Below, piece by piece: positions 1-64,000 of a stretch of 64,000 nt of DNA. Where the stretch lies: the NCBI GenBank assembly GCA_048938105.1, contig JBHLMN010000001.1:96001-160000 (forward strand), written 5' to 3'. Position numbers and translations under genes: made by a program. How positions within the stretch are numbered: position 1 is the first letter of the stretch; the number at the start of each line of letters is the position of its first letter. Under the pieces are notes generated by a model. The model made no database searches, had not been told where the DNA came from, and worked only from the letters and a program-made list of their open reading frames with translations. The DNA is from Promethearchaeota archaeon. GTDB lineage: Archaea > Asgardarchaeota > Heimdallarchaeia > Hodarchaeales > Hodarchaeaceae.

Positions 1-510
1 GATAATGGTTATATCGAACTTCAACCAATCACAAGAAACCAACTTAATCCAGTATTAAAACTTGCTAACCTAAAGAAAGTCCAATTATACACCGTCAATC
101 GTCGTCGATCATACACTTTTCAGGTTCCTTCATCTCTACCAGCAGAACGCCAACCCCTACCAACAAGAGAAATCTTAGTTGAAAAAGGAGTCAGTGGGGT
201 AAAAAGACGCCGAATCGTACGAATACAAAGTTCAAAAATCATTGATGAAGGCCGTAATATCCAGGTTACCTTACAAAATCGGAGTGGTAAAGTTTTAGAA
301 CGAGTTCAAGTACGGATAACTCTATTAGCAGGAGAATTGTTTGAATCACATAACTGGGAAACTACAATCCGCGAATGGTTCCCTGCAGAGGCTTTAGACT
401 TCGAATTTCCACGTTTTGATGACAATAGTGAGTATATAGTGAGTCTCACGGATACAGAAGGGAAGCTGTTAACAAAAAAAGTTGCTGTTGCAGATCTTTT
501 AGAAGAATAA
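1..510 (+). CDS. Hypothetical protein, 3' part (truncated by the window start); beta-rich C-terminal domain
   Basis: Frame 1 is open from base 1 (DNGYIELQP...) to TAA at 508-510 (...VADLLEE*). It is missing from the ORF track because its start lies outside the window. Confidence 0.75.
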   Translation, partial: DNGYIELQPITRNQLNPVLKLANLKKVQLYTVNRRRSYTFQVPSSLPAERQPLPTREILVEKGVSGVKRRRIVRIQSSKIIDEGRNIQVTLQNRSGKVLERVQVRITLLAGELFESHNWETTIREWFPAEALDFEFPRFDDNSEYIVSLTDTEGKLLTKKVAVADLLEE

Positions 511-538
511 AAAAACTAGCGATAATAGGAAATCTCTT

Positions 539-1441
539 TTATTCCTCTCTACTAGCTTCAATAATTAATTCCGCAAACACTTCCATATCTTTTAACAAAG
601 CTTCGATGTCCTCTGGAGGATCAATAGCTGCTCCTTCATCTACCATAATGAGAACTGCAAGCACAAAACTAAAAATGTGTAATTGTAATTTCTTTGTATC
701 AGAAACTGCGGAAAACGAAGCTGAATCACTTGTGAGGAAATTCTCCCGTAAGACATTACAAGAAAGAATATAATCACGCAAATCCTCACGGAGCTGGATT
801 CCCGTCGAAAAACCCTTGATACTGTGAGTAATAACATTCCCATTCACATCACTCACTATAATCTTTGAATTCAGCTTCATAAGGTGCTTTTGAGCATGCT
901 CAACACTATCTCTCAATTGATCAAAGTCTGAAATCAAAATTTGGCGAAAGACTTCACTTAATTCTTCTTGTCGATAAATGGATGTAATGAAAGATTCAGG
1001 TTCATATTCATGGATAAATGGTAATTCTCTGGCTTTGTCGAGATTCTCTTCAAGCTGTTCCTTAGGATATTCCTCAGTATCATACTTATGATAGAAAATA
1101 ATTAATCGGGGTTCTCCACCATTTTCCTTAATAGCGGAATACACCTGCTTGAAGTAATCATCTGCTTTGTTAAAATCCTCAGGATGATGGAGATCAAGGA
1201 CAAGAATTAAAACCGTGGTGTTGGCAAGAAGTTTGGGGGTCTCAAGGTAAGATTGGCGATATTTTTCTTGTCCACCAAAATCCCAGAGGGAAATTTGAAG
1301 ACCTAGATAGTTATGGGAGCGCGTTTCATACATGATAGTCGGCCCGAACTCCCTAGTCTGAATAGGGGTCATTCCACCTAATGTCGTTGAATAGATTGAC
1401 GTTTTACCACAACCACTTAGTCCAACAAGTGAAATCTTCAT
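539..1441 (-). CDS. Rag/Gtr-like small GTPase with C-terminal Roadblock-like domain
   Basis: G1 GLSGCGKT, G2 PTIMYE, G3 WDFGGQ, G4 HKYD, G5 TSI (HKxD and TSI are typical of Rag/Gtr). C-terminal IIVSDVNGNVI segment is Roadblock-like. Confidence 0.85.
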   Translation of the reverse strand: MKISLVGLSGCGKTSIYSTTLGGMTPIQTREFGPTIMYETRSHNYLGLQISLWDFGGQEKYRQSYLETPKLLANTTVLILVLDLHHPEDFNKADDYFKQVYSAIKENGGEPRLIIFYHKYDTEEYPKEQLEENLDKARELPFIHEYEPESFITSIYRQEELSEVFRQILISDFDQLRDSVEHAQKHLMKLNSKIIVSDVNGNVITHSIKGFSTGIQLREDLRDYILSCNVLRENFLTSDSASFSAVSDTKKLQLHIFSFVLAVLIMVDEGAAIDPPEDIEALLKDMEVFAELIIEASREE

Positions 1442-1697
1442 ATTTTATTCCTCAGTTCAAAACTAACCTAAGATATGTCTTCTTTAAAGCGAATTTGAAC
1501 AATATGACCGTTTGCCCTACATAAGGCACAAAGAATTTTAAATTTTCCTTATTTTGATAAAATTTAACTGCATTATGACCTTTAATGCAAACTTAATAAG
1601 ACAACGTAGAGGAAGAAAATATTTAGTTTATAACACCCGATAGCTAAGGCTAAAGGGTAATCTGAAAATTTTTCTTCTCCAAAAGGAAAAGAGAGCC

Positions 1698-3179
1698 GTG
1701 TCACGCAGTATAATTTCGAAATATACTAGGGATACTTTACATTTCATTGGCCAACCCATTTCCTTTTTGCTCAAGAAGCAAAGTATGGTTCTTTTTATTG
1801 CAGTTGCTGTAACGGAATGTGCATTTGCTTCATCAGCATTTGGTTTACCTCTATACCTTCAAGCATTGGGTAAAGAAAGTGGAACGACAACGGTGGGTAT
1901 CGAAACCGCAATTATTACAGCCACTTACTATTTCGTTTCATTATCAACTGCATCATTTTTCGGTTTAATTAGTGATCGTTATGGACGACGCCCATTTTTA
2001 ATCATTGGTACTGCCCTGTCAGGTATTTCCTTTATTATTTTTCCCATTATGTATCCTTATTATGCAACTGTTCCAGCTAGTTTTCTAGTTCTAGCCTTCT
2101 CGAATGGATTGAAAGGATTAGCTGCTGCTATGATCTCTGGACCAATATTGGCAGTAATTGCAGATTTATCCCCCGAAGAAAAGCATGGGGAAACAATGGG
2201 GAAATTCTATTTAGCAAAAGCTGCTGGGGGAGCTATTGGGAATCCATTTGGTTTAGTAGCATGGGCGATCTTTGAACATGACTCCTTCTTCTTCTTTGCA
2301 ATCATAATGTTCCTGGCTAGTTTAATTTATGCGTTTAGGTTCTTCGAACCTCATAGAGATTTAGCCTTGGATGATGAAACTGATATAATGCTAACAGATT
2401 TCACTCAAACTGTAACAGATTCAGAAATTGACATAAATCCATTTAAAACTATGCTTGAAAGTCTTCAAGACAAACAGTTTCGAAAATTCGCTATTGCATG
2501 GTTAGCTTATACCTCACTTATAGGAGCTAGCACTTTTGTAGCACCTACTATAATATTTGACCTCGGTATAGAGGTAGGACCTATTATTATAGTAATTGGT
2601 ATTCTTGCGATTGGTATTATGGGAATAATGCAACCTGTATTAGGTAGACTTTCTGATAATATAGGGAGAAAACCCTTCTTGGTAATTGGAGTTGTTGGTA
2701 CTAGTATGCTTTTAGTAACGCTTGCTTCCATCCTTGATTATAAATCTGTAAATGGAACACAAGTATGGGAACTTTCCGAATTATCTGATCTGATAACAAA
2801 TCCATTCTCATTAACAGATACAATTTCCATGAATCTGATCCCTGAAAATCCACTTCCAATCCCTCATCTCCTTGTTATCTTAATGATTATAGTCTATGGT
2901 CTCTCCGCCTCTTGTTTTATTTCAGCTGCCTTAGGTCTAGTTAGTGACGTAACTAAATCGGGACAGCGGGGTCGTGAAATGGGATTTACTCAATCAATTA
3001 TGGCTTCAGGTAACATCATAGGGGCCATTATTGGCGGATACTTTGTTAGTCTTGGACCGGAAGGCATTATTGGCCTTTTAAGTTTTTGTTTTGGACTCAG
3101 TTTGATTGCCATAATCATCATTGTTCTATTTCTATACGAAACAAGTGGTTTTTACCACTTTACTCACAAATTAGTCTAG
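1698..3179 (+). CDS. MFS transporter
   Basis: About 12 hydrophobic segments, with MFS motif A in both halves (GLISDRYGRR, GRLSDNIGRK). Confidence 0.92.
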   Translation: MSRSIISKYTRDTLHFIGQPISFLLKKQSMVLFIAVAVTECAFASSAFGLPLYLQALGKESGTTTVGIETAIITATYYFVSLSTASFFGLISDRYGRRPFLIIGTALSGISFIIFPIMYPYYATVPASFLVLAFSNGLKGLAAAMISGPILAVIADLSPEEKHGETMGKFYLAKAAGGAIGNPFGLVAWAIFEHDSFFFFAIIMFLASLIYAFRFFEPHRDLALDDETDIMLTDFTQTVTDSEIDINPFKTMLESLQDKQFRKFAIAWLAYTSLIGASTFVAPTIIFDLGIEVGPIIIVIGILAIGIMGIMQPVLGRLSDNIGRKPFLVIGVVGTSMLLVTLASILDYKSVNGTQVWELSELSDLITNPFSLTDTISMNLIPENPLPIPHLLVILMIIVYGLSASCFISAALGLVSDVTKSGQRGREMGFTQSIMASGNIIGAIIGGYFVSLGPEGIIGLLSFCFGLSLIAIIIIVLFLYETSGFYHFTHKLV

Positions 3180-3228
3180 CCTATCTAACACAGTAATTAA
3201 AATAAATTCTCTAAAGTGATTTGTAGCC

Positions 3229-3576
3229 TCAATAGAAGTCTTTGAGCTTTAGATTTTTCCTCATTTTTTTATCAAGCATTCCTCGATATTTCAAGGGATC
3301 TTCTTCGATATACTTCCTATTAGGCTGTTCTTTCCGTCGAGGTTTCTGTTTTTTCATCTTTTGAGAACAAACACCTGTTGTAACATCTAAGGCTGAAGGC
3401 CGAAAAAAACAAAGTGCATATTTACATTTATAGCCTATACATTCGTCACCTTCAACCATTCGACAAAGAATTTTCTTCTCACCGTGTTTGCGTGTGATCA
3501 TTAAGAATCGTTCACTGCATTTAAAAAATTTACATGTAGTATCACACAATACATTCCGAGATTGGCTTTGTTGCAA
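3229..3576 (-). CDS. Small Cys-rich, probably metal-binding, hypothetical protein with basic C-terminus
   Basis: CDTTCKFFKC...C...CIGYKCKYALC...C pattern and a Lys/Arg-rich tail. Confidence 0.7.
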   Translation of the reverse strand: MQQSQSRNVLCDTTCKFFKCSERFLMITRKHGEKKILCRMVEGDECIGYKCKYALCFFRPSALDVTTGVCSQKMKKQKPRRKEQPNRKYIEEDPLKYRGMLDKKMRKNLKLKDFY

Positions 3577-3773
3577 GAATCGAACGCTCCAACACTAGAA
3601 CAAAAAAGAAACGAGCTTTTTTTTTTCAGCGAACTATCAGTTTTTTCTTAATAGAAGTTTATACACTTCTTATCAAGGACTTATATAAAAAGATTTATTT
3701 GATGAATCGTAAATCTTTACACTTGCAATTGTGTAATTATTTCTATGTGTAAGTTTTCGAGAGGTCTATCCTA

Positions 3774-4778
3774 ATGAGTCACTACTTAAAACAATTGAAA
3801 ACTCAGAGTTCTCGGAAAATAATACTTTTAGGTCTTTCGCAAGCAGGAAAAACATCTATTCGTGATGTAGTCTTTGAAGGGAAAGCACCTGAAGAAACTC
3901 AAAATTATGCAGCGACTTTGAACTATGAACGGCAGATTGAGCAAGTTGCGGATGAGCCAATCACCGTTATGGATTTGGGAGGACAGGAAGTCTTCTTGAA
4001 GCGTTTTTTGAGTAGTATGAGTTCGTTTATCTTCAGTAATGTTGCTGTGTTAGTTTTTATATGTGATATTGCGACTCCTGAGAAATTTCCCGCTTCACTA
4101 AAAGCATTTGTTGAAGGTGTTACTCGGTTAGAAGAGATGTCAGACGTGCAACCCGCTATTTATGTCCTGTTACACAAGACAGATCTTATGCCCGACCTTA
4201 CACAAAGGGCTGAAAGGATGGAATTCTTGATGGAAATGTTTCAGGATGCGGCAGCAACAAAGAGTATAACATTTTTGCAAACATCTATATATGACAATTC
4301 AATTCATGAGGCATTTAAGCGAATAACTGCAGAGGCAAGTGAAGTCATTCCTGAAGTAGAAGATATAGAAAAAGAAGAAGATTTAGAAGCTATTAAACAG
4401 AAACTTAGACTTCGACCGATCCAACAGGTTCTTCACACACTCAAGTTTATGAATCGTCTGGATGAGGTCATTTTAATATCATTAGATGATCCAAACTTTA
4501 AGATTAACGCATCAGAATTAGAGGATAATGAAATCAGGCATATATTGACTCTCTTAGACAAATCAAACGACCTAAGATTAGTTACTGGTTCAAAATCCGA
4601 ATTAGAGCGATTAGGATCAGTAATGATGTATAAATCCAAGATTCAACCGAATCATTTGTTGATTCTAATCTCTAGAGACGATAAATCAATGCTAGAAACT
4701 AGAAACCTTCAAGAAATTGAAGAAACCGTTGATCTTCTATCTAATCAACTTGAATCAATGCTTAAAACACCAATTTAG
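3774..4778 (+). CDS. Rag/Gtr-like small GTPase with C-terminal Roadblock-like domain
   Basis: RKIILLGLSQAGKTSI, YAATLNYE, MDLGGQ, IFSNVAVLVFICD, HKTD, TSIYD, all closely resembling RagA/Gtr1 motifs. Confidence 0.9.
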   Translation: MSHYLKQLKTQSSRKIILLGLSQAGKTSIRDVVFEGKAPEETQNYAATLNYERQIEQVADEPITVMDLGGQEVFLKRFLSSMSSFIFSNVAVLVFICDIATPEKFPASLKAFVEGVTRLEEMSDVQPAIYVLLHKTDLMPDLTQRAERMEFLMEMFQDAAATKSITFLQTSIYDNSIHEAFKRITAEASEVIPEVEDIEKEEDLEAIKQKLRLRPIQQVLHTLKFMNRLDEVILISLDDPNFKINASELEDNEIRHILTLLDKSNDLRLVTGSKSELERLGSVMMYKSKIQPNHLLILISRDDKSMLETRNLQEIEETVDLLSNQLESMLKTPI

Positions 4779-4788
4779 AGGAGTAAAT

Positions 4789-5715
4789 TTGCGTCAAAAC
4801 CTTATCGCGCTGTCAGGATTATCCCATTCAGGAAAGGATCTTCTATTCAACCAACTCATGAAGCTAGGGAGGTCTGAACCTGATCTAAAGATTTTACAGA
4901 ATGTAGTCTTCTTTGATTGGTTAAACACGTCTTTTAAAAAAGAAGACATGTATTTTGAAACTTTACTTCCATCTATTCGTGAAAAGATCTTAATGAAAAT
5001 AAATACTCTGATTTATGTCCATGACATCTCATACCAACTACTAGATGAGATATCCACTGACTTTCAGAATATAACTTCCAATATCAGTACTATTAATAAA
5101 AACTATCAAGTGGTTCTTTTATTAAATCGAGGACATTTAATCCATAATGAAGCAGAGCGTAATAAGGTAAAGAATGTAGTTATTGCGCGCTTGCAAGAAT
5201 TTTTTCCTCAAGAAATTCCCTCTTACATTGTTTCGCTTAAGGGACCAGATGAACAAAGATTAACTAACCATATTTTTACACAAATAATCAAAAAAGCCTC
5301 CGAATTTAGCAAACAACTTTACTTTGAAGAACAGTTGAATCTAGATCAAGAAAAACAGCTTCAAGTCGAGAATATTTTGAGTGAGAAAATGAACACCTAT
5401 GGTTTCGCTGGAGCTTTTTTATTGTCTCGAAACCATAACATTATTCTAGCTAAAGGAAAGAGTCAAAGCTGGCAGGAGAAGGTTGGACCCCAAATTATTC
5501 GCATGTTAGATCAATATGAAGCATTTGATGTTACTCCGCAGGCAAAAATGAACATTCTTCGAATTGAAGATTTTTTAATGTTAACTCAAACTATTACTAA
5601 AGGAATGAAATTGATATTAATTGGAATAGAACCTACACTTAATCTTGAATCCTACAGCACTATAGAACAAATATGCCTCGAGATATCAAATGAGCTTATT
5701 TCAAAGCTGAATTGA
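4789..5715 (+). CDS. Degenerate (pseudo) Rag-like GTPase with C-terminal Roadblock-like domain
   Basis: P-loop GLSHSGKD (S/T replaced by D), no DxxG, G4 position reads NRGH, yet TLIYVHD and the strand pattern of the G-domain are retained. Start re-called to TTG 4789, which has GAGGAG upstream and avoids overlap with the previous gene. Confidence 0.7.
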   Translation: MRQNLIALSGLSHSGKDLLFNQLMKLGRSEPDLKILQNVVFFDWLNTSFKKEDMYFETLLPSIREKILMKINTLIYVHDISYQLLDEISTDFQNITSNISTINKNYQVVLLLNRGHLIHNEAERNKVKNVVIARLQEFFPQEIPSYIVSLKGPDEQRLTNHIFTQIIKKASEFSKQLYFEEQLNLDQEKQLQVENILSEKMNTYGFAGAFLLSRNHNIILAKGKSQSWQEKVGPQIIRMLDQYEAFDVTPQAKMNILRIEDFLMLTQTITKGMKLILIGIEPTLNLESYSTIEQICLEISNELISKLN

Positions 5716-6533
5716 ATCATAAAGCCTGTGAAAAGATGAAGCAAATGATTTCTGGACTTATTGTAACTGCGATGACCGATATGGGGCCATATCCTGTACT
5801 TAACTTATCCCCAATCTCTGAGGACACAACGGTTAAACTAAGTGTCATAGGAATGACTATCCTCTCTATGGGAGCAGGAACAGTAGCAGAAAAACAGCAT
5901 TATCGTTTACATGGTTCCATACCTATTCCTGATTCTCCCACTTTAGAAGCCTTGGCAATGTCTTTCACGGTTACTCCAACAAAGACCAGTGATGTACGCA
6001 TTGACCAACATGGCCGTGAATCAACCATCTGGTTATTATTCGAGTCTAAAGATCGTAATCGTATTTTTCTTCAACATAGTTCCATCGAGAAAGCCCTAAA
6101 AGAGGAAATTAGTACTATCCACATCGAAGATAACCTCTCTGATCCTACTATCATGAACCGAATTCTTGATCGTATTAAAGAAATGCTTAGTACGGCAGAA
6201 ATCCCTACAGAGACACCCTATTATATTCCTGAAAGAGGAGGATTGGAATTCTATACTATCAATGCAGATGGTGACCTAATCGAACTGGAAACTAGTGTTG
6301 ACCTCAGTGCTTATTCTATATTGATGGTAATCAATGCTGTTGTTAAACGAATATTTCTAATAAAACTAGATGATTCTACCCCCCAGCGACTCATGTTTTT
6401 AGCCGGCCGATCAGCTTCAAACCTAAATGTAAACCGCTTTAAAAATGAGTTTACGATTCGTGATGTATCAGATCCAATCGAACGTGATATGATTCTTGAA
6501 AAAATTGGGATCATTCAAAAGATTGGCGTTTAA
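5712..6533 (+). CDS. Hypothetical protein: putative N-terminal longin/uDENN-like domain and C-terminal gelsolin-like domain
   Basis: N-terminal LIVTAMTDMGPYPV resembles the longin/uDENN start. C-terminal DLSAYSILMVINAVVKRIFLIKLDDSTPQRLMFLAGRSASNL resembles a gelsolin repeat. TTGA overlap with the upstream gene. Confidence 0.55.
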   Translation: MNHKACEKMKQMISGLIVTAMTDMGPYPVLNLSPISEDTTVKLSVIGMTILSMGAGTVAEKQHYRLHGSIPIPDSPTLEALAMSFTVTPTKTSDVRIDQHGRESTIWLLFESKDRNRIFLQHSSIEKALKEEISTIHIEDNLSDPTIMNRILDRIKEMLSTAEIPTETPYYIPERGGLEFYTINADGDLIELETSVDLSAYSILMVINAVVKRIFLIKLDDSTPQRLMFLAGRSASNLNVNRFKNEFTIRDVSDPIERDMILEKIGIIQKIGV

Positions 6534-6549
6534 ATGAGGTCTAGTAAAA

Positions 6550-7479
6550 ATGTCTTATCTTGCGAGGAAAAAAACAAGTAAAATTCTGATCTTAGGGTTA
6601 GCAAAATCAGGAAAATCAACTATCATACGAGTGGTAACAGAAGGAATAATCCCCTCGAAAGACGAAAATTATCATGCTACCATTGATTATGAACGCAAAC
6701 AAAAGGTCATTGCTGGCACAGAGCTCACTCTTTTCGATTTAGGGGGGCAGACAGCCTTCCTTGACCGGTTCACTGGAGAATTATCAGAATTTATTTTTAG
6801 CGGAGTTAGAACTTTGGTGTTTGTGGTTGATTCAATCGAAATAAAAGATATTTCAAGGGCAAAATATTACTTAGATTTATCATTAAAGAAATTAGCCCAA
6901 TTTAGTCCTGAAGCTTCTGTCTTCATCTTTCAACATAAAACAGACCTGATTCCTAAAAAGCTTCAAGATGAAGTCAGAAAAACAATCAGGGATTATCTCT
7001 CAACAGGAGTTTCTCAACAGCTTAAATTTTATTCAACTTCCGTTTTTTCTGACTCTGTCTTTAAAGCGATGGGAGATGTATACGCTGAAGCCAGTGGTGC
7101 ACGTAAAACTCTAAGACCATTACTAGAAACCTTCATTCGCCATAATGCGGCAGATATGGCACAGATATTCACAAAGGAAGGCGCACCCCTAACACAAGTG
7201 AAGGATATCTCAAAATTTGACCATATATCTTTATCAGAGGTAAAAAACTTTTTTGACGCAGTTGTAGAACGCTTAGCAAATTCTGAAAGCCAAAGATCAA
7301 CATCTGTTCTTGTAGAATCAGATCGCCGTGTATTCATCATTAGATTTATGGAGAGTGGTTTAGCTTTATTCTTTGGATTTCCTAAAGAACGCCTCAGGGA
7401 GAAAAATGAGCAAATCCCTTCTCTTTATAACAAAGTACTCGCATTCAGTTCTCAATTAAAAAGTATGATAGAATCTTAG
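6550..7479 (+). CDS. Rag/Gtr-like small GTPase with C-terminal Roadblock-like domain
   Basis: KILILGLAKSGKS, YHATIDYE, FDLGGQ, IFSGVRTLVFVVD, HKTD, TSVF. C-terminal AQIFTKEGAPL segment is Roadblock-like. Confidence 0.9.
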   Translation: MSYLARKKTSKILILGLAKSGKSTIIRVVTEGIIPSKDENYHATIDYERKQKVIAGTELTLFDLGGQTAFLDRFTGELSEFIFSGVRTLVFVVDSIEIKDISRAKYYLDLSLKKLAQFSPEASVFIFQHKTDLIPKKLQDEVRKTIRDYLSTGVSQQLKFYSTSVFSDSVFKAMGDVYAEASGARKTLRPLLETFIRHNAADMAQIFTKEGAPLTQVKDISKFDHISLSEVKNFFDAVVERLANSESQRSTSVLVESDRRVFIIRFMESGLALFFGFPKERLREKNEQIPSLYNKVLAFSSQLKSMIES

Positions 7480-7596
7480 GTTACATCTACTAGATTAGTA
7501 ATCAAAAATCACCTAGGTAGTCACCACAAGATTTGCGGTACAATGTATCTATAAAGCTCTTAAAATCTGGATAAATGAATTTTCTTAGAACATACA

Positions 7597-8151
7597 ATGA
7601 ACTGTAAACTTTTACACCTGATTTTTGATAAAAGAGATCAATTTCACTTCTCATTTAACCGAGATGCGCAAGTAGAAGCAATTCTTGAGTTGGGACGGGT
7701 GAAAAGAATCAGTATTGACTTTTTATCTGATATATGCCATCATCCGAAACATCCAAGTCGGATTTTTTGGCATGAAATTCCAATAGTTTGTATCAGATGC
7801 TTTGGAATCCAATGTGATTTTGAAGTGCTTGATAATACACACAACATCCTATTCCAACTCATTCAACCTGTGATCCAACTTCCTGCAGTACGATATATTG
7901 CAATATTAGTCAATCTTGCGCTACCAGGGTGGAAAAGTCATCAAGAGTTTATTATGATCCTCAATCGTGTGGGAAAATTATTACTTATCCCTTGTGAAAT
8001 AGCTCTAACCCCATTAGAACTACTAAAAATTAAGAAAAACTGGAGAATTCGAGTTAATAAGTTGATTGAGTTAAAGAATAATTATAAGTTGTTGGATGCC
8101 ATTGCGCCTCGGTTATTTCCAAACAGTGAATTTCGAATATTTATCCAATAA
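7597..8151 (+). CDS. Hypothetical protein
   Basis: 184-aa ORF filling the gap between co-oriented genes; no motif recognised. Confidence 0.55.
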   Translation: MNCKLLHLIFDKRDQFHFSFNRDAQVEAILELGRVKRISIDFLSDICHHPKHPSRIFWHEIPIVCIRCFGIQCDFEVLDNTHNILFQLIQPVIQLPAVRYIAILVNLALPGWKSHQEFIMILNRVGKLLLIPCEIALTPLELLKIKKNWRIRVNKLIELKNNYKLLDAIAPRLFPNSEFRIFIQ

Positions 8152-8213
8152 ATGATTTCTAGCTAACGATCAAATGAAGTCGAAATGTGGTAGCTCATCC
8201 TTCTTAAAGTAAA

Positions 8214-9464
8214 ATGTTCGTATCAAAGGGTTTATCAAGTGTCTTTGACCACGAGGGACATGAAATTCATATGTATGATATCTTCAATAGTAAGGGATTT
8301 GGGGTTTTTTCACAAATTGATGGAATAATCAGTAAATACTTCACTATTACGTCTATTTCTTACAAACAAATGGCTCAAACCAAAAGAACTTTACAGGTAG
8401 AAGTCATTCCAGCCTATGAAATACTCCGCCGAAGTGATTTGACGTCTAACATGCAAACAGTTAACCTGGAGCTTAAACAATTAGGTTTCATGCCTCTTTT
8501 GCGTCGTCATCCGAATATTGAATCACGAGGGATGTTGTATGTTTTTCCTATCAGCGATAAAATGAGGACAACAAAACAAAAGCTAACCACTCCTCTTATT
8601 CTCTTTGGACTCACTGTATTATCCGTGTTATTTGTAGGATTTATGAGCTGGGACGTATTACAACAGATTCAACCAGACCTTGATCCCCTTGTTACCAGCC
8701 TCCTGTATACTATTGGTTTAATTGGAATTGTCGGGATTCATGAAGTTGGCCATATGTTTGCATCAAAGATGCATGGAATTAACGCAAGTTGGCCTTATTT
8801 TCTACCCTTTCCTTTTGGTTATGGAACATTTGGAGCTTTTATCTCCCAAAAGACTCCTATAAGATCAAGAAATGATCTCTTTGACGTTGGACTTGCAGGA
8901 CCAATTTTTGGTTTAATTCCCTCTATTTTTTTCACCATTTTAGGTTTAATGATTTCTATTGTTGTTGATAGCTCTCTCATCCCCGAAAATTTTGACAGCT
9001 CCCCATTTGCCTTGGACTTTAGGTTATTTAGTGACACCAGATTCCGAATTCTTCTGTTTGAAGCTCTAGCATCCTTTATAATTCCGAATAAAGGAGGAAA
9101 TACGCAGATTATTCTTCACCCTCTAGCATTTGCAGGATACATCGGCCTTTTAATAACAGGATTGAACTTGATTCCAATTGGTCAACTCGATGGTGGACAT
9201 GTCGCTAGAAGCTTGTTTTCGGAAAATAATCATCGTGTCTTGACTTATATCAGTGCAGGACTGATGATTCTTCTAGGTTTTTGGATGTTTGCGATCCTAA
9301 TCCTCTTAATGTATTCGCAAACAGGTCACGCTGGTCCTCTAGATGACCTTTCTTCCGTCACACTTAGTCGCAAAATTATGGCTGGTTTTTCGATTCTCCT
9401 CGCATTACTATGTTTACCCATTCCTGTTGGAACTTTTAAATTGATTTTTCCTTTTTTCAGCTAA
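8214..9464 (+). CDS. Site-2 protease (M50 family intramembrane zinc metalloprotease)
   Basis: HEVGH zinc motif, GLAGP, LNLIPIGQLDGGH, multiple TM segments. Confidence 0.93.
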   Translation: MFVSKGLSSVFDHEGHEIHMYDIFNSKGFGVFSQIDGIISKYFTITSISYKQMAQTKRTLQVEVIPAYEILRRSDLTSNMQTVNLELKQLGFMPLLRRHPNIESRGMLYVFPISDKMRTTKQKLTTPLILFGLTVLSVLFVGFMSWDVLQQIQPDLDPLVTSLLYTIGLIGIVGIHEVGHMFASKMHGINASWPYFLPFPFGYGTFGAFISQKTPIRSRNDLFDVGLAGPIFGLIPSIFFTILGLMISIVVDSSLIPENFDSSPFALDFRLFSDTRFRILLFEALASFIIPNKGGNTQIILHPLAFAGYIGLLITGLNLIPIGQLDGGHVARSLFSENNHRVLTYISAGLMILLGFWMFAILILLMYSQTGHAGPLDDLSSVTLSRKIMAGFSILLALLCLPIPVGTFKLIFPFFS

Positions 9465-9480
9465 AATCCAAGGCTAAATT

Positions 9481-11259
9481 TCATAAATCATAGTAATATG
9501 CCTCAATTTCTCGCTGCGCACGGTCTAAACGACTTCCTAACTTGTTCAGTCGTGCACGACCTGTTTCAGGATCACGTCGGAATGTAATGTTAATTCTTTC
9601 CAAAAAATGGTTCAAACCCTCTCTCTTTGAGAAAGGGCCAACAGTGTTTCCAGAATATCCAGGTTCTCCTTCAAACAACAAAATTCTATCAGATAGTGCT
9701 TCTGCAATTTGTATATCATGTTCTATAGCAATACACGCTGCTCTATTCTTAGAAACTATATGCCGAATGACTCGTGTTGCATTCAATCGTTCTTCAACAT
9801 CTAAGAATGCGCTTCCTTCATCAATAATGTATAAATCAGCTTTTTTGCCCAAACAGCCTGCTAGAAAGGTTCGTTGTAGTTCTCCTCCACTTAATGCTCC
9901 TATAGGTTTTTCTAAAAGGTGTGAAATCGAAAAAGGTTTGAGAATATAGAGTTTATATTCATTAGATTCAATAAATGTATTCGAATAACGAGTGAGAAAG
10001 TCACGTACTGTCCCCCTAAATTTTTTATGCAGGAATTGGGGTTTATAGGAAACTTTCGCTGTTTTTAAGGTATTAAATAAATACTGAGCAAATGTAGTTT
10101 TTCCTAATCCATTCTCTCCTAAGACACAAAGAATTCCCCCAAAATGGATAATTCCTTTGGTGGCCGTTAAAGTAAATGAACCCAACTGCTTTGTAAAAGA
10201 TGGATATTCAATACCTGGAACACCATCCCATTGACGCTCTTTAACCACTCGGGTGAAAATAATTTCCTTCCCACGAATCCGAATGTTCTCATCTTTCAAT
10301 TTTCCAATTAAAAAATTATTAATGCCTTTCTTAACTGAATATGACAAGCGAGACATGACACCAAATTTATGTGGTTCGCCATAGAAAATATATATCAAAT
10401 CGCTTTGAAAATCATGGATAGCAATGTCATGTTCAGCAATAAAAACAACTTTTCCTGCTTCAGCTAGTGTATGGAATATCTTAGCCATCTTTATTCGTTG
10501 GCGGAAATCTAGAAAAGTACAGGGTTCATCTATCAGGTAAATGTCAGCATTTTTCAGTAGTGCAATCCCTATCGCTAATCGTTGCAATTCACCTCCCGAC
10601 AATTCTGAAGGAATACGATCTGAAATAGAGTCTAATTCCATTGATTTGATTACTTCCTCTCTCGAAAATAACCCCTCTTGATAACTGGAAGAAATGACCT
10701 CTTGAATTGTATCTGATCTTGTGAGGAGTTCAGTAAACACTTGGGGTTTATATGCAACCGATACGGAAGTTAAATCAGTTAAGAATTGCCGAAAACTGGC
10801 AATGGATAATTGGTCCATAAATTCACGGAAACCATCTTTGGGATTACGAAAATTACCACCATTCAGTTGTTTTCGGCCTGCCAAAATTTCTAATAATGTC
10901 GATTTACCAATACCATTTACACCTAGCAAACCAACAACTTTTCCAGGACTAATTTGGGGCACACCAAAAAAGCGAAAGCCATTTTCACCATAACAATGAA
11001 CTTGAAGACCAGCAGTTTCAGGGCTAGGAAGATTAACAACACTAATCGCGCCTGGAAAGCATTTATTGATACATATACCACAGGTTCCTTTTTTAGCCAT
11101 TAGACATCTTTTATTATTGATGATAGGTTTACCTGTTTGTTTTCGAATGGTAATGACTTTTTTATCTCCCTTTTTTATAAGAGGACAATAATTAAGACAT
11201 GCATATCCACAGAGATCGGGTTTGCATTTGTCGTAATTAAGGTTGATAATTCGGATAAT
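9481..11259 (-). CDS. rli: ABCE1/Rli ribosome recycling ATPase with N-terminal 2x[4Fe-4S] domain
   Basis: Two NBDs (GVNGIGKST, LSGGELQR, EHD; GENGLGKTT) and C-terminal ITFRRDPETGRARLNK. The frame stays open upstream of ATG 11100 and encodes RIINLNYDKCKPDLCGYACLNYCP, the first Fe-S cluster, so the start is probably ATT 11259 or ATC 11256. Confidence 0.9.
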   Translation of the reverse strand: MIRIINLNYDKCKPDLCGYACLNYCPLIKKGDKKVITIRKQTGKPIINNKRCLMAKKGTCGICINKCFPGAISVVNLPSPETAGLQVHCYGENGFRFFGVPQISPGKVVGLLGVNGIGKSTLLEILAGRKQLNGGNFRNPKDGFREFMDQLSIASFRQFLTDLTSVSVAYKPQVFTELLTRSDTIQEVISSSYQEGLFSREEVIKSMELDSISDRIPSELSGGELQRLAIGIALLKNADIYLIDEPCTFLDFRQRIKMAKIFHTLAEAGKVVFIAEHDIAIHDFQSDLIYIFYGEPHKFGVMSRLSYSVKKGINNFLIGKLKDENIRIRGKEIIFTRVVKERQWDGVPGIEYPSFTKQLGSFTLTATKGIIHFGGILCVLGENGLGKTTFAQYLFNTLKTAKVSYKPQFLHKKFRGTVRDFLTRYSNTFIESNEYKLYILKPFSISHLLEKPIGALSGGELQRTFLAGCLGKKADLYIIDEGSAFLDVEERLNATRVIRHIVSKNRAACIAIEHDIQIAEALSDRILLFEGEPGYSGNTVGPFSKREGLNHFLERINITFRRDPETGRARLNKLGSRLDRAQREIEAYYYDL

Positions 11260-11553
11260 AAACCACTCTACCTACATGAATCGATCTATTCATTAGTTTG
11301 TGTTTGTTTGCTGAATAACATTGTTGATTATCAGCAATTTCATGATTATTGAAAATATTATTTCATTGATTATCTGAAAAAATCCAAAGGAATAATTCAA
11401 CAACTTTAAATAATCTCGCTTTGTGGGAGGCATTACACTGTCTTACCCCCAATGGTTGGATAGTACCATTGAAAATGAACATATACACACATTCAAAGAC
11501 AGTCTACTGAAGAATACTAAACATTTCTAATGTAACCAATTACTATCAAAAAC

Positions 11554-12090
11554 ATGGAGAACGATGATCCATTGGAACCAATCGCTCACTTAGAATGGAC
11601 CTTGGGCATAAGTTTAATCTGTTTATCTATATGGAATACCTCAATTGATGCACTAGGACTTCTCTTATTAGCTATTGGATCAGTTTTTCCTGATATATTT
11701 GATTGGGTATTGTTTCGTGGGAAAAGATTCATTCATGGGCATCGTGAATTTTCCCATACCGTCTTTTTTGTGTTTATTCTCCTTATCATCAGTCAAATAA
11801 TCCCTATACTCATCTTCCTAACTTTCGGTTCAATTCTCCATATTCTGGAAGATATCCTTTCAGGAGGCAATCCAGTCTTTCTATTCTCCCCTATAACCCA
11901 CCGAGGGAATATATTGCTTATTAGTAAAGCTCAATCCATTAGAATTGGTGCTTGGTTTAGAAAAGTGATTAAAGGATCTTATATCGGCTCTGAAAATATT
12001 GGGGACGAGCTTTCATGGCTCTGGCTCCTAACAATACTGGGTTCTTGGATTTTGATGTTTGGAGTCTTAGTTTTCTTTGGCTCATTATGA
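11554..12090 (+). CDS. Membrane-bound metal-dependent hydrolase (YdjM/DUF457-like)
   Basis: H...PDIFD...HREFSHT...HILED motifs with TM segments. Confidence 0.75.
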   Translation: MENDDPLEPIAHLEWTLGISLICLSIWNTSIDALGLLLLAIGSVFPDIFDWVLFRGKRFIHGHREFSHTVFFVFILLIISQIIPILIFLTFGSILHILEDILSGGNPVFLFSPITHRGNILLISKAQSIRIGAWFRKVIKGSYIGSENIGDELSWLWLLTILGSWILMFGVLVFFGSL

Positions 12091-12099
12091 TAAAAGAAG

Positions 12100-12636
12100 T
12101 TGAATACAAAAATGGAAGCTTTAAAGCATACGGAGTGGACTCTTGGTGTTATATTTTTTTGGTTTGCCTTTTACAAAGCCCAACTTACCGCAAGTTGGAT
12201 TTTAATAGTACTTGTAAGCAGCCAGCTTCCAGATTTTCTCTCACTATTTTTACGTAACTTAAAACTCCAACCTAAACTGGTTCGTAAGATTACTCATGAT
12301 TATATCTACGTTATTCTACTATGGTTGATTTTTCCGTTTCATATTAATCCAGAAATCAGTTTATTGGCCACGGGGATTGCAATCCATTATGGAGTGGATC
12401 TATTTTCAGGATTAGAACCTATCTATATTGCAGGTTTTCTTTTCGGTGACCACACAGCAGCTCTTTATGTTACTGCAGCTCACAGAATATCTATTGGAAA
12501 ACGAATCGAGGGCTGGGGTTCAAACTACCTAATCACAGAAGTCGAAAAGCCAACTCCAGAATTGGCATGGTTTTGGGTTATGCAATTATCAGGAACCATT
12601 TTTTGCGGTTTAGGAATGATATTCTATTTGCTGTAA
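12100..12636 (+). CDS. Membrane-bound metal-dependent hydrolase paralog (YdjM/DUF457-like)
   Basis: HTEWTLG, LPD, RKITHD, HYGVD; colinear with the upstream gene. Confidence 0.7.
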   Translation: MNTKMEALKHTEWTLGVIFFWFAFYKAQLTASWILIVLVSSQLPDFLSLFLRNLKLQPKLVRKITHDYIYVILLWLIFPFHINPEISLLATGIAIHYGVDLFSGLEPIYIAGFLFGDHTAALYVTAAHRISIGKRIEGWGSNYLITEVEKPTPELAWFWVMQLSGTIFCGLGMIFYLL

Positions 12637-12967
12637 TCAAAATGATGATACCATAACATCTCTTTCAATCGAACTTATGACACGATATCCAGTTATTACC
12701 CAACAGGCAATTTTAATTGAATTAATAGTCACTGTTCAGAATTTAGAACGCGATTTTTTCAACTGTTCTAAAAAATGGCTTCATTAAAGATGTTACTAAC
12801 TGGTATCAACAGATGTAATTCCCCCTTTACTTGTACTGTAGGAAACTAGTAATGAACATCTTCCAAGATATTAAGTTTAATATATGTCTTACTGATATAG
12901 GATGTTGTCTATCCAATCTCCACCTTAAGGAATTTTCGTCAATCTTTCAACCCAATATCGCGGGATT

Positions 12968-15898
12968 ATGAGCCTCATGTCAATCAAATTACTGTTCACA
13001 AAAATCACTAATCATATTTTTCTCACCTATGAGCTCATCATAGGAAATAGAAGACTAATCATACCAACAATGATTGGACTTATAATCGCCTTAACTGTCA
13101 TTTCACAAAGCGGAGTCCTTATTGAGTCCTATCGTCAAGAAATTTTTGAAGAACTCGTCATTGAAGAACTTGAAAACAATTATTATAAATATGGAGAGAG
13201 TGACATTAATATTGATATGTGGCGATGGGAGTACAGTCAATCAGGGGAATCTCACAATATTACTGAGTTTAAATATTATAATACACTCATCAACCAATCA
13301 ATAGATCAGGTGAATTATTCTAATTATATTTCAGACCAGTTTTGGTCCAGTCGGCTTGATACTTTTATTTGGTTAAACAATACAGAGGAGTATCTTGACA
13401 AAGGAATACACACAGAGCAAATACCTCTATACGTTAGTTCTAGCCCCGATTTTTATTCAGCACTCGAAAATATTCTGAGTTTGACAGGTAATGGTCGACT
13501 CCCTAATAATTCCTCTGAAATTGTTTTAATCCGCCCAAAACGAGATCCTAAAGACGAATACTACGAAATGGAATATAAAAGATATGAAAATGTTACATTA
13601 GGAGCAAAGGTAAATATTACCTTAAATCCAGATTATCGTGAGGGAGGCCTAAACAAGACTGTAAAAATAGTTGGTTTAATGGAACATTCACTAAATTATG
13701 ATGATTATACTGATAATGGCACTTCATTGCTCAGAGAATATTTCATGTGGCTATGGGGCTATTTTTTTATTACTCAACCTAATTTTTTAGACCAAACCTT
13801 CAAAGATCTTTCCAATCCCTTTGCGGATCCTAATATGGATACTAGGGGGAAAATTTATCTCGATAAAACGCGTTTTGACGCATATAATATTAATATTGAA
13901 ATTAATAAACTACAAGACTTTATTCGGGCATTAGAATGGCAATTCCAATCTTATTCTCCGTGGCTTTATTCAAGACTTCTAGAGAAAATGAGGGCCTATG
14001 AAACCAGTATATTTTCATTACTCATTACAATGATGTTGTTAAGCTCTCCTGTTCTCTGTATCGCTCTATATTTAGTAGTTTATTCATTTGGTCTCATCAG
14101 AAAACAAAAACAAGAACAGATTGGTATTATAAAAACACGGGGAGGATCGTGGTTACAGACATTGATAATTTTGCTTGGTGAAATGATTATTTCGACGATT
14201 CTGGCTGTTTTTATTGGATTTTTACTTAGTACATTCTTGGCAGATATTGTATTACGTTCAACAAATTATTTAGAATTCCTAGGAGTACAAACCCCAGTCC
14301 AAATAACCATTGGAATGATTCAAGCACTATTTTTATGGGGAATATTCTTTGCTCTCATCCTTAATCTTCGGAATATTATTCGAATGAGTCGTCAAGATAT
14401 TTCAGAAACTTTAGAACCAACTGAAACCCAAAATCCAGTTTGGAAACGATATTATCTCGACATAATAATTTTTGTTATTGGTACCGCTGCTTGGGTTATT
14501 CTTATGACTCTGATTCGGTCGGGGGGTGAAATAGTAACACCAGAATTCTACATAATATATATTTTAATCTCATTGCTAGGAATTCCAGCCCCATTCCTCA
14601 TGTTTTTCGGTACAATCATGGTAATCGCACGGTTTTTCCCTTATATTATGAAAAAGATCGCGGAAATTCTCTGGCGATTAGAAGGTGGAATCAATGCTTT
14701 TTCCATTCGAAATATTGTTAGACATAAACAGGCTGCAAACCGTGCGGTACTTCTCATTACTCTTGCGCTATCATTTTCGATTCTTTCCTCTTCACTAATC
14801 TTCTCAGTCGATGAGACAGAACGTCTGAAAAGCTATTACGACGTAGGCGCCGATTTATCTATCTCTATGGGAGTTTCGTTAAATACTACAGTGTTAAAAA
14901 ACCTTGAACAGAACGTTTCCCATCTGAAAAGCATTTCAGGCGTGTACTCGACCTATCATTACTCATCTGGTGATTACAGTCCAACGCGATCTTATCAATT
15001 TATGTTTGTAGATCCCTCCACATATGCAAATACTGCTTTTGAAAATCCAAGCTTCAAGTTGAGCAGCTCATTGCCTAGTCTTATGGAACAACTTGAAGAT
15101 AATAATACAGTGATTCTCTACAAAGGAAATCTGGAAGCTGATCTTTCAAAACCAAAGATTGGGGATAATATTGAGCTGCAGTTTAGTAATGATACTCATT
15201 CTGAACAGCTCTCATTCCGTGTCGGAGGGACGTTCAAGTACTGGCCCACTATGTTCCCATACGAGTGGGAGGACCCTGCATATAATTTTTGGGGCATTGG
15301 TAGTTTAGGAATGTTTGAGAAATTAAACCGATTGAATTATTTTAGTTCAATTGAAGCCACTTATCAAGCAAAGATTGACTCACTCAATAACATTGAAAAG
15401 ACTGTAGAAAGAATATACAATGTTACAGGTATCACTCCCAGTTCTCCCGCTCTCTCTTACAAGGAATATAAAACAAGCTTTGAACGACGTTTTACGCTTT
15501 CGATACTTAATTCCGATTTAGTTGTCTGTTTTGCAGTAGCAGTGATTGGTGTAATCATGTTTGCATTCTTTACTTACGTTGAGCGTGGTAAAGAGATTGG
15601 AGTAGAACGAGCTCTGGGGATGACTCAGTTTCAAACAGCGCAATCGTTTTTAGTAGAAGCTGCCACGATCCTATCTTTTGGTTGTATTATAGGATACATT
15701 ACTGGAGTATACTTTGTTACGATGTTTTTGCAAATAATACAACTTGGAGAATCAATCCCGCCATTAGCAGTCACTTATCCTACAGCGTTTTTAATCCAGA
15801 TATTACTGGGAATCATTATTAGTGCTGGGATTGGAACCATCATCCCAGCATATATTGCCACGCGAAAAGATATCAGCCGGATATTAAAGGTGGAATGA
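12968..15898 (+). CDS. FtsX/MacB-family ABC transporter permease (two FtsX domains)
   Basis: QIGIIKTRGGS and ERGKEIGVERALGM motifs; large extracellular loops. Confidence 0.9.
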   Translation: MSLMSIKLLFTKITNHIFLTYELIIGNRRLIIPTMIGLIIALTVISQSGVLIESYRQEIFEELVIEELENNYYKYGESDINIDMWRWEYSQSGESHNITEFKYYNTLINQSIDQVNYSNYISDQFWSSRLDTFIWLNNTEEYLDKGIHTEQIPLYVSSSPDFYSALENILSLTGNGRLPNNSSEIVLIRPKRDPKDEYYEMEYKRYENVTLGAKVNITLNPDYREGGLNKTVKIVGLMEHSLNYDDYTDNGTSLLREYFMWLWGYFFITQPNFLDQTFKDLSNPFADPNMDTRGKIYLDKTRFDAYNINIEINKLQDFIRALEWQFQSYSPWLYSRLLEKMRAYETSIFSLLITMMLLSSPVLCIALYLVVYSFGLIRKQKQEQIGIIKTRGGSWLQTLIILLGEMIISTILAVFIGFLLSTFLADIVLRSTNYLEFLGVQTPVQITIGMIQALFLWGIFFALILNLRNIIRMSRQDISETLEPTETQNPVWKRYYLDIIIFVIGTAAWVILMTLIRSGGEIVTPEFYIIYILISLLGIPAPFLMFFGTIMVIARFFPYIMKKIAEILWRLEGGINAFSIRNIVRHKQAANRAVLLITLALSFSILSSSLIFSVDETERLKSYYDVGADLSISMGVSLNTTVLKNLEQNVSHLKSISGVYSTYHYSSGDYSPTRSYQFMFVDPSTYANTAFENPSFKLSSSLPSLMEQLEDNNTVILYKGNLEADLSKPKIGDNIELQFSNDTHSEQLSFRVGGTFKYWPTMFPYEWEDPAYNFWGIGSLGMFEKLNRLNYFSSIEATYQAKIDSLNNIEKTVERIYNVTGITPSSPALSYKEYKTSFERRFTLSILNSDLVVCFAVAVIGVIMFAFFTYVERGKEIGVERALGMTQFQTAQSFLVEAATILSFGCIIGYITGVYFVTMFLQIIQLGESIPPLAVTYPTAFLIQILLGIIISAGIGTIIPAYIATRKDISRILKVE

Positions 15899-15902
15899 TT
15901 AC

Positions 15903-16778
15903 ATGGCTTTCCTTGAATGTCAAGATCTGATAAAATTATATGTCGACGAACAGAGTAAAATTCAAGTCCCTGCTTTACGGGGGATTGAACTCTCTGCCAA
16001 TGAAGGAGATTTGATCGCAATCATTGGTCCTAGTGGATCCGGAAAAAGTACATTAGTAAACTTAATTGGTGGAATCGATCGCCCATCTTCGGGAGACATT
16101 ATCTTAGGAGACAGTATCATAACTAAGATGACCACTCGACAATTGACAAAGTATAGACGCCATCGAGTGGGTTTCTTATATCAGCTCCCTGAACGCAATC
16201 TAATTTGGAACTTATCTGCTTTGAAAAACGTAATGTTGCCAATGAAGCTCGCAGGATTACTAACTTATGGAGAACAGAAGAAACGAGCGCATTTATTATT
16301 AAAAGATGTAGGTTTAGAAGGGCGTACAAACCATAAACCATCTCAGCTATCTGGAGGGGAAGCCCAGCGCGCTGGGATTGCTGTGGCTCTAGCGAATGAT
16401 CCAGATATTGTGTTAGCAGACGAACCAACAGGGGAACTTGACAGTGTAACGACATTTAAAATCATTGATTATTTTAAATCACTCAACGAAAATCTTGGAA
16501 AAACCTTTATTGTCGTCACACATGATAATAGATTTGCTAACATGACAGATAAAGCATTACGAATCTTAGATGGTAGAATAGTAGGCTTACATCGTGCAAT
16601 AGACCCCACAAAATCACTCGCGACTCGCGAAGAAGTGATATTCGTTGATGATCATGGTAACCTACGACTCCCAGATGTAATCCGCCGCCAAGCAGGAATC
16701 AAAAACCACATTCAAATAGAAATGCGAGATGGATTTGCTACTCTCATTCCCGTTCGAGGTGACCTTAGAAGTGAGTAA
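15903..16778 (+). CDS. LolD/MacB-type ABC ATPase with C-terminal AbrB-like domain
   Basis: [31 protein letters not shown]; tail VDDHGNLRLPDVIRRQAGI. Confidence 0.9.
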   Translation: MAFLECQDLIKLYVDEQSKIQVPALRGIELSANEGDLIAIIGPSGSGKSTLVNLIGGIDRPSSGDIILGDSIITKMTTRQLTKYRRHRVGFLYQLPERNLIWNLSALKNVMLPMKLAGLLTYGEQKKRAHLLLKDVGLEGRTNHKPSQLSGGEAQRAGIAVALANDPDIVLADEPTGELDSVTTFKIIDYFKSLNENLGKTFIVVTHDNRFANMTDKALRILDGRIVGLHRAIDPTKSLATREEVIFVDDHGNLRLPDVIRRQAGIKNHIQIEMRDGFATLIPVRGDLRSE

Positions 16779-17469
16779 AGAGAACTTATCGATTATTGAA
16801 CTAGAGAACGTAAATCAAAGGTATACTCTTGGAAGTCACACCATTGATGCTCTTAATAACATAAACTTATCTATATTCGAAGAAGAATTCATCATGATAA
16901 TGGGGCCTTCTGGGAGTGGTAAATCTACGCTTATAAATGTGATGGCTGGCCTCGAACAACCCTCTGCGGGTACTGTTCGTATTCATGATGAAGATCTGTC
17001 AACTCTTAGTGATCGTGAACTGTGTAATCTGCGACGTCATAAGTTAGGCTTCGTTTTTCAATTTTTCAATCTCCATCCTGTCCTAAATGCGATCGAAAAT
17101 GTAGAACTGCCTATGCTAATCAGTGGAGTCAAACGAAATCAACGTGAACCACGTGCTTTAGAACTATTAAGACTAGTAAATCTTGAAAATCGAAAGCATC
17201 ATCTCCCACATGAACTTTCAGGTGGAGAAAAACAAAGGGTTGGTATCGCACGGTCTCTAGCTAATGACCCCGAAGTGATTCTGGCTGATGAACCCACAGG
17301 AGATCTAGATTCGGCGATAGGGAATGAAATTATGACTTTACTAAGGGATCTCAACCAAACTCATAGAAAAACAATCGTCTGTGTTACCCATGACGAGGAG
17401 ATGCTAAAACCAGGTATGCGCCTAATAAAAATGGAGGATGGGCGTATTATTTCTGATTCTCACTTGTGA
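16771..17469 (+). CDS. LolD/MacB-type ABC ATPase
   Basis: [27 protein letters not shown]. Start re-called to GTG 16771, downstream of GAGGTG. Confidence 0.9.
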
Positions 17470-17654
17470 GAACCTCCCCCAACAACCCTAAACACTTCCT
17501 TGATTCCTACTATTGATGAAATTATATTGCTTATCAATTTACTCTTGAAGTTCTCATTCCGATAATGATTTCAAGAAATCCATAAGCATATTGTTATAAA
17601 GAGTATCCTCACGAAATTATCCAAATAGTCGCGATTCAATGGTGATAAAAACTC

Positions 17655-19622
17655 TTGTATGTTTCTAAAATTATATCCCTGACTCTACTATTAATAATCA
17701 TCGGAACAGGATGGTCAATGGCAATTAGATCACTAGCCATTAGTGAAAATAGCACTAGTCTCCAAGAAATCAAAATTAACAGTGAGAAATCGCCTCAAAA
17801 TTACTTTAAAATTAACCAACGAACTCCTATTAAATCAAGAATGCAGAATTATATTGAGACGTCTGATAAATCCACTCTAAAACCAAAAAAACAAGTTACT
17901 CAAACTGTGGGAGATACGAGACTTTTTTGGGTTCTAAACTTAAAGAGGTCGTGGGAACTAAATGAGTGGATATATGAAGAAATAAATGCCACTTTAATAT
18001 TAGAAGGAGCCCACTCCCAAATTTATACAGACCTTACTGTTGATTCAATCCTTAGTAACGTTATCCAAGCAATAAACACTTCATTTGAAACCATTATTTA
18101 TCCAACAATTACAGGAGTCTATGGTTTACCTCCTGATATCGATAGTAATGGGAAAATTATCATTTTACTTTTTGATATTATTGATGGTCAAGGTTCTTCT
18201 TCTTACGTTGCAGGGTTTTTTGATTCAAATCACGAAACCCAGAATTTCAAGTACAGTGAAAAAGCTGAGATCCTCCATATTGATGCTAATGAAGGCTTAC
18301 CACACCTCAAGGCTGGTGAATTTGAAACAATAGCTCATGAATTTCAGCATATGATTCACTATTACCATGATTATGAGGAGAACATTTGGTTAGATGAAGC
18401 AGCCTCTATGCTTGCTGAGTATCTTATTGGAGAAAATCCTTTTGATGGGACCGATCCCTATCAACCTGCTTTTGAATCACATCCTGATGTTTCTTTGACT
18501 TATTGGGATTATTATGGAACCCCAGGATTAGTCTTTGCCAACTATGGCGCTTCTTTTGCATTTTTCCTTTATCTTCTTGAAAAATATAATGGTACTAATA
18601 GTATCCAGAACATTGTTAGGCGTTCGGGTGATCAGGGGCATGGCATCCTCAGTATAGAACAAGCTCTCCATAGTGAGGGATATCAGGTAGAATTCAAGGA
18701 TGTCTTTCGAAATTGGACAATCGCTAACTATCTAGACGATCTAGAGATTGATAAGGCGTTTTATTATGAAAATATTGATCTCTCAATGGATCACGATCAC
18801 AGCGTTTATTATTCCTCTTCTGTCCCACGAAGTGAGAATTCTGTGCCTTATTGGGGTACAGATTACTTAAAATTTGCTGATCGTACCAATGTACCTTTTA
18901 TTTTAGAATTCCAAGGGAAATTTTCATCAGATTTTATGGTCACAGCTATTTTCTCAAACACCAGCACCATTCCTTCCAATACTGAAGTTATACCGATTGA
19001 AATCTCTGCTGATCAATTTGGTAATTTTTCAACAGAGGCTTATGGTATTTCCGCAGATGAAATCGTTTTGATAATCAGCTCTTATACGCCAATTGGACAA
19101 TTTGATCATGATGATGAATATCCAGCACCTGCACAAGATTATTGGTTTATGATAAATCCGCAGGGGCTAGTCATCAACCCAGGTGACATTTCTTTTTCTA
19201 GTAAAAAGCCAGTTCTTTTTATTCAGAATATTGAGGTTTATGACCAGAGTGGGATTTACTGGAAAGAGGCTGATGGAGCTACTTATACTATTTTAACTGA
19301 TTCTGGAGATTCTACTGGAATTAGTGGGAACTTAACCTTCAATTCAGAGGCCAATTTTTGGGAATCAAATGCGATTGACATATCACCTCTTTTAATAAGG
19401 AATAATACCTATCGTATAAAATATCATTTTTTCAACTCCACTTGTAGTGGAATTGCTTTTTCTGAGACATTTGAAATTAATCAAACTTATACGACTCAAT
19501 CGTCTAATAGCACTGCAACTGAGGACACTTCACGAACTCCAGGATTCATGTTGGTTATTTCGGTCATGACAATCGTGATTCTCATTAGTAATCGGAAGAG
19601 AAAAAGAGAGAAGATGAAGTAA
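17655..19622 (+). CDS. Secreted, surface-anchored zinc metallopeptidase (M30/immune inhibitor A-like)
   Basis: Signal-peptide-like N-terminus; AHEFQHMIH...WLDEAAS zinc motif; Ser/Thr linker, then TPGF, TM and basic tail. Confidence 0.8.
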   Translation: MYVSKIISLTLLLIIIGTGWSMAIRSLAISENSTSLQEIKINSEKSPQNYFKINQRTPIKSRMQNYIETSDKSTLKPKKQVTQTVGDTRLFWVLNLKRSWELNEWIYEEINATLILEGAHSQIYTDLTVDSILSNVIQAINTSFETIIYPTITGVYGLPPDIDSNGKIIILLFDIIDGQGSSSYVAGFFDSNHETQNFKYSEKAEILHIDANEGLPHLKAGEFETIAHEFQHMIHYYHDYEENIWLDEAASMLAEYLIGENPFDGTDPYQPAFESHPDVSLTYWDYYGTPGLVFANYGASFAFFLYLLEKYNGTNSIQNIVRRSGDQGHGILSIEQALHSEGYQVEFKDVFRNWTIANYLDDLEIDKAFYYENIDLSMDHDHSVYYSSSVPRSENSVPYWGTDYLKFADRTNVPFILEFQGKFSSDFMVTAIFSNTSTIPSNTEVIPIEISADQFGNFSTEAYGISADEIVLIISSYTPIGQFDHDDEYPAPAQDYWFMINPQGLVINPGDISFSSKKPVLFIQNIEVYDQSGIYWKEADGATYTILTDSGDSTGISGNLTFNSEANFWESNAIDISPLLIRNNTYRIKYHFFNSTCSGIAFSETFEINQTYTTQSSNSTATEDTSRTPGFMLVISVMTIVILISNRKRKREKMK

Positions 19623-19667
19623 AAATACATCCTCATCTTTTTTTTACTTGATTCGGTACATTCATAC

Positions 19668-21374
19668 TTATTTCTTAAAAACAAGAATACTCTGATGAAC
19701 AACGCTGGGGATATAAGAAAATGGATATCCAAACACATGTAACGCCTTATCTGGTGCATACCAAATAACTTCGGTTTCAAAAGAGTAACCTATATCTAAC
19801 AGGACTTTAGTAAGCATAGAAGACAGAAAGAGATATTTTCCCACCCTCCTAGCTACTCCGTTACTGACTTCTTTGATAGTTCGATACATATTGCCAATGA
19901 AGACCACCAAATATTTTCCAGCAATAACCTTCGGATAACATTGACTAAAAACTGTTTTTAGTAACTCAATCCATTCTTCAATTGTTAAAATGGAAGCTTG
20001 GTTGAAGCTATGCAGAGGGGAGGGTAATCTGTCTCGTGATTCTTCACCAGCCTTAGAAAAACGACCTCGAGTTTTTTGAAGTTTATCCATTGCCCAATAG
20101 GGGACATCCGTTAAAATTAGGGCAATGCTATTGTCTTCTATTGCAGTTTTAACAACCTGTCGGGAATCTCCAATGAGGAATTCTTGTGGTATTAAACCAT
20201 TATCTTGTGAAACTGTTAAATAGATGGTTTTCCAACGTTCATTGATATCGATTCCAACAGCTTTTCTCCCAGATAAACTAGCTCCCATCAGAGTTCCTCC
20301 AACTCCAGCAAATGGATCTAATATTACACCTTCTCGGCTTTTTGAATATTTTTCAATTAATATTTGAGTAAGCTCCGGAGGTTTCATACCTCCGTGTTCA
20401 CTTCGTAATTTGTGATTAAATGAGGGTGGAAACGACTTATGTATGATGTATGTGTCTCCTACTGGAATATCATGCTTAAAAAAAAGAGGATTATGATTAA
20501 TACCGTTGTAAGAAGATTCTTTTCGGAAAACCAAAAATCGACGAAGCAATTTCTTATAGGTTATCTCGCTGGATGAATCAGGTGCAAACCAGATTCTTTC
20601 TGCTTTAAGAACCAATCCCATTTCTTGTAGATTATATGCTAAAATTGCTGAAAAAGAAAAATTTACAGGTGGAAAGCCCTGTTTTTTAGATTTTCCTTTA
20701 TTAAATCCATTGGGAATTGAGACGACAATATATTTGGATTCTTTCAATTTTCTCGTCGTTTCAGAAAGAACATGGCATACTGAAGAACACCAATGCCTTA
20801 TAGATTCTTTAGGTGACCCCTTATAATCATTGAGCCTTATACCAATCTTTTCAGTATCTTTTGGCCCCGATATATCCCAGATTGGGATATCAGTGAGTAT
20901 AAAATCAATAGACTCATTTTTTACTTTTGATAGAACTAGAACTGGATCACCAGATAACATTTCTTGTTCTGAGATGTTTAATTTCTTTATCAATTGATAA
21001 TATCTTTGGATAAGGGATTGATTATTTTCAATACCAATACATTTTCGTCTAGGGGTGGTTCGGCTTTCGTTTGCAAAAAAGCTTCCAATTAATGTACTAC
21101 CTATTCCTGCAAAGGGATCTAAGATGGTATTCCCAGGTTTTGAAAAGGTTTCTATGAGCTCTTTGCTTAAATCGCTAGGAATGGGGTTATAATTCCTACT
21201 CCTTATATTAGATGGCCAAATCAGAGGATATTTCTTCGGAATAATTGTTTTTGTAGAGAAAAGCCATTCTTTTCCTGTTAAATCATTTAGAACATTACGC
21301 TTATCATAAATTCCCCGTTCTTGACGATTTTCTTGATAATCTTTCAAAGAAAGTGATGGCAAAGCTGTTTTCAT
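19668..21374 (-). CDS. Tandem two-domain N4/N6-type (amino) methyltransferase
   Basis: Two repeats: ILDPFAGIGST with ILTDIPIW, and KPPEL...ILDPFAGVGGT with ILTDVPYW. Confidence 0.8.
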   Translation of the reverse strand: MKTALPSLSLKDYQENRQERGIYDKRNVLNDLTGKEWLFSTKTIIPKKYPLIWPSNIRSRNYNPIPSDLSKELIETFSKPGNTILDPFAGIGSTLIGSFFANESRTTPRRKCIGIENNQSLIQRYYQLIKKLNISEQEMLSGDPVLVLSKVKNESIDFILTDIPIWDISGPKDTEKIGIRLNDYKGSPKESIRHWCSSVCHVLSETTRKLKESKYIVVSIPNGFNKGKSKKQGFPPVNFSFSAILAYNLQEMGLVLKAERIWFAPDSSSEITYKKLLRRFLVFRKESSYNGINHNPLFFKHDIPVGDTYIIHKSFPPSFNHKLRSEHGGMKPPELTQILIEKYSKSREGVILDPFAGVGGTLMGASLSGRKAVGIDINERWKTIYLTVSQDNGLIPQEFLIGDSRQVVKTAIEDNSIALILTDVPYWAMDKLQKTRGRFSKAGEESRDRLPSPLHSFNQASILTIEEWIELLKTVFSQCYPKVIAGKYLVVFIGNMYRTIKEVSNGVARRVGKYLFLSSMLTKVLLDIGYSFETEVIWYAPDKALHVFGYPFSYIPSVVHQSILVFKK

Positions 21375-21405
21375 CCATAATTAGAATTTATCTGTATTAT
21401 CTTCT

Positions 21406-21714
21406 TTAAATTCTTGATAGAACTGAAGAAAGAAGCCATAAAACAATTGGACCACCAAATAGCAGTAGTAAGCCTAAGTAAGCAATCATACGAACCCGCA
21501 TAACACGATTATAACATGGTTTACAATATATTTTCTGAATGAAATCCCTTTTTTGGCCAAGGAATTGTTGAAAGAAGTTCACAGACCAATCTTCAATATA
21601 ACAATCGGAACAAAAATATTCGTTACATCGTTCGCATTCTTTGGTTTCAAAGTTATTCGGATGATTTACACACATATGGCCCTTTCTAAGCTGTTTCTCT
21701 TTCTTCTTCGTCAT
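21406..21714 (-). CDS. B-box-like zinc finger protein with C-terminal TM anchor
   Basis: CVNHP...CERCNEYFCSDC...YCKPCY followed by one hydrophobic helix. Confidence 0.7.
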   Translation of the reverse strand: MTKKKEKQLRKGHMCVNHPNNFETKECERCNEYFCSDCYIEDWSVNFFQQFLGQKRDFIQKIYCKPCYNRVMRVRMIAYLGLLLLFGGPIVLWLLSSVLSRI

Positions 21715-21722
21715 ATATTATA

Positions 21723-23429
21723 TCACGCTTTGTCTACACGCTTCTGACGTTGTAATTGATCTTGATAAAGCTGTCTTACTGTTTCAATGGTATCTGCATC
21801 TTCAATATTTTTATCATTTCGAATTCTCTTTATTCTAGCAAAACGTAACGCCATACCCGAGGTATATTTCGAAGATTCTTGAATATTGTCAAATTCAACT
21901 TCTACAACTATTTTAGGCTGAACACTTATTCCATATGATTCTTTTGACATTTCTAACTCTTGTAATTGTTCAGTTAATTGTACAAATTCCTCATCTTTTA
22001 ATCCTTTGAACGTTTTACCAATCACATAAAATTCATTATCATCGTGTGCAGCTAGATGATAATTTGATAACCATCCTGTTCGTCTTCCATGTCCCCATTC
22101 CGCTCCTACAATAACTAGATCAAGAGTAGGTAAAGTAACCTTAAGTTTTAACCAGCTTTTGCCACGTTTCCCAGCTTGATATGTGGAAATTGGATCTTTA
22201 AGCATTAAGCCCTCTGAACCATTCTGAATGGCCTCTTGAAGTTGGTTCTGAATATCTACCTTATTTCCAAGGGTTTTATGTCCCATTTTAATAATATTCT
22301 TTCGATCTGGAATTGAAGAATATAATATTTCCTTTCTTTTCATCAATTGAGTATTTAAAAGAGATTTTCCTTTGTATAAAAGGATATCAAAGACATAATA
22401 ATAACATGGAATAGATTTGACAGAGACATCGATATCTCGCTTCCTTTGTATACGTGTCGAAAGATCTTGAAAAAACACTGGTTTTCCATCAACGAGCGCA
22501 ACCACTTCACCATCAAGGATACTAGAGGTTAATTGTTTTCTAAACTCACTTGAAACCGAGGTTATAATTTCAGGAAACGCATGTGTGACATCTTCAAGGT
22601 TTCTCGAGTACAGTTTACACTTATTCTTCCCTATATGTAGTTGCGCACGAAATCCATCGACCTTTGGTTCACAAACTAACTGTTTATAATTATTCAACGC
22701 GTCATCAATCGATTCAGCCTTTGAAGCTAACATAGAGCGTAATGGATGAAAAACCCGTGGCTCTAGTGATAATAAATCAACTGAATGATCTTTAGCTATT
22801 TGAGAAACATCTCCAATGTCACTAAGAACCATATATGCATATCTAACATCTTCATTGCTACGATTGAAAGCTAATGCGATTGCATCTAATAACAAACCTC
22901 CCCGAAAACCAGTTCTCGTGTCAGAAGTAATGATTCGAGCAATATATTTTGCTTCTAAGGGGGAGGCATTTCTTAATAATTGTAGTAATTGGTTTTGCTT
23001 TGCTTTTTGTGATCCTTTCCCTTTAAATGAAGCTATTTCCACGAGATGCTCATTTACATCTTCAATTGAAAGTTCCTTGGTTTCTCTTTGGCCAAAATAG
23101 CTGTCAAGAGATTTAGGTTGGGATGTTCGTTTCATTAAAGCATATTCTATTAAACTCCCAAAATCTGCTTTTGTACCATAAAAACCTCTCAGATCATCAG
23201 GAGTTCTACTAGTGAGTTGATGAACAACATTCATAAAAGAACTCCAACCAAATTGAATCTTATTTTCTGAAGTTTTTGAAAATGGTTGACCTGTGGCATA
23301 ATAACACACAAGAGGTAGTTCAGGTTCCGGTAATTTTTTTAAAAACGATGCAAATATTGTAACTTTTTCATTCTTTTTGCTAGTTGAGTCGACTTCCTCC
23401 ATCACATCACAAAAATCTTTGAATTTCAG
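21723..23429 (-). CDS. lig: ATP-dependent DNA ligase
   Basis: EPKVDGFR (motif I), LDGEVV, YVFDIL, EGLMLK, WLKLK, LRFARIKRIRNDK. The N-terminus extends in frame to CTG 23429 (KFKDFCDVMEEV), downstream of GAGG. Confidence 0.95.
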   Translation of the reverse strand: MKFKDFCDVMEEVDSTSKKNEKVTIFASFLKKLPEPELPLVCYYATGQPFSKTSENKIQFGWSSFMNVVHQLTSRTPDDLRGFYGTKADFGSLIEYALMKRTSQPKSLDSYFGQRETKELSIEDVNEHLVEIASFKGKGSQKAKQNQLLQLLRNASPLEAKYIARIITSDTRTGFRGGLLLDAIALAFNRSNEDVRYAYMVLSDIGDVSQIAKDHSVDLLSLEPRVFHPLRSMLASKAESIDDALNNYKQLVCEPKVDGFRAQLHIGKNKCKLYSRNLEDVTHAFPEIITSVSSEFRKQLTSSILDGEVVALVDGKPVFFQDLSTRIQRKRDIDVSVKSIPCYYYVFDILLYKGKSLLNTQLMKRKEILYSSIPDRKNIIKMGHKTLGNKVDIQNQLQEAIQNGSEGLMLKDPISTYQAGKRGKSWLKLKVTLPTLDLVIVGAEWGHGRRTGWLSNYHLAAHDDNEFYVIGKTFKGLKDEEFVQLTEQLQELEMSKESYGISVQPKIVVEVEFDNIQESSKYTSGMALRFARIKRIRNDKNIEDADTIETVRQLYQDQLQRQKRVDKA

Positions 23430-23560
23430 TATTATCGTCCTCTAAGACTTCTAATTGGTTGTTGTTATGATATCAGAGAGAATTACCTTGAAAATAAATT
23501 TTATCTTTATAAATTAGGTTAAGAGGGAATTAGCTAGAGGAAAGAATAAAGGCGAATTAA

Positions 23561-24763
23561 ATGAAATTCCGCGAAGCAACAAGCGAGGAGCAGGTTGTAA
23601 TTAGAAAAATAGCTCGATATGCTTTTAGTGGTCACAGAAATAAGTATGAAGATCCCAATAACCCCGAACCATTTGATTTCCCATATTCAGCGAAAGATTA
23701 TATAGTTGAAGATTTTAATACCATCATTGCTGTTGTAGGAGTAATAGATTTTTCCCAACATCTTCGAGGAAGTTGGATAAAGATGGCAGGGATGACAAGA
23801 GTAGTCTGTCGACCCGAATATCGCCGTCAAGGCTATATTACAAAATTATTCCAATTCGTCTTCAAAAAGATCTATGATCAGAATTTTCTAGTTTCAGCAC
23901 TATATCCCTTTACATTTAGTTTTTATGAGAAATTAGGGTATGGACAAGCGGATTCACTCCATGTTCTTACCATTAAAAGTTCTGATATTATCCAAAAACC
24001 AGTGTCAAATCGTGTTGTTGTTGAAGACTTCGATCCAAACTATAAGCGATGTCAACCTCTCTACAAACGTCTGAGTCAGCAAATAGATGGATTAGTTAAG
24101 AGACCTGCTAGCGTATGGAAAAATCTTGATAGTTGGGATTGGAAAAAACACGGATTTCAATTTATTTGTCAAGACTCTCAAGGGAGAGATTCGGGTTATC
24201 TATTGTTACGATTTGAGCAAAGAAACCAAGATAATCCTTTTCCTTTCCTCGGAGTAAGAGAAGTAGTGTATTTTGATTCAGAAACTAAACAAGCATTCTT
24301 AAATTTCCTAGCAAATCACGATTCGCAGAGAGAATATATTAAATTGGTTCCTTTTGAGTCCAATTTTTTACCCTATCTTAAAAGTCCTCGAATGAAAGAA
24401 AATTTACTAATAGCAAATTCAATGTTTCGAATTATCAATGTTGAACAGCTTTTACCTCGTTTAAAATATCAAGAGGATGTTAATGAACAAATTACCATTG
24501 ATCTTGAGGATCCATCAAATCAATGTCCTTGGAATAATGGGGCTTTTACACTGGAAGTTGCAGACGGAAAGGGAAACATAATAACGAAGCCCAGCCCAAA
24601 TAATTTACGAATGGGTATTAAATCTTTTAGTCAAGTTCTTATTGGATTTCACAGTCCAGAGGAGCTCGCTGAAGCAGGTCAGATACAGGGTTCTACTCAA
24701 TCCATAAACATTTTGGGTAGAATATTCCCTAAACAAACAACCGCTTTACGTGATTTTTTCTAA
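23561..24763 (+). CDS. Eis-like GNAT acetyltransferase with C-terminal SCP2-like domain
   Basis: VVCRPEYRRQGY, SALYPF, FYEKLGY, CPWNNG. Confidence 0.88.
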   Translation: MKFREATSEEQVVIRKIARYAFSGHRNKYEDPNNPEPFDFPYSAKDYIVEDFNTIIAVVGVIDFSQHLRGSWIKMAGMTRVVCRPEYRRQGYITKLFQFVFKKIYDQNFLVSALYPFTFSFYEKLGYGQADSLHVLTIKSSDIIQKPVSNRVVVEDFDPNYKRCQPLYKRLSQQIDGLVKRPASVWKNLDSWDWKKHGFQFICQDSQGRDSGYLLLRFEQRNQDNPFPFLGVREVVYFDSETKQAFLNFLANHDSQREYIKLVPFESNFLPYLKSPRMKENLLIANSMFRIINVEQLLPRLKYQEDVNEQITIDLEDPSNQCPWNNGAFTLEVADGKGNIITKPSPNNLRMGIKSFSQVLIGFHSPEELAEAGQIQGSTQSINILGRIFPKQTTALRDFF

Positions 24764-24767
24764 AGGA

Positions 24768-26033
24768 TTATTTTCCTTTAAAAGCAATTTCAAATTGTTT
24801 AGCAAACCTCCCCATGACAATTTTAGTTTTAGCTAATCTTCCAATCTCTGATTGAACTTCCGGATCTAAACGTGCTGGTGAACTATTTTCCCAGGGGGTA
24901 CCTGGGAGGGGCATAAAGTAATGGAGTCTCACACGAGCTTTTCTTCCAAGGTCATGAATTAAAGCTAATGTTTGCCACTGTTCATCGGTTGTTTCAGAGG
25001 GTACTCCAAGTAAAAAGTCAAATACAGGTGTAAAGCCTTGGGCGATCAATAAATCAGATGCATGTAGCCCATCTTCGACAGAATGTCCTCTACGCATTTC
25101 ACGAAGGATTCGATCGGATCCACTTTGAAATCCAACTGCCACTTGACGATTAGTCACCTCATCAAATAACAATACAGTTTCATCTGTTATGTACTCTGGT
25201 CTAATCTCTGAGGGGAATGTTCCAAAAAATATTCGGATATTATATTGTGAAAGTCGTTTTAAGAGCTTAGTTAAGGCTTCACAATTCGGCTGGCCGCGTT
25301 TCTTCTCCATGTACCCAAGTGAGTTGGGTGCAATAAAGCGAATATCAATATTTTTTTTCAATGGTTTAAAATGTTGAATATAATGTTCTACAATCTTGGT
25401 AATAGTCTCAATCGAACGAAATCGAGGATTACCATAAACATAAGGTACTTGACAAAACCGACAGCGAAATGAACATCCCCGCATTAACTCAATGGGAGGA
25501 TGTAACGGGAAATTTTTGTTATCAGAGTATGGACAATGATCATTTAGATTTATCCGATCTCGTGAGGGAGTGTGAATTAACTCTCCTGCTTTGTTCAAAA
25601 ATACGATTCCAGGTAAAGAATTTATACTATTCTGTTGAAATCTATTGTTCGCTAATGTAAGTACGAATTCAGGAAAAGTTACTTCCCCTTCGCCTTTAAT
25701 CACATAATTCACTCCCATCTCTAAGATTGTTTGAGGATCTCCAGAGGCATGGAATCCACCAATTACTGTGATTAACTTTGATGACAATATCTGTTTGTTG
25801 ATATCTGTTAATCGATCCTTGAGCGAACTAAGGGTTGTGATTCGTGCGGATTCTCCGTAAATAACATGAAGGCCACGACCTAATTGTGTCTGGATCTGAG
25901 AAATGGGATCTCCCTTAATAATCTCATAAGGAAGCCTGTGTTGTCGTAGACTAGAAGCCAAAGGCCCGAGTGCATACCACGTGGTTTTATCCCAATATAA
26001 GAGAATTATATATTCACTGGGAGGTTGTTGCAT
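24768..26033 (-). CDS. B12-binding domain radical SAM protein (archaeal MJ_1487-like)
   Basis: IGGFHASG, GEGE, IELMRGCSFRCRFCQVP, GTFPSEIRPE, GFQSGS. Probable ATG start at 26033. Confidence 0.85.
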   Translation of the reverse strand: MQQPPSEYIILLYWDKTTWYALGPLASSLRQHRLPYEIIKGDPISQIQTQLGRGLHVIYGESARITTLSSLKDRLTDINKQILSSKLITVIGGFHASGDPQTILEMGVNYVIKGEGEVTFPEFVLTLANNRFQQNSINSLPGIVFLNKAGELIHTPSRDRINLNDHCPYSDNKNFPLHPPIELMRGCSFRCRFCQVPYVYGNPRFRSIETITKIVEHYIQHFKPLKKNIDIRFIAPNSLGYMEKKRGQPNCEALTKLLKRLSQYNIRIFFGTFPSEIRPEYITDETVLLFDEVTNRQVAVGFQSGSDRILREMRRGHSVEDGLHASDLLIAQGFTPVFDFLLGVPSETTDEQWQTLALIHDLGRKARVRLHYFMPLPGTPWENSSPARLDPEVQSEIGRLAKTKIVMGRFAKQFEIAFKGK

Positions 26034-26266
26034 GAAGACAGAATCCCTCAATAACAAGAATTCATATATCTGTGCATCAAGACTTCATTTATAAGTAATA
26101 TTAAGCGCATAAAAGAAAAATACAATCCTTGCATAATAGTAACAAGTCCAAAAAAAAGCACAATTAATTTTAAAAAAAATAATAATTCGGTCTTCATGTA
26201 AGTTTTTGCGAAAAAAACTATATTAACCAAATTATTTTGGTTTTTAACCAAAATGAGTGATTCATT

Positions 26267-26305
26267 CCCTTGGTAGCTCAGCCTGGCAAGAGCCCCCGGC
26301 TGTAG
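26267..26305 (+). tRNA. Orphan 5' half of tRNA-Tyr(GTA), positions 1-37, followed by an unrelated GC-rich trailer
   Basis: CCCTTGGTAGCTCAGCCTGGCAAGAGCCCCCGGCTGTAG matches the 5' exon of the complete tRNA at 28850-28888 at 38 of 39 nt. Identity ends at the 37/38 intron site, and no 3' half was seen downstream. Confidence 0.85.
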
Positions 26306-26366
26306 GCGCAGACGCCACACCCTGGATGATGCGATGAAAGGGTCGATAATTGGTATCTTTTAACAA

Positions 26367-28259
26367 TTAAATTCGGTTTATACTCCTAATGGTATTGAAT
26401 ACTGGTTTAATTCCTAAATGTTTGAGAATCCTATTGTAATAATGTTTGTAAATGGTCTTATTCCATTTTTTTTGAAATTCAGAATAATTATTAATTTTCT
26501 TTAAAGCAACCAACTCTATTAAGCCTCTTATCAGAGGTTTAATATCATTTACATAACATGTTATAGCCTCATTTAATTGAGGTTCACTAATGACATACTT
26601 TAATGATTTTGTGAAAGTAAACGCTGCAAATCGATCATAAGCGCTATTTATCTGATTAAAAATTAATTTTAAGGCTGATCTTTCAGATTTTTTAAGGTTT
26701 ATCTGATTAGAAGTTATTGATTTATAGATTTGCTTAACAATTTTGCGACATCTAGCGTTCCTATATAAAATCGGATCTAATAAAATATTTCTATTGTCTC
26801 TCCTCTCATAGAAAATTTTATTTAATTTATTTGAAATTTTATGATTATTCCGATAATCTAATTCATGAAAAATCAACCACTTGTATTTTGCTACTTGTGC
26901 TTTAATATCTGATTCAATAATCACCATTGCTGTATTAATTCCAGAATCTGCCTTATATTTCTTTAATTCCATTAGTTGAAAGAAGATACCTGTAGCATGA
27001 GGTTTTGCTATTGTTCTTGATCGTCCTTTTAGTTGTATAATGGCATAAATCTCTCTATTAATTCCCATTATGCCGTTAGTGACTAAAATGTCAGGAGCAA
27101 AAGTATCAGACCTTAAAAATCCTCTCCAGTCTTTTAATCCCCAACCCAATTCGAACTCACACGTCTTATATTGGTCTTCAGTCAAAATTCCATATTTAAT
27201 TAATGGTGATGATTCAAGATTTGATTCTCTAAGTTTTGTTATTCGATTTATGAAAAGTCTTGAAGCACCTTTATTCTCATTATCAACTTCTGTTTGTTTC
27301 AATCCTTTAAGAGCAAGATAAGCATCTGACTCTGAAACTACATCTTCAACTTTATTGTGGCTAACGATCTTACTTTTTTTCTGTGCAATAGCAAGGTTAT
27401 TCACAATTTCATTCATTGTAGAATTTAAAATGCCTTTTTTACCTGCTTCTATTGCTTTAATAACACATAAATCTGCATCTAAAGCTATATCAACAAAATG
27501 TAGCTCATTTTGAGCTTTGAAAGCTTTAATTCTCTTTGAATAGCCTCGTAGTGGTTTAACTTGATGAAAAAAGAAATCTCTTACTGTTTTATTAGATATT
27601 TGTCTCGTTTGACTAACCCATTCTGCAGATTTGTTTTCTACCCAAGTTGAAGGCTTCTTTACTTTATTTTTATTTAGAGCGTAACCTATCCAAGCAATTT
27701 TTTCATTAACTATATAATTCACTCTGTTTTTATAATCCTCATACAAATCAAGATCAATTTCAAAAATACGAAAGTTATGAGGGGACTTTTTGTTAATTCG
27801 TATGAAATCAAGAAAGCCCCATGTCTGCAATTTTCTGCTTCTTACAGTTTTTCCTGCCTGATTAACTGTACCATATTCAAATCCAATTTTGGTCCCTCGT
27901 TTGATAAAAATATCTTGATTCTTACCAGAAATTGTGAGAAAAAGTTTGTGTCCCATTATAGCATAGTTTACTGATATTTTCTCAATATCAACGTTTATTA
28001 CACCATTTGAACCGTCTATAAAATTTTCCCTTTCATCAATAGGAGAAGGATCCATTTTAGAAATAACATACGACTCAAACTGTTCAAACCATTTATATTG
28101 AGAATATAGAGTCTGTGATTTCAACTGCCACCCGCGATAAAAAATGCTTGCACAATATTTCTGATTTGAAGAGGTTATATTGCTATAATCCCTTTCAGAA
28201 GGGTGTAAAGACTTAAAATTAGCCTTTTTTTTTGCAAAAAATATTTGCTTTTTAGCCAT
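26367..28259 (-). CDS. Lys/Ile/Asn-rich hypothetical protein, putative PD-(D/E)XK nuclease
   Basis: 630 aa, visibly AT-rich. Contains FAPDILV...AIIQLKGR, a PD...(E/Q)xK-like motif, preceded by CEFE. Confidence 0.55.
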   Translation of the reverse strand: MAKKQIFFAKKKANFKSLHPSERDYSNITSSNQKYCASIFYRGWQLKSQTLYSQYKWFEQFESYVISKMDPSPIDERENFIDGSNGVINVDIEKISVNYAIMGHKLFLTISGKNQDIFIKRGTKIGFEYGTVNQAGKTVRSRKLQTWGFLDFIRINKKSPHNFRIFEIDLDLYEDYKNRVNYIVNEKIAWIGYALNKNKVKKPSTWVENKSAEWVSQTRQISNKTVRDFFFHQVKPLRGYSKRIKAFKAQNELHFVDIALDADLCVIKAIEAGKKGILNSTMNEIVNNLAIAQKKSKIVSHNKVEDVVSESDAYLALKGLKQTEVDNENKGASRLFINRITKLRESNLESSPLIKYGILTEDQYKTCEFELGWGLKDWRGFLRSDTFAPDILVTNGIMGINREIYAIIQLKGRSRTIAKPHATGIFFQLMELKKYKADSGINTAMVIIESDIKAQVAKYKWLIFHELDYRNNHKISNKLNKIFYERRDNRNILLDPILYRNARCRKIVKQIYKSITSNQINLKKSERSALKLIFNQINSAYDRFAAFTFTKSLKYVISEPQLNEAITCYVNDIKPLIRGLIELVALKKINNYSEFQKKWNKTIYKHYYNRILKHLGIKPVFNTIRSINRI

Positions 28260-28730
28260 TGAATTAATTCCTTTGAATGCTCTGAACCGATCAAATAAGA
28301 TATTAAAAGACTTTTTGGATAGATCTCTTATCTAAATTCGAAAACTTCATGAGAGAAAGTAGGAAACACTTACATAGAGCATTATTTCAACTAAACCTGA
28401 GATTTTAAATTTTAAAAGATTTAATCTCCCTCTTATCAATATTAAATTCGCCACAATTTCAGTTATTCCACGAAAAATTATGTAAAAATGTTGTCTCCCT
28501 ATCCATTCGACGTGAGACTTCTCCAAAACGACTTTTTACATCTTTTTTAGATTCCTAAGTCTTTAAAAAATATCGAATTGTTACTTTTTTCTTTTCTATA
28601 AGGTTTCCCTTCCCTTCATTTTTGATCATTTCAGCACTCTTAAAAGATAATAAAAAATTGTAATTCATCCAAATTTCGCTATATAATCTCAATGTTCTTA
28701 TTAAAAGAATCTTTACATAGGGAAGAAAAG

Positions 28731-28888
28731 TCCCTTGGCCGTGAGTTTCGGGAAGAAGTGTTTAAATCCCTCCATTCGAACACGGGACAACCCGGTGGCT
28801 GATCCAGCTGACACACTCTTCATAGGTGTCTCGGAGGTGCGAACTAAGTCTACAGCCGGGGGCTCTAGCCAGGCTGAGCTACCAAGGG
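28731..28888 (-). tRNA. tRNA-Tyr(GTA) with two introns (37/38 at 28797-28849; 59/60 at 28745-28774)
   Basis: Acceptor CCCTTGG/CCAAGGG-A (C1:G72), D arm GCTC/GAGC, anticodon stem CCCGG/CCGGG with GTA at 28853-28851, T stem CCGTG/CACGG. Removing 53 nt and 30 nt gives a 75-nt tRNA. The T-loop intron forms a strict BHB. Confidence 0.93.
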
Positions 28889-28984
28889 AGAACTTTGTAG
28901 TCATATAGGGCCTCTAGAAGGAGATTTATAAAGATTATTTCTGAGAGATAAAGATCATTATTGGGTTCTGCATAGTCTTAGACA

Positions 28985-29389
28985 TTACTCTTGTTCTGGT
29001 GTAAGTTCAAGCTTTGCTTCTATATTATCCAATCGTTTATGGAGTTTTTGGAGGGAACTTATGATTATGGCTAATTTTCGGTCTAATTCCGTGGCTTCCC
29101 CACCCAGCTCGAATTCTTGTGGTAGCAGAACCTTTCCTTCACCTAATCCCGATTGTTTGTAGAGATCACCTGCAACTTGGCTTAAAGCTGCTTCCGTGAT
29201 TTGATGTTCAATATCAGCTTCAGTACAGGCGAGTTTGAGTGCACTTCGTATGGATGCATCAGTTACATTCCCTGTAATATCAATAGTTGTGATAGAATCA
29301 CCACGAAAAATCAGCTCTATAACATTAGCTCCAGATTTTTTTGACAAACGGGCACGAAAAGCCATTCCTGGTATCGAAACTTCTGGCAT
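28985..29389 (-). CDS. Hypothetical protein with C-terminal coiled coil
   Basis: AGGAGG upstream of the ATG; heptad-like tail LDRKLAIIISSLQKLHKRLDNIEAKL. Confidence 0.75.
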   Translation of the reverse strand: MPEVSIPGMAFRARLSKKSGANVIELIFRGDSITTIDITGNVTDASIRSALKLACTEADIEHQITEAALSQVAGDLYKQSGLGEGKVLLPQEFELGGEATELDRKLAIIISSLQKLHKRLDNIEAKLELTPEQE

Positions 29390-29569
29390 TTACGGTTTCC
29401 TCCTAATTTGGTATTTTTTATTTAATAAAAGAGATCGAGTTTAAGGTCTTAATGATATCTTTTAAATTTAGAGGAATAGATGAATCATTAATCTACTCAA
29501 ACTTTTGAAGGATAGAGCTTGAAGCTTTTCACAACCAGGGATTGATTGAAAAAGTCGCTTATTACACCA

Positions 29570-29956
29570 TTATCCGAACAGATCACGAAATCCCCGTCGT
29601 ACTGAATCTAGAAATGAAAGCCCCTGGAGCATTAACCGTTGTACTTCTAAAAGATAACGTCTACGTGCTAATGTTTCTTGAAAAACAAAATAAGATACAA
29701 TGAAATCAGCAGCAGCAGCCACTCCTATTAATATACGTACAATACTAAGGTCTTCACTTGTATCAAGTAAAAACAGAATGATAGACACCCCAACCATGAG
29801 GACTCCTGCAGAAACTGCCAAAATGGTGACAAATAACCATATATGATATTGACGTTCTAATTGAGTTACTTCTCCTCGTCCTGAATCAAGAATTTTCCGA
29901 ATACTAGGTGGTATTGCTGACGTGATGGTAGATCCCTCAATTAAATTTATGTCCAC
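29570..29956 (-). CDS. Small 2-TM membrane protein
   Basis: Two hydrophobic helices; overlaps the end of the upstream ATPase gene. Confidence 0.65.
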   Translation of the reverse strand: MDINLIEGSTITSAIPPSIRKILDSGRGEVTQLERQYHIWLFVTILAVSAGVLMVGVSIILFLLDTSEDLSIVRILIGVAAAADFIVSYFVFQETLARRRYLLEVQRLMLQGLSFLDSVRRGFRDLFG

Positions 29957-30896
29957 AATGGATACAATAAATTACCTGTTGAGGAACAGACTGAGAGCAA
30001 GCAGGGCACTTTTTTTCTGCTATCTCGATTGGTTCCTCTGTTACTACTGGTGGAGACTTCACAGAGCTAGGATATAATTTTAGGTGATCACCTTTTGAGG
30101 AAACACGAAATTCTACTAATCGTTCTAACCCTACTTGTCGCCTAAGTTCCTCTGGGATGGTGATATGGCCTTTGACACTGATTTCATATAATTCTTCTGC
30201 TGAAGTATCATCCCTTAGCCGTTGTGTTAATACTGATCCGTCTTTGATTCGTAAAATTCTATCTGCTTGGGATGCAATCTGTTCATTATGAGTAACTACT
30301 AGCATTGCTAAACCTCGTTCCTGATTTAAATCCTTAAGAAAGCCCATCACTTCCTGCGAGGTTGTAGTATCTAATTCTCCTGTGATTTCATCCCCTAATA
30401 GAATTTCAGGGTCATTCGCTAAAGCACAAGCTATTGCTGCTCGCTGCAACTCACCACCAGATAATTGAGCTGGTTTATGCTTTCGTCTATCTTTCAATCC
30501 CACAGCACTTAACAATTCTAGGGTTCGTTTCTTCGGATCTCTCCTTCCCGCAAGTTTCATTGGAAGCATAACGTTTTCCTGAAGTGTCAACATTGGAACC
30601 AAATTTGAGATTTGAAAGACAAATCCAATGTGTTCGCGTCGAAATTGGACTAGTTGATTGGTATGTAGTGAGGTAATGGTGGTTCCTCGGATAAAAATCG
30701 TTCCTGCAGTCGGTCGTATTAAACCACCGAGTACAGAAATCAAAGTAGTTTTTCCTGACCCAGAAGGACCAATTATCGAAACAAATTCTCCAGTATGAAG
30801 CTCAACATTGACTCCCCGCAAAGCTACGACATCTGTTCTCTGCTCTTTTCCTTCATAAATCTTAAAAACATCATGTGCTGCCAGTGCTATTGTCAA
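29937..30896 (-). CDS. LolD/MacB-type ABC ATPase with C-terminal AbrB-like domain and zinc ribbon
   Basis: GPSGSGKTT, LSGGELQR, GDEITGELD; ISVKGHITIPEELRRQVGL; CPAC...CIHCG. Confidence 0.9.
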   Translation of the reverse strand: MTIALAAHDVFKIYEGKEQRTDVVALRGVNVELHTGEFVSIIGPSGSGKTTLISVLGGLIRPTAGTIFIRGTTITSLHTNQLVQFRREHIGFVFQISNLVPMLTLQENVMLPMKLAGRRDPKKRTLELLSAVGLKDRRKHKPAQLSGGELQRAAIACALANDPEILLGDEITGELDTTTSQEVMGFLKDLNQERGLAMLVVTHNEQIASQADRILRIKDGSVLTQRLRDDTSAEELYEISVKGHITIPEELRRQVGLERLVEFRVSSKGDHLKLYPSSVKSPPVVTEEPIEIAEKKCPACSQSVPQQVIYCIHCGHKFN

Positions 30897-30908
30897 TATC
30901 CTTTCACC

Positions 30909-33683
30909 TCATATTGTTCGTAAAACCTCACTCACACTAGTCTTTTTGATTTCCCAAAGGCTGATAATTACTGCTATTATTATTCCTAGAACGACACATC
31001 CTAATAATATTCCAAAACCAGTAACAGAGAAAATTACAGGGCTTGCAATTGATCCTGGTTCAGCACGAAAGCCTCTAAATAGAATAGTAACAATTAAACC
31101 GATAATCGTTCCTGCTAGAATTGAGAAAGTACCCGCGGTAATCGCTTCACCAATAATAAATGTTCCTACTTGGTTATTGGTCGCTCCTAGGGCAATCAAT
31201 GTTCCAACTTCCCGCTTTCTTTTTTGAATCGCGGTTAAGAGAAAAATACCTGAGCCTATACATGCAATAATAATAACTACAACAAACTCAATACTTAACA
31301 CTCCATTGAAATTAGCTATCCCTGGTTCTTCGATTGTTGATAGAATTTCTGAGGAAGTCGTAATATCAAGACTTTTCCCATAAACATCAATTAATTGAGC
31401 TTGTAGCTCTAAAGGATCAATTTGGGTGTTAATCAAGAAAAAAGACGCATTTCGAGACCCAAAAAAGGTTTCAAATGTGTCTGAACTTGTTACAATGAAA
31501 TAATTGCCAGAACTCGAAGTTCCAGTGGAAACGGTCAGTCCTATTCCATATAATATTTGACTACCTATTGTTGGGAAGTTATAGGCAATATCACTCACAA
31601 TAAGCCCTGAATCAGCTAAAGAACTCGCAATGTCATAATCAAAATCTAGGGCAAAATCATTACTAATTATACAATTATTTTGAATTAACAGATTGGAAAA
31701 CACTTCTTCAATTCTAGAATCGACAAAAAACTGATCACGAAGGAAAGCTACTTTATAGAAATTATTATCGACACCCAAGATGGGGACTTGTGTTCCACCA
31801 AATATTATGTTGTCCTTATAAACAGCAGATGTGATTGCATTTGAATCAATTGACTGTATACTATTATCAAGCTCTGTTATTGATAAAGGAAGAATGGATT
31901 TAACTTGAACATCCGCTCCAGAAGCAAATTGTGCTTGAGAGACATTTGTCAAATGGTCTGTATGCGCGGTAGTACTAACCATGATCCCAAATGAAAATGT
32001 TAGAGCTAGAATAATAATAGCTTTACTAAGGCTTTCAGGGCGTCGAGTTACTGATTTAGCCACTACTTCTCCAAGTGAAAATATTACAGTAAACCCCTGA
32101 ATTAATATATTCTCTGTTTTTAGGATCAAATGTGAACCAATACGAGCTATCAAAAGAATGGATCCCAACCAAAATAAAGAAGGAGTCACTGCAGCCAAAA
32201 TTGCAAATAGTAATCCCCCGCTTTCGATATCGAAATCGAATCCTATTTGTAATGCTAATAATAACAACCCCAGCATTGTAAATACGACATCCAAATAGAC
32301 ACGCTTCCAAAGTGATGCTTTTTGAGAACGCTCTTCTTTCATCCCCTCTAAAAAGTCTTGATCCTTGATTAGACGTCGTGCAGGAAGATAAGCGGAAATC
32401 AGGGCTAGAACAATGCTGATAATTGCCAATAATGAAACATTCGTAATATTCATTGAAGAAAATGTGAAATCAAAATCTATCAATAAAGGATCGATGGTGA
32501 GAAACTGAGGAGTCCACAACATAACTTGAGATACCAATTCACCACAAATAATCCCTAAAGATGTTGCTATTAAAGCAATCACTAAGACTTCTGATAATAT
32601 CATCCTAAGAACTTGCCCTGAAGAAGCTCCCCGACTCTGCAAAGTAGTGATTTCTATACTTCTCATTTCCATAGATGTTTCAACAGAATATTTTTGAAGA
32701 TATAATGCTAGAATGATTGCAGGAAGTGATAGAAACAATAAGAACATTTGGAAAATTAGCATCACGATCCGAAGGATTAAAACTGATAATCCAATATTAT
32801 CTTGGGCATAAACTTGACCCCCAAATTTAACTAAAACTTTATTGGAAAATGCAGTGGTTTTTCCACCAGCAGCATCAGGATTACTGGGAAGAACACTATG
32901 ATTAAATTTTATATGGAGCTGTTCCTTATAATCATACCCTTGGAGTGCTCCCCATCTCTGGAAAAGAGTATCACGCCAGTCCAAAAGATTCCAAATAGGT
33001 AGAATAATCATCCCCACTTCTTTATTGAACATAGATAGTCCTAGAAAACTAGAAGTATCTCTAATTTGGTAGATACCTGCAATACGACAAATTTGGGTAT
33101 AGTTCTTCAATGAACCCGTCATATTCAAGAAATCAGGACCTGTTTTTGTGACATTAACGGTATCATTCACAGATAACCCTAATTTCAGAGCATTTCTTTC
33201 ATCTATCAAAATGGGAAAGATCTGCATATTTTTAGAGATTGAATCATTAAAAATCCCCTCGCTTATGTTAAAAACGTGAAACGTATCCAAATAGCTCGAT
33301 TCAATTCCTATAAAACCAGTGGAAATCTCGCTATCGCTTTTCGCTTTTACTTGAATCTTCTCAGACAGGCTAATGAAGTACTCGGAAGCTGAGACTAGTG
33401 ATTGATTCTCTAACCAAATATCGATCTCTGTTATATTATAAGTGACTTCTGGAAGCTCAACCCCAAAACTAAACGCTGACAGATCAAAAGAACTAACAGT
33501 CATATCTACTTCGATATCATCTAGAGCATCGTTGAGGAATTTAATGGCAGCTGTTTCATTATAGAAAACAACAGCAGAAATAATGGTAACGGCTAAAAAA
33601 ATACCAAAAGCATTTTGTAAGGTTCGTTTTTTATTTCTAAAAAGGGATTTGAATGCGTATGGAAGGGAGAGCATCCTTTGCAC
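30909..33683 (-). CDS. FtsX/MacB-family ABC transporter permease
   Basis: RNKKRT at the N-terminus, EITTLQSRGAS and KRKREVGTLIALGA motifs. Confidence 0.9.
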   Translation of the reverse strand: MQRMLSLPYAFKSLFRNKKRTLQNAFGIFLAVTIISAVVFYNETAAIKFLNDALDDIEVDMTVSSFDLSAFSFGVELPEVTYNITEIDIWLENQSLVSASEYFISLSEKIQVKAKSDSEISTGFIGIESSYLDTFHVFNISEGIFNDSISKNMQIFPILIDERNALKLGLSVNDTVNVTKTGPDFLNMTGSLKNYTQICRIAGIYQIRDTSSFLGLSMFNKEVGMIILPIWNLLDWRDTLFQRWGALQGYDYKEQLHIKFNHSVLPSNPDAAGGKTTAFSNKVLVKFGGQVYAQDNIGLSVLILRIVMLIFQMFLLFLSLPAIILALYLQKYSVETSMEMRSIEITTLQSRGASSGQVLRMILSEVLVIALIATSLGIICGELVSQVMLWTPQFLTIDPLLIDFDFTFSSMNITNVSLLAIISIVLALISAYLPARRLIKDQDFLEGMKEERSQKASLWKRVYLDVVFTMLGLLLLALQIGFDFDIESGGLLFAILAAVTPSLFWLGSILLIARIGSHLILKTENILIQGFTVIFSLGEVVAKSVTRRPESLSKAIIILALTFSFGIMVSTTAHTDHLTNVSQAQFASGADVQVKSILPLSITELDNSIQSIDSNAITSAVYKDNIIFGGTQVPILGVDNNFYKVAFLRDQFFVDSRIEEVFSNLLIQNNCIISNDFALDFDYDIASSLADSGLIVSDIAYNFPTIGSQILYGIGLTVSTGTSSSGNYFIVTSSDTFETFFGSRNASFFLINTQIDPLELQAQLIDVYGKSLDITTSSEILSTIEEPGIANFNGVLSIEFVVVIIIACIGSGIFLLTAIQKRKREVGTLIALGATNNQVGTFIIGEAITAGTFSILAGTIIGLIVTILFRGFRAEPGSIASPVIFSVTGFGILLGCVVLGIIIAVIISLWEIKKTSVSEVLRTI

Positions 33684-33797
33684 CGTTTAAGTACAGATTT
33701 TATTTGTTTTTAAATCTCAACATGTAGGAATGAAGTGCTTTATTAGGAATTTAATGAGTTCTATTCAGCCTAAATCAATATAATACTTTTAAAAATT

Positions 33798-34706
33798 TCA
33801 ACCAAGTATAATCAGCAAGAGAGAAATAGTTACAATCCCCAATGGAATACAAAATGAAAGGATGTTTGCTGCAAACTCTTTATCCAGCTCTTCAAGCGAA
33901 GCAAAAGTTAAAGTATTAAAACCCACTGGAGCTGCAGAACTAATAATTATTATTTTACTGGTAAGGTCATCATACCCAAACAAGAAACTAAAAATGATTC
34001 CCAATAATAACCCCAACCCCATTCGAATTATAATTACCTCAAGAACGTGAAGAATCTTCTCTAATTTTGGATTAAAATAAATACCTATTGATAACATAAG
34101 GAGTGGAGTCAATAAGCCACCTAGTAGTTCTAATAGATAACTAAAACTGGGATCATAAGAAAAACCAGAAAAATTAATCGCAATGCCTATAATCAATGCT
34201 ATTAATGGTGGGGATGTTAACAACTTCTTATTAAAGAAAGAAATTTTCCTATCGCCGTTACTCGATCCATATTTCTGAGCTATATAATATGTTAGTGACA
34301 GAGTCAAAATTATATTGCCTATATCAAAAAAAGATGCTCGCGCAAATCCTTCCTGTCCATAAGCTCCTAGAACGAATGGAACATTAAATCCTAAGTTCAT
34401 TATCATGGTTCCAACTAATAAGACCCCTTTGGTCCTCTCTTCCAAATTTAATACACTGGTTAATAGACTAGTAACCATGAAAGTTATGATAATTATTAAA
34501 GAAGCAATTATAGGTAAGAAAATAAAATTAACAGTGATTTCTACATTTGGGATGGTATCAAGTATTAATGCAGGTAATGAAATGTAAAAAACAATTTTCA
34601 AAAAAACATCAGCATCTTCTTTCTTTATAAGGGTGGTAGATCTAAGCAATACACCTAGAAAGATGAGGATAATTATAGAAAAAATGATTGGGAAAATTTC
34701 GTTCAT
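33798..34706 (-). CDS. AEC (auxin efflux carrier) family transporter
   Basis: VFYISLPALI, NLGFNVP, SPPLIA, PLLMLSIG, AAPVG motifs; about 10 TMs. Confidence 0.88.
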   Translation of the reverse strand: MNEIFPIIFSIIILIFLGVLLRSTTLIKKEDADVFLKIVFYISLPALILDTIPNVEITVNFIFLPIIASLIIIITFMVTSLLTSVLNLEERTKGVLLVGTMIMNLGFNVPFVLGAYGQEGFARASFFDIGNIILTLSLTYYIAQKYGSSNGDRKISFFNKKLLTSPPLIALIIGIAINFSGFSYDPSFSYLLELLGGLLTPLLMLSIGIYFNPKLEKILHVLEVIIIRMGLGLLLGIIFSFLFGYDDLTSKIIIISSAAPVGFNTLTFASLEELDKEFAANILSFCIPLGIVTISLLLIILG

Positions 34707-34742
34707 ATAAATGCATTTAATGTAAATAGATGAAGAATCTTT

Positions 34743-35555
34743 CTAATTTCCTTGCATAATTTTAGCTTTTGAATCAAGACTCGGTAAAATGTATTTTAAT
34801 CCTGATGATTCATCTTGTCCGACTATTACTTCAACTCCATAGGTATCTAAGATGAATTTTTCAACAATTACTTCTTTGGGTGAACCAATGGCTTTAATTT
34901 CGCCATCTTTTAAAATAATAAGATCATCACAATATTGTGCAGCTAGGGCAAGGTCATGAAGAACAACAATCACTACAATTCCTTTGTCACGGCTGATTTC
35001 CTTACATAAATCCATAATCTTGTATTGCATGTTAATATCAAGATGAAGAGTTGGTTCATCAAGACAAAAAATCTGTGGATCTTGTGCTAGTGCGAGTGCA
35101 ATTGTCACAAGTTGTTTCTCACCACCACTAAGCTCACCAACATCCCTCTTAGCTAGGTGAGAAATACCTACCCGCTCAAGTGTAGAATTAACAACTCGAT
35201 AATCTTTTTTTGATTCGCGTTGGAATACCCCTAGATGTGGGTATCTTCCTAATAGCACGGTCTCAAGAACTGTGAATCCTGTGGTAAGACTAGTGAGCTG
35301 AGGAACCACAGAAAGAACTTTTGCAAGTTCTTTGTTCTTAAAAATACGAGTGTCTTTACCATCAATATAAATGACTCCTTGGTTCGGTTTCAAAATGTTT
35401 GCGATACACCGTAATAAGGTCGTCTTTCCTGATCCATTTGGGCCAATAATACCAGTAATTCCTCTTTGTTTTGCTTCAAAGGTCACATCGTTAAGTACAC
35501 TAATATTTTCATAACTAAAAGACAGGTTTTCAACTTTTAAACCCATAATTTTCAC
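34743..35555 (-). CDS. Cobalamin/iron-chelate ABC transporter ATPase (BtuD/FecE-like)
   Basis: GPNGSGKTT, LGRYPH, LSGGEKQ, LDEPTLHLD, VLHDL. Confidence 0.9.
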   Translation of the reverse strand: MKIMGLKVENLSFSYENISVLNDVTFEAKQRGITGIIGPNGSGKTTLLRCIANILKPNQGVIYIDGKDTRIFKNKELAKVLSVVPQLTSLTTGFTVLETVLLGRYPHLGVFQRESKKDYRVVNSTLERVGISHLAKRDVGELSGGEKQLVTIALALAQDPQIFCLDEPTLHLDINMQYKIMDLCKEISRDKGIVVIVVLHDLALAAQYCDDLIILKDGEIKAIGSPKEVIVEKFILDTYGVEVIVGQDESSGLKYILPSLDSKAKIMQGN

Positions 35556-35560
35556 CTATT

Positions 35561-36709
35561 TTAAAATCCTATCTTCCTTTGTTTTCGTAACAAGTACAAG
35601 AAAAAGGGAGTACCACAGAGAGCAGTAATTATCCCAACAGGTAACTCAATTGGGTAAATAACTGTTTTCGCGACAATATCAGCCATAATCAAAAAACTAG
35701 CTCCAATTAGAGAGGAAGTAGGAAGTAAAATTCTATGATCAGGGCCAGTAACCAATCGAATTAAATGTGGAATAATTAGTCCCACAAAGCCTATTACACC
35801 AGTAAATGCTACTGAAACACCAGTGATTAAAGACGCCAATACAAGTAATATTTTTTGGACTTTTTGAACATCAAGTCCTCGATATTGAGCGGTTTCTTCT
35901 CCTAACAGTAATAGATTCAGTGGTCTCGAAAAAATTAGACAGATAACACATGAAGGGATAATGATCACAGCAGCAATCATCACAGATTCCCAATCACCCT
36001 CGACTAAGGATAAGCCCCCCATCAACCAGAATATTATTGGTCTCAAATGCTGTCCAGAAATATACGTCAAAAAAGAGGTTATTGCTGCCATAAAAGATCC
36101 CACGGCGATACCTGATAATAGTAAAGTGTCGATTCTAACCATCCCACGAATATTAGAAATATAATACACAAGAATAATAGTTAGAAGTGCCCCACCAAAA
36201 GCAAAAACAGGAAGGGTGTATCCAGCGAGAAAACCTATAGTACCACCAGCAATAATAGCTATGGACGCACCAACGGAAGCACCAGAAGCTAACCCAAGAA
36301 TATATGGGTCAGCCATAGGATTTCTGAAAAGTGCTTGCATAATAGTGCCTGCAACTGCTAGTGCCATACCAGCTAATGCACCCATTAAAATTCTGGGAAA
36401 CCTAAAATCCCATATAATGACTTTTTGAATCGAGTTTTCTTCTTGGACTGGAAATCCCAATATTTGCAGGATTAATTGATAGCTATTCTTGATGATTTGT
36501 TGGATAATATCAGAAACAGAAAGTAATCTTGTGCTTGGAGGGCCGATTGGTCCTGCGGATCCAAACATGAGAGCAAAGAATGCACTAATTACAAGTACAA
36601 GTACACTAATAATTAATATCAAACCCCATAATAATTTCTTTTTATGGTAAAATTCATACACATCAATTTGATTTTGTGTATCGTTAGGATTTGGGACGAT
36701 GGAGGACAT
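35561..36709 (-). CDS. Cobalamin/iron-chelate ABC transporter permease (BtuC/FecCD)
   Basis: RFPRIL, QALFRNPMADPYILG, GVIGFVGLIIPH, ELPVGIITA. Confidence 0.93.
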   Translation of the reverse strand: MSSIVPNPNDTQNQIDVYEFYHKKKLLWGLILIISVLVLVISAFFALMFGSAGPIGPPSTRLLSVSDIIQQIIKNSYQLILQILGFPVQEENSIQKVIIWDFRFPRILMGALAGMALAVAGTIMQALFRNPMADPYILGLASGASVGASIAIIAGGTIGFLAGYTLPVFAFGGALLTIILVYYISNIRGMVRIDTLLLSGIAVGSFMAAITSFLTYISGQHLRPIIFWLMGGLSLVEGDWESVMIAAVIIIPSCVICLIFSRPLNLLLLGEETAQYRGLDVQKVQKILLVLASLITGVSVAFTGVIGFVGLIIPHLIRLVTGPDHRILLPTSSLIGASFLIMADIVAKTVIYPIELPVGIITALCGTPFFLYLLRKQRKIGF

Positions 36710-36734
36710 CTTTCATTAAACACCCTTTTTATAC

Positions 36735-37886
36735 TTAAGGACGACGTTTAACCGCTATAAAAACAGAAATTGGTATCATTAAAAGAACCCAACACCATTC
36801 AAAGGCAGGTGTGACACTTTGGTCACTATCAGGTGTGACACTTTGGTCACTATCACTAGGGGAGGCTACTAGTTTGACCTTTGAATGGATTTCTTCTAGA
36901 GCTTTTACTATCCTTGGTCCACCTCTTGAGATCCAATCTTCATTAATAGGATAGATATTTCCATTTTTAACAGCATTAATGATATTCCAACCTTTTCTGT
37001 TACCAATCGTAGATACATTCGTGGTTGTCCACGGACCCTTTGCATAAAAAATAATATCAGGATTTTGAGTTATTACAAACTCATCATCAATTTGTGGATA
37101 AGGATTTGTTGCATTTTCAGCAATATTAATACCTCCTGCTAGTTCAATCAAATTATGGCCGTAAGTACCTTTTCCGAACGTAAACAATGGTTCAGAGAAA
37201 TACTCGATGTATATTTTTGGTTTAAAAGTAAGCGTAGTTGCATTGTGCTTAATTCCATCAATCTGTTCTTGAAGTGAATTCTTAAGAATATTTGCTTCTG
37301 ATTCGTGGTTAGTAATAAGTCCTACGACTTCAATGTCCTCTAGGACGTCTTCTACATTAAAGGGAGCCAAAATGAAAACTGTATAACCTTGATTTTCCAA
37401 CTTTTCCACATCATCTGAACTTGTGATATCTGCTCCAAAAATCAAGTCAGGCTCAAGAGCCATGATTTTTTCGATATCAAGAGTGGGATAGTTCCCAATT
37501 TTAGGTAAAATTGTAGTTTCATTTGGATAATTACTGTTAGGGTCAACAGCAATTAGTTTATCACCCGCTCCCACGGCGTAGATCACTTCAGTGACACTAG
37601 GAGCAATACTAATGATATCTTGGGGTTCCTTTACAATGGTTACATTACGATCATGGCCATCAATAAGGGAAAAGGGGTAAGACACCTGGTCACATTTATT
37701 TTTTACTATGTATGAGTCTGTTTGAGCGGAGGTGGTAATTTTATTCGATAATATTTGATTTACAATATTCAATTTAAGAATAAATACACAAAATAAAGAG
37801 AATAGAAATATAACAATTATTAGTCGTTTTTTGTATAACATACAAATGTTCACCAAGTTACTAATCAATCTAAAATTAAGAAACAC
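36735..37886 (-). CDS. Cobalamin/iron-chelate substrate-binding protein (BtuF-like), C-terminally anchored
   Basis: IISIAPSVTEVIYAVG, EKIMALEPDLI, NAVKNG, RGGPRI; TPAF, TM and KRR tail. The true start may be ATG 37841. Confidence 0.9.
   Translation of the reverse strand: MFLNFRLISNLVNICMLYKKRLIIVIFLFSLFCVFILKLNIVNQILSNKITTSAQTDSYIVKNKCDQVSYPFSLIDGHDRNVTIVKEPQDIISIAPSVTEVIYAVGAGDKLIAVDPNSNYPNETTILPKIGNYPTLDIEKIMALEPDLIFGADITSSDDVEKLENQGYTVFILAPFNVEDVLEDIEVVGLITNHESEANILKNSLQEQIDGIKHNATTLTFKPKIYIEYFSEPLFTFGKGTYGHNLIELAGGINIAENATNPYPQIDDEFVITQNPDIIFYAKGPWTTTNVSTIGNRKGWNIINAVKNGNIYPINEDWISRGGPRIVKALEEIHSKVKLVASPSDSDQSVTPDSDQSVTPAFEWCWVLLMIPISVFIAVKRRP
36806..36855. repeat. Perfect 24-bp tandem duplication (DSDQSVTP x2) in the BtuF-like linker
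   Basis: caggtgtgacactttggtcactat occurs at 36806-36829 and 36830-36853. Confidence 0.95.
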
Positions 37887-38183
37887 TTTCTAAGGTTTTA
37901 TTGGATGATTATCAATTAAATCCTTTTGAGTCTCTGTAATTCTCTTTTAAATTTTAGATATTCTATTTTCGATACTTATAAACCATTTTTATTTTATTAT
38001 TTCACTAATATTTCACTAAAAATATCATTAAATTCTCTAGTCATAATCAATTTATAGGTGTTAGTAACCTATTCTTACATTATTAAAACATGATAAAATT
38101 TAATTAAAATGAATTTAACAATCATAATTCATAATAAATAATAAGATAACAGACTCTTATTTGAAATAAATCTTTATATCATT

Positions 38184-39398
38184 TTAGAATGGGTATGTTA
38201 ACCACCAAATGATATTAAAAAAGAGTCCCCAAATTCCAGCTCCAATAACAAAGATTACAAGAGTAAAAGAGGAAAGATGGTGTTCTCGTAACCAGATTGG
38301 TATCACAGAAAATATTGGAAAAGTATAACTAAGGAATCGTGAGAAATTTCTACCAGAAACTACAACATTAAGACCTAGAAAACCACAGAGATAAATGAAG
38401 AGTAAAGAGATTACATATTCATTAACATCCCTTTTTGACCATTTATATAGAGAAAGAAGAGAAAAAAATCCAAGACCAAATGTAAATACTGCCATCATTA
38501 ATAAAACCAATTGTATATGTGAATTTGACATGATTGCATACTGAAAATATGTTGGCCACCAGAGGAAAGGTAAGGATAATGCACCCTCTGTAGCATATTC
38601 CTGCATGGTCTGATATTTCATGATTTGAGTCGTTAATGGCAACCAAAAATCCCCGCGGTATATCCAAGAAAGAATATAGGAGCTAAATCCTATAATAAAC
38701 ATTATTATTCCAGTTACAGCAACACCAGTAAATAACCTTGGAGATAAATCTCTTTTTTTCCACCACTTCAAAAATAAAACTAGTATAACACCAACAACGA
38801 AGAAAGCACCATTAAATCGTAACGCGAATGTCATAGCTGTTGATATTGTAGCAAAAAAGTATTTTTGGCGCACAAGACACGTCCAGGCAAGCATTTGATA
38901 GAATAAGAACAAGATTTCTGAAGTAGCTAGGAGTAAGTAAGGACTGATGAATATAAAGTCAAATATGAATATCAATACAAGACTTGATCGTGTGTCTAGC
39001 TCAAAAGTTTCAAGAAAAAAACTGTAGAGAAGATATAGTGTTGCTAACGATGCAGAAAACTGGATTATGAATATTGATACAATTATTGCTGTAGATGAAG
39101 GAAGAATTATTGATATAATAATATATAATGAGAAATAATGAAGACTAGTGGCTATCAGGTGATAGGGATACGGGAGATCTGTTGGATGTAAACTATTTTC
39201 AATATATTTCCAGGAATCATTACAATGCAAACAATCCTTCCCTGCATACCATAGATTGTAAATGTTAAGCTGAAAAATCACTAGAGCTAAAATAAATAGT
39301 GTTATAAATAAACAAACATGAAATGTTAATATAATTAGGTATATTTTCGGAATTCTAGAAGAACGGATTGATTTAATTATTTGGGTATATTGATACAC
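38184..39398 (-). CDS. GT-C-type membrane glycosyltransferase-like protein
   Basis: Many TMs; ND..Y in the first loop, SEILFL, LRFNG, late RFL motif, as in PMT/PIG-V-like enzymes. Confidence 0.6.
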   Translation of the reverse strand: MYQYTQIIKSIRSSRIPKIYLIILTFHVCLFITLFILALVIFQLNIYNLWYAGKDCLHCNDSWKYIENSLHPTDLPYPYHLIATSLHYFSLYIIISIILPSSTAIIVSIFIIQFSASLATLYLLYSFFLETFELDTRSSLVLIFIFDFIFISPYLLLATSEILFLFYQMLAWTCLVRQKYFFATISTAMTFALRFNGAFFVVGVILVLFLKWWKKRDLSPRLFTGVAVTGIIMFIIGFSSYILSWIYRGDFWLPLTTQIMKYQTMQEYATEGALSLPFLWWPTYFQYAIMSNSHIQLVLLMMAVFTFGLGFFSLLSLYKWSKRDVNEYVISLLFIYLCGFLGLNVVVSGRNFSRFLSYTFPIFSVIPIWLREHHLSSFTLVIFVIGAGIWGLFFNIIWWLTYPF

Positions 39399-39579
39399 AG
39401 ATGTTGACCAACCAAGAACTTACTTATGAGAATAGGGACTAAGTAATTATCAACAATCCTCATTGAAAAGGGGATATTTAGTTTTAATAATATTAAAAAT
39501 TATTTAATGAGTAATCTACGAAGAATTTTCAAAAGGTTAAAATTTATTTACTAAATTCTAGAAAAAGGTACTGAGTATA

Positions 39580-40608
39580 ATGAAATGTCTTCTTGCAGAT
39601 CAAGGAGTACCTCAAGGGGACTGTTTAACTATTACTCCTAGTGGGGATAAGAAACGAGCGTGTGAAGTAACTCTAAGAAAAACTAATGGCGTATATGAAC
39701 GATTAATAAAATCAATGCACTTATCACGGCCTGAGGATTATTTTTCTGTCTACCAAAGTGGATGCAACCACGCTTGTTTGAAATGTCACTCATCAGAGTT
39801 CTCAAAAAAAGCAAATGGGGATTGGATAAGCATCGACATGTTAGCAGTAATAGCAAGTGATTATTTAAGATCAGTAACAGTCAAAGAACCACGTTCTAGA
39901 GCCACCATGTGGCATGCTGAGGATCTCTGTCTCCATTGTGGCTCATGTATCCTGTTTGGCAGTCCATCCAAGTTTTGTCCTGGTAAACTAAAACCCTCAC
40001 AAATTGTCCTCTCTCCTCAAGGGTTCGGGCCCGCTCGAAATATCCTTGCATTTACAGGGGGGGATCTGACTTGTAATCCTCAGTATTATGCATTGGCGGC
40101 CGAAAGAATCAAAGATGTAACCGATGAAAAGCTTTGGGTATTGGTGGAAACCAATGGTTACGCATTGACAAAAAAAAATCTGGAAATTTTACGTGACGGT
40201 GGGGTCGATTCCTTTTGGTTGGATATTAAAGCATATGACGAAGTCAGCTATCAGAAATTATGTGGAACACCTAATTCAACAGTCTTAGATAGCCTAGCTT
40301 TGATGATTGATCTAGATTTTACAGTAGAGGTTCTCACATTGTATATTCCTGGGATTGTGGAAACTGATCAACACCGACAGATTGCTCGCCTTATAGCTGA
40401 TGTCGATTCTACTATCCCTACGACCTTATTGGCCTTCTTTCCCTCATATAAATTAAGGGATACCCGATCTCCTACTTTTAGTGAGATGATGACTAGTTAT
40501 TGGGTTTTGAGAGAAGAAGGATTGAACAATCTAAGACTTGGTAATATTGGAGTGTTTGCTAAAACTGATGAACAGGTGGAAGTCGTAAAATCATTAAGAT
40601 TAGGATAA
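39580..40608 (+). CDS. Radical SAM protein (PflA/activating-enzyme-like)
   Basis: GCNHACLKC, FTGGD, ETNG, WLDIKA; an additional CLHCGSC...C cluster. Confidence 0.88.
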   Translation: MKCLLADQGVPQGDCLTITPSGDKKRACEVTLRKTNGVYERLIKSMHLSRPEDYFSVYQSGCNHACLKCHSSEFSKKANGDWISIDMLAVIASDYLRSVTVKEPRSRATMWHAEDLCLHCGSCILFGSPSKFCPGKLKPSQIVLSPQGFGPARNILAFTGGDLTCNPQYYALAAERIKDVTDEKLWVLVETNGYALTKKNLEILRDGGVDSFWLDIKAYDEVSYQKLCGTPNSTVLDSLALMIDLDFTVEVLTLYIPGIVETDQHRQIARLIADVDSTIPTTLLAFFPSYKLRDTRSPTFSEMMTSYWVLREEGLNNLRLGNIGVFAKTDEQVEVVKSLRLG

Positions 40609-40651
40609 TTCGACTTCAGCTTAGATTAATCTATTTCAGAGGAAAATTATC

Positions 40652-41119
40652 ATGAATATGTTCAACGTTTATCCGATTGGTTATGTAAGAAAAGAAAAGG
40701 AAAAAGAGTATTTAGAAATTTTAAAGGAATTTCGCTTAGGGCTCTACCGTCTTGAAACAATCTCTCACGCTTTTATACTCTGGTGGATTCATGAAAGCGA
40801 CACTCACGAAGCAAGAAACGTCAGAAAAACAATCCCAAGAGTGAGAAATAGCTTTTTCCCTCCACAAGAGATGGGAACTTTCGCAACACGCTCTCCAAGA
40901 CGTCCAAACCCCCTAGGATTAACATTAGTTAAAATTACAGAAGTGACTGAAGACCAAGTAGTTGTAGATCATATTGATGCATTTGATGGTACACCAGTTC
41001 TAGATATTAAACCCTATCTCCCAAATGGTGACCGGATCGATGAAGGAGTGGTCCTACCGCAATGGTTTCAGCACCTTTTAACCTCACGACCAGCTGACCG
41101 AAGGGAGAATCAAATGTGA
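40652..41119 (+). CDS. trmO: tRNA (t6A37)-N6-methyltransferase TrmO/TsaA family
   Basis: PIGYV, GTFATRSPRRPNPLG, DAFDGTPVLDIKPY. Confidence 0.9.
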   Translation: MNMFNVYPIGYVRKEKEKEYLEILKEFRLGLYRLETISHAFILWWIHESDTHEARNVRKTIPRVRNSFFPPQEMGTFATRSPRRPNPLGLTLVKITEVTEDQVVVDHIDAFDGTPVLDIKPYLPNGDRIDEGVVLPQWFQHLLTSRPADRRENQM

Positions 41120-41120
41120 A

Positions 41121-41435
41121 GTGATTAATCTGGCAACAAATGTTTTCCAAAGAGAAGCTCGGCTTTACACACAAATAGGGAGTTCTAAAATTCAATGTGA
41201 TACCTGCTGGCATCAATGTAAAATCTCGGAAGGAAAATTTGGTCGTTGTCACACTCATACTAACATCGAAGGAGTTTTATATTGTGTAAATTACGGGTTA
41301 GTCTCTTCTTTTTCTATTAATCCAATTGAAAAGAAACCCTTATTCCATTATTATCCTAATTGGTTTGCTTCAACAATAGGCAGCTATTCGCTACTATCTG
41401 GAATCGTTACCTCGACGATTGGTGGTTTTTCATAA
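41121..41435 (+). pseudogene. Truncated 5' fragment of an AmmeMemoRadiSam radical SAM gene
   Basis: QCDTCWHQC...GRC...YG...NPIEKKPLFHYYP...TIGSYS is colinear with 42950-43216. Homology stops at 41390, just before the CxxxCxxC motif. Confidence 0.88.
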
Positions 41436-41607
41436 GGGGGATGGTATTATCTCCTAATGATATCGAAGTTGATGTTATCTTAGGATAAGATTTAATATGA
41501 ACTGTTTTTTCTTAGGTAAATATGATCTTTAAATTAGCGCCTACCAAAGTAATATAAATATTAGAGCCTTTTCTAACTTATAACAGAAAAAAATTGAGAA
41601 GAAGAAT

Positions 41608-42948
41608 ATGGGAGCTGAGAAAAAAATCGGGAGACCAACAAAAATACCTCCTAAAAGTCAATTCATTGAAGCTTGTAAATTATGTGAGACAATAGAAGAA
41701 GTTGCTCGGAAATTAGACATTTCTAAACGATCTGCTTATAGATATGCTAGATTCTATGGATTAAATCTCAATCATTTTGAAATTCCCTTTAGGTACCCAC
41801 CCCTTCCTGACTCAAGAAGAGTCCGATATATGATTTGCAAAATGTTTCTAAGGAATCACTCAGCAATTGAAACGTACAAACAGTTAAATAAATCGCTATA
41901 TTGGAAGAGAGAAAGGATTACAAGGATTTTAAGAGATGAAGGATTTGTCATCTATCGAAAGAATGCATGTAAGATAGTTAAACATCTTAATGGAGCTCAT
42001 AATAAATCAATCTCTAATGAGCTACAAAAAATAATCGATGGAGAAGTACTAGGTGACGGTCAATTGTTTTCTCAGTCTAAAGACTTCAAACAGAAGAGTA
42101 TTAACAAACCTCTTTCAGAATATTTACTTACTTTTAATAGACTTACGAACCTAAACAAAAAAGAAATTACTAATGATAGAGAACTCAAGAAAATAATTTC
42201 CGAATATAACAGCCTTATTCGGAGTCTCCTGAAAGCTCAAGTGGCTGGATTTCATATTCACAAATCACTACTTGAGGAGCCATGGATTAGATGGCTAGCA
42301 AACCTATTTAACAAGCATAATTATTCAGTAACCATAGTTCCTCCCAAAAAAACAGTATATATGATTACACAGAGTACAGTACAACTTCATCAAGAGTATA
42401 AGAAATGGTATTCGAAGAAAAGAAAGGAAATTCCAACCACTTTACGATTAACACCAACTACCTTTTTACACTGGTATGTTGGAGATGGATCCGCTTCAAA
42501 AAATACGTTAACATTAAATACACAAAGTTTCAATGAAAAAAACCATAAATTTCTGCAGGAACTTCTAAAGAAAACCATAAGAGTCAAAACAAGAATTCAA
42601 CCATATTTTAGCTGGAGATATCCACGAAAAACACTCTTTAAGCTTTGTATTACTTCAAAAACTAATATAAACAAAATTTTTGAGTACCTTGAGAATGCTC
42701 CAAAAGATTCTTTATCATTAGCAAAACAACTACTTCCTTGGAAGTTTGATTGCAAATTAAGGAAAAAGGATGTATATAATCCTAAAAAAAGGTTTGTAGC
42801 CGATAATTACTTGAATTTTTTTGTAAAAACGGTAAAAAAGGTTGAAAAAAACCCATTGGAACGAAGTAGACGTCTTAATGTTCTGTTTCCTTGGAAATTT
42901 CCAATAAAGAATGAGATGCATATAGCAATAAATTGTAATAAGAATTAA
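41608..42948 (+). mobile_element. Free-standing LAGLIDADG homing endonuclease with N-terminal HTH
   Basis: Two LAGLIDADG-type motifs (IIDGEVLGDGQL; FLHWYVGDGS) plus LNTQSF; N-terminal TIEEVARKLDISKRSAYRY; very Lys-rich. Confidence 0.85.
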
Positions 42949-42949
42949 A

Positions 42950-43984
42950 ATGAATTTAACACGTAAACAATTCAGAAGTAAGGCTTTATTATATCGTTGT
43001 CTGCATAATTCATCTGTTCAATGTAATACATGTTGGCATAAGTGTATTATTAAGGAAGGGGGTCATGGTAGATGTAAAACTCGCATTAATATCAGAGGCA
43101 CATTATTTACGGAAACGTATGGGATGATTTCTACATTATCACTCAACCCAATCGAAAAAAAACCATTATTTCATTATTACCCTGGTTCGTATGCTTTAAC
43201 AATCGGGAGCATAGGATGCAATTTTTCATGTCCATGGTGTCAGAACTGGAGTATTAGTAAGTGTTACCCATCTGAAGTTCATTATCCTCGATTTATGAGC
43301 CCTACTGATCTAGTCAATAGGACAGAAAAGAATGATAAAATAAGCGGGATATCAATTTCGTTCAATGAACCCACATTATCATTGGAGTACTCATTAGATG
43401 TATTTCATCAATGCAAACCTAAAACGTATCGAATGTTCGTGACTAATGGTTATATGACGAGTCAAGCGCTAAAATTGCTCATTAAAGCAGGAATGAGTGG
43501 AATGACTGTGACAGTCAAGGGGAGTAAAAAAACAGTTAAACAATATTGCAAAACAAATGTGGAAAAAGTATGGGAAAATATCCGAACAGCCTTCGAAAAA
43601 GGAGTGCATATTGAAGTGGTCTGTCTGATAATTCCTACGGTTAATGACTCAATCGAATTTTATCATGAAGTTGCAATACGGTTAAGGGATATTAATTCCA
43701 ACATTCCACTTCATTTTACCAGATTCCACCCTGATTATCAGTTCACAAATGTGGACTCGACTCCAATCAAAACATTAGAAGTAGCTCATGGAACGGCGCA
43801 ATCTGAAGGACTATCGTATGTCTACTTAGGAAATGTACCTGGTCATCCTTTAGAAAATACTTATTGTCCAAATTGTCAAACATTACTCATCAAACGAACC
43901 ATTTACCAGATAGATATGAAATATGATGTCAAGACTCAACGTTGTCCCTCCTGTGGAACATCCATTCCTATATTTCTTGGTTAA
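42950..43984 (+). CDS. AmmeMemoRadiSam system radical SAM enzyme (complete copy)
   Basis: NPIEKKPLFHYYPG, GCNFSCPWCQNWSIS, FNEP, VTNGY, PLHFTRFHPDY, YVYLGNV, NTYCPNC. Confidence 0.92.
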   Translation: MNLTRKQFRSKALLYRCLHNSSVQCNTCWHKCIIKEGGHGRCKTRINIRGTLFTETYGMISTLSLNPIEKKPLFHYYPGSYALTIGSIGCNFSCPWCQNWSISKCYPSEVHYPRFMSPTDLVNRTEKNDKISGISISFNEPTLSLEYSLDVFHQCKPKTYRMFVTNGYMTSQALKLLIKAGMSGMTVTVKGSKKTVKQYCKTNVEKVWENIRTAFEKGVHIEVVCLIIPTVNDSIEFYHEVAIRLRDINSNIPLHFTRFHPDYQFTNVDSTPIKTLEVAHGTAQSEGLSYVYLGNVPGHPLENTYCPNCQTLLIKRTIYQIDMKYDVKTQRCPSCGTSIPIFLG

Positions 43985-44648
43985 CTTTGACCAAGGCTAA
44001 ATTTTGCAGATATTGTTTGATTTCTTCTGGTACTAGTAAAAGGGCGGCAGCAATAGCTCCTATCTGTGCATTGACAACATGATCTGCAGTACCAACAATG
44101 ACAACTACTTTTTCCCAAGGAATTTTTTTCGTTATTGTGGATAATTTTCTCCTAGCTTTTCTATCTAACAAAGCTACCTGAGGTAATGGAGGATAAACTG
44201 CATCTAGGAGATAAAAATTTCCTGATTTTTCTTTAAGGAATATAGTACATCCTAACGCTCCGTTCATAAGAGCTTCATCACGTAGAACTACTGTGTTAAG
44301 CTGATCAATACCTGAACCTTCAACACAGGCAATAGCATCCTTTTTCCCTAGAGTATAATTACGTCCTAAGTAGATACGATGAGTTGGAATGCGGACATAT
44401 TGTTGACATCTCCTCCACACCTCTTTCCCTTGAGTAGTGAATTGGTGCCCTAATCTTTGACTCAATCTTTCTATAAGCTCTGTTTTTACCAATTTCTCTA
44501 AAATTATCCGAGTTTGAGCATTGGAGATACCTAGCTTACGTGACAACTTGTACCTCCCTATTGGTTGGTTCTGGTCTAGAAGAAGGAGTGAAAACAAGAA
44601 GTATGTTGTAGACTGGGTTGGTCTTACTGAGGAAATAAATAACACCAC
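43968..44648 (-). CDS. Winged-HTH protein of DUF4443 type
   Basis: PIGRYKLSRKLGIS...GHQFTTQG wHTH and LRDEALMNGALG. Confidence 0.7.
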   Translation of the reverse strand: MVLFISSVRPTQSTTYFLFSLLLLDQNQPIGRYKLSRKLGISNAQTRIILEKLVKTELIERLSQRLGHQFTTQGKEVWRRCQQYVRIPTHRIYLGRNYTLGKKDAIACVEGSGIDQLNTVVLRDEALMNGALGCTIFLKEKSGNFYLLDAVYPPLPQVALLDRKARRKLSTITKKIPWEKVVVIVGTADHVVNAQIGAIAAALLLVPEEIKQYLQNLALVKVNQEI

Positions 44649-44819
44649 TACACTTTGATCTTTTACATCTTTTATACTTTGGATAGAATATTAAGATCTA
44701 CTCAAGATTTTACTGGAAATCTTTGTTTTAGCCTTAAATAATCCGCAATCAAGTGTTAGTAGTTTAATTTTTCTCAACAGAAAATTAATCAGTTGTGAAA
44801 TAGATCTTGTATATGAATA

Positions 44820-45818
44820 ATGATGGAGAACTACGACCGATTTTCAGTATTAAAAGCTACTTTTGCAAGTCAAAAAACAGATAAAGTTCCCTATGCCCTA
44901 TGGAAACATTTTCCTGAAGCAGATAAAACCTCCGAAGGATTAGCGAAAGCTCAACTCGATTTTCAAAAGAGATTCAACTCAGATCTCATGAAAATCTCAC
45001 CTCATGGCAGCTATTGTGTAGTAGACTTTGGTGGAACACTAGGAGATTATAATCCACTTTCAGGTTCTCGTATTTGTAAGCAGCCCCCAATTTCGTCCTT
45101 AAGTGACTGGGAAACGTTAGAACCCGTTGATCCCAACGATGGTGAGTTCGGTGTACAGATCAAAGCAGTGGAACTAATTCATAGAGAAGTTGAGAACGTC
45201 ATCCCGACCATGATGACTGTTTTTTCTCCATTTATGGTAGGTACTAAACTAGATCCTTCATTACTAGAGCATTTAATGCAAAACCGTCAACTTCTCCTCA
45301 GTCAAATTGGTATGCTCACGAAGCTCACAAGTGAATTTGCGAACGCTGTTCTAGAAGCTGGGGCTGATGGGCTGTTTCTCGCCACTCAGCACTTTAATTC
45401 TGCTTTAGCAAAGGAGGAAATACAAAATTTTGAATTTCAACCGATGAAATCACTCTTGCTAAATGTTACCAAAAGGTCTACATTTAATATACTCCATTTA
45501 CATGGTGAAGCTCCTTACTTCACGTGGGCGACTCAACTTCCAAACATAACTGGCATAAATTGGCACGACCAAAGAACCACTCCGAGGATTCAAGAAGCAC
45601 GTCAAGATTACACCGGCGTATTATTAGGAGGACTTGATGAAATGAATTTACTCCGAAAGGGTACTAAAGAGGAGATCCAACAATCAATTGAAACAATCTT
45701 TAGAGAGTTTAATGAAAGAGGATTAATTTTTGCTCCAGGTTGTGTTTTACCCCAGGATGTTTCAGATGAAAATCTTAAGGCGGTAATTGATACTGTAAAC
45801 TCATTGGCTCCAATTTAA
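44820..45818 (+). CDS. Uroporphyrinogen decarboxylase (URO-D/MtaA-CmuA) family protein
   Basis: LWKHFP, TVFSPF, AGADGLF, ILHLHG, LGGLD, IFAPGCVLP. Confidence 0.85.
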   Translation: MMENYDRFSVLKATFASQKTDKVPYALWKHFPEADKTSEGLAKAQLDFQKRFNSDLMKISPHGSYCVVDFGGTLGDYNPLSGSRICKQPPISSLSDWETLEPVDPNDGEFGVQIKAVELIHREVENVIPTMMTVFSPFMVGTKLDPSLLEHLMQNRQLLLSQIGMLTKLTSEFANAVLEAGADGLFLATQHFNSALAKEEIQNFEFQPMKSLLLNVTKRSTFNILHLHGEAPYFTWATQLPNITGINWHDQRTTPRIQEARQDYTGVLLGGLDEMNLLRKGTKEEIQQSIETIFREFNERGLIFAPGCVLPQDVSDENLKAVIDTVNSLAPI

Positions 45819-45951
45819 TTCCCATATTTCCTTTTTAATGTAATATTTCATCCCTTCTACCCAGGAATAAGAACGTGCAAGTTGCTCTTCCTAGTGTAAT
45901 TGATAACCATCCTTTCAGAGGGGGATTCAAATCGCCTCTATTTTTCCCATT

Positions 45952-48924
45952 TTATCGCATATTACACAACTCTCGTGTTTTTTGTCCTGCTTTGATGGTA
46001 ATCACCACTAAATTTGAGAAAACAATTAACAGGATAAGCCCGATATCCATTTTGGGACCAATAATAACTCCACCGATATTCACGTTTCGTAAAGTAGGAA
46101 AAACAGTCATAATCCACATTCCTAAATATGCTCCTAATACACTTGCTATCAATCCCAAGAGAGTAAGATGTACTACTACTCCAAAGATTATTTGATCTCT
46201 TGTTGCCCCTAGTTGCTGAAATGTTTTTAATGTTTTTTCATTGGAAACGATAGGATGAGAAATAACAGAAGCAATACTTAGAAGTGATAAACTTGAGACT
46301 ATTATTACTAAGCTTGTGAATGTCGTTGTAAAAATCCTTAACGATGATTGTAAAAACCCTGATACATATTCAGATGATAATACAACCGAAAAAGTGCCTA
46401 ATTTTCTTTTATTTACATAACTACCGATTTCTTCATTAGGATTCATGGTTTCAATCTGAATTTCTAGGTTTGTTTCGTCTACAGCGAAGTCTAAAGGTTG
46501 ACTGGGAAAGGTCTGTTCATTATAGACAATATGTATTGAACAGTTTCCCCAAGGAATCTCATAAAACACAGCTTCTCCATTATTATTGGTAAATTCCATG
46601 TACTCAATGTCATAATATTCATTAACTAATTCAACATAAGCTTGGGGGATTTTCTGATAGAATTGATTGGTCAAACTAATAGATATCGTTCCAGTAAATT
46701 CGATAAGCCTTTTAATTGATGCATATGTACTCTCTACATAAGAGAGGTTTTGTTCAAGCAAAAATTCTCCCTTAGATATTGAAAGGGAATAATTAATGCC
46801 TATAGGGAAGAATAATTCTGCTAAACCGCTTGAATTTGAAGTTCCTCGATAAGTAATCTCGGTCTCTCTATTCTTTACTGAAATAATGGCTTCTGAGACG
46901 GGATACCCAGTTACAGACTGAGTTGAAACCATTAGACGAACTTTCCCTAGTTTTATCACGCAATTTTGATTTTTAAAATCAATTTTAAGACTTTTTGTCT
47001 GGGTGAATCCATCTTTTTCGGCTAAAACTTGATAAATACCTGGTTCAGAGAGACTGATACTTAAATGACCTGAAGAATCTGTTTTACCAGAGGAAACTGT
47101 ATTAGATTCCTTAAGAATTACGATATTACAATCTGATAAGACATTATTAGAAACATCCCCCAATGTACCATTATAAGCTACAATATCTAATTGATAAGAC
47201 TTAAGAAAATTAATGATCAATGTTGAGGTACTTACGAAAAAAATACTTTGCTTATATATCCTACTTTGATTCTCTATTGGAATAGCAATGACATCGTAAT
47301 CTAAACCAACCTCTAGCTGAAAATCAACTATACCATCAGTCTTTGTTAAAGCCTTAAAAACCTCTCCATCATACCTTATAATGGTTAGATTTGCTGATTC
47401 CAAGGCTTGTTCATTTTCTCCACGAACCCAAACTTTTAGAGAAGCAGGTCCTATATAGAGGATCTTATATGTACTCTGATTAATAAAAGCAGAAAACTTT
47501 CTCACAAGATTATTATATTGAAATTCAACCTGGTAGTTCCCACGATCCAAATAAATTGTAGTTCCACTTTGGAAATTATCATTATAATAATATACTACAT
47601 TTGTTAAATTCACTTTTCTTAAAATCCTCACTACTCCTCCATCAACCTGTAACCCTGATGAAATATTTGAGATGATTAAATTCAATGAACATTCCAATTC
47701 TATGTTTAACTGCATTGATTGGTTTAATCTAATCTCAGTTAGCCTTTCAATCCCTTTATAGTTCACTTTAACAAAATAGAAGTTCTCTGGGGTATTTAAA
47801 AATTGAGTAAAACCTTCTTCATTTGTGTGGGAGAAATTTAATTCTCTTGGATTAAATCGGTTTATCAACAAAACTGAAGCATTGAATACAGGTTGCTTGT
47901 TATATGAAACATTGAGCTGAAGATTATAATAATAACCACCTATTATTATTTCAAAAGGATTTAAAAAACTTTGATTAACAAATATCTTTAATGGTTGGCT
48001 GTTTGGTGCTCCAATGGGAGTTGCAACGAATTCATAGGTCCCAAATCGTAAACTGAATTCTGTTTTATTCTGCGAATCTATTATTTGTGTCTCAACAAGT
48101 TCTCCAAACGAAGTATAAGCCACGATTGGAGTTCCTATTAACTTTCTTGCGAGTTTGGGGTCACGACTATTGAGAGAAATAGGAACAGTAAATTCAGTGT
48201 TTATTATATCAGATAAAGTTTCCTTAGAAATAATCTCCTCATCAATTAATACTCGAAGAATAGACACAAATGAATATTCTTTATCAGTTATGGTTTTTCC
48301 TAAGTCTAAAGAAACAAGTATTTCTTCATCACAAGGAGAATTTGACTGGATTATTCCAGTGATTAGCACTTCCACAACCATATCTGTCAAAGTACTTGCT
48401 AATTGGATTTTATCACCACAGCTCAAACCTAGACCTGAAGCTAATAAATACCCTACCATGGCTCCATTAAGCTGGGTGTCATTAGTATGAGGATTATCGA
48501 TTTGACTAAAGGCTGGATTGAACCACGAACCAGCTGTAACATTAGTAGGAGTAAGTTTACTAAAATTAGATGTGATCCCCCGTACAACTATTGATTTATC
48601 ATTTAAATTCTGTGCAATAGTAATTCCTAAAGTTTCAGGACTGATTGATATGACACCCTTTATCTTTTGAATGTCGCGTTGCATTGATTCAGGAACTTTT
48701 CCTGTGAAAGGGGTTGTGACTCCAGGCTGTGTGACAATTAGAATGTTATCCGCACCTCCAATAAAGAATTCTTCGTCTCTCACACCTAACATAAATGCAC
48801 CAATAGCCCCTGAAGTTGTAGAGATAAATATGATACCCACCAAAAATAACCAAATATCTCTTAGAGTGAAGATCTGTATTTTGGTTAATTTTGTAATATT
48901 ACTACGGATTATATTTTTCAACAA
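45952..48924 (-). CDS. MacB/FtsX-family permease with an inserted array of beta-sandwich repeats
   Basis: MacB-like N-terminal region, repeated P/x-x-A-x-V...T-x-x-x-G...G-x-Y-x-V units, C-terminal FQQLGATRDQI FtsX domain. Confidence 0.75.
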   Translation of the reverse strand: MLKNIIRSNITKLTKIQIFTLRDIWLFLVGIIFISTTSGAIGAFMLGVRDEEFFIGGADNILIVTQPGVTTPFTGKVPESMQRDIQKIKGVISISPETLGITIAQNLNDKSIVVRGITSNFSKLTPTNVTAGSWFNPAFSQIDNPHTNDTQLNGAMVGYLLASGLGLSCGDKIQLASTLTDMVVEVLITGIIQSNSPCDEEILVSLDLGKTITDKEYSFVSILRVLIDEEIISKETLSDIINTEFTVPISLNSRDPKLARKLIGTPIVAYTSFGELVETQIIDSQNKTEFSLRFGTYEFVATPIGAPNSQPLKIFVNQSFLNPFEIIIGGYYYNLQLNVSYNKQPVFNASVLLINRFNPRELNFSHTNEEGFTQFLNTPENFYFVKVNYKGIERLTEIRLNQSMQLNIELECSLNLIISNISSGLQVDGGVVRILRKVNLTNVVYYYNDNFQSGTTIYLDRGNYQVEFQYNNLVRKFSAFINQSTYKILYIGPASLKVWVRGENEQALESANLTIIRYDGEVFKALTKTDGIVDFQLEVGLDYDVIAIPIENQSRIYKQSIFFVSTSTLIINFLKSYQLDIVAYNGTLGDVSNNVLSDCNIVILKESNTVSSGKTDSSGHLSISLSEPGIYQVLAEKDGFTQTKSLKIDFKNQNCVIKLGKVRLMVSTQSVTGYPVSEAIISVKNRETEITYRGTSNSSGLAELFFPIGINYSLSISKGEFLLEQNLSYVESTYASIKRLIEFTGTISISLTNQFYQKIPQAYVELVNEYYDIEYMEFTNNNGEAVFYEIPWGNCSIHIVYNEQTFPSQPLDFAVDETNLEIQIETMNPNEEIGSYVNKRKLGTFSVVLSSEYVSGFLQSSLRIFTTTFTSLVIIVSSLSLLSIASVISHPIVSNEKTLKTFQQLGATRDQIIFGVVVHLTLLGLIASVLGAYLGMWIMTVFPTLRNVNIGGVIIGPKMDIGLILLIVFSNLVVITIKAGQKTRELCNMR

Positions 48925-48931
48925 GTAATTC

Positions 48932-50104
48932 CTACCTTTCTATGCCATGTGTGGATAATGAAAGAATACTGGGTTTTTTCTGTGTTATGATAATAGCAGG
49001 ATAGATGATTGCTAACAATATTACAAAATTTGATATTATAAACAATGTTAGTATCGTTGGAATCACAAAATCTGGGATAATAAATCCAACATTGAAGAAT
49101 AATGTCAAAATTGTGAATATTAAGGAGGGAATTAAAAATCCAAAAAAAAGGCCAACGAAAAAACCGATATTCCCAATTATTCCAGCTAAGACCACGATCA
49201 AAAAAACCAACTGAGGAACTGACATTCCCATTGATCTCATAATCAACAGATCTCGCTCATATTTTCGGATAAACCAAGAAACAGAATGAAAAATCCGAAT
49301 TAAAGCAATTACGAAAAAGACACCATAAAGGATGTTTAATTGAGCAATAATATCAGAGAAAAGGCTAATTGTGAAAATATCTGCTTGTCGTTCTGCTTTT
49401 ATGGTTATTGTTGGATAGTAATCTTGTAAAAGGTTTCTTAATGAAATTATCGTTTCATCAACAAATTTCTCATTTTTTAAACGGATTTTAATTCGTTGAT
49501 ATAAATTCTGATTGAATTCCATAGCGAATATCCTGGTATAATCTGTGATGTCAATAATAATTGCACTCTGAAATTCCTTAACGTTTTGTACAAGACCGCT
49601 TACATGTAATTGATGTTGTATTCCACTTGAATTTTCGGTTAAGTTAATTTCCGAGGACCTAATAATTGATTGAAGGTCTTGTCCCATTAAACACTCTGTA
49701 ACGTTAACATTGAATTTAGGTAGTCGTCCGGCATAAATATCTGCTCTAGGGTAATAACTCATAAATTCTGATATATTTACACCAACTATAAGTGTATTGA
49801 ATTCCCCATTTCTTGATGAAACGGTTCTAATATGTTCCGCAATTGGGAGTACAAGTTTAATATTCGTATGATTAATCAATGTGAGGATCTCTGGATGTAT
49901 CCCGACAGAAGGATCCTTATTTTGAATAAATATACTTGGAGATCCACTCACAGTTTCGGTTATACCAAATATTTGAACAGTGAACCCTGAGATTACCCCA
50001 GATGTGGCAATCATCATTGAAATGATCAAAGCAAACCCCATAATCGACCGAAAGGAGTGTTTCTGGCTTCTGCCGATTATTCGGATCGTAAACTTTGTGA
50101 GCAA
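48932..50104 (-). CDS. MacB/FtsX-family ABC permease
   Basis: N-terminal TM, AGRLP, IMRSMGMS, three C-terminal TMs. Confidence 0.8.
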   Translation of the reverse strand: MLTKFTIRIIGRSQKHSFRSIMGFALIISMMIATSGVISGFTVQIFGITETVSGSPSIFIQNKDPSVGIHPEILTLINHTNIKLVLPIAEHIRTVSSRNGEFNTLIVGVNISEFMSYYPRADIYAGRLPKFNVNVTECLMGQDLQSIIRSSEINLTENSSGIQHQLHVSGLVQNVKEFQSAIIIDITDYTRIFAMEFNQNLYQRIKIRLKNEKFVDETIISLRNLLQDYYPTITIKAERQADIFTISLFSDIIAQLNILYGVFFVIALIRIFHSVSWFIRKYERDLLIMRSMGMSVPQLVFLIVVLAGIIGNIGFFVGLFFGFLIPSLIFTILTLFFNVGFIIPDFVIPTILTLFIISNFVILLAIIYPAIIITQKKPSILSLSTHGIER

Positions 50105-50378
50105 TAATTAAACACCTTTAATTAGGTTATAATAGAGACTATTTTAGTAGAGTTTGGAATTTTTTTGTGCTTTTTTGAAGCTAGACTTTCCATAAAAACT
50201 AAGAATGCAAGAAATTAATGTTATTACTTTTCGATTTTCCCTTACAACCTCAGCCTTTAATCATGATTATTCTTATGTATAACTTCTTTGAGTAATTAAG
50301 AACATTGTCTTCATACATACCTCAACAATCTCTTTATGCGGTATCGGAAAAATATAGAAAATAGGAAATGATGTTAAA

Positions 50379-52733
50379 GTGGGCTCAATCATTGATTTCT
50401 TGCCAATTATGACGATCCTTGCAGTTGGTGCTGGGATCTGGCGTCTTCTAAATAGATTTGAGTCAAACACCTTCCGTAGAACCGAATATTTTAACATTTT
50501 CCTATTAATCGGGTCTTTTAGTCTTATTCTTCCCCTCACTTGGATCGGGATTCAACCGAATGGAATTCTAATATTACCTATAGGGCAATATTCAATCGAA
50601 TTGATGAGCTTTGTCGGATGGTGTCTGTTTTACTTTCTAATAGGGATTATATTATCTATAATTACAGGATACTATCTGCTACGGAATTTACTTGTAAATC
50701 TTGAAGACTTCCAATTCAATCTAGACAACTATAAAGATTATCGTATAGGTCTTTTAGTATTCCTTCTTTTGGATTATTTTATTCTTGAATTAATCTTACC
50801 CCTCCGTGGTTTTGATGCTTTTTACTATTATTTTCCTGAAGCTGAAATATTCTATCAAGCGGGAAGGATCACTGAAATAAATTATTTGTCCTTCTCACCT
50901 GTCGTGAAAAGTCCCTTCAACGTTCTTCTGTATGTTTACTCTTATTATGTCACTGGTGACCTATCAATACAGCTTATTCCTTTTTTATTTCTTCTCGGTT
51001 TGGTTCTGTTAATATATGACTTTGCTCTAGAATTATTTAACAATAAATCTCTTGGGTTAATCGCTGCCATTTTTACTTTGGTACTCCCACTCACCTACTG
51101 GTTAATGAATTATTGGGCCTTTTATCAAGATCTCTATCTTTGTTACTTTTTTTCAGTGACATGCTATTTTAGCTTAAAATGGTATAAATCCCCATCAAAA
51201 CTGAAATTTGGACTTTTCATGGGGATGGGATTAGTAAATTCAATATTAACAAAAATAACTGCTTGGATCTTACCCATTATTCTTATTTTATGGATACCGA
51301 CTGGATTAAGAGGAAAGAAAATTCGTGTGGTGATTATCTTTTTATTAGGAATATTTCTATGTGTCCAAACTGCTACGAAAATTTATATCGGAGTAACTCT
51401 ACCTATACTCATCTCATTGGGGGGAGCATGTGCATTAATTATTAAAGAAAAAAAGGCTGAGCTTTCCTCTCGTACAACAATTCAACTTATTCCAATAAGT
51501 CTTGGTATGATAGTTGGGAGTTTTTGGCTTTTTGATCGGATAGCTGTATCGAGCTCCGTCTGGGAAGGAATATATGAACTATATTTTCATGTAACTCAAG
51601 CTATAATTTGGGTTTATCCCCAACAACCTCTAGATCCTTTACTACACACACTGGAAAAAGTACATCGAGTAAATTTTATTTCAGCCACAGGAATATTACT
51701 CTTGGGAACTTGTTTTGTTTTACCTTGGTTAATCCTTAAGATATTTGCACTAAAGAATTATCACCCCATAACTGCACCTCTTATCTGGATTCTTGTATTT
51801 TTTGGAATTTGGTCAACTTATTATGTAGATGGCTCAATACGTTATTTAGTTCCTATTATAACCCCATTGATTCTCTGCATATCATGGGGGTTTTATCAGT
51901 TGACACAGAAAATCAATAACCAAAAGAAAAAAGAAATACTTTTAATTTTATTTGCAATTCTTGGCTGTTTCAACTTTTATTATTTAATTTCGTTGAATTC
52001 ATTAACGATTACAAAAGAAACTCAAGAAATAGTTGGACTTAGTTACAATCAAGCTGCTTTAAACTATTATTCATTTCCATTTCTCCTAATAAGAATCATT
52101 CTAACTATTCTTTTTAGCTTAGTAATCCTTATCTTAATCAAAAAAGACCTGAGGATTCAGACACTAAATTCAATTGAAAAAAGAATCAACTTAATGGGAT
52201 TAAGTAAGATTTTTATTTGTGGAATTATCATTACCATTCCATTAGCAGTTCAATCTTATTTACTTATATATACGGGAGGAAATTTCGACCAATTTCATGC
52301 CATCCATGAATACGAGTACAGATCTGAATATCAAGAGCTTGTAATAGTCCTCCAGCAACAAAATCAGCCATTAGCAGGAATAATGACGTTCAGGACACCA
52401 GGTATTCAATTCTTTACAAAACAACCCGTAATCGATATTTATTACCAATACAATCTCTTCCAAGGCAACCCATTCTATACTAGTAACAATCTGACTGAAT
52501 TACTTGAAATTCTTGAAAACCCTCTCAATTACACTTATTCAAACGACTTAAAACTTGATCTAACAATTTCTATCAGATTTATTGTGGTTCCAGCAAAAGG
52601 GAATCTTTATTATGATGTATACAATACCCAAGCGAAGGCAAATTCACTTTTCTTCCGATCATTGGAAATTAATCAATCTTTTATCTTTTTATATAAAAAT
52701 TCAGATTTTATATTATATGAGGTTAGGTTTTGA
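50379..52733 (+). CDS. ArnT/PMT-like (GT-C) membrane glycosyltransferase
   Basis: GFDAFYYY, YQDLY, LTKITA, IRYLVPI motifs; many TMs. Confidence 0.75.
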   Translation: MGSIIDFLPIMTILAVGAGIWRLLNRFESNTFRRTEYFNIFLLIGSFSLILPLTWIGIQPNGILILPIGQYSIELMSFVGWCLFYFLIGIILSIITGYYLLRNLLVNLEDFQFNLDNYKDYRIGLLVFLLLDYFILELILPLRGFDAFYYYFPEAEIFYQAGRITEINYLSFSPVVKSPFNVLLYVYSYYVTGDLSIQLIPFLFLLGLVLLIYDFALELFNNKSLGLIAAIFTLVLPLTYWLMNYWAFYQDLYLCYFFSVTCYFSLKWYKSPSKLKFGLFMGMGLVNSILTKITAWILPIILILWIPTGLRGKKIRVVIIFLLGIFLCVQTATKIYIGVTLPILISLGGACALIIKEKKAELSSRTTIQLIPISLGMIVGSFWLFDRIAVSSSVWEGIYELYFHVTQAIIWVYPQQPLDPLLHTLEKVHRVNFISATGILLLGTCFVLPWLILKIFALKNYHPITAPLIWILVFFGIWSTYYVDGSIRYLVPIITPLILCISWGFYQLTQKINNQKKKEILLILFAILGCFNFYYLISLNSLTITKETQEIVGLSYNQAALNYYSFPFLLIRIILTILFSLVILILIKKDLRIQTLNSIEKRINLMGLSKIFICGIIITIPLAVQSYLLIYTGGNFDQFHAIHEYEYRSEYQELVIVLQQQNQPLAGIMTFRTPGIQFFTKQPVIDIYYQYNLFQGNPFYTSNNLTELLEILENPLNYTYSNDLKLDLTISIRFIVVPAKGNLYYDVYNTQAKANSLFFRSLEINQSFIFLYKNSDFILYEVRF

Positions 52734-53211
52734 GCTTATTCAATTCAAGATTCATTTCTAGACAGTTAATTCCTTTATGCTTAGAATAACCTTTAGTTGA
52801 AAACCCAACTTTAGAAAACGCTTTTAAAGAGATTAGGTTTCTTTTTTTAATGAAAGCAAAGATTTCCTTAATTAGTAGTTTCTTAAAAGCATAATCGCAA
52901 GCCAATTTTAATATATTAACTCCCAGTCCCTTCCCTCTAAATTCTGGCAAGATTGAAATACTTATTTCAGCAGTGTTCACTGTTTCATTAATATCAAATC
53001 TTATCTGTCCAATTCGTTGGGCTTCATATTCAGCAATTAATATAATACAGTCTTTAGTTTTCAATTTATTGTTAAACCATTGAGTATGCGTTTCTAATTT
53101 TATTTTCCCAGTATCGAAAGACGATTCTCTCACTATTGGATCGTTTCGAAGATTGAACAGAAAAAGCATATCCTCTTTTGTGGCTTTTCTTAGTCTTAGC
53201 TGATTATCCAT
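52723..53211 (-). CDS. PseH-like GNAT N-acetyltransferase
   Basis: LRNDPIVR, HTQWF, IGQIRFD, PEFRGKGLG, N..S...F.K.GF; lies within the pse cluster. Confidence 0.75.
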   Translation of the reverse strand: MDNQLRLRKATKEDMLFLFNLRNDPIVRESSFDTGKIKLETHTQWFNNKLKTKDCIILIAEYEAQRIGQIRFDINETVNTAEISISILPEFRGKGLGVNILKLACDYAFKKLLIKEIFAFIKKRNLISLKAFSKVGFSTKGYSKHKGINCLEMNLELNKLKT

Positions 53212-53471
53212 TTTGTGTTTTTCACGCCTATTTTATTTCTCATAAGGAATTATTTTCTCATTAAACTCGAGATTTGCTTATTTTCCCATGAATGAAGACT
53301 ATTTCATTAGAATATTCGATATTAGAACTAGAATGAGGCATAAACTGCTTTAATTCCTTTCTTGCTAAAGTAATTCAAGCACCATATTGACCGCCTTTAT
53401 GGAGCTTAAAGGATTGACTCTGTTAATGATTTTTATTTTCAATCTCCCATCACCGTAAAATCAAGAAATGG

Positions 53472-54800
53472 TTGTATTTTACAAATACATATTTAACATT
53501 CCACACTATATGCTTTTTGATTACTAAAATGATAAATAAATACTTTAAAAAAACCAGAGCTCACTTTAATGATCCTTTAGTATATAATGGGTTCTTTCTT
53601 CTAATCAGTGCCTTTGTAACAACTCCATTAAACTTCATCTTTTATAAAATTCTAGTATCACTCTTTTCATCAGATATTGTCGGCATTCTTACATCATTAA
53701 TTGGATTAATAAATTGGATTGGTTTTTTATCACGATTTGGTATGAATACAGGTGTTAGGCGGTTTTTACCTGAAATTAAAAATCAATCATCAATAGTAAA
53801 TATTGCTTCTGTCATTGTTTCTGTGGCTGGATTCTTTGTTAGTTTGATTATACTCTTTTTACTTGGCTTCTTTATAGAAGATTATGGTTTTCTTATAGAA
53901 GAAGTCTTCATAGTATTTCTAATAGTCTTTATAAACATCGCTACCAATGTTATTACCATTGTTGAAGCTATTCTTACCGCTAAGAGAAAAGCATTCATTC
54001 TCCCAATAAAGCAAGTTCTTCTAAATGTATTAAACATAATTTTTCTTATAATACTCTCTGGATTGGGGGTAATAGGGTTTTTTTTGGCACAATCCTTTGC
54101 TATATTAGGAATTATTATCTGTGCTTTTTTGATTACCCCGTTCCTAATTGAAGAATATACTTATTCAATTAAAGTAGATTATCCATTGCTAAAACAAATC
54201 ATGAAGTTCTCTCTTGTTAACTGTTATTTGATATTAATAGCTAATTATCGGATTTTGATTCCAACTCTCCTTGTCATTTTCCTTTCACCTGAATCCGCTG
54301 CTTATTATTCAATTGTAATGATAGCTGTGAATTTGCTTACTAGAATCCCTGGAAGTTTTAGTGTCTCTTTCATGGTAGAATCTACCTATAAACCAGCAGA
54401 AATTCGAAAGCAGATGTTTAAAACCATCGGAATTATTTTTTCTTTACTTATTCCTGCTATTATTGCATTTTTATTTTTTGGAACAGTTTTCCTTAGTTTT
54501 TTCGGATTAGAATATGCCACTGAAGGATATTTACTTTTAAGTATATGTGTAATAACTACACTCCCTTTCGCTTTTACAGCATTGTATATTAGCTCTTGTT
54601 ATGCTAGAAATAATGTTCAGATTCCAGCTCTTTTAGATACTTTTACTTCTTGTGGTACAATAATTGGTTTCCTTATATTAATCCCTTCGGTAGGATTAAT
54701 TTCCTTTGGCTTAAGTTGGTTGTTCTTTACTCTTTTGGGATGCTTAATATCTTTCTACAAGATGCACTCTCTGTTGAAAAATCCGCAAGTTGCTAGCTAA
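53472..54800 (+). CDS. Oligosaccharide flippase (Wzx/RfbX, MOP family)
   Basis: About 12 TMs; FGMNTGVRRFLP, FG.EY motifs. Confidence 0.85.
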   Translation: MYFTNTYLTFHTICFLITKMINKYFKKTRAHFNDPLVYNGFFLLISAFVTTPLNFIFYKILVSLFSSDIVGILTSLIGLINWIGFLSRFGMNTGVRRFLPEIKNQSSIVNIASVIVSVAGFFVSLIILFLLGFFIEDYGFLIEEVFIVFLIVFINIATNVITIVEAILTAKRKAFILPIKQVLLNVLNIIFLIILSGLGVIGFFLAQSFAILGIIICAFLITPFLIEEYTYSIKVDYPLLKQIMKFSLVNCYLILIANYRILIPTLLVIFLSPESAAYYSIVMIAVNLLTRIPGSFSVSFMVESTYKPAEIRKQMFKTIGIIFSLLIPAIIAFLFFGTVFLSFFGLEYATEGYLLLSICVITTLPFAFTALYISSCYARNNVQIPALLDTFTSCGTIIGFLILIPSVGLISFGLSWLFFTLLGCLISFYKMHSLLKNPQVAS

Positions 54801-54834
54801 CACTTTTGGAGAATATTTAAAATTCGAATTTCTC

Positions 54835-56100
54835 TTAACCATTTGGTTGAAGAGGGGGAATGAGAAGATCTATCAAAGAAATGGAAAAAAAAGCAAAAAT
54901 GATACGAATTATAGAGATAGAGATTTGTGCAATGATCAGAATAAGCAAAAGCCTGTTTTTTGAGATTCTGTTATGCAATTGATTACTTATAGCATTCAAA
55001 CCTCTTGGGATCCCCAAATAGGAGATAAAAGAAATTGGTAACCAATATCGAGCCTGCATCCTGCCGATGTGAACAAATATAAGATAAAAGGATAAAATAA
55101 TAAACCAAATCCACATAAAGGATTTCCCTGTCCCTTTCAATTCCGAAACCAACTTTTCACGATCATATTCGATCAAGCTAATCAAAGATACTATAGCTGC
55201 AAGAGCCATAGTATAAAATATGCTCTCTACAATAGTAATACTTCGGTAAAAATTCTGTTTTCCAAATATAATTAGACCAATGTCATTAAGGGAAAATGTA
55301 CCAGCCATGAGATTATTGATTACTACTCTGCCAAAGAGTAGCTTTAACGCATCAATAACAGTAAACTCAAGGATTGCCATAAAAACTAGAATAAGGAGGA
55401 AAGAACAGAGTATAATTAAACTAGTGAGAAAATACTTCTTATCTTTGATAGTTTTTATTATTAAAAAAATAATAAATGAAGCTGGTATAAGGAAGCCAAT
55501 TTCTCTGGTTAAAACTGCAAGTATCATGAAAATACATGCTAATAAGAATTCTTCATACCCCTGATATTCACTATATCTCTGAATGTAAAAGATTGACCCT
55601 AAAGTCAGAAAAAGAAACAGTCCATCGGTCACCATTCGTGTCATAAGGAGTAATAAAGCTGGACAAACACTAAAGACGCTTGAAATAATTTGAATTTCTT
55701 GTTTACTGTATTCACGATCTTCTAAAATTTTTATGAATATTATTATTGAACAAATATAATAAATAACTCCCGTAATAACTGCTAAAGGAATAATTTCTAA
55801 TGATGTAATAACAGAAAGTACGGCTAGTAAAATTGGAAAAACAACGCGATTATTCCACCTATATGTTGATATCCAATATTGTTCTTCATATGTTATAGTA
55901 TTTAACAAAAACTTTTTGATATAGGTTGCATAAATATCATAATCATCGCTTCCATAACCAAATCCTTCAATAGAGCCCCTTATGAAAGAAAGCATAATCC
56001 CAATTAGCATACAAAAGATTAACATCCGATTTTCGATATAAATCCGTTTTATCTTGTGAAGAAACTGATAATTTGAATGAGAACTAATTTCAAGACTCAA
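54835..56100 (-). CDS. GT-C (ArnT/PMT-like) membrane glycosyltransferase
   Basis: DD...Y, RVVFP, TDGLFL, LTREIG, ARYWLP. Confidence 0.75.
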   Translation of the reverse strand: MSLEISSHSNYQFLHKIKRIYIENRMLIFCMLIGIMLSFIRGSIEGFGYGSDDYDIYATYIKKFLLNTITYEEQYWISTYRWNNRVVFPILLAVLSVITSLEIIPLAVITGVIYYICSIIIFIKILEDREYSKQEIQIISSVFSVCPALLLLMTRMVTDGLFLFLTLGSIFYIQRYSEYQGYEEFLLACIFMILAVLTREIGFLIPASFIIFLIIKTIKDKKYFLTSLIILCSFLLILVFMAILEFTVIDALKLLFGRVVINNLMAGTFSLNDIGLIIFGKQNFYRSITIVESIFYTMALAAIVSLISLIEYDREKLVSELKGTGKSFMWIWFIILSFYLIFVHIGRMQARYWLPISFISYLGIPRGLNAISNQLHNRISKNRLLLILIIAQISISIIRIIFAFFSISLIDLLIPPLQPNG

Positions 56101-56333
56101 ACAGAACCCTCTAAACAGTATTCTTAGCTGAGCGGATTTTTAACGCATTTATGCTTCTTTAAACGGATTATTTCACGAGAAATTTAATGAGCAGCGAAGA
56201 AAATTGATTTATCACCTAAGTAAATGAATTTATAAGTCTATTTAGTGAAGTATTAATCTTTTAAATTTCTATAGAAGTAGTCCTTTATTACTCTATAATT
56301 CTAATAAATCCTATTCGGAGAAAAGCAATATCA

Positions 56334-57359
56334 TTGATAGCCATTAATCTTGACGAAAGACCAGGAAGCTTCTGTCATAAATGGATCGAATATTGCAAAA
56401 TGAATGATATTCCATTTAAGACTGTAAATTGCTTAAAATCAAATATACTGAATGAATTACGAGATTGTGATGGTTTATTATGGCATTGGCATCATGAAGA
56501 TCTTAGGCATAATTTAATTGCCAAACAAATTCTTACAATTGCTGAGAAATACCGTGGGATTTTTGTTTTTCCTGACTTCAACACAGCATGGCACTTTGAT
56601 GACAAAATTGCACAAACTTTAATTTTTGATTCGATGAATGTTCCTATTCCGAATTATTGGCTTTTTTTTGATGAGGAAGAAGCCATAAGATGGATAAAAG
56701 ATGCAGAATTTCCTGTTGTTTTTAAATTAAGAAGAGGAGCAGGATCTGCTAATGTTAAGATGATTAATAACTCCTCAGATGCAAAAAAGATCATTTCAAT
56801 AATGTTTGGTAAAGGGATCAGTCCAATAAAAGTACCTATAGGAGAAGTAATAAAAAAAAGAAAACTCTCTAAAGTACGAGCATTTGGGTTTAAAAAAGCA
56901 TGGAAATACTTTAGGTCTGCCCGTGCATTTCCTAATGAGAGAGGTTATGTGTATTTTCAAGAATTCATACCGAATTGCACTTGTGACCACCGCATTATTG
57001 TGATAGGTGGAAATAAAGCCTATGGATTCCTTCGCTACACGAGAAAAAATGATTTCCGAGCTTCAGGTAGTGGGGACTTTTTAATTGATCATACTCAAAT
57101 TAAAGATGAAGTACTCGAGATGGCGTTTCAAATAGCAAATAAATTGAGATTACAATGTGCTGCATTTGATTTTTTGTTATCACCAAGGGGTTTTCTGTTA
57201 ATAGAAATGAGCTATGGTTTTATACCTGCAGGAGGAACTTATAATTCCGAGTGGCATGGATACTGGAATGAAGATCTGGTCTGGCATGAAAAAAAAGTTG
57301 ACCCTGTATTTTTAATAATAGAGAACCTAATTGAACAGATTAATAAAAAAAATCAGTAA
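56334..57359 (+). CDS. ATP-grasp (RimK-like) ligase associated with the glycan cluster
   Basis: HFDDKIAQ, FPVVFKLRRGAGS, YFQEFIP, DFRASGSG, AFDF...IEMS. Confidence 0.85.
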   Translation: MIAINLDERPGSFCHKWIEYCKMNDIPFKTVNCLKSNILNELRDCDGLLWHWHHEDLRHNLIAKQILTIAEKYRGIFVFPDFNTAWHFDDKIAQTLIFDSMNVPIPNYWLFFDEEEAIRWIKDAEFPVVFKLRRGAGSANVKMINNSSDAKKIISIMFGKGISPIKVPIGEVIKKRKLSKVRAFGFKKAWKYFRSARAFPNERGYVYFQEFIPNCTCDHRIIVIGGNKAYGFLRYTRKNDFRASGSGDFLIDHTQIKDEVLEMAFQIANKLRLQCAAFDFLLSPRGFLLIEMSYGFIPAGGTYNSEWHGYWNEDLVWHEKKVDPVFLIIENLIEQINKKNQ

Positions 57360-57640
57360 ATCCTTTGTAAAAAAACTTCAGACCCTTTTTCCATTCGCTT
57401 TTTTTATTATAACCAAAATACAAATACCAAAGGAATCAAATTGTGATTTCTCTTAATTTTCTTTTTCAATATAGAATGTCATTATGAAGCTTGACTCAGT
57501 TTTTCGACCTGAAATAACTTATTGTTTAATGAAAATAAGGTATTTTCATTTTAATCACTAGAAATATTTTTTCCTTCCTATTTGAACCGACTCAACAAAC
57601 AGAACAAGTAAGAATCACTCCAAGGATTCATATTATTTAC

Positions 57641-58597
57641 TTGAGGGACAATGATTTGCGAGTTCTAGTAACTGGAGGCGCTGGGTTTATTGGCCGTTGG
57701 CTTGTGAAGAGATTAATTGATGAAAAAAAGCATGTAATCGCATTAGATGATCTTTCGAATGGAAGAATGGAGAATATCTCTGAATTCAAAGATAACCACA
57801 TGTTTGAATTCATTAAGGGGGATATTAGAAACGAAGACATTGTTGAAAGTTTACATTGGAATGATTATAATATTGTTTATCATTTAGCTGCCGAAATCAA
57901 CGTTCAAAAATCCTTAGATAATCCCTCTGAGACATTTCAAAGAGATGTGGTTGGAACATTTAACATATTAGAACAATGTAGAAAACATAAGATAAAATTC
58001 GTATTCATGTCCAGTTGTATGGTCTATGATAGATGTTTCGACGAACATGGTATAACAGAGAATCATTCAGTTAAACCAGCTTCTCCCTATGCAGCCGCTA
58101 AATTATCAGGGGAATATTTGACTCTCTCATATTATTACTCCTATCAACTTCCAACAGTTGTTTTAAGACCATTTAATATTTATGGCCCTTATCAAAAATC
58201 TACAGGTGAGGGAGGTGTTATTGCAATCTTCATAAAAAGAACATTGAATAATGAACCATTGCTTGTCTATGGAGATGGTACGCAGACGCGAGATTTTCTC
58301 TATGTTGAGGATTGTGTTGATTTCATCATTAAAGCTGGGGAATCAGAAAGAACCTTGGGTCAAATAATAAACGTAGGAACAGGAGAAGATATTCATATTA
58401 ACCAACTTGCTAAATTGATTAGCAAAGATCCTCAGTTAATTAAACATGTCCCCCATATTCATCCACAATCAGAAATTATGAAGCTAAAATGTGACAGCTC
58501 AAAAGCACACGATCTTCTGGACTGGAAACCTTCCTATGAGCTTAAAACAGGATTAGAACGGACTAAGGATTGGATAAACAATAATTTAAATCTATAA
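57641..58597 (+). CDS. NAD-dependent nucleotide-sugar epimerase/dehydratase
   Basis: TGGAGFIG, HLAA, SPYAAAK, RPFNIYGP, GDGTQTRDF. Confidence 0.92.
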   Translation: MRDNDLRVLVTGGAGFIGRWLVKRLIDEKKHVIALDDLSNGRMENISEFKDNHMFEFIKGDIRNEDIVESLHWNDYNIVYHLAAEINVQKSLDNPSETFQRDVVGTFNILEQCRKHKIKFVFMSSCMVYDRCFDEHGITENHSVKPASPYAAAKLSGEYLTLSYYYSYQLPTVVLRPFNIYGPYQKSTGEGGVIAIFIKRTLNNEPLLVYGDGTQTRDFLYVEDCVDFIIKAGESERTLGQIINVGTGEDIHINQLAKLISKDPQLIKHVPHIHPQSEIMKLKCDSSKAHDLLDWKPSYELKTGLERTKDWINNNLNL

Positions 58598-58611
58598 GGT
58601 GACTGTGAATC

Positions 58612-59751
58612 TTGAAAATCATACCTTACGGAAAACAGTGGTTAGATGAAGATGATATAAGTGCTGTCGTCGAGGTCTTAAGAGGGGATTGGATTACCCA
58701 AGGGCCAATGATTGAAAGATTTGAAAAAGAAATTGCTAATTACATTGGTGTTCGACATGCGGTGGCTTTCAACAGTGGCACTGCTGCTCTTCATGGTGCT
58801 ATGTTTGCAGCAGGTCTGTCGGTAGGTGATTCCTTAATTACAACCCCTATCACTTTTGTAGCAACTTCAAATTCATTAATTTACCTAGGGGGAAAACCAA
58901 CATTTGTTGACATTGATATGAATACGTACTGTATGGATCTTGAGAAAATTAAACCAAGAATCACAGAGAATTCCAAAGTTGTAGTTCCTGTTGATTTTGC
59001 AGGATATCCAGTTGATCTGAAACGCCTTCGTGAGATTACTGATGATTATAATCTAATAATAATTGAAGATGCTGCACATGCTCTTGGAGCCAAAAGATAT
59101 GGAAAAATGGTTGGTAAAGAAGCTGACATGACCATGTTTAGTTTCCATCCGGTAAAACATATAACTACTGGCGAAGGGGGAATCATCCTCACTGATAATA
59201 GTGATTATTATGATAAACTCAGGATTTTTAGAAATCACGGGATTACTAAAGATCCTAAAAAACTCAAAAATAAGGATGAAGGACCATGGTATTATGAAAT
59301 GCAGGATTTAGGTTATAATTTCAGGATTACTGACATTCAATGTGCTCTCGGCCTTTCTCAATTGAAAAAGTTGGATAATTTTCTTTCTCGGCGTAATGAA
59401 ATTGCTAGTAAATATAACAGAATGTTTCGAGATTTGACTAGTTTAAAAACGCCCCCTCATCCTCCTTATCCTAATTCTTTGCATGCTTATCATATATACC
59501 CTTTATTGGTTTATGGAATTCCTAGGAGATCACTTTTTAATAAATTAAAGCAAGATGGAATCAGGTGCCAAGTTCATTATATACCTGTACATTGGCAGCC
59601 ATTCTATAAGAATAATTTTGGTTTTAAGCAAAGAGATTTTCCTGTGGCTGAAAACTTCTATAATCATGAAATTACCATTCCACTATACCCGCAAATGACT
59701 GATGATGAGATAGAATTTGTAATTAATCGAATTGTTGATACTTTAACATAA
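58612..59751 (+). CDS. pseC: PseC-type nucleotide-sugar aminotransferase (DegT family)
   Basis: IPYGKQW, WITQGP, NSGTAALH, EDAAHALG, FSFHPVKHITTGEGG, WYYEMQDLGYNFR, QVHYIPVH. Confidence 0.9.
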   Translation: MKIIPYGKQWLDEDDISAVVEVLRGDWITQGPMIERFEKEIANYIGVRHAVAFNSGTAALHGAMFAAGLSVGDSLITTPITFVATSNSLIYLGGKPTFVDIDMNTYCMDLEKIKPRITENSKVVVPVDFAGYPVDLKRLREITDDYNLIIIEDAAHALGAKRYGKMVGKEADMTMFSFHPVKHITTGEGGIILTDNSDYYDKLRIFRNHGITKDPKKLKNKDEGPWYYEMQDLGYNFRITDIQCALGLSQLKKLDNFLSRRNEIASKYNRMFRDLTSLKTPPHPPYPNSLHAYHIYPLLVYGIPRRSLFNKLKQDGIRCQVHYIPVHWQPFYKNNFGFKQRDFPVAENFYNHEITIPLYPQMTDDEIEFVINRIVDTLT

Positions 59752-59864
59752 AAATAGTTTTCTAGATATTTAATTGTCCAATTATACTCAATTTTTTCTT
59801 TTGTGAGCGCTAAAGAAATGTTTAGAATCTAATTGTTAAAATTGAGAATAAAGGATGTAGAAGG

Positions 59865-60926
59865 GTGTATATAGACTCAAAAGTTAATATTCAGGAATTC
59901 TTTGAATCAAAGTCAATATTGATTACAGGCGCTTGTGGAACTATTGGAAGGGGGCTTGCTAAACAACTCCTAACATATAATTTGGCTGGTTTACGCTTAT
60001 TGGATAATGATGACACTGCTATTACAGAATTACAGGACGAATTAGAGAATCACAACAATGAAGGAATCTTAAGATTCCTGATTGGCACTATTAGAGATAA
60101 AGAAAGGTTAGTTCGTGCTTTTGAGGGAATTGACTATGTCTTTCATTGTGCAGCCTTGAAGCATGTTGCTATTGGAGAGTATAACCCAAGAGAGGTCATT
60201 TTAACCAATGTCAATGGAACGGAAAATGTTATTGAGGCAGCGCTACATAATAACATCAAAAAAGTAATTTATACGAGTAGTGATAAAGCAGTAAACCCTG
60301 TGAATACAATGGGGGCATCAAAATTATTAGGAGAAAAATTAATCGTCGCTGCAAATTACGTCAGGGGTTCAAAACAAACAAATTTCTCAACAGTAAGATT
60401 TGGTAATGTATTAGGCTCAAGAGGTTCTATCATTAGGAGATTCGAGAAAAGAGTAAAAAAAGGCTTACCATTGATAGTCACTGATCCTAAGATGACACGG
60501 TTTATGATGCCAATTAATGATGCCATAAATCTAACTTTAAGAGCGATGGTTCTTTCAAATGGAGGAGAGATATTCGTTTTGAAAATGCCAAGCTTAATCT
60601 TAGGGGATTTAATTGATCTCTTTCTGGAACATGCAAAGAAGAAGTTTGAAATTAATCCAGATATTGAAATTACTGGATTATTTCCAGGAGAAAAAAGCTA
60701 TGAAGAATTAATGACAGAAGAAGAACTTACTAGAGCAATAGAGACTAATAGTATGTATATAGTGTTACCACACATTAAGGAATTACTTGAAAAGTATCCA
60801 AAAGAAATTCTGGATCAACGAGGAAAAATTAAGAGTAAAGCTAACACCTCTCAACTCACTGATCCGATATCAAAAAGTGATCTTAGGAGATTACTAACGA
60901 AAATTAACTTAATTAATGGAAGTTGA
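59865..60926 (+). CDS. UDP-GlcNAc 4,6-dehydratase (PseB/CapD family)
   Basis: TGACGTIG, HCAALKHV, EYNP, SSDKAVNP, GNVLGSRGS, MTRF, PGEK. Confidence 0.88.
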   Translation: MYIDSKVNIQEFFESKSILITGACGTIGRGLAKQLLTYNLAGLRLLDNDDTAITELQDELENHNNEGILRFLIGTIRDKERLVRAFEGIDYVFHCAALKHVAIGEYNPREVILTNVNGTENVIEAALHNNIKKVIYTSSDKAVNPVNTMGASKLLGEKLIVAANYVRGSKQTNFSTVRFGNVLGSRGSIIRRFEKRVKKGLPLIVTDPKMTRFMMPINDAINLTLRAMVLSNGGEIFVLKMPSLILGDLIDLFLEHAKKKFEINPDIEITGLFPGEKSYEELMTEEELTRAIETNSMYIVLPHIKELLEKYPKEILDQRGKIKSKANTSQLTDPISKSDLRRLLTKINLINGS

Positions 60927-60982
60927 AAAACGAAGATTCGACTAGAAAAGGTCAGAATCTAATCAATTTATTACTAATGCTT

Positions 60983-61951
60983 TTATTTTGTTACTGTTTC
61001 TTGCAGCCTTACTATTTCATCATATAGATTCTGGTTCCCTTTAAAATGCAATTGCCTCTTAATTTGTTTTCGGGACATAGAAAGTAAGTTAGAAACAGCT
61101 TGTTTTATCTGTCTTATACTCATTCCTTCTAAAACGCCTCCAAATATTCCATGTCCTCTTTTTTCAAAGTCAATACCAATCTCAATTTGATGTTCTATCA
61201 TAGCAAACATCAAAACAGGAATTCCTAAGGCTGCAAATTCATATTTTGTCACCCCTGCACTTGAAATTCCCCATTCTGCATCCTTAATTACATCCAATAG
61301 TAACTTCATTTCTTTGTAGATGATTGTTTTTGGTCCCTTATAGTTCCTAATAGTTGAATCATAGTTATCCGTTACTACTAGCGCGATTTTCTTTACTAGT
61401 TCACTTTCTTCACACAATTCTAATAGATTCAGAATGTGTTTGTCACCCTCACTATATCCTCCTAGAAAGATCGCTAGCTTTCCCTCTTCGATATAAGTGC
61501 CTGGTGAAAAATAATCTGGATGTAGAATAACGTTTTCCCCTCCCAGCAATAGTTTAACCTCTTTAAGAGTCTTGTTTAGATAACAACTAGAGTATTTTTC
61601 ACTACCAAAATTTGGATTGATAATAATATCTGCTGAATAATGAGGTAAATGGCAAAAATCATCAATACGAATATGAAAAGCTTTCTCAAACTGAAAGTCT
61701 GGAATAATATATGAATCGATTATTACAGTATTTCCCAATAAATCATAGTCTCCCAGATTTAATTGATTTAAATCGAAAAAGGAAATTTTATCGTTTTTTA
61801 CAATTTTACGAATAGAGGAGTCATCGTTAACTAGAAAATGAGAATCAAAACCCTTTTTTTCGAAGAAGCAATATAGATTCTTTAATCGTGATATATGACC
61901 GAAACCTATTTTTTCCCCTCCCGTTCCTATGAGAACGAGTTTATTCTCCAT
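60983..61951 (-). CDS. pseG: PseG/SpsG-like UDP-sugar hydrolase
   Basis: IGFGHISR, IIDSY, IDD, IINPN, LLG, FLGG, AGVTKYE. Confidence 0.8.
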   Translation of the reverse strand: MENKLVLIGTGGEKIGFGHISRLKNLYCFFEKKGFDSHFLVNDDSSIRKIVKNDKISFFDLNQLNLGDYDLLGNTVIIDSYIIPDFQFEKAFHIRIDDFCHLPHYSADIIINPNFGSEKYSSCYLNKTLKEVKLLLGGENVILHPDYFSPGTYIEEGKLAIFLGGYSEGDKHILNLLELCEESELVKKIALVVTDNYDSTIRNYKGPKTIIYKEMKLLLDVIKDAEWGISSAGVTKYEFAALGIPVLMFAMIEHQIEIGIDFEKRGHGIFGGVLEGMSIRQIKQAVSNLLSMSRKQIKRQLHFKGNQNLYDEIVRLQETVTK

Positions 61952-61979
61952 AACCTCTCACTAGATTTGAATTTTAAAG

Positions 61980-63047
61980 CTAGCCAGAAATCATATCCCA
62001 GCTAAGTGGAGTTCCTTTTGAAATATCTTTAGTAGCTCTACTCTTAAGCACTATATCCCAATAACGAGGACTTAATCCGAAAGCAGGTCTGATAATCTTA
62101 ACGTTTTCTTGGTTGAATTTATCACCTGCAGAAATATCTTTTATGGTAAAGATTGATCTTCGAAAAGTGAGATTTTTCTTCTCATCTTCACCTCGGCCTG
62201 TTAATAGTGTATCTCCTAATGCCTGCTCTACATTTCGAATCATTTTAATTAACAAAGTCAATTCATGTGGTTCAATAGAAAAAAAGGAATCAGGACCTTT
62301 TATACTTCTATCCAAAGTGAAATGCTTTTCTATGACACATGCCCCAAGAGCCACACTCGCAATTGCAATTTCATTTCCTAAGAAATGATCTGATAACCCA
62401 ATTGGAACGTTAAATATTTGTTTTAAGCGTGTAATCGTTTGAATATTCATCTCAGATGAAGACGCAGGGTAAGAGCTTGTACAGTGTAAAAGAACAAGCT
62501 CGTTACCGTTTTTCTTTATGATTTGAACCGCCTCATCTATTTCTGCTAAAGAAGCCATGCCCGTAGACATCATTATAGGTTTACCTGTCTTTGTGATTTT
62601 TCTTATCAAAGGTAAATCTGTTATTTCAAACGAAGCAATTTTATATGCAACTATATCTAAACTTTCAAGAAAATCAACTGCTGTGTGATCAAAAGGTGAT
62701 GAAAAAACTGTAATCCCCAGTTTTTTACCGATTTTCACTAATTCTTCCTGCCATTCCCAAGGCATATAAGCCTCCTCATATAATTCATACAGAGTCTTTC
62801 CTGCCCAAGCACTATCACTTTGAATTTGAAAGTATTCATTATTGAGATTTAAGGTCATTGTATCAGGTGTATAGGTCTGTAATTTAACAGCATCAGCTCC
62901 AGAATCTTTAGCACTATGAATCAATCGTTTTGCTATATTAAGGTCACGATTATGATTAGCTGATAATTCTGCTACAATATAAGTAGGATTTCCCTTACCA
63001 ATTTTTCGATCGTTGATAGTGATCTCTTTAAACGACATGATTATCAT
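61980..63047 (-). CDS. pseI: Pseudaminic acid synthase (NeuB family)
   Basis: AELSANH, KLQTYTPDTMT, KIASFEI, GLSDH, IEKHFTLDR, C-terminal SAF domain RRS...IRPAFGL. Confidence 0.92.
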   Translation of the reverse strand: MIIMSFKEITINDRKIGKGNPTYIVAELSANHNRDLNIAKRLIHSAKDSGADAVKLQTYTPDTMTLNLNNEYFQIQSDSAWAGKTLYELYEEAYMPWEWQEELVKIGKKLGITVFSSPFDHTAVDFLESLDIVAYKIASFEITDLPLIRKITKTGKPIMMSTGMASLAEIDEAVQIIKKNGNELVLLHCTSSYPASSSEMNIQTITRLKQIFNVPIGLSDHFLGNEIAIASVALGACVIEKHFTLDRSIKGPDSFFSIEPHELTLLIKMIRNVEQALGDTLLTGRGEDEKKNLTFRRSIFTIKDISAGDKFNQENVKIIRPAFGLSPRYWDIVLKSRATKDISKGTPLSWDMISG

Positions 63048-63245
63048 CCAGCTATTATAATGGCATGAATAGAAAGAATCAGAATGAATTTCTCCTATAA
63101 GTTACAATAAAGATTTCAATTTGATTTTTTATATTTTATGAATAATCTTCAAATTGTTATCAACACTGATAACATTAGCTAAAGTTTAAGTATTACCATA
63201 AAGCTGGATAATCAATTATAAAACATTGTTTCTTATGTTCTAACA

Positions 63246-63986
63246 TTATAAATCTAATCGGATTATTTTCCAACTCATTACTACGGCCCCGCTAATCTGT
63301 AGTCTTCTCCCATTATCCAGAAGTACTGTATATGTACCCATTTGATTAGGAGGAGGTTTGGGAATATCAATTCCAATCTCAAAATCCCATACTTTTAAAT
63401 TCTTAATGCCTAAATTATAGACATATTTCCTAAATTGTGGTAAGCTATACACATTATAATAAGCATTGAAACCTTTTTTTCCAGATTCTTTTTGGAACTC
63501 TCTTATTTTAATCTCAAAATCAATGTCACCATCATAAAAAAGAGAACTTATGAAAATATGCTTTTTTGTTATTGCAATAAGAGTAGTTACCATTTCGTCA
63601 TAATAAGGAAGCCATGTGATGGTTTTCCATGAGATAGAAATATCAAAAAATTTTGAATAATCTAAAGGAAGGTCGTAAACGTCTCTAATTTCAAAAGATA
63701 CATTTCTTTTCTTTTTATTGAGTATTCTTGCTTCCTCAATCAGGTAAGGAACTTTATCAACACCTAAAAAGGATGATTGAGGGCTAAGATCTGATAAAAA
63801 ATAGAGAAGATGGCCAATTCCACAACAAGCATCAAGTATTTTTAATTTCGGTTCCTTCAATTTCGGTTCGATTAAATTCATCAAGAATTTGTCGATTTCT
63901 TGTGGCTGATCAACATATTTTCTCATTGAATTAATTATGAACTTCTTATCCTTTTCACCCTTAACATATGAATAATTTCTTGCCAT
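63246..63986 (-). CDS. Class I SAM-dependent methyltransferase
   Basis: ILDACCGIG motif I, GVD, FDIS. Confidence 0.85.
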   Translation of the reverse strand: MARNYSYVKGEKDKKFIINSMRKYVDQPQEIDKFLMNLIEPKLKEPKLKILDACCGIGHLLYFLSDLSPQSSFLGVDKVPYLIEEARILNKKKRNVSFEIRDVYDLPLDYSKFFDISISWKTITWLPYYDEMVTTLIAITKKHIFISSLFYDGDIDFEIKIREFQKESGKKGFNAYYNVYSLPQFRKYVYNLGIKNLKVWDFEIGIDIPKPPPNQMGTYTVLLDNGRRLQISGAVVMSWKIIRLDL

Positions 63987-64000
63987 CTATAATTCCTTCA

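Follow-up and report, generated by a model that had tools for sequence, protein, structure and literature searches.

A Conserved Cluster of Rag-Family GTPases, a Rag-Derived Pseudo-GTPase, and a Predicted Longin–Gelsolin-Fold Protein in a Hodarchaeales Archaeon

The window, i.e., the whole analyzed stretch of 64,000 nucleotides (GCA_048938105.1, JBHLMN010000001.1:96001-160000), derives from an archaeon of the Hodarchaeales (Heimdallarchaeia, Asgard) and carries four plus-strand genes at positions 3774-7479, as reported in a preliminary description of this DNA. Briefly, g1 (3774-4778) encodes a Rag/Gtr-family GTPase of 334 amino acids; g2 (4789-5715), with a TTG start after GGAGG, encodes a Rag-derived pseudo-GTPase of 308 amino acids; g3 (5745-6533) encodes a protein of 262 amino acids with predicted longin and gelsolin-fold domains; and g4 (6550-7479) encodes a second Rag/Gtr-family GTPase of 309 amino acids. 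The gaps of 10-29 nt between the genes leave little room for separate promoters, and, judged by this spacing alone, g1-g4 are presumably co-transcribed. The gaps of 10 nt between g1 and g2 and of 16 nt between g3 and g4 had been given correctly, whereas the "TTGA overlap" of g2 and g3 is probably not real: it requires an alternative TTG start of g3 at 5712, but in all g3 homologues the first residue corresponds to that specified by the ATG at 5745 (MISGLIV...), so that the true g2-g3 gap is probably 29 nt. A TATA-like A/T box (ttatataaaa, 3681-3690, plus strand), located 84 nt 5′ of g1, may, on the basis of its sequence, be an archaeal promoter element serving the operon; a sigma-70 promoter scan has no bearing on archaeal promoters. 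A further Rag-like GTPase had been noted nearby, and the minus-strand gene at 539-1441 (300 amino acids) indeed matches Pfam Gtr1_RagA (2.1e-21, 77 bits); however, it is a separate unit outside the operon, because it is encoded on the opposite strand and an MFS transporter gene separates it from g1; it is a more distant paralogue that falls in a different clade from the operon Rags in the G-domain tree.

Judged by their sequences, g1 and g4 encode Rag-family GTPases with complete nucleotide-binding motifs. Against a curated Pfam cut-off of 22 bits, Gtr1_RagA (PF04670) matches g1 with 122 bits (3.1e-35) and g4 with 117 bits (8.6e-34), and the best PDB sequence matches of both proteins are Gtr1/RagA (8e-20 for g1). 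The G1-G5 motifs are complete in both proteins, including GxxxxGK[ST], DLGGQ, and the Rag-type HKxD in G4 (GLSQAGKT, DLGG(Q), HKTD, and TSIY in g1; GLAKSGKS, DLGG(Q), HKTD, and TSVF in g4), and the dN/dS values are 0.02-0.04 for g1 and 0.03-0.04 for g4. A G domain followed by a Roadblock-like domain had been proposed for three of the genes. This architecture holds for g2, on the basis of its predicted structure, and for g4, whose profile aligns at residues 10-273 with S. pombe Gtr1 (2.2e-28), at residues 2-273 with Gtr2, and at residues 6-279 with LokiRagO; the alignment runs into the C-terminal domain of Gtr1/Gtr2 and thereby supports a roadblock in g4. In g1, which comprises a G domain (residues ~15-195) and a C-terminal domain (residues ~200-334), the roadblock assignment is indirect, being derived from the match of its C-terminal domain to that of g2 in hhalign (Prob 93%, E 3.5e-7), beyond which there is a weak Atlas lead.

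The g1 and g4 proteins resemble the eukaryotic Rag/Gtr GTPases (RagA/B-RagC/D, Gtr1-Gtr2) in their Gtr1_RagA membership, HKxD G4 motif, length of ~310-330 amino acids, and absence of a lipidation motif, and in their sequence-predicted order of a G domain and a roadblock-type C-terminal domain. By contrast with the eukaryotic system, both are nearer to RagA/Gtr1 than to RagC/Gtr2, so that no split into A-type and C-type is evident; furthermore, the operon has a degenerate third member (g2) and encodes neither Ragulator nor TOR. The combination of GTPase and roadblock is also that of the Asgard Rag-like GTPases LokiRagM (8zla/9m28) and LokiRagO (8yl2), which are matched by the g2 model and the g4 profile. 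In MK-D1 (Tran et al., 2024; PMC10933270), an operonic pair of Rag-like GTPases is predicted by AF2 to form a heterodimer through the roadblock domains, and GTPase genes generally do not share an operon with genes for roadblock, longin, or TRAPPC3 proteins, whereas the present operon includes a longin protein whose pairing is conserved.

The degenerate member, g2, is predicted to retain the Rag fold, i.e., a G domain and a roadblock, and to have lost the catalytic and nucleotide-binding motifs. The Pfam Gtr1_RagA match is weak (3.6e-06, 27 bits against the cut-off of 22) and confined to residues 53-135; however, an AF2 model (pLDDT 84) comprises a G-like domain at residues 2-180 and a roadblock at residues 183-308, and the top 43 Foldseek matches of this model are all Rag/Gtr chains. 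In VIA, the model matches the RagD G domain (Z 14.4), and residues 183-308 match MglB (Z 13.4) and the C-terminal domains of RagA/C (Z 12.6 and 10.9). The term pseudo-GTPase is used because the G1-G5 set is incomplete: the P-loop (4816-4839, plus strand) reads GLSHSGKD, with Asp in place of the Mg2+-binding Ser/Thr, DxxG is lacking ("DW" is found instead), and NRGH stands in place of [NH]KxD. These degenerate motifs are conserved across 30 orthologues, among which S12, S14, G15, and K16 of the P-loop are invariant and H13 and D17 occur in at least 90%. The gene is single-copy, is found in one GTDB genus only, and has a dN/dS of 0.11-0.21, indicating that it is kept by purifying selection, in agreement with the pseudo-GTPase originally proposed for this operon. 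No description of a pseudo-GTPase member was found in the surveyed literature on Asgard Rag-like GTPases.

The g3 protein has no match to a Pfam family, yet its description as "longin/gelsolin-like" is borne out by modeling and fold searches. The AF2 model (pLDDT 78; 273 residues from the 5712 start) suggests an N-terminal longin domain (5745-6191, plus strand), in which DSSP assigns the order β-β-α-β-β-β-α-α, followed by a gelsolin-fold domain (6240-6512, plus strand; residues 177-267 of the model). In VIA, the longin domain matches a Loki Roadblock-Longin protein (8yqg_B, Z 13.2), C9orf72-SMCR8 (7o2w_A, Z 11.6), Lst4 (Z 11.1), the FLCN complex (6nzd_H, Z 9.8), and GATOR1 (8fw5_B, Z 9.2), and is thus closest, beside the archaeal protein, to the GAP complexes FLCN-FNIP, GATOR1 (NPRL2-NPRL3), and C9orf72-SMCR8 (Z 9.2-11.6). 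The Atlas neighbors of g3 carry the Folliculin, NPR2, C9orf72, and Avl9 families, with Folliculin/NPR2/C9orf72 shares of 19-23% in the archaeal Atlas clusters. At the sequence level, unlike FLCN and NPRL2, neither g3 nor any other of 35 family members matches Pfam Folliculin, NPR2, or C9orf72-like at E ≤ 1. The dN/dS of g3 is 0.06-0.15.

Two conserved elements of the longin domain may bear on its activity. A Gly-Pro (GP) motif (5784-5789, plus strand; residues 14-15 from 5745) lies at the start of strand β2, is invariant in 31 close homologues, and occurs in at least 90% of the 35 family members, whose identity goes down to 27%. Furthermore, an Arg pair (D-x-R ... G-R, 5997-6017, plus strand) provides a candidate arginine finger: DSSP of the model places R85 and R91 (numbered from the 5745 start) in the β4-β5 loop and at the start of β5, and neither varies within the genus, while in the wider family each is at least 90% conserved. 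Judged by loop position, R85/R91 may correspond to the catalytic fingers Arg78 of NPRL2 and Arg164 of FLCN. The GP motif has been reported as specific to GAP-type longins and present in Heimdall longins, and its place in g3 agrees with the published one in the β1-β2 loop or at the start of β2 (PMC12290439); g3 shares the Gly-Pro with these GAP longins and Asgard longins, and its conserved Arg residues lie in the neighboring loop. Alternatively, g3 might be a GEF-type longin speeding nucleotide exchange on g4, as exchange activity is more typical of longins (PMC12290439) and the fold matches include DENND1A, DENND10, Mon1-Ccz1, and TRAPP longins; however, we regard this as quite unlikely, given that these matches (Z 7-8.2) are lower than those to GAP-type longins and that DENND, TRAPP, and adaptin longins reportedly lack the GP motif (PMC12290439).

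The C-terminal domain of g3 superposes in VIA on Thorarchaeota ProGel (7c2f_D, Z 10.8) over 87 residues with an rmsd of 2.4 Å, and matches gelsolin/villin/fragmin (Z 8.3-9.5) and Asgard 2DGel (Z 8.6-8.8); ProGel is also the top PDB sequence match of the g3 family profile, weak but covering the whole domain (E 0.039, 16 bits). Unlike Asgard ProGel/2DGel and gelsolin/villin, this domain is fused to a longin, and Pfam Gelsolin matches neither g3 nor its family members. No description of a longin-gelsolin fusion was found in the surveyed literature. Taken as a predicted structure, g3 is thus a longin of the FLCN/NPRL2/SMCR8/C9orf72 type with a GP motif and two conserved Arg residues, followed by a gelsolin-fold domain. 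In known GAP longins, two longin proteins form a heterodimer and carry DENN or other domains at the C terminus. The g3 protein is a lone longin of 262 amino acids with a gelsolin fold where FLCN and SMCR8 have DENN, and the operon holds no second longin gene; these features count against a GAP reading.

The order g1-g2-g3-g4 is found in 18 of 18 same-genus loci fetched, which says little by itself, since the whole 12-kb neighborhood is syntenic within the genus, including the unrelated ABCE1 and M50 peptidase genes. In distant Asgard lineages, 10 contigs were informative: in seven of them, a g3 homologue (27-44% identity) has a g4-type Rag immediately downstream, either as a separate Gtr1_RagA gene (L049, L050, L054, L055, L060, and L062) or, once, fused to it in one open frame of 597 amino acids (L053). 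The fusion is known from one MAG, and a search for longer g3 homologues, which is weak evidence, found no others. In the remaining contigs, the Rag gene lies upstream of the g3 homologue in divergent orientation (L051), or no Rag adjoins it (L061 and L063); one distant lineage has two g3 paralogues in tandem. The Rags adjacent or fused to g3 homologues group with g4 in the G-domain tree, and the conserved core of the operon is g3 plus g4. The conserved order and the adjacency in distant lineages together indicate that the arrangement is not due to chance, in line with the expectation that gene order would be conserved across Asgard genomes: the full order is kept in the genus, and the g3-Rag pairing recurs far outside it. 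No outcome that the preliminary description had named as refuting its proposal was plainly encountered. The four genes could nevertheless be co-located paralogues and a neighbor that form no complex, brought together by local duplication and inherited order. The genus-wide synteny, the 37 Gtr1_RagA matches in the host genome, in which Rag-like genes are accordingly common, the longin paralogue on contig C4 without a GTPase neighbor, and the two distant g3 homologues without a Rag would fit such an origin; we nonetheless consider it very unlikely, given the seven distant contigs with unrelated, varying flanks and a natural fusion, the short intergenic gaps, and the purifying selection acting on all four genes.

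On balance, we slightly favor the view that the conserved operon encodes a GTPase switch of the Rag/Gtr type and a longin regulator dedicated to it. The regulator role of g3 is likely on the basis of fold, motif, and genomic context: g3 would bind the G domain of g4 and control its nucleotide state, most probably as a GAP inserting a conserved Arg beside the GP motif, as in FLCN, NPRL2, and SMCR8. Like FLCN and GATOR1, g3 apparently has a GTPase of the Rag family as its client. The Rag-like proteins may pair via their roadblock domains, g2 may serve as a non-hydrolyzing partner and lineage-specific addition, and the gelsolin-fold domain could provide localization or output, to actin or another partner. 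The adjacency and fusion of g3 and Rag would equally suit a non-catalytic effector or adaptor, a scaffold whose longin binds g4-GTP and whose gelsolin-fold domain couples to actin or another target; the C-terminal domain finds its best matches among actin-binding gelsolin domains from Asgard archaea and eukaryotes (Z 8.6-10.8; ProGel E 0.039). Furthermore, RomRX of Myxococcus, once proposed as an MglA GEF, is reported to act instead as an effector binding MglA-GTP, a case in which a proposed small-GTPase regulator proved to be an effector (PMC13408092). This alternative appears fairly unlikely, because the GP motif and the conserved β4-β5 Arg have been reported to be specific to GAP longins with catalytic activity (PMC12290439) and because a gelsolin fold is no proof of actin binding, as Sec23 has one too.

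The proposed switch and regulator have partial parallels elsewhere. A conserved Asgard operon described by Liu et al. (bioRxiv 10.1101/2020.10.19.343400) combines a LAMTOR1-like roadblock protein and a DENN protein with a Rab-like GTPase that is stressed as non-Rag; it likewise places a small-GTPase gene beside regulators of the roadblock/longin superfamily, whereas here the GTPases are of the Rag family and the putative regulator is an FLCN/NPRL2-type longin without DENN. In bacterial MglA-MglB, a small GTPase gene also adjoins a gene for a roadblock/longin-superfamily regulator, and the g2 C-terminal domain resembles MglB, as described above; however, MglB is a free roadblock-domain GAP, MglA has no fused roadblock, and g1, g2, and g4 belong to the Rag family rather than to MglA. 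A link to TORC1 signaling finds no support here; according to Liu et al. (bioRxiv 10.1101/2020.10.19.343400), the mTOR catalytic domain has no homologue in Asgard archaea, and there is no reason to set the g1-g4 module upstream of a TOR kinase.

The GTPase partner of the Heimdall GP-motif longins was described as unknown (PMC12290439), and the g3-g4 linkage points, at the genomic level, to the GTPase on which such archaeal longins act. It is conceivable, albeit unlikely, that the operon represents a present-day relative of the system from which the eukaryotic Rag-GATOR1/FLCN axis arose, a relative in which a single-chain GP-motif longin GAP acts on a Rag-type dimer and its gelsolin domain is wired to the Asgard actin cytoskeleton. 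If so, the pseudo-GTPase would give archaea a counterpart of the asymmetric "locked" Rag heterodimer, and the original task of Rag GTPases and longin GAPs would have been control of the cytoskeleton or of membrane protrusions, with recruitment to TOR/lysosome nutrient signaling coming later.

The four genes considered here, g1 to g4, lie on the forward strand of the window (C52:96001-160000 in a genome of 5.85 Mb that is 99% complete), with a TATA-like box at 3681-3690. The ORF of g1 spans 3774-4778 and that of g2 spans 4789-5715, the latter opening with a TTG start 10 nt past the g1 stop and GGAGG ahead of it; g3 (262 aa) most likely occupies 5745-6533, with its ATG 29 nt past g2, and g4 (6550-7479) begins 16 nt past the g3 stop. 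ORFs and spacing agree with the preliminary description in the four same-strand genes and in the g1-g2 and g3-g4 gaps. The "TTGA overlap" of g2 and g3 relies on a TTG at 5712 and is probably spurious, because all homologues of g3 begin at the methionine of ATG 5745. Intergenic distances of this size (10, 29, and 16 nt), together with Shine-Dalgarno-like GAGG(T) boxes, would fit a single transcript. At 7597-8151 (+), 117 nt 3′ of g4, there is a Cys/His-rich ORF of 184 aa with no Pfam match; it is syntenic in most genomes of the same genus, evolves rapidly (33-88% identity), was undetected by tblastn in loci L045, L047, and L048, and is probably outside the module.

Both g1 and g4 match the Pfam family Gtr1_RagA (3.1e-35 and 8.6e-34, respectively) and share the nucleotide-binding motifs GxxxxGK[ST], DLGGQ, the Rag-typical HKTD, and TS[IV][YF], which substantiates the two Rag-like GTPases originally proposed. 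Their best solved relatives are Gtr1/RagA, followed by Gtr2/RagC, and the 35% identity between them is confined to the G domain. The g4-family profile aligns with S. pombe Gtr1 (residues 10-273, 2.2e-28), Gtr2 (residues 2-273), and Lokiarchaeota LokiRagO (residues 6-279), extending in these alignments far into the roadblock C-terminal domain; the alignment of the g1 profile stops with the G domain. The last 75 residues of g1 resemble the C-terminal domain of g2 (profile-profile comparison, Prob 93%, E 3.5e-7), whereas hhalign detected no similarity between the C-terminal domain of g4 and that of either g1 or g2; the roadblock assignment of g4 therefore rests on the Gtr1/Gtr2 alignment. By analogy, such Rag-like proteins would be expected to dimerise via their roadblock domains. 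The dN/dS of g1 and g4 is 0.02-0.04. Genome-wide, 37 six-frame Gtr1_RagA matches were found, most of which are short Ras/Arf-like GTPases barely over the cut-off, and approximately eight are strong Rag-type matches (<1e-19).

The g2 product is much more divergent. It matches Gtr1_RagA with 27 bits (residues 53-135), is not similar to either g1 or g4 by BLAST, and reaches a probability of just 6% against g4 in a full-length hhalign comparison. Its AlphaFold2 model (pLDDT 84) has the Rag architecture, and Rag/Gtr chains, among them LokiRagM and LokiRagO, make up the top 43 Foldseek matches. Residues 2-171 of the model resemble the G domain of RagD (Z 14.4). For residues 183-308, the matches are MglB (Z 13.4), the C-terminal domains of RagA/C (Z 12.6 and 10.9), and roadblock proteins from Asgard archaea. 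In 30 orthologues the P-loop sequence is S-H-S-G-K-D, in which the Ser/Thr that binds Mg2+ is replaced by Asp; DxxG is missing, and NRGH stands where NKxD is expected. The claim of a degenerate third protein with a G domain and a roadblock domain is thus upheld by predicted fold and motif loss. The gene is single-copy; 19 of the 20 other genomes searched in the GTDB genus carry it, and a search of 61 further genomes of the class detected it in none (E ≤ 1e-8). Its reading frame is intact in all genomes examined, and its dN/dS of 0.11-0.21, although above that of g1 and g4, is still clearly purifying. Because of the single-genus distribution, intact frame, and dN/dS, g2, as modelled, is a lineage-specific pseudo-GTPase under selection. 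A G-domain tree places it within the g4-like group (86/93 support), a placement that is unsafe because the branch is very long.

Within the genus, the order g1-g2-g3-g4 is identical in all 18 loci fetched, with identities to the window genes of 75-96% for g1, 74-96% for g4, 61-91% for g3, and 48-84% for g2. The flanking genes (a Rag paralogue, an MFS transporter, a 115-aa ORF, the 184-aa ORF, an M50 peptidase, and ABCE1) are conserved too, and synteny at this level therefore indicates stability rather than specific linkage. In one genome of the genus (G057; 91% complete, 7% contamination), the g3 orthologue (L045:3455-4258) contains one in-frame TAA, which may reflect either a true disruption of the gene or an error in sequencing.

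More distant lineages are more informative. An exhaustive profile search returned 114 relatives of g3, approximately 20 of them full-length with 27-44% identity, and the contigs of the distant ones have flanks unrelated to the window. A Gtr1_RagA gene of 302-319 aa, or cut by the contig end, lies directly 3′ of the g3 homologue in L049, L050, L054, L055, L060, and L062; L049 belongs to genome G396 from a different family of the phylum, and in L055 the pair overlaps by a single base. In L053:6001-7794 (GCA_048939065.1, labelled Promethearchaeota), a g3-type longin-gelsolin protein is fused to a g4-type Rag in one open frame of 597 aa with a linker of approximately 10 residues. This fusion was seen in one MAG and may be an artefact in which a stop codon was lost through an error of assembly or sequencing; a search for g3 homologues of greater length, as further fusions would be, came back empty, which is weak evidence. 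In L051 the Rag gene is upstream on the opposite strand, in L061:5001-6798 two g3 paralogues stand in tandem and no Rag adjoins them, and L063 has neither neighbour. Leaving aside L056 and L057, the contigs of which end too early, the Rag is directly 3′ of or fused to the g3 homologue in seven of 10 informative cases, and a Rag neighbour of any kind is found in eight. The adjacent and fused Rags cluster with g4 in the G-domain tree. Gene order is conserved for the whole set in the genus and for the g3-Rag pairing in distant lineages. Since distant lineages pair g3 homologues with Rags that group with g4, g3 and g4 are, judged from gene order and phylogeny, the apparent old core, and g1 and g2 additions in this genus.

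Other arrangements of g3-family and Rag genes were also observed. In G396, a divergent Ras-family GTPase (L049:5149-5817, -; 2.2e-41) and a divergent 327-aa protein without a Pfam match (L049:4140-5123, -) lie upstream of the g3-Rag pair. Tandem g3-family paralogues without an adjoining Rag, in L061 and in L057 (soil metagenome PRJEB21930), might form a longin heterodimer analogous to FLCN-FNIP or NPRL2-NPRL3. The genome under study contains a second Rag pair at C28:57968-61347 (L059:8069-11448), in which a 300-aa Rag (1e-37) is divergent to a protein of 729 aa. The latter combines Gtr1_RagA at the N-terminus (5e-32) with a C-terminal extension, approximately 530 aa long, that has no Pfam match, and its Rag-like orthologues (890-993 aa) directly follow the g3-g4 pair at L050:3002-5983 and L055:4252-6924. 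Furthermore, a 341-aa paralogue at C4:23593-24618 (L058:6594-7619) shares the g3 longin (E 1.1e-26) and has a different C-terminus. It adjoins an SPFH/Band-7 gene, an Rce1-like protease gene lies two genes away, and no GTPase was found in the five flanking ORFs scanned; the generalisation that GP-type longins, which carry a Gly-Pro motif, always adjoin GTPases is therefore rejected.

No Pfam family was found for g3 or 34 relatives, and a profile of its close homologues gave no meaningful match in the PDB. The predicted model (pLDDT 78; 273 residues, counted from the 5712 start) comprises two domains separated by a disordered linker, and both folds of the longin/gelsolin-like protein originally suggested are matched in it. 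Residues 12-160 adopt the longin topology β-β-α-β-β-β-α-α, for which the best match is the longin domain of a Lokiarchaeota "Roadblock-Longin" protein (8yqg, Z 13.2), followed by C9orf72-SMCR8 (Z 11.6), Lst4 (Z 11.1), the FLCN complex (Z 9.8), and the NPRL chains of GATOR1/SEA (Z 9.2); the longins of adaptin sigma/mu, SNARE, TRAPP, and DENND proteins score lower (Z 7-8.2). Foldseek results agree, and the ESM Atlas neighbours of g3 are clusters whose members include Folliculin, NPR2, FLCN/SMCR8-uDENN, C9orf72, and Avl9/DENND11 families; a further, feature-based Atlas lead is weaker. Residues 177-267 resemble Thorarchaeota ProGel (Z 10.8, 87 residues, 2.4 Å), gelsolin, villin, and fragmin (Z 8.3-9.5), and Asgard 2DGel (Z 8.6-8.8). 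With a wider g3-family profile, ProGel is also the top PDB sequence match over the whole domain, albeit a weak one (E 0.039). As the example of Sec23 illustrates, a gelsolin fold need not mean actin binding.

Residues conserved in the g3 family at 27-44% identity (numbered from the 5745 start) are D12-x-G14-P15, G57-x-x-P60-x-P62, D83-x-R85, and G90-R91. Strand 2 of the model opens with Gly-Pro, and R85 and R91 lie in the β4-β5 loop and at the start of β5. The catalytic arginines of NPRL2 (Arg78) and FLCN (Arg164) are located just before strand 5, and R85 or R91 may be equivalent to them, as a lead. One published study, which includes 15 Asgard longins, describes a "GP motif" beside the arginine finger, where the β1-β2 loop ends or β2 starts (PMC12290439). 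The motif is reported there to be specific to the GAP longins FLCN, NPRL2, SMCR8, and C9orf72, to occur in Heimdall longins, and to be missing from adaptins, FNIP2, NPRL3, TRAPP, and DENND proteins. The position of Gly-Pro in g3 agrees exactly with this description. By analogy, GAP is the most likely activity of g3, given that it has the GP motif and the conserved arginines and that its fold matches GAP longins more closely; g3 may instead be an effector or adaptor, or a GEF. A complex of g4, GTP, Mg, and g3, predicted with a separate alignment for each protein, received scores of 0.21 and 0.01 (mark 0.32), which are taken neither for nor against an interaction. The evidence agrees best with a Rag-type switch that has its own longin regulator, in which the g3 longin would act on g4 as its partner.

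Rag GTPases and longin-domain GAPs (GATOR1, FLCN-FNIP) are central in eukaryotic nutrient signalling, and their origin is debated; the Asgard group to which this locus belongs (Hodarchaeales/Heimdallarchaeia, as judged from its close homologues) is widely held to be closest to eukaryotes. Asgard Rag-like GTPases with roadblock domains are known, including one operonic pair in MK-D1, and gene order seldom helps pair Asgard GTPases with regulators (Tran et al., PMC10933270). Recent PDB entries of Asgard Rag-like proteins exist (LokiRagM, LokiRagO). GP-motif longins (PMC12290439) and FLCN/NPRL2-like longins (Liu et al., bioRxiv 10.1101/2020.10.19.343400) have already been reported in Asgard archaea, and the latter study described a conserved Asgard operon of roadblock, Rab-like GTPase, and DENN proteins, the GTPase being explicitly not Rag. 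It also reported no Asgard homologue of the TOR kinase catalytic domain; with no link between the module and TOR, the placement upstream of TORC1 has been dropped. In the literature searched, no GP-motif longin was described as a conserved partner of a Rag, whether in an operon or by fusion, and neither a longin-gelsolin architecture nor a selected Rag pseudo-GTPase was reported. Whether the partners of Heimdall longins are Arf-related or Rag GTPases was left as an open question (PMC12290439). The present locus provides a pairing that is both specific and conserved, in which the longin-gelsolin protein adjoins a g4-type Rag or is fused to it, and with four small soluble proteins and named residues the partner question becomes directly testable at the bench. 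The interest for eukaryogenesis and for Rag/TOR evolution lies chiefly in turning this stated question into a four-protein experiment.

Follow-up and report, generated by a model that had tools for sequence, protein, structure and literature searches.

A probable splicing-free homing cassette carrying a replacement 5' segment for its target radical SAM gene in Asgard archaea

Background

Homing endonuclease genes are associated with protein-coding genes in several ways. T4-like phages reportedly show intronless homing by the free-standing endonucleases SegF, SegG and MobE. Other genes are split by endonuclease insertion, including the nrdA/mobE 'genes in pieces' of phage Aeh1 and 'fractured genes' with split inteins (PMC2677866). 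Fungal mitochondria provide a further arrangement, in which mobile ORFs carry the C-terminus of a foreign gene. These have been found in Allomyces macrogynus (atp6), Glomus sp. (atp6, atp9, cox2 and nad3), Rhizopus (atp9) and Mortierella (cox2) (PMC3630166). No archaeal or bacterial chromosomal case of such a cassette was found in a literature search of incomplete coverage, which did return the fungal precedent.

Here, a locus is described from the window, the whole 64,000-nt stretch of DNA that was analysed, from an Asgard archaeon of Hodarchaeales type. It is best explained, with a probability of roughly 0.8, as a splicing-free homing cassette made up of a conserved leader, an HTH-LAGLIDADG endonuclease gene and replacement codons 1-89 of the target radical SAM gene. 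The analysis supports the interpretation given in the original prediction, which was made from the sequence alone.

Organisation of the locus

The locus lies between conserved host genes. Upstream, on the forward strand, is an activase-like radical SAM gene (39580..40608; Pfam Radical_SAM), which is outside the element, keeps its position upstream of the locus in relatives and served as a host marker. It is followed on the same strand by trmO, encoding a tRNA t6A37 methyltransferase (40652..41119; TIGR00104, 101.6 bits, cut-off 93), a host gene directly upstream of the element whose synteny is shared with G005, G016 and L051. The downstream host marker is a reverse-strand DUF4443/HTH gene (43968..44648; Pfam DUF4443), syntenic in L008, L010, L052, L058 and L059.

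Between these markers, all features are on the forward strand, and the predicted coordinates, from the trmO end at 41119 and the ORF start at 41121 to the break at 41390, the spacer, the endonuclease and the full gene, all hold. A GTG-started ORF begins 1 nt past trmO and matches radical SAM sequence for 90 codons (41121..41390; TIGR04337, E 3e-16, profile positions 2-68). As foreseen, homology ends after ..TIGSYS, directly before the first Cys of the CxxxCxxC motif (Cys90 of CNFSCPWC), and the frame then runs through unrelated codons to a stop at 41435. This resident 5' remnant also carries G79N at an otherwise invariant position. A spacer measuring exactly the anticipated 217 nt (41391..41607) separates it from a free-standing gene for a 446-residue HTH and double-LAGLIDADG endonuclease (41608..42948).

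The complete radical SAM gene (42950-43984, 344 aa) starts 1 nt past the endonuclease stop. It exceeds the TIGR04337 cut-off for AmmeMemoRadiSam radical SAM proteins (244.2 bits, cut-off 220) and its CNFSCPWC (CX3CX2C) motif is intact. Association with the AMMECR1 and Memo partners was not found at the locus: AMMECR1 is on contig C11, and Memo is at C52:87025-87894, about 50 kb away. The gene consists of a replacement 5' segment (codons 1-89; 42950..43216), which moves with the endonuclease, and a 3' part of host-lineage type from the CX3CX2C motif onward (43217..43984). Its 5' end is, as had been claimed, a divergent version of the remnant (54% identity over 87 aa, E 3e-33).

Insertion within a highly conserved motif is typical of introns and inteins, and the 1.8-kb block could be read as a spliced intron or intein, or as a misassembly. 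Each of these is extremely improbable. Rfam models, including those for group I and II introns, gave no match across 40600-44700 at E values up to 1. The endonuclease is a separate ORF with its own start and stop and no in-frame protein-splicing domain; stop codons in every frame precede it, and no reading frame joins it to its flanks. Splicing is in any case not needed, because a complete, intact gene follows the endonuclease. No contig joining 41390 to 43217 was seen in the sequencing runs, although these are assembled contigs and uninformative on expression. Misassembly, which the original prediction had named as a possible source of error, was looked for as well. Independent assemblies show the same arrangement, and the window junctions are spanned at ~99% identity by fragments of contigs from another sample within the same study.

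A chimeric radical SAM gene

The remnant and the 5' end of the full gene occupy the same strand at a distance of 1.8 kb. This proximity could reflect a partial tandem duplication in situ, or the gain of an entire paralog, with rapid divergence afterwards and the endonuclease as an unrelated neighbour. Separate N and C trees were used to examine this origin and led to its rejection, leaving it only a token probability. The genome's sole true paralog of the gene is also only 40% identical and lies on another contig (C9).

The two segments of the gene have different relatives. Codons 1-89 of endonuclease-linked genes form one clade in the N tree (79-100% identity, support 98/98). The 5' segment in the window is 79-89% identical at the amino acid level to those of other linked genes, as opposed to 53-62% to same-genus endonuclease-free orthologs. 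The remnant shows the reverse, with 54% identity to the full gene and 64-74% to endonuclease-free orthologs. In the following, H_ denotes an endonuclease-linked gene, rem_ a remnant and R_ (e.g. R_L009) an endonuclease-free gene. Compared with R_L008, the window 3' part is 72-84% identical in nucleotides over most of its length (62-69% in a few intervals), while the 5' part is 50-63% identical over most of its length. Similarly, H_L061 is 81-96% identical to H_L052 in nucleotides before codon 90 and 63-74% after it, and its identity to endonuclease-free R_L009 is 56-67% over codons 1-60 and 76-89% past codon 90.

A breakpoint near codon 90 had been predicted, and maximum chi-square analysis of every triplet tested placed it at codons 88-93. 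Permutation was applied to six of them, with chi-square values of 33-97 (permutation p <=2e-4). For the window gene, the breakpoint falls at codons 89-92 (chi-square 39.7, permutation p <=2e-4).

The trees are likewise incongruent. The N tree was built without the very distant outgroups P0024 and P0027, whose inclusion had left it unresolved. In this tree, the window remnant groups with resident-type N-termini and rem_L061 groups with R_L009 (90/89). AU tests rejected the placement of H_WIN with rem_WIN (p 2.6e-4), which argues against duplication in situ, and that of H_L061/54/53 with R_L009 (p 0.004). In the C tree, the same H_L061/54/53 do group with R_L009 (100/97), linked genes are not monophyletic and a single clade for them is rejected (AU test, p 6e-38). 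The host flank agrees with the C tree: in the upstream radical SAM gene, L053 and L009 are the closest pair (88% identical).

Divergence at synonymous sites also separates the two segments. Between the window and L058, dS is 0.35 for the 5' segment and 1.48 for the 3' part. In all pairs with both values estimable, 5'-segment dS is ~1.5- to 10-fold below C-part dS and tracks endonuclease dS. The endonuclease and replacement segment thus co-diverge at dS values far below that of the host part, which indicates horizontal spread of the cassette among related archaea.

Comparisons between remnants give dN/dS values of 0.08-0.14 with dS saturated, and rem_L061 and R_L009 differ by dN 0.093 and dS 0.675, against dN 0.097 and dS 0.735 for the C part of the same pair. 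The remnants thus carry a signature of purifying selection. Together with their grouping with endonuclease-free orthologs and a divergence equal to that of the C part, this indicates that they were still functional while diverging and that their orphaning is recent. A stop and a deletion in the L053 remnant show that remnants are dispensable.

Recurrence and empty sites

The layout of remnant, endonuclease and full gene is not restricted to the window but is shared by at least five further metagenomic lineages. It is present in L051/L058, L052, L053 and L061, which come from independent metagenomic assemblies of other samples. Most comparison loci are short metagenome contigs, and in L054 and L059/L060 contig ends cut the locus, leaving just the endonuclease and full gene visible. 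A search of endonuclease homologs for the same layout, as originally proposed, found it in homologs down to 56% identity. All H-type 5'-segment genes having upstream sequence also have the endonuclease. Four remnants end within codons 89-91 (after ..GSYS, before C), with different filler afterwards.

Uninterrupted, empty-site loci were identified in G005, G016, G018 and L064. Occupancy of this one fixed site differs among close relatives: judged by the flank gene, the nearest two are L053, which is occupied, and G018, which is empty (88%). The original prediction expected uninterrupted relatives to resemble the remnant in their 5' part and the full gene in their 3' part. Both expectations were borne out in G005, G016 and G018, which belong to the same genus. 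Their 5' parts are 70, 64 and 74% identical (aa) to the remnant and 62, 56 and 60% identical to the full-gene 5' part, and their 3' parts are 75, 72 and 69% identical to the full-gene 3' part.

Searches closer to the window's own population were negative. No endonuclease-free allele of this population was seen in the sequencing-run contigs, a search of contigs only that does not establish absence. When metagenomes were scanned with the remnant peptide, all matches were distant AmmeMemoRadiSam genes (<=58% identity), and no empty allele of the window's lineage was among them. The same scan served as a negative control, since none of its 80 loci carried the endonuclease or a second N-terminal copy in tandem. 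No donor lineage was identified for the 5' segment, whose best match among non-linked N-termini is only 69-73% identical.

Two loci depart from the common layout, although both events are anchored at the site used elsewhere. In L052, a whole donor gene and extra DNA were captured, and the N remnant ends at codon 89 while a resident C remnant begins near aa 160. In L055, the 5' part was replaced and no remnant is present; compared with the empty locus L063, a 2.9-kb endonuclease-bearing insert lies upstream, and extra divergence is confined to the first 88 codons (77% vs 89.5% nt). The proposal that the mobile unit comprises spacer, endonuclease and new 5' segment is supported by the chimeric breakpoint and the recurrence, with the refinement, from L052 and L055, that the unit does not always end at codon 89.

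These variants bear on an alternative modelled on T4-style intronless homing. Here, an intergenic endonuclease upstream of a native radical SAM gene would cut the neighbouring gene in endonuclease-free genomes, and the intervening stretch would be co-converted. The remnant would then be an accident of illegitimate repair, and carriage of a new 5' end would not be an evolved feature. The upstream insert and limited divergence of L055, the left fillers that vary by lineage and the whole donor gene in L052 all fit this account. However, five lineages retain a remnant ending at the same codon where the switch to host sequence falls, so that the cut site delimits the inserted block, which behaves as one unit. 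The alternative also differs from the cassette explanation mainly in emphasis (origin as opposed to current unit) and not in mechanism. Overall, it is considered unlikely.

Endonuclease and leader

The endonuclease ORF matches PF03161 (LAGLIDADG_2; 50.3 bits, cut-off 25, E 3.5e-13), and the predicted HTH and double-LAGLIDADG composition was recovered, the HTH matches being weak (residues 28-48). The two LAGLIDADG motifs contain GDG at 149-151 and 292-294, and D150 and D293 are invariant in 9 family members. An AF2 model (pLDDT 81) has a pseudo-symmetric two-domain alpha-beta fold, and its top Foldseek matches are I-SceI (5a0m/1r7m; TM by target 0.64-0.68), I-WcaI, I-OnuI and I-DmoI. A profile built from the endonuclease alignment also matches I-SceI (E 6e-6), making this the best solved relative by sequence and fold. 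Like I-SceI and other monomeric LAGLIDADG_2 endonucleases, the protein thus combines a PF03161 match, two motifs each with an acidic residue, and the fold of I-SceI and I-WcaI. In contrast to I-SceI, with which it shares ~12% identity over the aligned fold, it has ~130 extra N-terminal residues with HTH modules and is not intron-encoded.

With dN/dS values of 0.21-0.37 among loci, both catalytic Asp residues invariant and a modelled I-SceI-like fold, the endonuclease looks functional. An alternative is that the protein has been domesticated as a DNA-binding regulator of the radical SAM gene that follows it, comparable to the LAGLIDADG-derived regulator WhiA, and that the cassette is a fossil of past mobility. 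Its N-terminal HTH region, the tight coupling upstream of the radical SAM gene in all loci, purifying selection on the endonuclease gene, its single copy in the genome and the lack of an empty allele in the population contigs are in line with such a role. Domestication is nevertheless improbable. Invariance of both catalytic Asp residues across the family argues against it, as do varying presence among close relatives and cassette dS far below host dS, which shows transfer between lineages after their split. Extra HTH modules are also common in free-standing homing endonucleases.

Endonuclease paralogs of the same genus (~31% identity; L036/L062 and L037) were considered as a possible second cassette. 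One lies between two aldehyde dehydrogenase genes, which are only 29% identical, and the candidate was rejected.

An alignment of five spacers separates two regions. Positions ~41391-41436 are lineage-specific filler, and left junction fillers vary between lineages. Positions ~41437-41570 form a leader that the cassettes have in common. It includes TATA-like tracts (41527-41535 and 41550-41563) and probably holds a promoter. The conserved left end of the spacer (..SP..I....LG-stop) was considered as a relic of a donor gene 3' end. This idea was dropped, as by-eye resemblance to the C-terminus of either the upstream radical SAM gene or the target gene was too weak.

Proposed mechanism

In the cassette explanation, the endonuclease would cut endonuclease-free radical SAM alleles at codons 89-91, in nearly invariant DNA immediately 5' of the codon for the first Cys of CX3CX2C. 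Repair of the break off a cassette-bearing allele would copy the cassette in. The resident 5' part would stay upstream as a dead remnant, and the resident 3' part would join the imported 5' part seamlessly and in frame, thereby restoring a complete enzyme gene without an intron or intein. Since only 1 nt separates this gene from the endonuclease stop, the two are probably co-transcribed.

Immunity of the occupied allele may follow from the same event. The insertion would split the recognition site, and the imported left half differs, with Ile/Val-88 (ATA/GTA) for Tyr-88 (TAY) and TGC for TGT at Cys90. Such a split and altered site should no longer be cut.

The right-hand switch falls within ~33 nt of near-invariant DNA (codons 90-100), a stretch in which exchanges between diverged alleles would tend to end whether or not it is cut. 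As left junction fillers differ between lineages, spread may proceed either via the donor's remnant as a homology arm or via repeated one-sided or illegitimate joining.

A bolder and more tentative reading, to which we give slightly less than even odds, is that the cassette is an actively spreading splicing-free homing element of Asgard chromosomes. It would bring a promoter, an endonuclease and a 5' module, making the host enzyme gene transcriptionally dependent on a selfish operon. If true, this would be an addiction-like arrangement undescribed for homing endonucleases, and the element would be a natural agent of interspecies module swapping at the radical SAM motif.

Significance

A spare copy of the displaced gene part is a third way, beside introns and inteins, for a homing endonuclease to reside inside an essential motif. 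The locus described here indicates that this strategy extends beyond fungal mitochondria to the 5' end of a gene and to an archaeal chromosome. The locus is also a clean example of sub-genic horizontal transfer yielding chimeric enzymes in Asgard archaea.

As a study system, it offers several natural before/after allele pairs, an insertion site defined to ~6 nt and a new HTH-LAGLIDADG subfamily with a guessable target, which together make the model of cleavage and immunity directly testable. This also has implications for annotation: short N-terminal 'fragments' beside LAGLIDADG genes should not be called split genes or assembly errors.

Comparison with known systems

Split genes such as Aeh1 nrdA/mobE and the fractured genes likewise have an endonuclease gene inside a conserved enzyme gene, with function kept without RNA splicing. 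There, however, two protein halves assemble or trans-splice, whereas the cassette locus encodes one complete polypeptide because the 5' half is duplicated.

In T4-like phage homing, as here, a free-standing endonuclease gene adjoins its target gene, donor flank is co-converted and immunity arises from site polymorphism, as would be expected for the cassette. The phage systems differ in using two-sided homologous recombination that leaves no recipient remnant, in their GIY-YIG or HNH enzymes and in residing in phage genomes.

The mobile ORFs of fungal mitochondria (PMC3630166) are the nearest known parallel to the cassette. In both, an endonuclease ORF (LAGLIDADG, or GIY-YIG in some fungal cases) has entered a protein gene along with a foreign version of the segment that is displaced, and the native segment persists as a duplicate that is unexpressed or decaying. 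By phylogeny, the inserted segment is foreign and the native one belongs with its relatives, and the result is a hybrid gene without splicing. The two differ in polarity. Fungal elements carry a 3' end, which precedes the ORF and often shares its frame, whereas the archaeal cassette carries a 5' end downstream of the endonuclease, as separate ORFs 1 nt apart. The archaeal order is thus native remnant, leader, endonuclease, imported segment and gene core. Since it replaces the 5' end, the archaeal cassette must also provide the host gene with sites at which transcription and translation begin. It further differs in its location, a chromosome as opposed to an organelle, and in its target, a radical SAM cluster motif.

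In summary, the cassette is a mirrored, 5'-end version of the fungal mobile ORF in an archaeal chromosome, and the idea is not without precedent, as the original prediction had partly stated.

Organization of the invaded locus

Re-examination of the window showed the predicted coordinates of remnant, spacer, endonuclease and full gene to be exact. The trmO gene (40652-41119; above the TIGR00104 cut-off) is followed, 1 nt past its end, by a GTG-started frame. Its first 90 codons (41121-41390), the resident remnant, match positions 2-68 of TIGR04337, the N-terminal part of AmmeMemoRadiSam-type radical SAM enzymes (E 3e-16), and homology stops after the residues ..TIGSYS. After a 217-nt spacer comes a 446-aa endonuclease ORF with a LAGLIDADG_2 match (41608-42948), and 1 nt past its stop starts a full AmmeMemoRadiSam-type radical SAM gene of 344 aa (42950-43984), which scores 244 bits against TIGR04337 (cut-off 220). 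As proposed, its N-terminus is a divergent version of the remnant, with 54% identity over the first 87 residues (E 3e-33).

The 5.85-Mb genome holds one copy of the endonuclease and only one other AmmeMemoRadiSam-type paralog, 40% identical and on a separate contig. The partner genes Memo (G000:C52:87025-87894) and AMMECR1 (G000:C11:92877-93419) and this second radical SAM paralog (G000:C9:140594-141574) are dispersed, and none of the three adjoins the invaded gene.

An intron or intein spliced out of a single gene is rejected as an explanation, since an Rfam scan gave no match and the ORF structure does not fit. Misassembly, sought as a refutation, is likewise rejected, as the layout is repeated in independent assemblies and in a second sample. 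In the latter, another sediment sample of the same study (run X2), the layout of window 40600-44100 appears in short contigs that differ by single nucleotides at about 1% of positions (9 in 816 nt across trmO and remnant); it represents a cassette-carrying strain variant.

Empty-site relatives and the breakpoint in the restored gene

Relatives without the insert were sought among 20 same-genus genomes. Full-length orthologs of the full gene were found in seven, at 57-72% identity and all uninterrupted, while an eighth genome (G017) matched with the C-terminal part only, at a contig end. The nearest three empty relatives (G005, G018 and G016; loci L008-L010) share the window's gene order minus a 1.8-kb block, with a DUF4443 gene downstream of the target, and the endonuclease was found in none of these three genomes (completeness 84-96%). 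In the region upstream, positions 39580-41119 of the window, trmO lies between two radical SAM genes in some lineages only (the window, G005, G016 and locus L051). The first of these radical SAM genes directly adjoins the target in G018, G008, G007 and L053, and L052 has a B12-binding radical SAM gene at this position.

The original prediction held that the 5' part of uninterrupted relatives would be nearer the remnant than the full gene's own 5' part, and that their 3' part would match that of the full gene. Both expectations were borne out. Identities for G005, G018 and G016 are 70, 64 and 74% to the remnant, 62, 56 and 60% to the 5' part, and 75, 72 and 69% to the 3' part; for four farther orthologs they are 51-59%, a flat 53-59%, and 58-61%, respectively. 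Remnant and 3' part therefore lie on one phylogenetic gradient, and the full gene's 5' part lies off it.

The anticipated breakpoint near codon 90 was also recovered. In sliding windows, the pattern of nucleotide identity flips at about this codon. For example, the endonuclease-linked genes of L061 and L052 are 81-96% identical before it and 63-74% after, whereas that of L061 and the endonuclease-free ortholog of L009 are 56-67% identical over codons 1-60 and 76-89% after codon 90. Similarly, the window's gene shares 84-91% and then 71-82% with the linked gene of L058; with the ortholog of L008 it shares 50-63% across the bulk of the 5' part, rising to 72-84% in the bulk of the 3' part (dips of 62-69%). 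Maximum chi-square breakpoints fell at codons 88-93 in every triplet tested, and the six permuted triplets gave chi-square values of 33-97, with 0/5000 permutations as extreme.

Separate trees of the two segments, as had been suggested, are discordant. On codons 5-89, the seven endonuclease-linked genes form one clade (support 98/98), and the remnants fall among resident-type sequences, the L061 remnant being sister to the L009 ortholog (90/89). AU tests on these codons rejected joining the window's two copies (p 2.6e-4) and grouping the linked genes of L061, L054 and L053 with the L009 ortholog as their hosts would be (p 0.004). On codons 90-340 this last grouping was recovered (100/97), and a single clade of linked genes was rejected (p 6e-38). 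The flanking radical SAM gene, an independent host marker, identifies L053 and G018 as closest hosts (88%). In-situ duplication or paralog acquisition is contradicted by these trees and rejected.

Recurrence and movement between lineages

Endonuclease homologs at 79, 65, 58, 56 and 42% identity all lie directly 5' of a radical SAM gene of the same family. Conversely, residues 1-89 of the full gene retrieved a sharply distinct group of proteins (P0010-P0015) at 80-100% identity, the next best match being at 63%. Wherever sequence upstream of a member is available, the endonuclease precedes it, although in L059/L060 a contig edge reduces it to the last 66 residues. In these comparisons, the 5' segment travels with the endonuclease. 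The predicted order of remnant, endonuclease and full gene is present in L051/L058, L052, L053 and L061. Some cassette contigs are named as Hodarchaeales or Hodarchaeota MAGs, in agreement with the Asgard assignment made originally.

Remnants compared with each other and with intact resident genes gave dN/dS of 0.06-0.19 with saturated dS, and dN and dS between the L061 remnant and the L009 ortholog equal those of the pair's 3' part. These values indicate that the remnants diverged inside working genes and were orphaned recently and separately. First signs of decay are G79N in the window and I34T and P72I in L052; at 28 invariant columns, three changes occur across remnants against two in 23 intact genes. 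The L053 remnant carries a stop and a deletion.

Between loci, dS of the carried 5' segment is similar to that of the endonuclease (0.35 and 0.50 for window versus L058), whereas dS of the 3' part is 1.48 for the same pair. The contrast holds in every pair with both values estimable; the cassette is therefore younger than the host splits and has moved between lineages.

Insertion point and proposed mechanism

The resident gene had been predicted to break exactly before the first Cys of its CX3CX2C motif. Indeed, the aligned remnant proteins from the window, L051, L052 and L061 all end at T(I/V)GSY(S/F), right before Cys90 of CNFSCPWC; DNA homology extends through codon 89 in the window, through the TG of codon 90 in L051, and through about codon 91 in L061. 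Beyond lies a filler of varying length particular to each lineage, then a leader conserved in all cassettes, in which TTTAAA and ATAAATA tracts lie some 45-80 nt upstream of the endonuclease start. Codon 88 is TAY (Tyr) and codon 90 TGT in every invaded allele, and likewise in two of the nearest three empty alleles (G016 has TTT, Phe, at codon 88), while the cassette-borne segments without exception have ATA/GTA (Ile/Val) and TGC at these positions.

The leader's conserved left end (41437-41490) can be read in the window and L051 as a short frame that closes with ..SPxxIExxVxLG-stop; the frame is degenerate at the other loci. It may derive from the 3' end of a gene that stood in the original donor context; its likeness to radical SAM C-termini is too weak for an assignment.

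Homing into a double-strand break at codons 89-91 is the best-supported reading. The copied block would begin at the leader, include the endonuclease and extend into the carried 5' segment as far as codon 89 or 90. At the right end, a near-invariant 33 nt encoding CNFSCPWCQNW would offer immediate homology. This would explain why the switch to host sequence falls exactly at these codons. Given the same invariance, the position of the switch alone is no proof of the cut site, for which the shared end of the remnants is a stronger argument. On the left, where fillers differ between lineages, either homology with the donor's remnant or end joining may operate. The occupied allele would be immune through the split site and the differences at codons 88 and 90, the leader would presumably hold a promoter, and endonuclease and enzyme gene would be co-transcribed.

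Variant outcomes and the endonuclease

In L052, an N-terminal remnant ends at codon 89, and downstream of it lie the endonuclease, a chimeric donor gene that is complete, an orphan gene of 738 aa without a Pfam match, and a resident C-terminal remnant. The latter (about aa 160-342) adjoins DUF4443 and shares 77% identity with the C part of the donor gene. The span 3' of the cassette-borne gene (L052:8414-11710; JGI 3300041085 Ga0452209_001480) also includes a 66-aa ORF. With a remnant at either end, the resident gene was split in two by a larger insert, an outcome that suggests capture of a longer fragment during repair of a break at the same position.

The endonuclease of L055 is the most divergent one (42-49% identity). 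Set against empty L063, this locus carries a 2.9-kb block with a PF03417 (AAT) family gene and the endonuclease, inserted just 5' of a more distant AmmeMemoRadiSam gene (L055:3141-6035 versus L063:4912-5016), and this comparison reveals no remnant. Identity is 77% over the first 88 codons, 89.5% over the rest of the gene and 88-91% in the flanks; the 5' part was replaced by conversion. T4-like co-conversion fits this case and likely describes the origin of the arrangement, but it leaves the recurrent remnant-bounded block unexplained.

Purifying selection acts on the endonuclease (dN/dS 0.21-0.37). Its structure model shows an I-SceI-like monomer preceded by a helical HTH region at the N-terminus. 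Both catalytic residues, D150 and D293, are kept and invariant in nine family members. Present-day domestication as a regulator is improbable, as it fits neither these intact residues nor the recent transfers. In L062 (4203-9214; G015:C2), two aldehyde dehydrogenase genes flank a multi-HTH LAGLIDADG_2 paralog of 550 aa (about 31% identity), which is encoded on the opposite strand; the two dehydrogenase genes are just 29% identical, which rules this arrangement out as a replacement cassette. G002, G007 and G020 have similar paralogs of 542-567 aa.

Comparison with known systems

No description of such a case for archaea or bacterial chromosomes turned up in the literature searched. The Asgard cassette is well documented by comparative data and can be tested directly at the bench. 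Its closest precedent comes from fungal mitochondria, where mobile ORFs insert with a foreign gene C-terminus and leave the native C-terminus as a duplicate, as in Allomyces atp6 and Glomus atp6, atp9, cox2 and nad3 (PMC3630166). The way of working is the same but mirrored: the Asgard cassette is chromosomal and archaeal, and it replaces the 5' end of its target, so it must bring expression signals.
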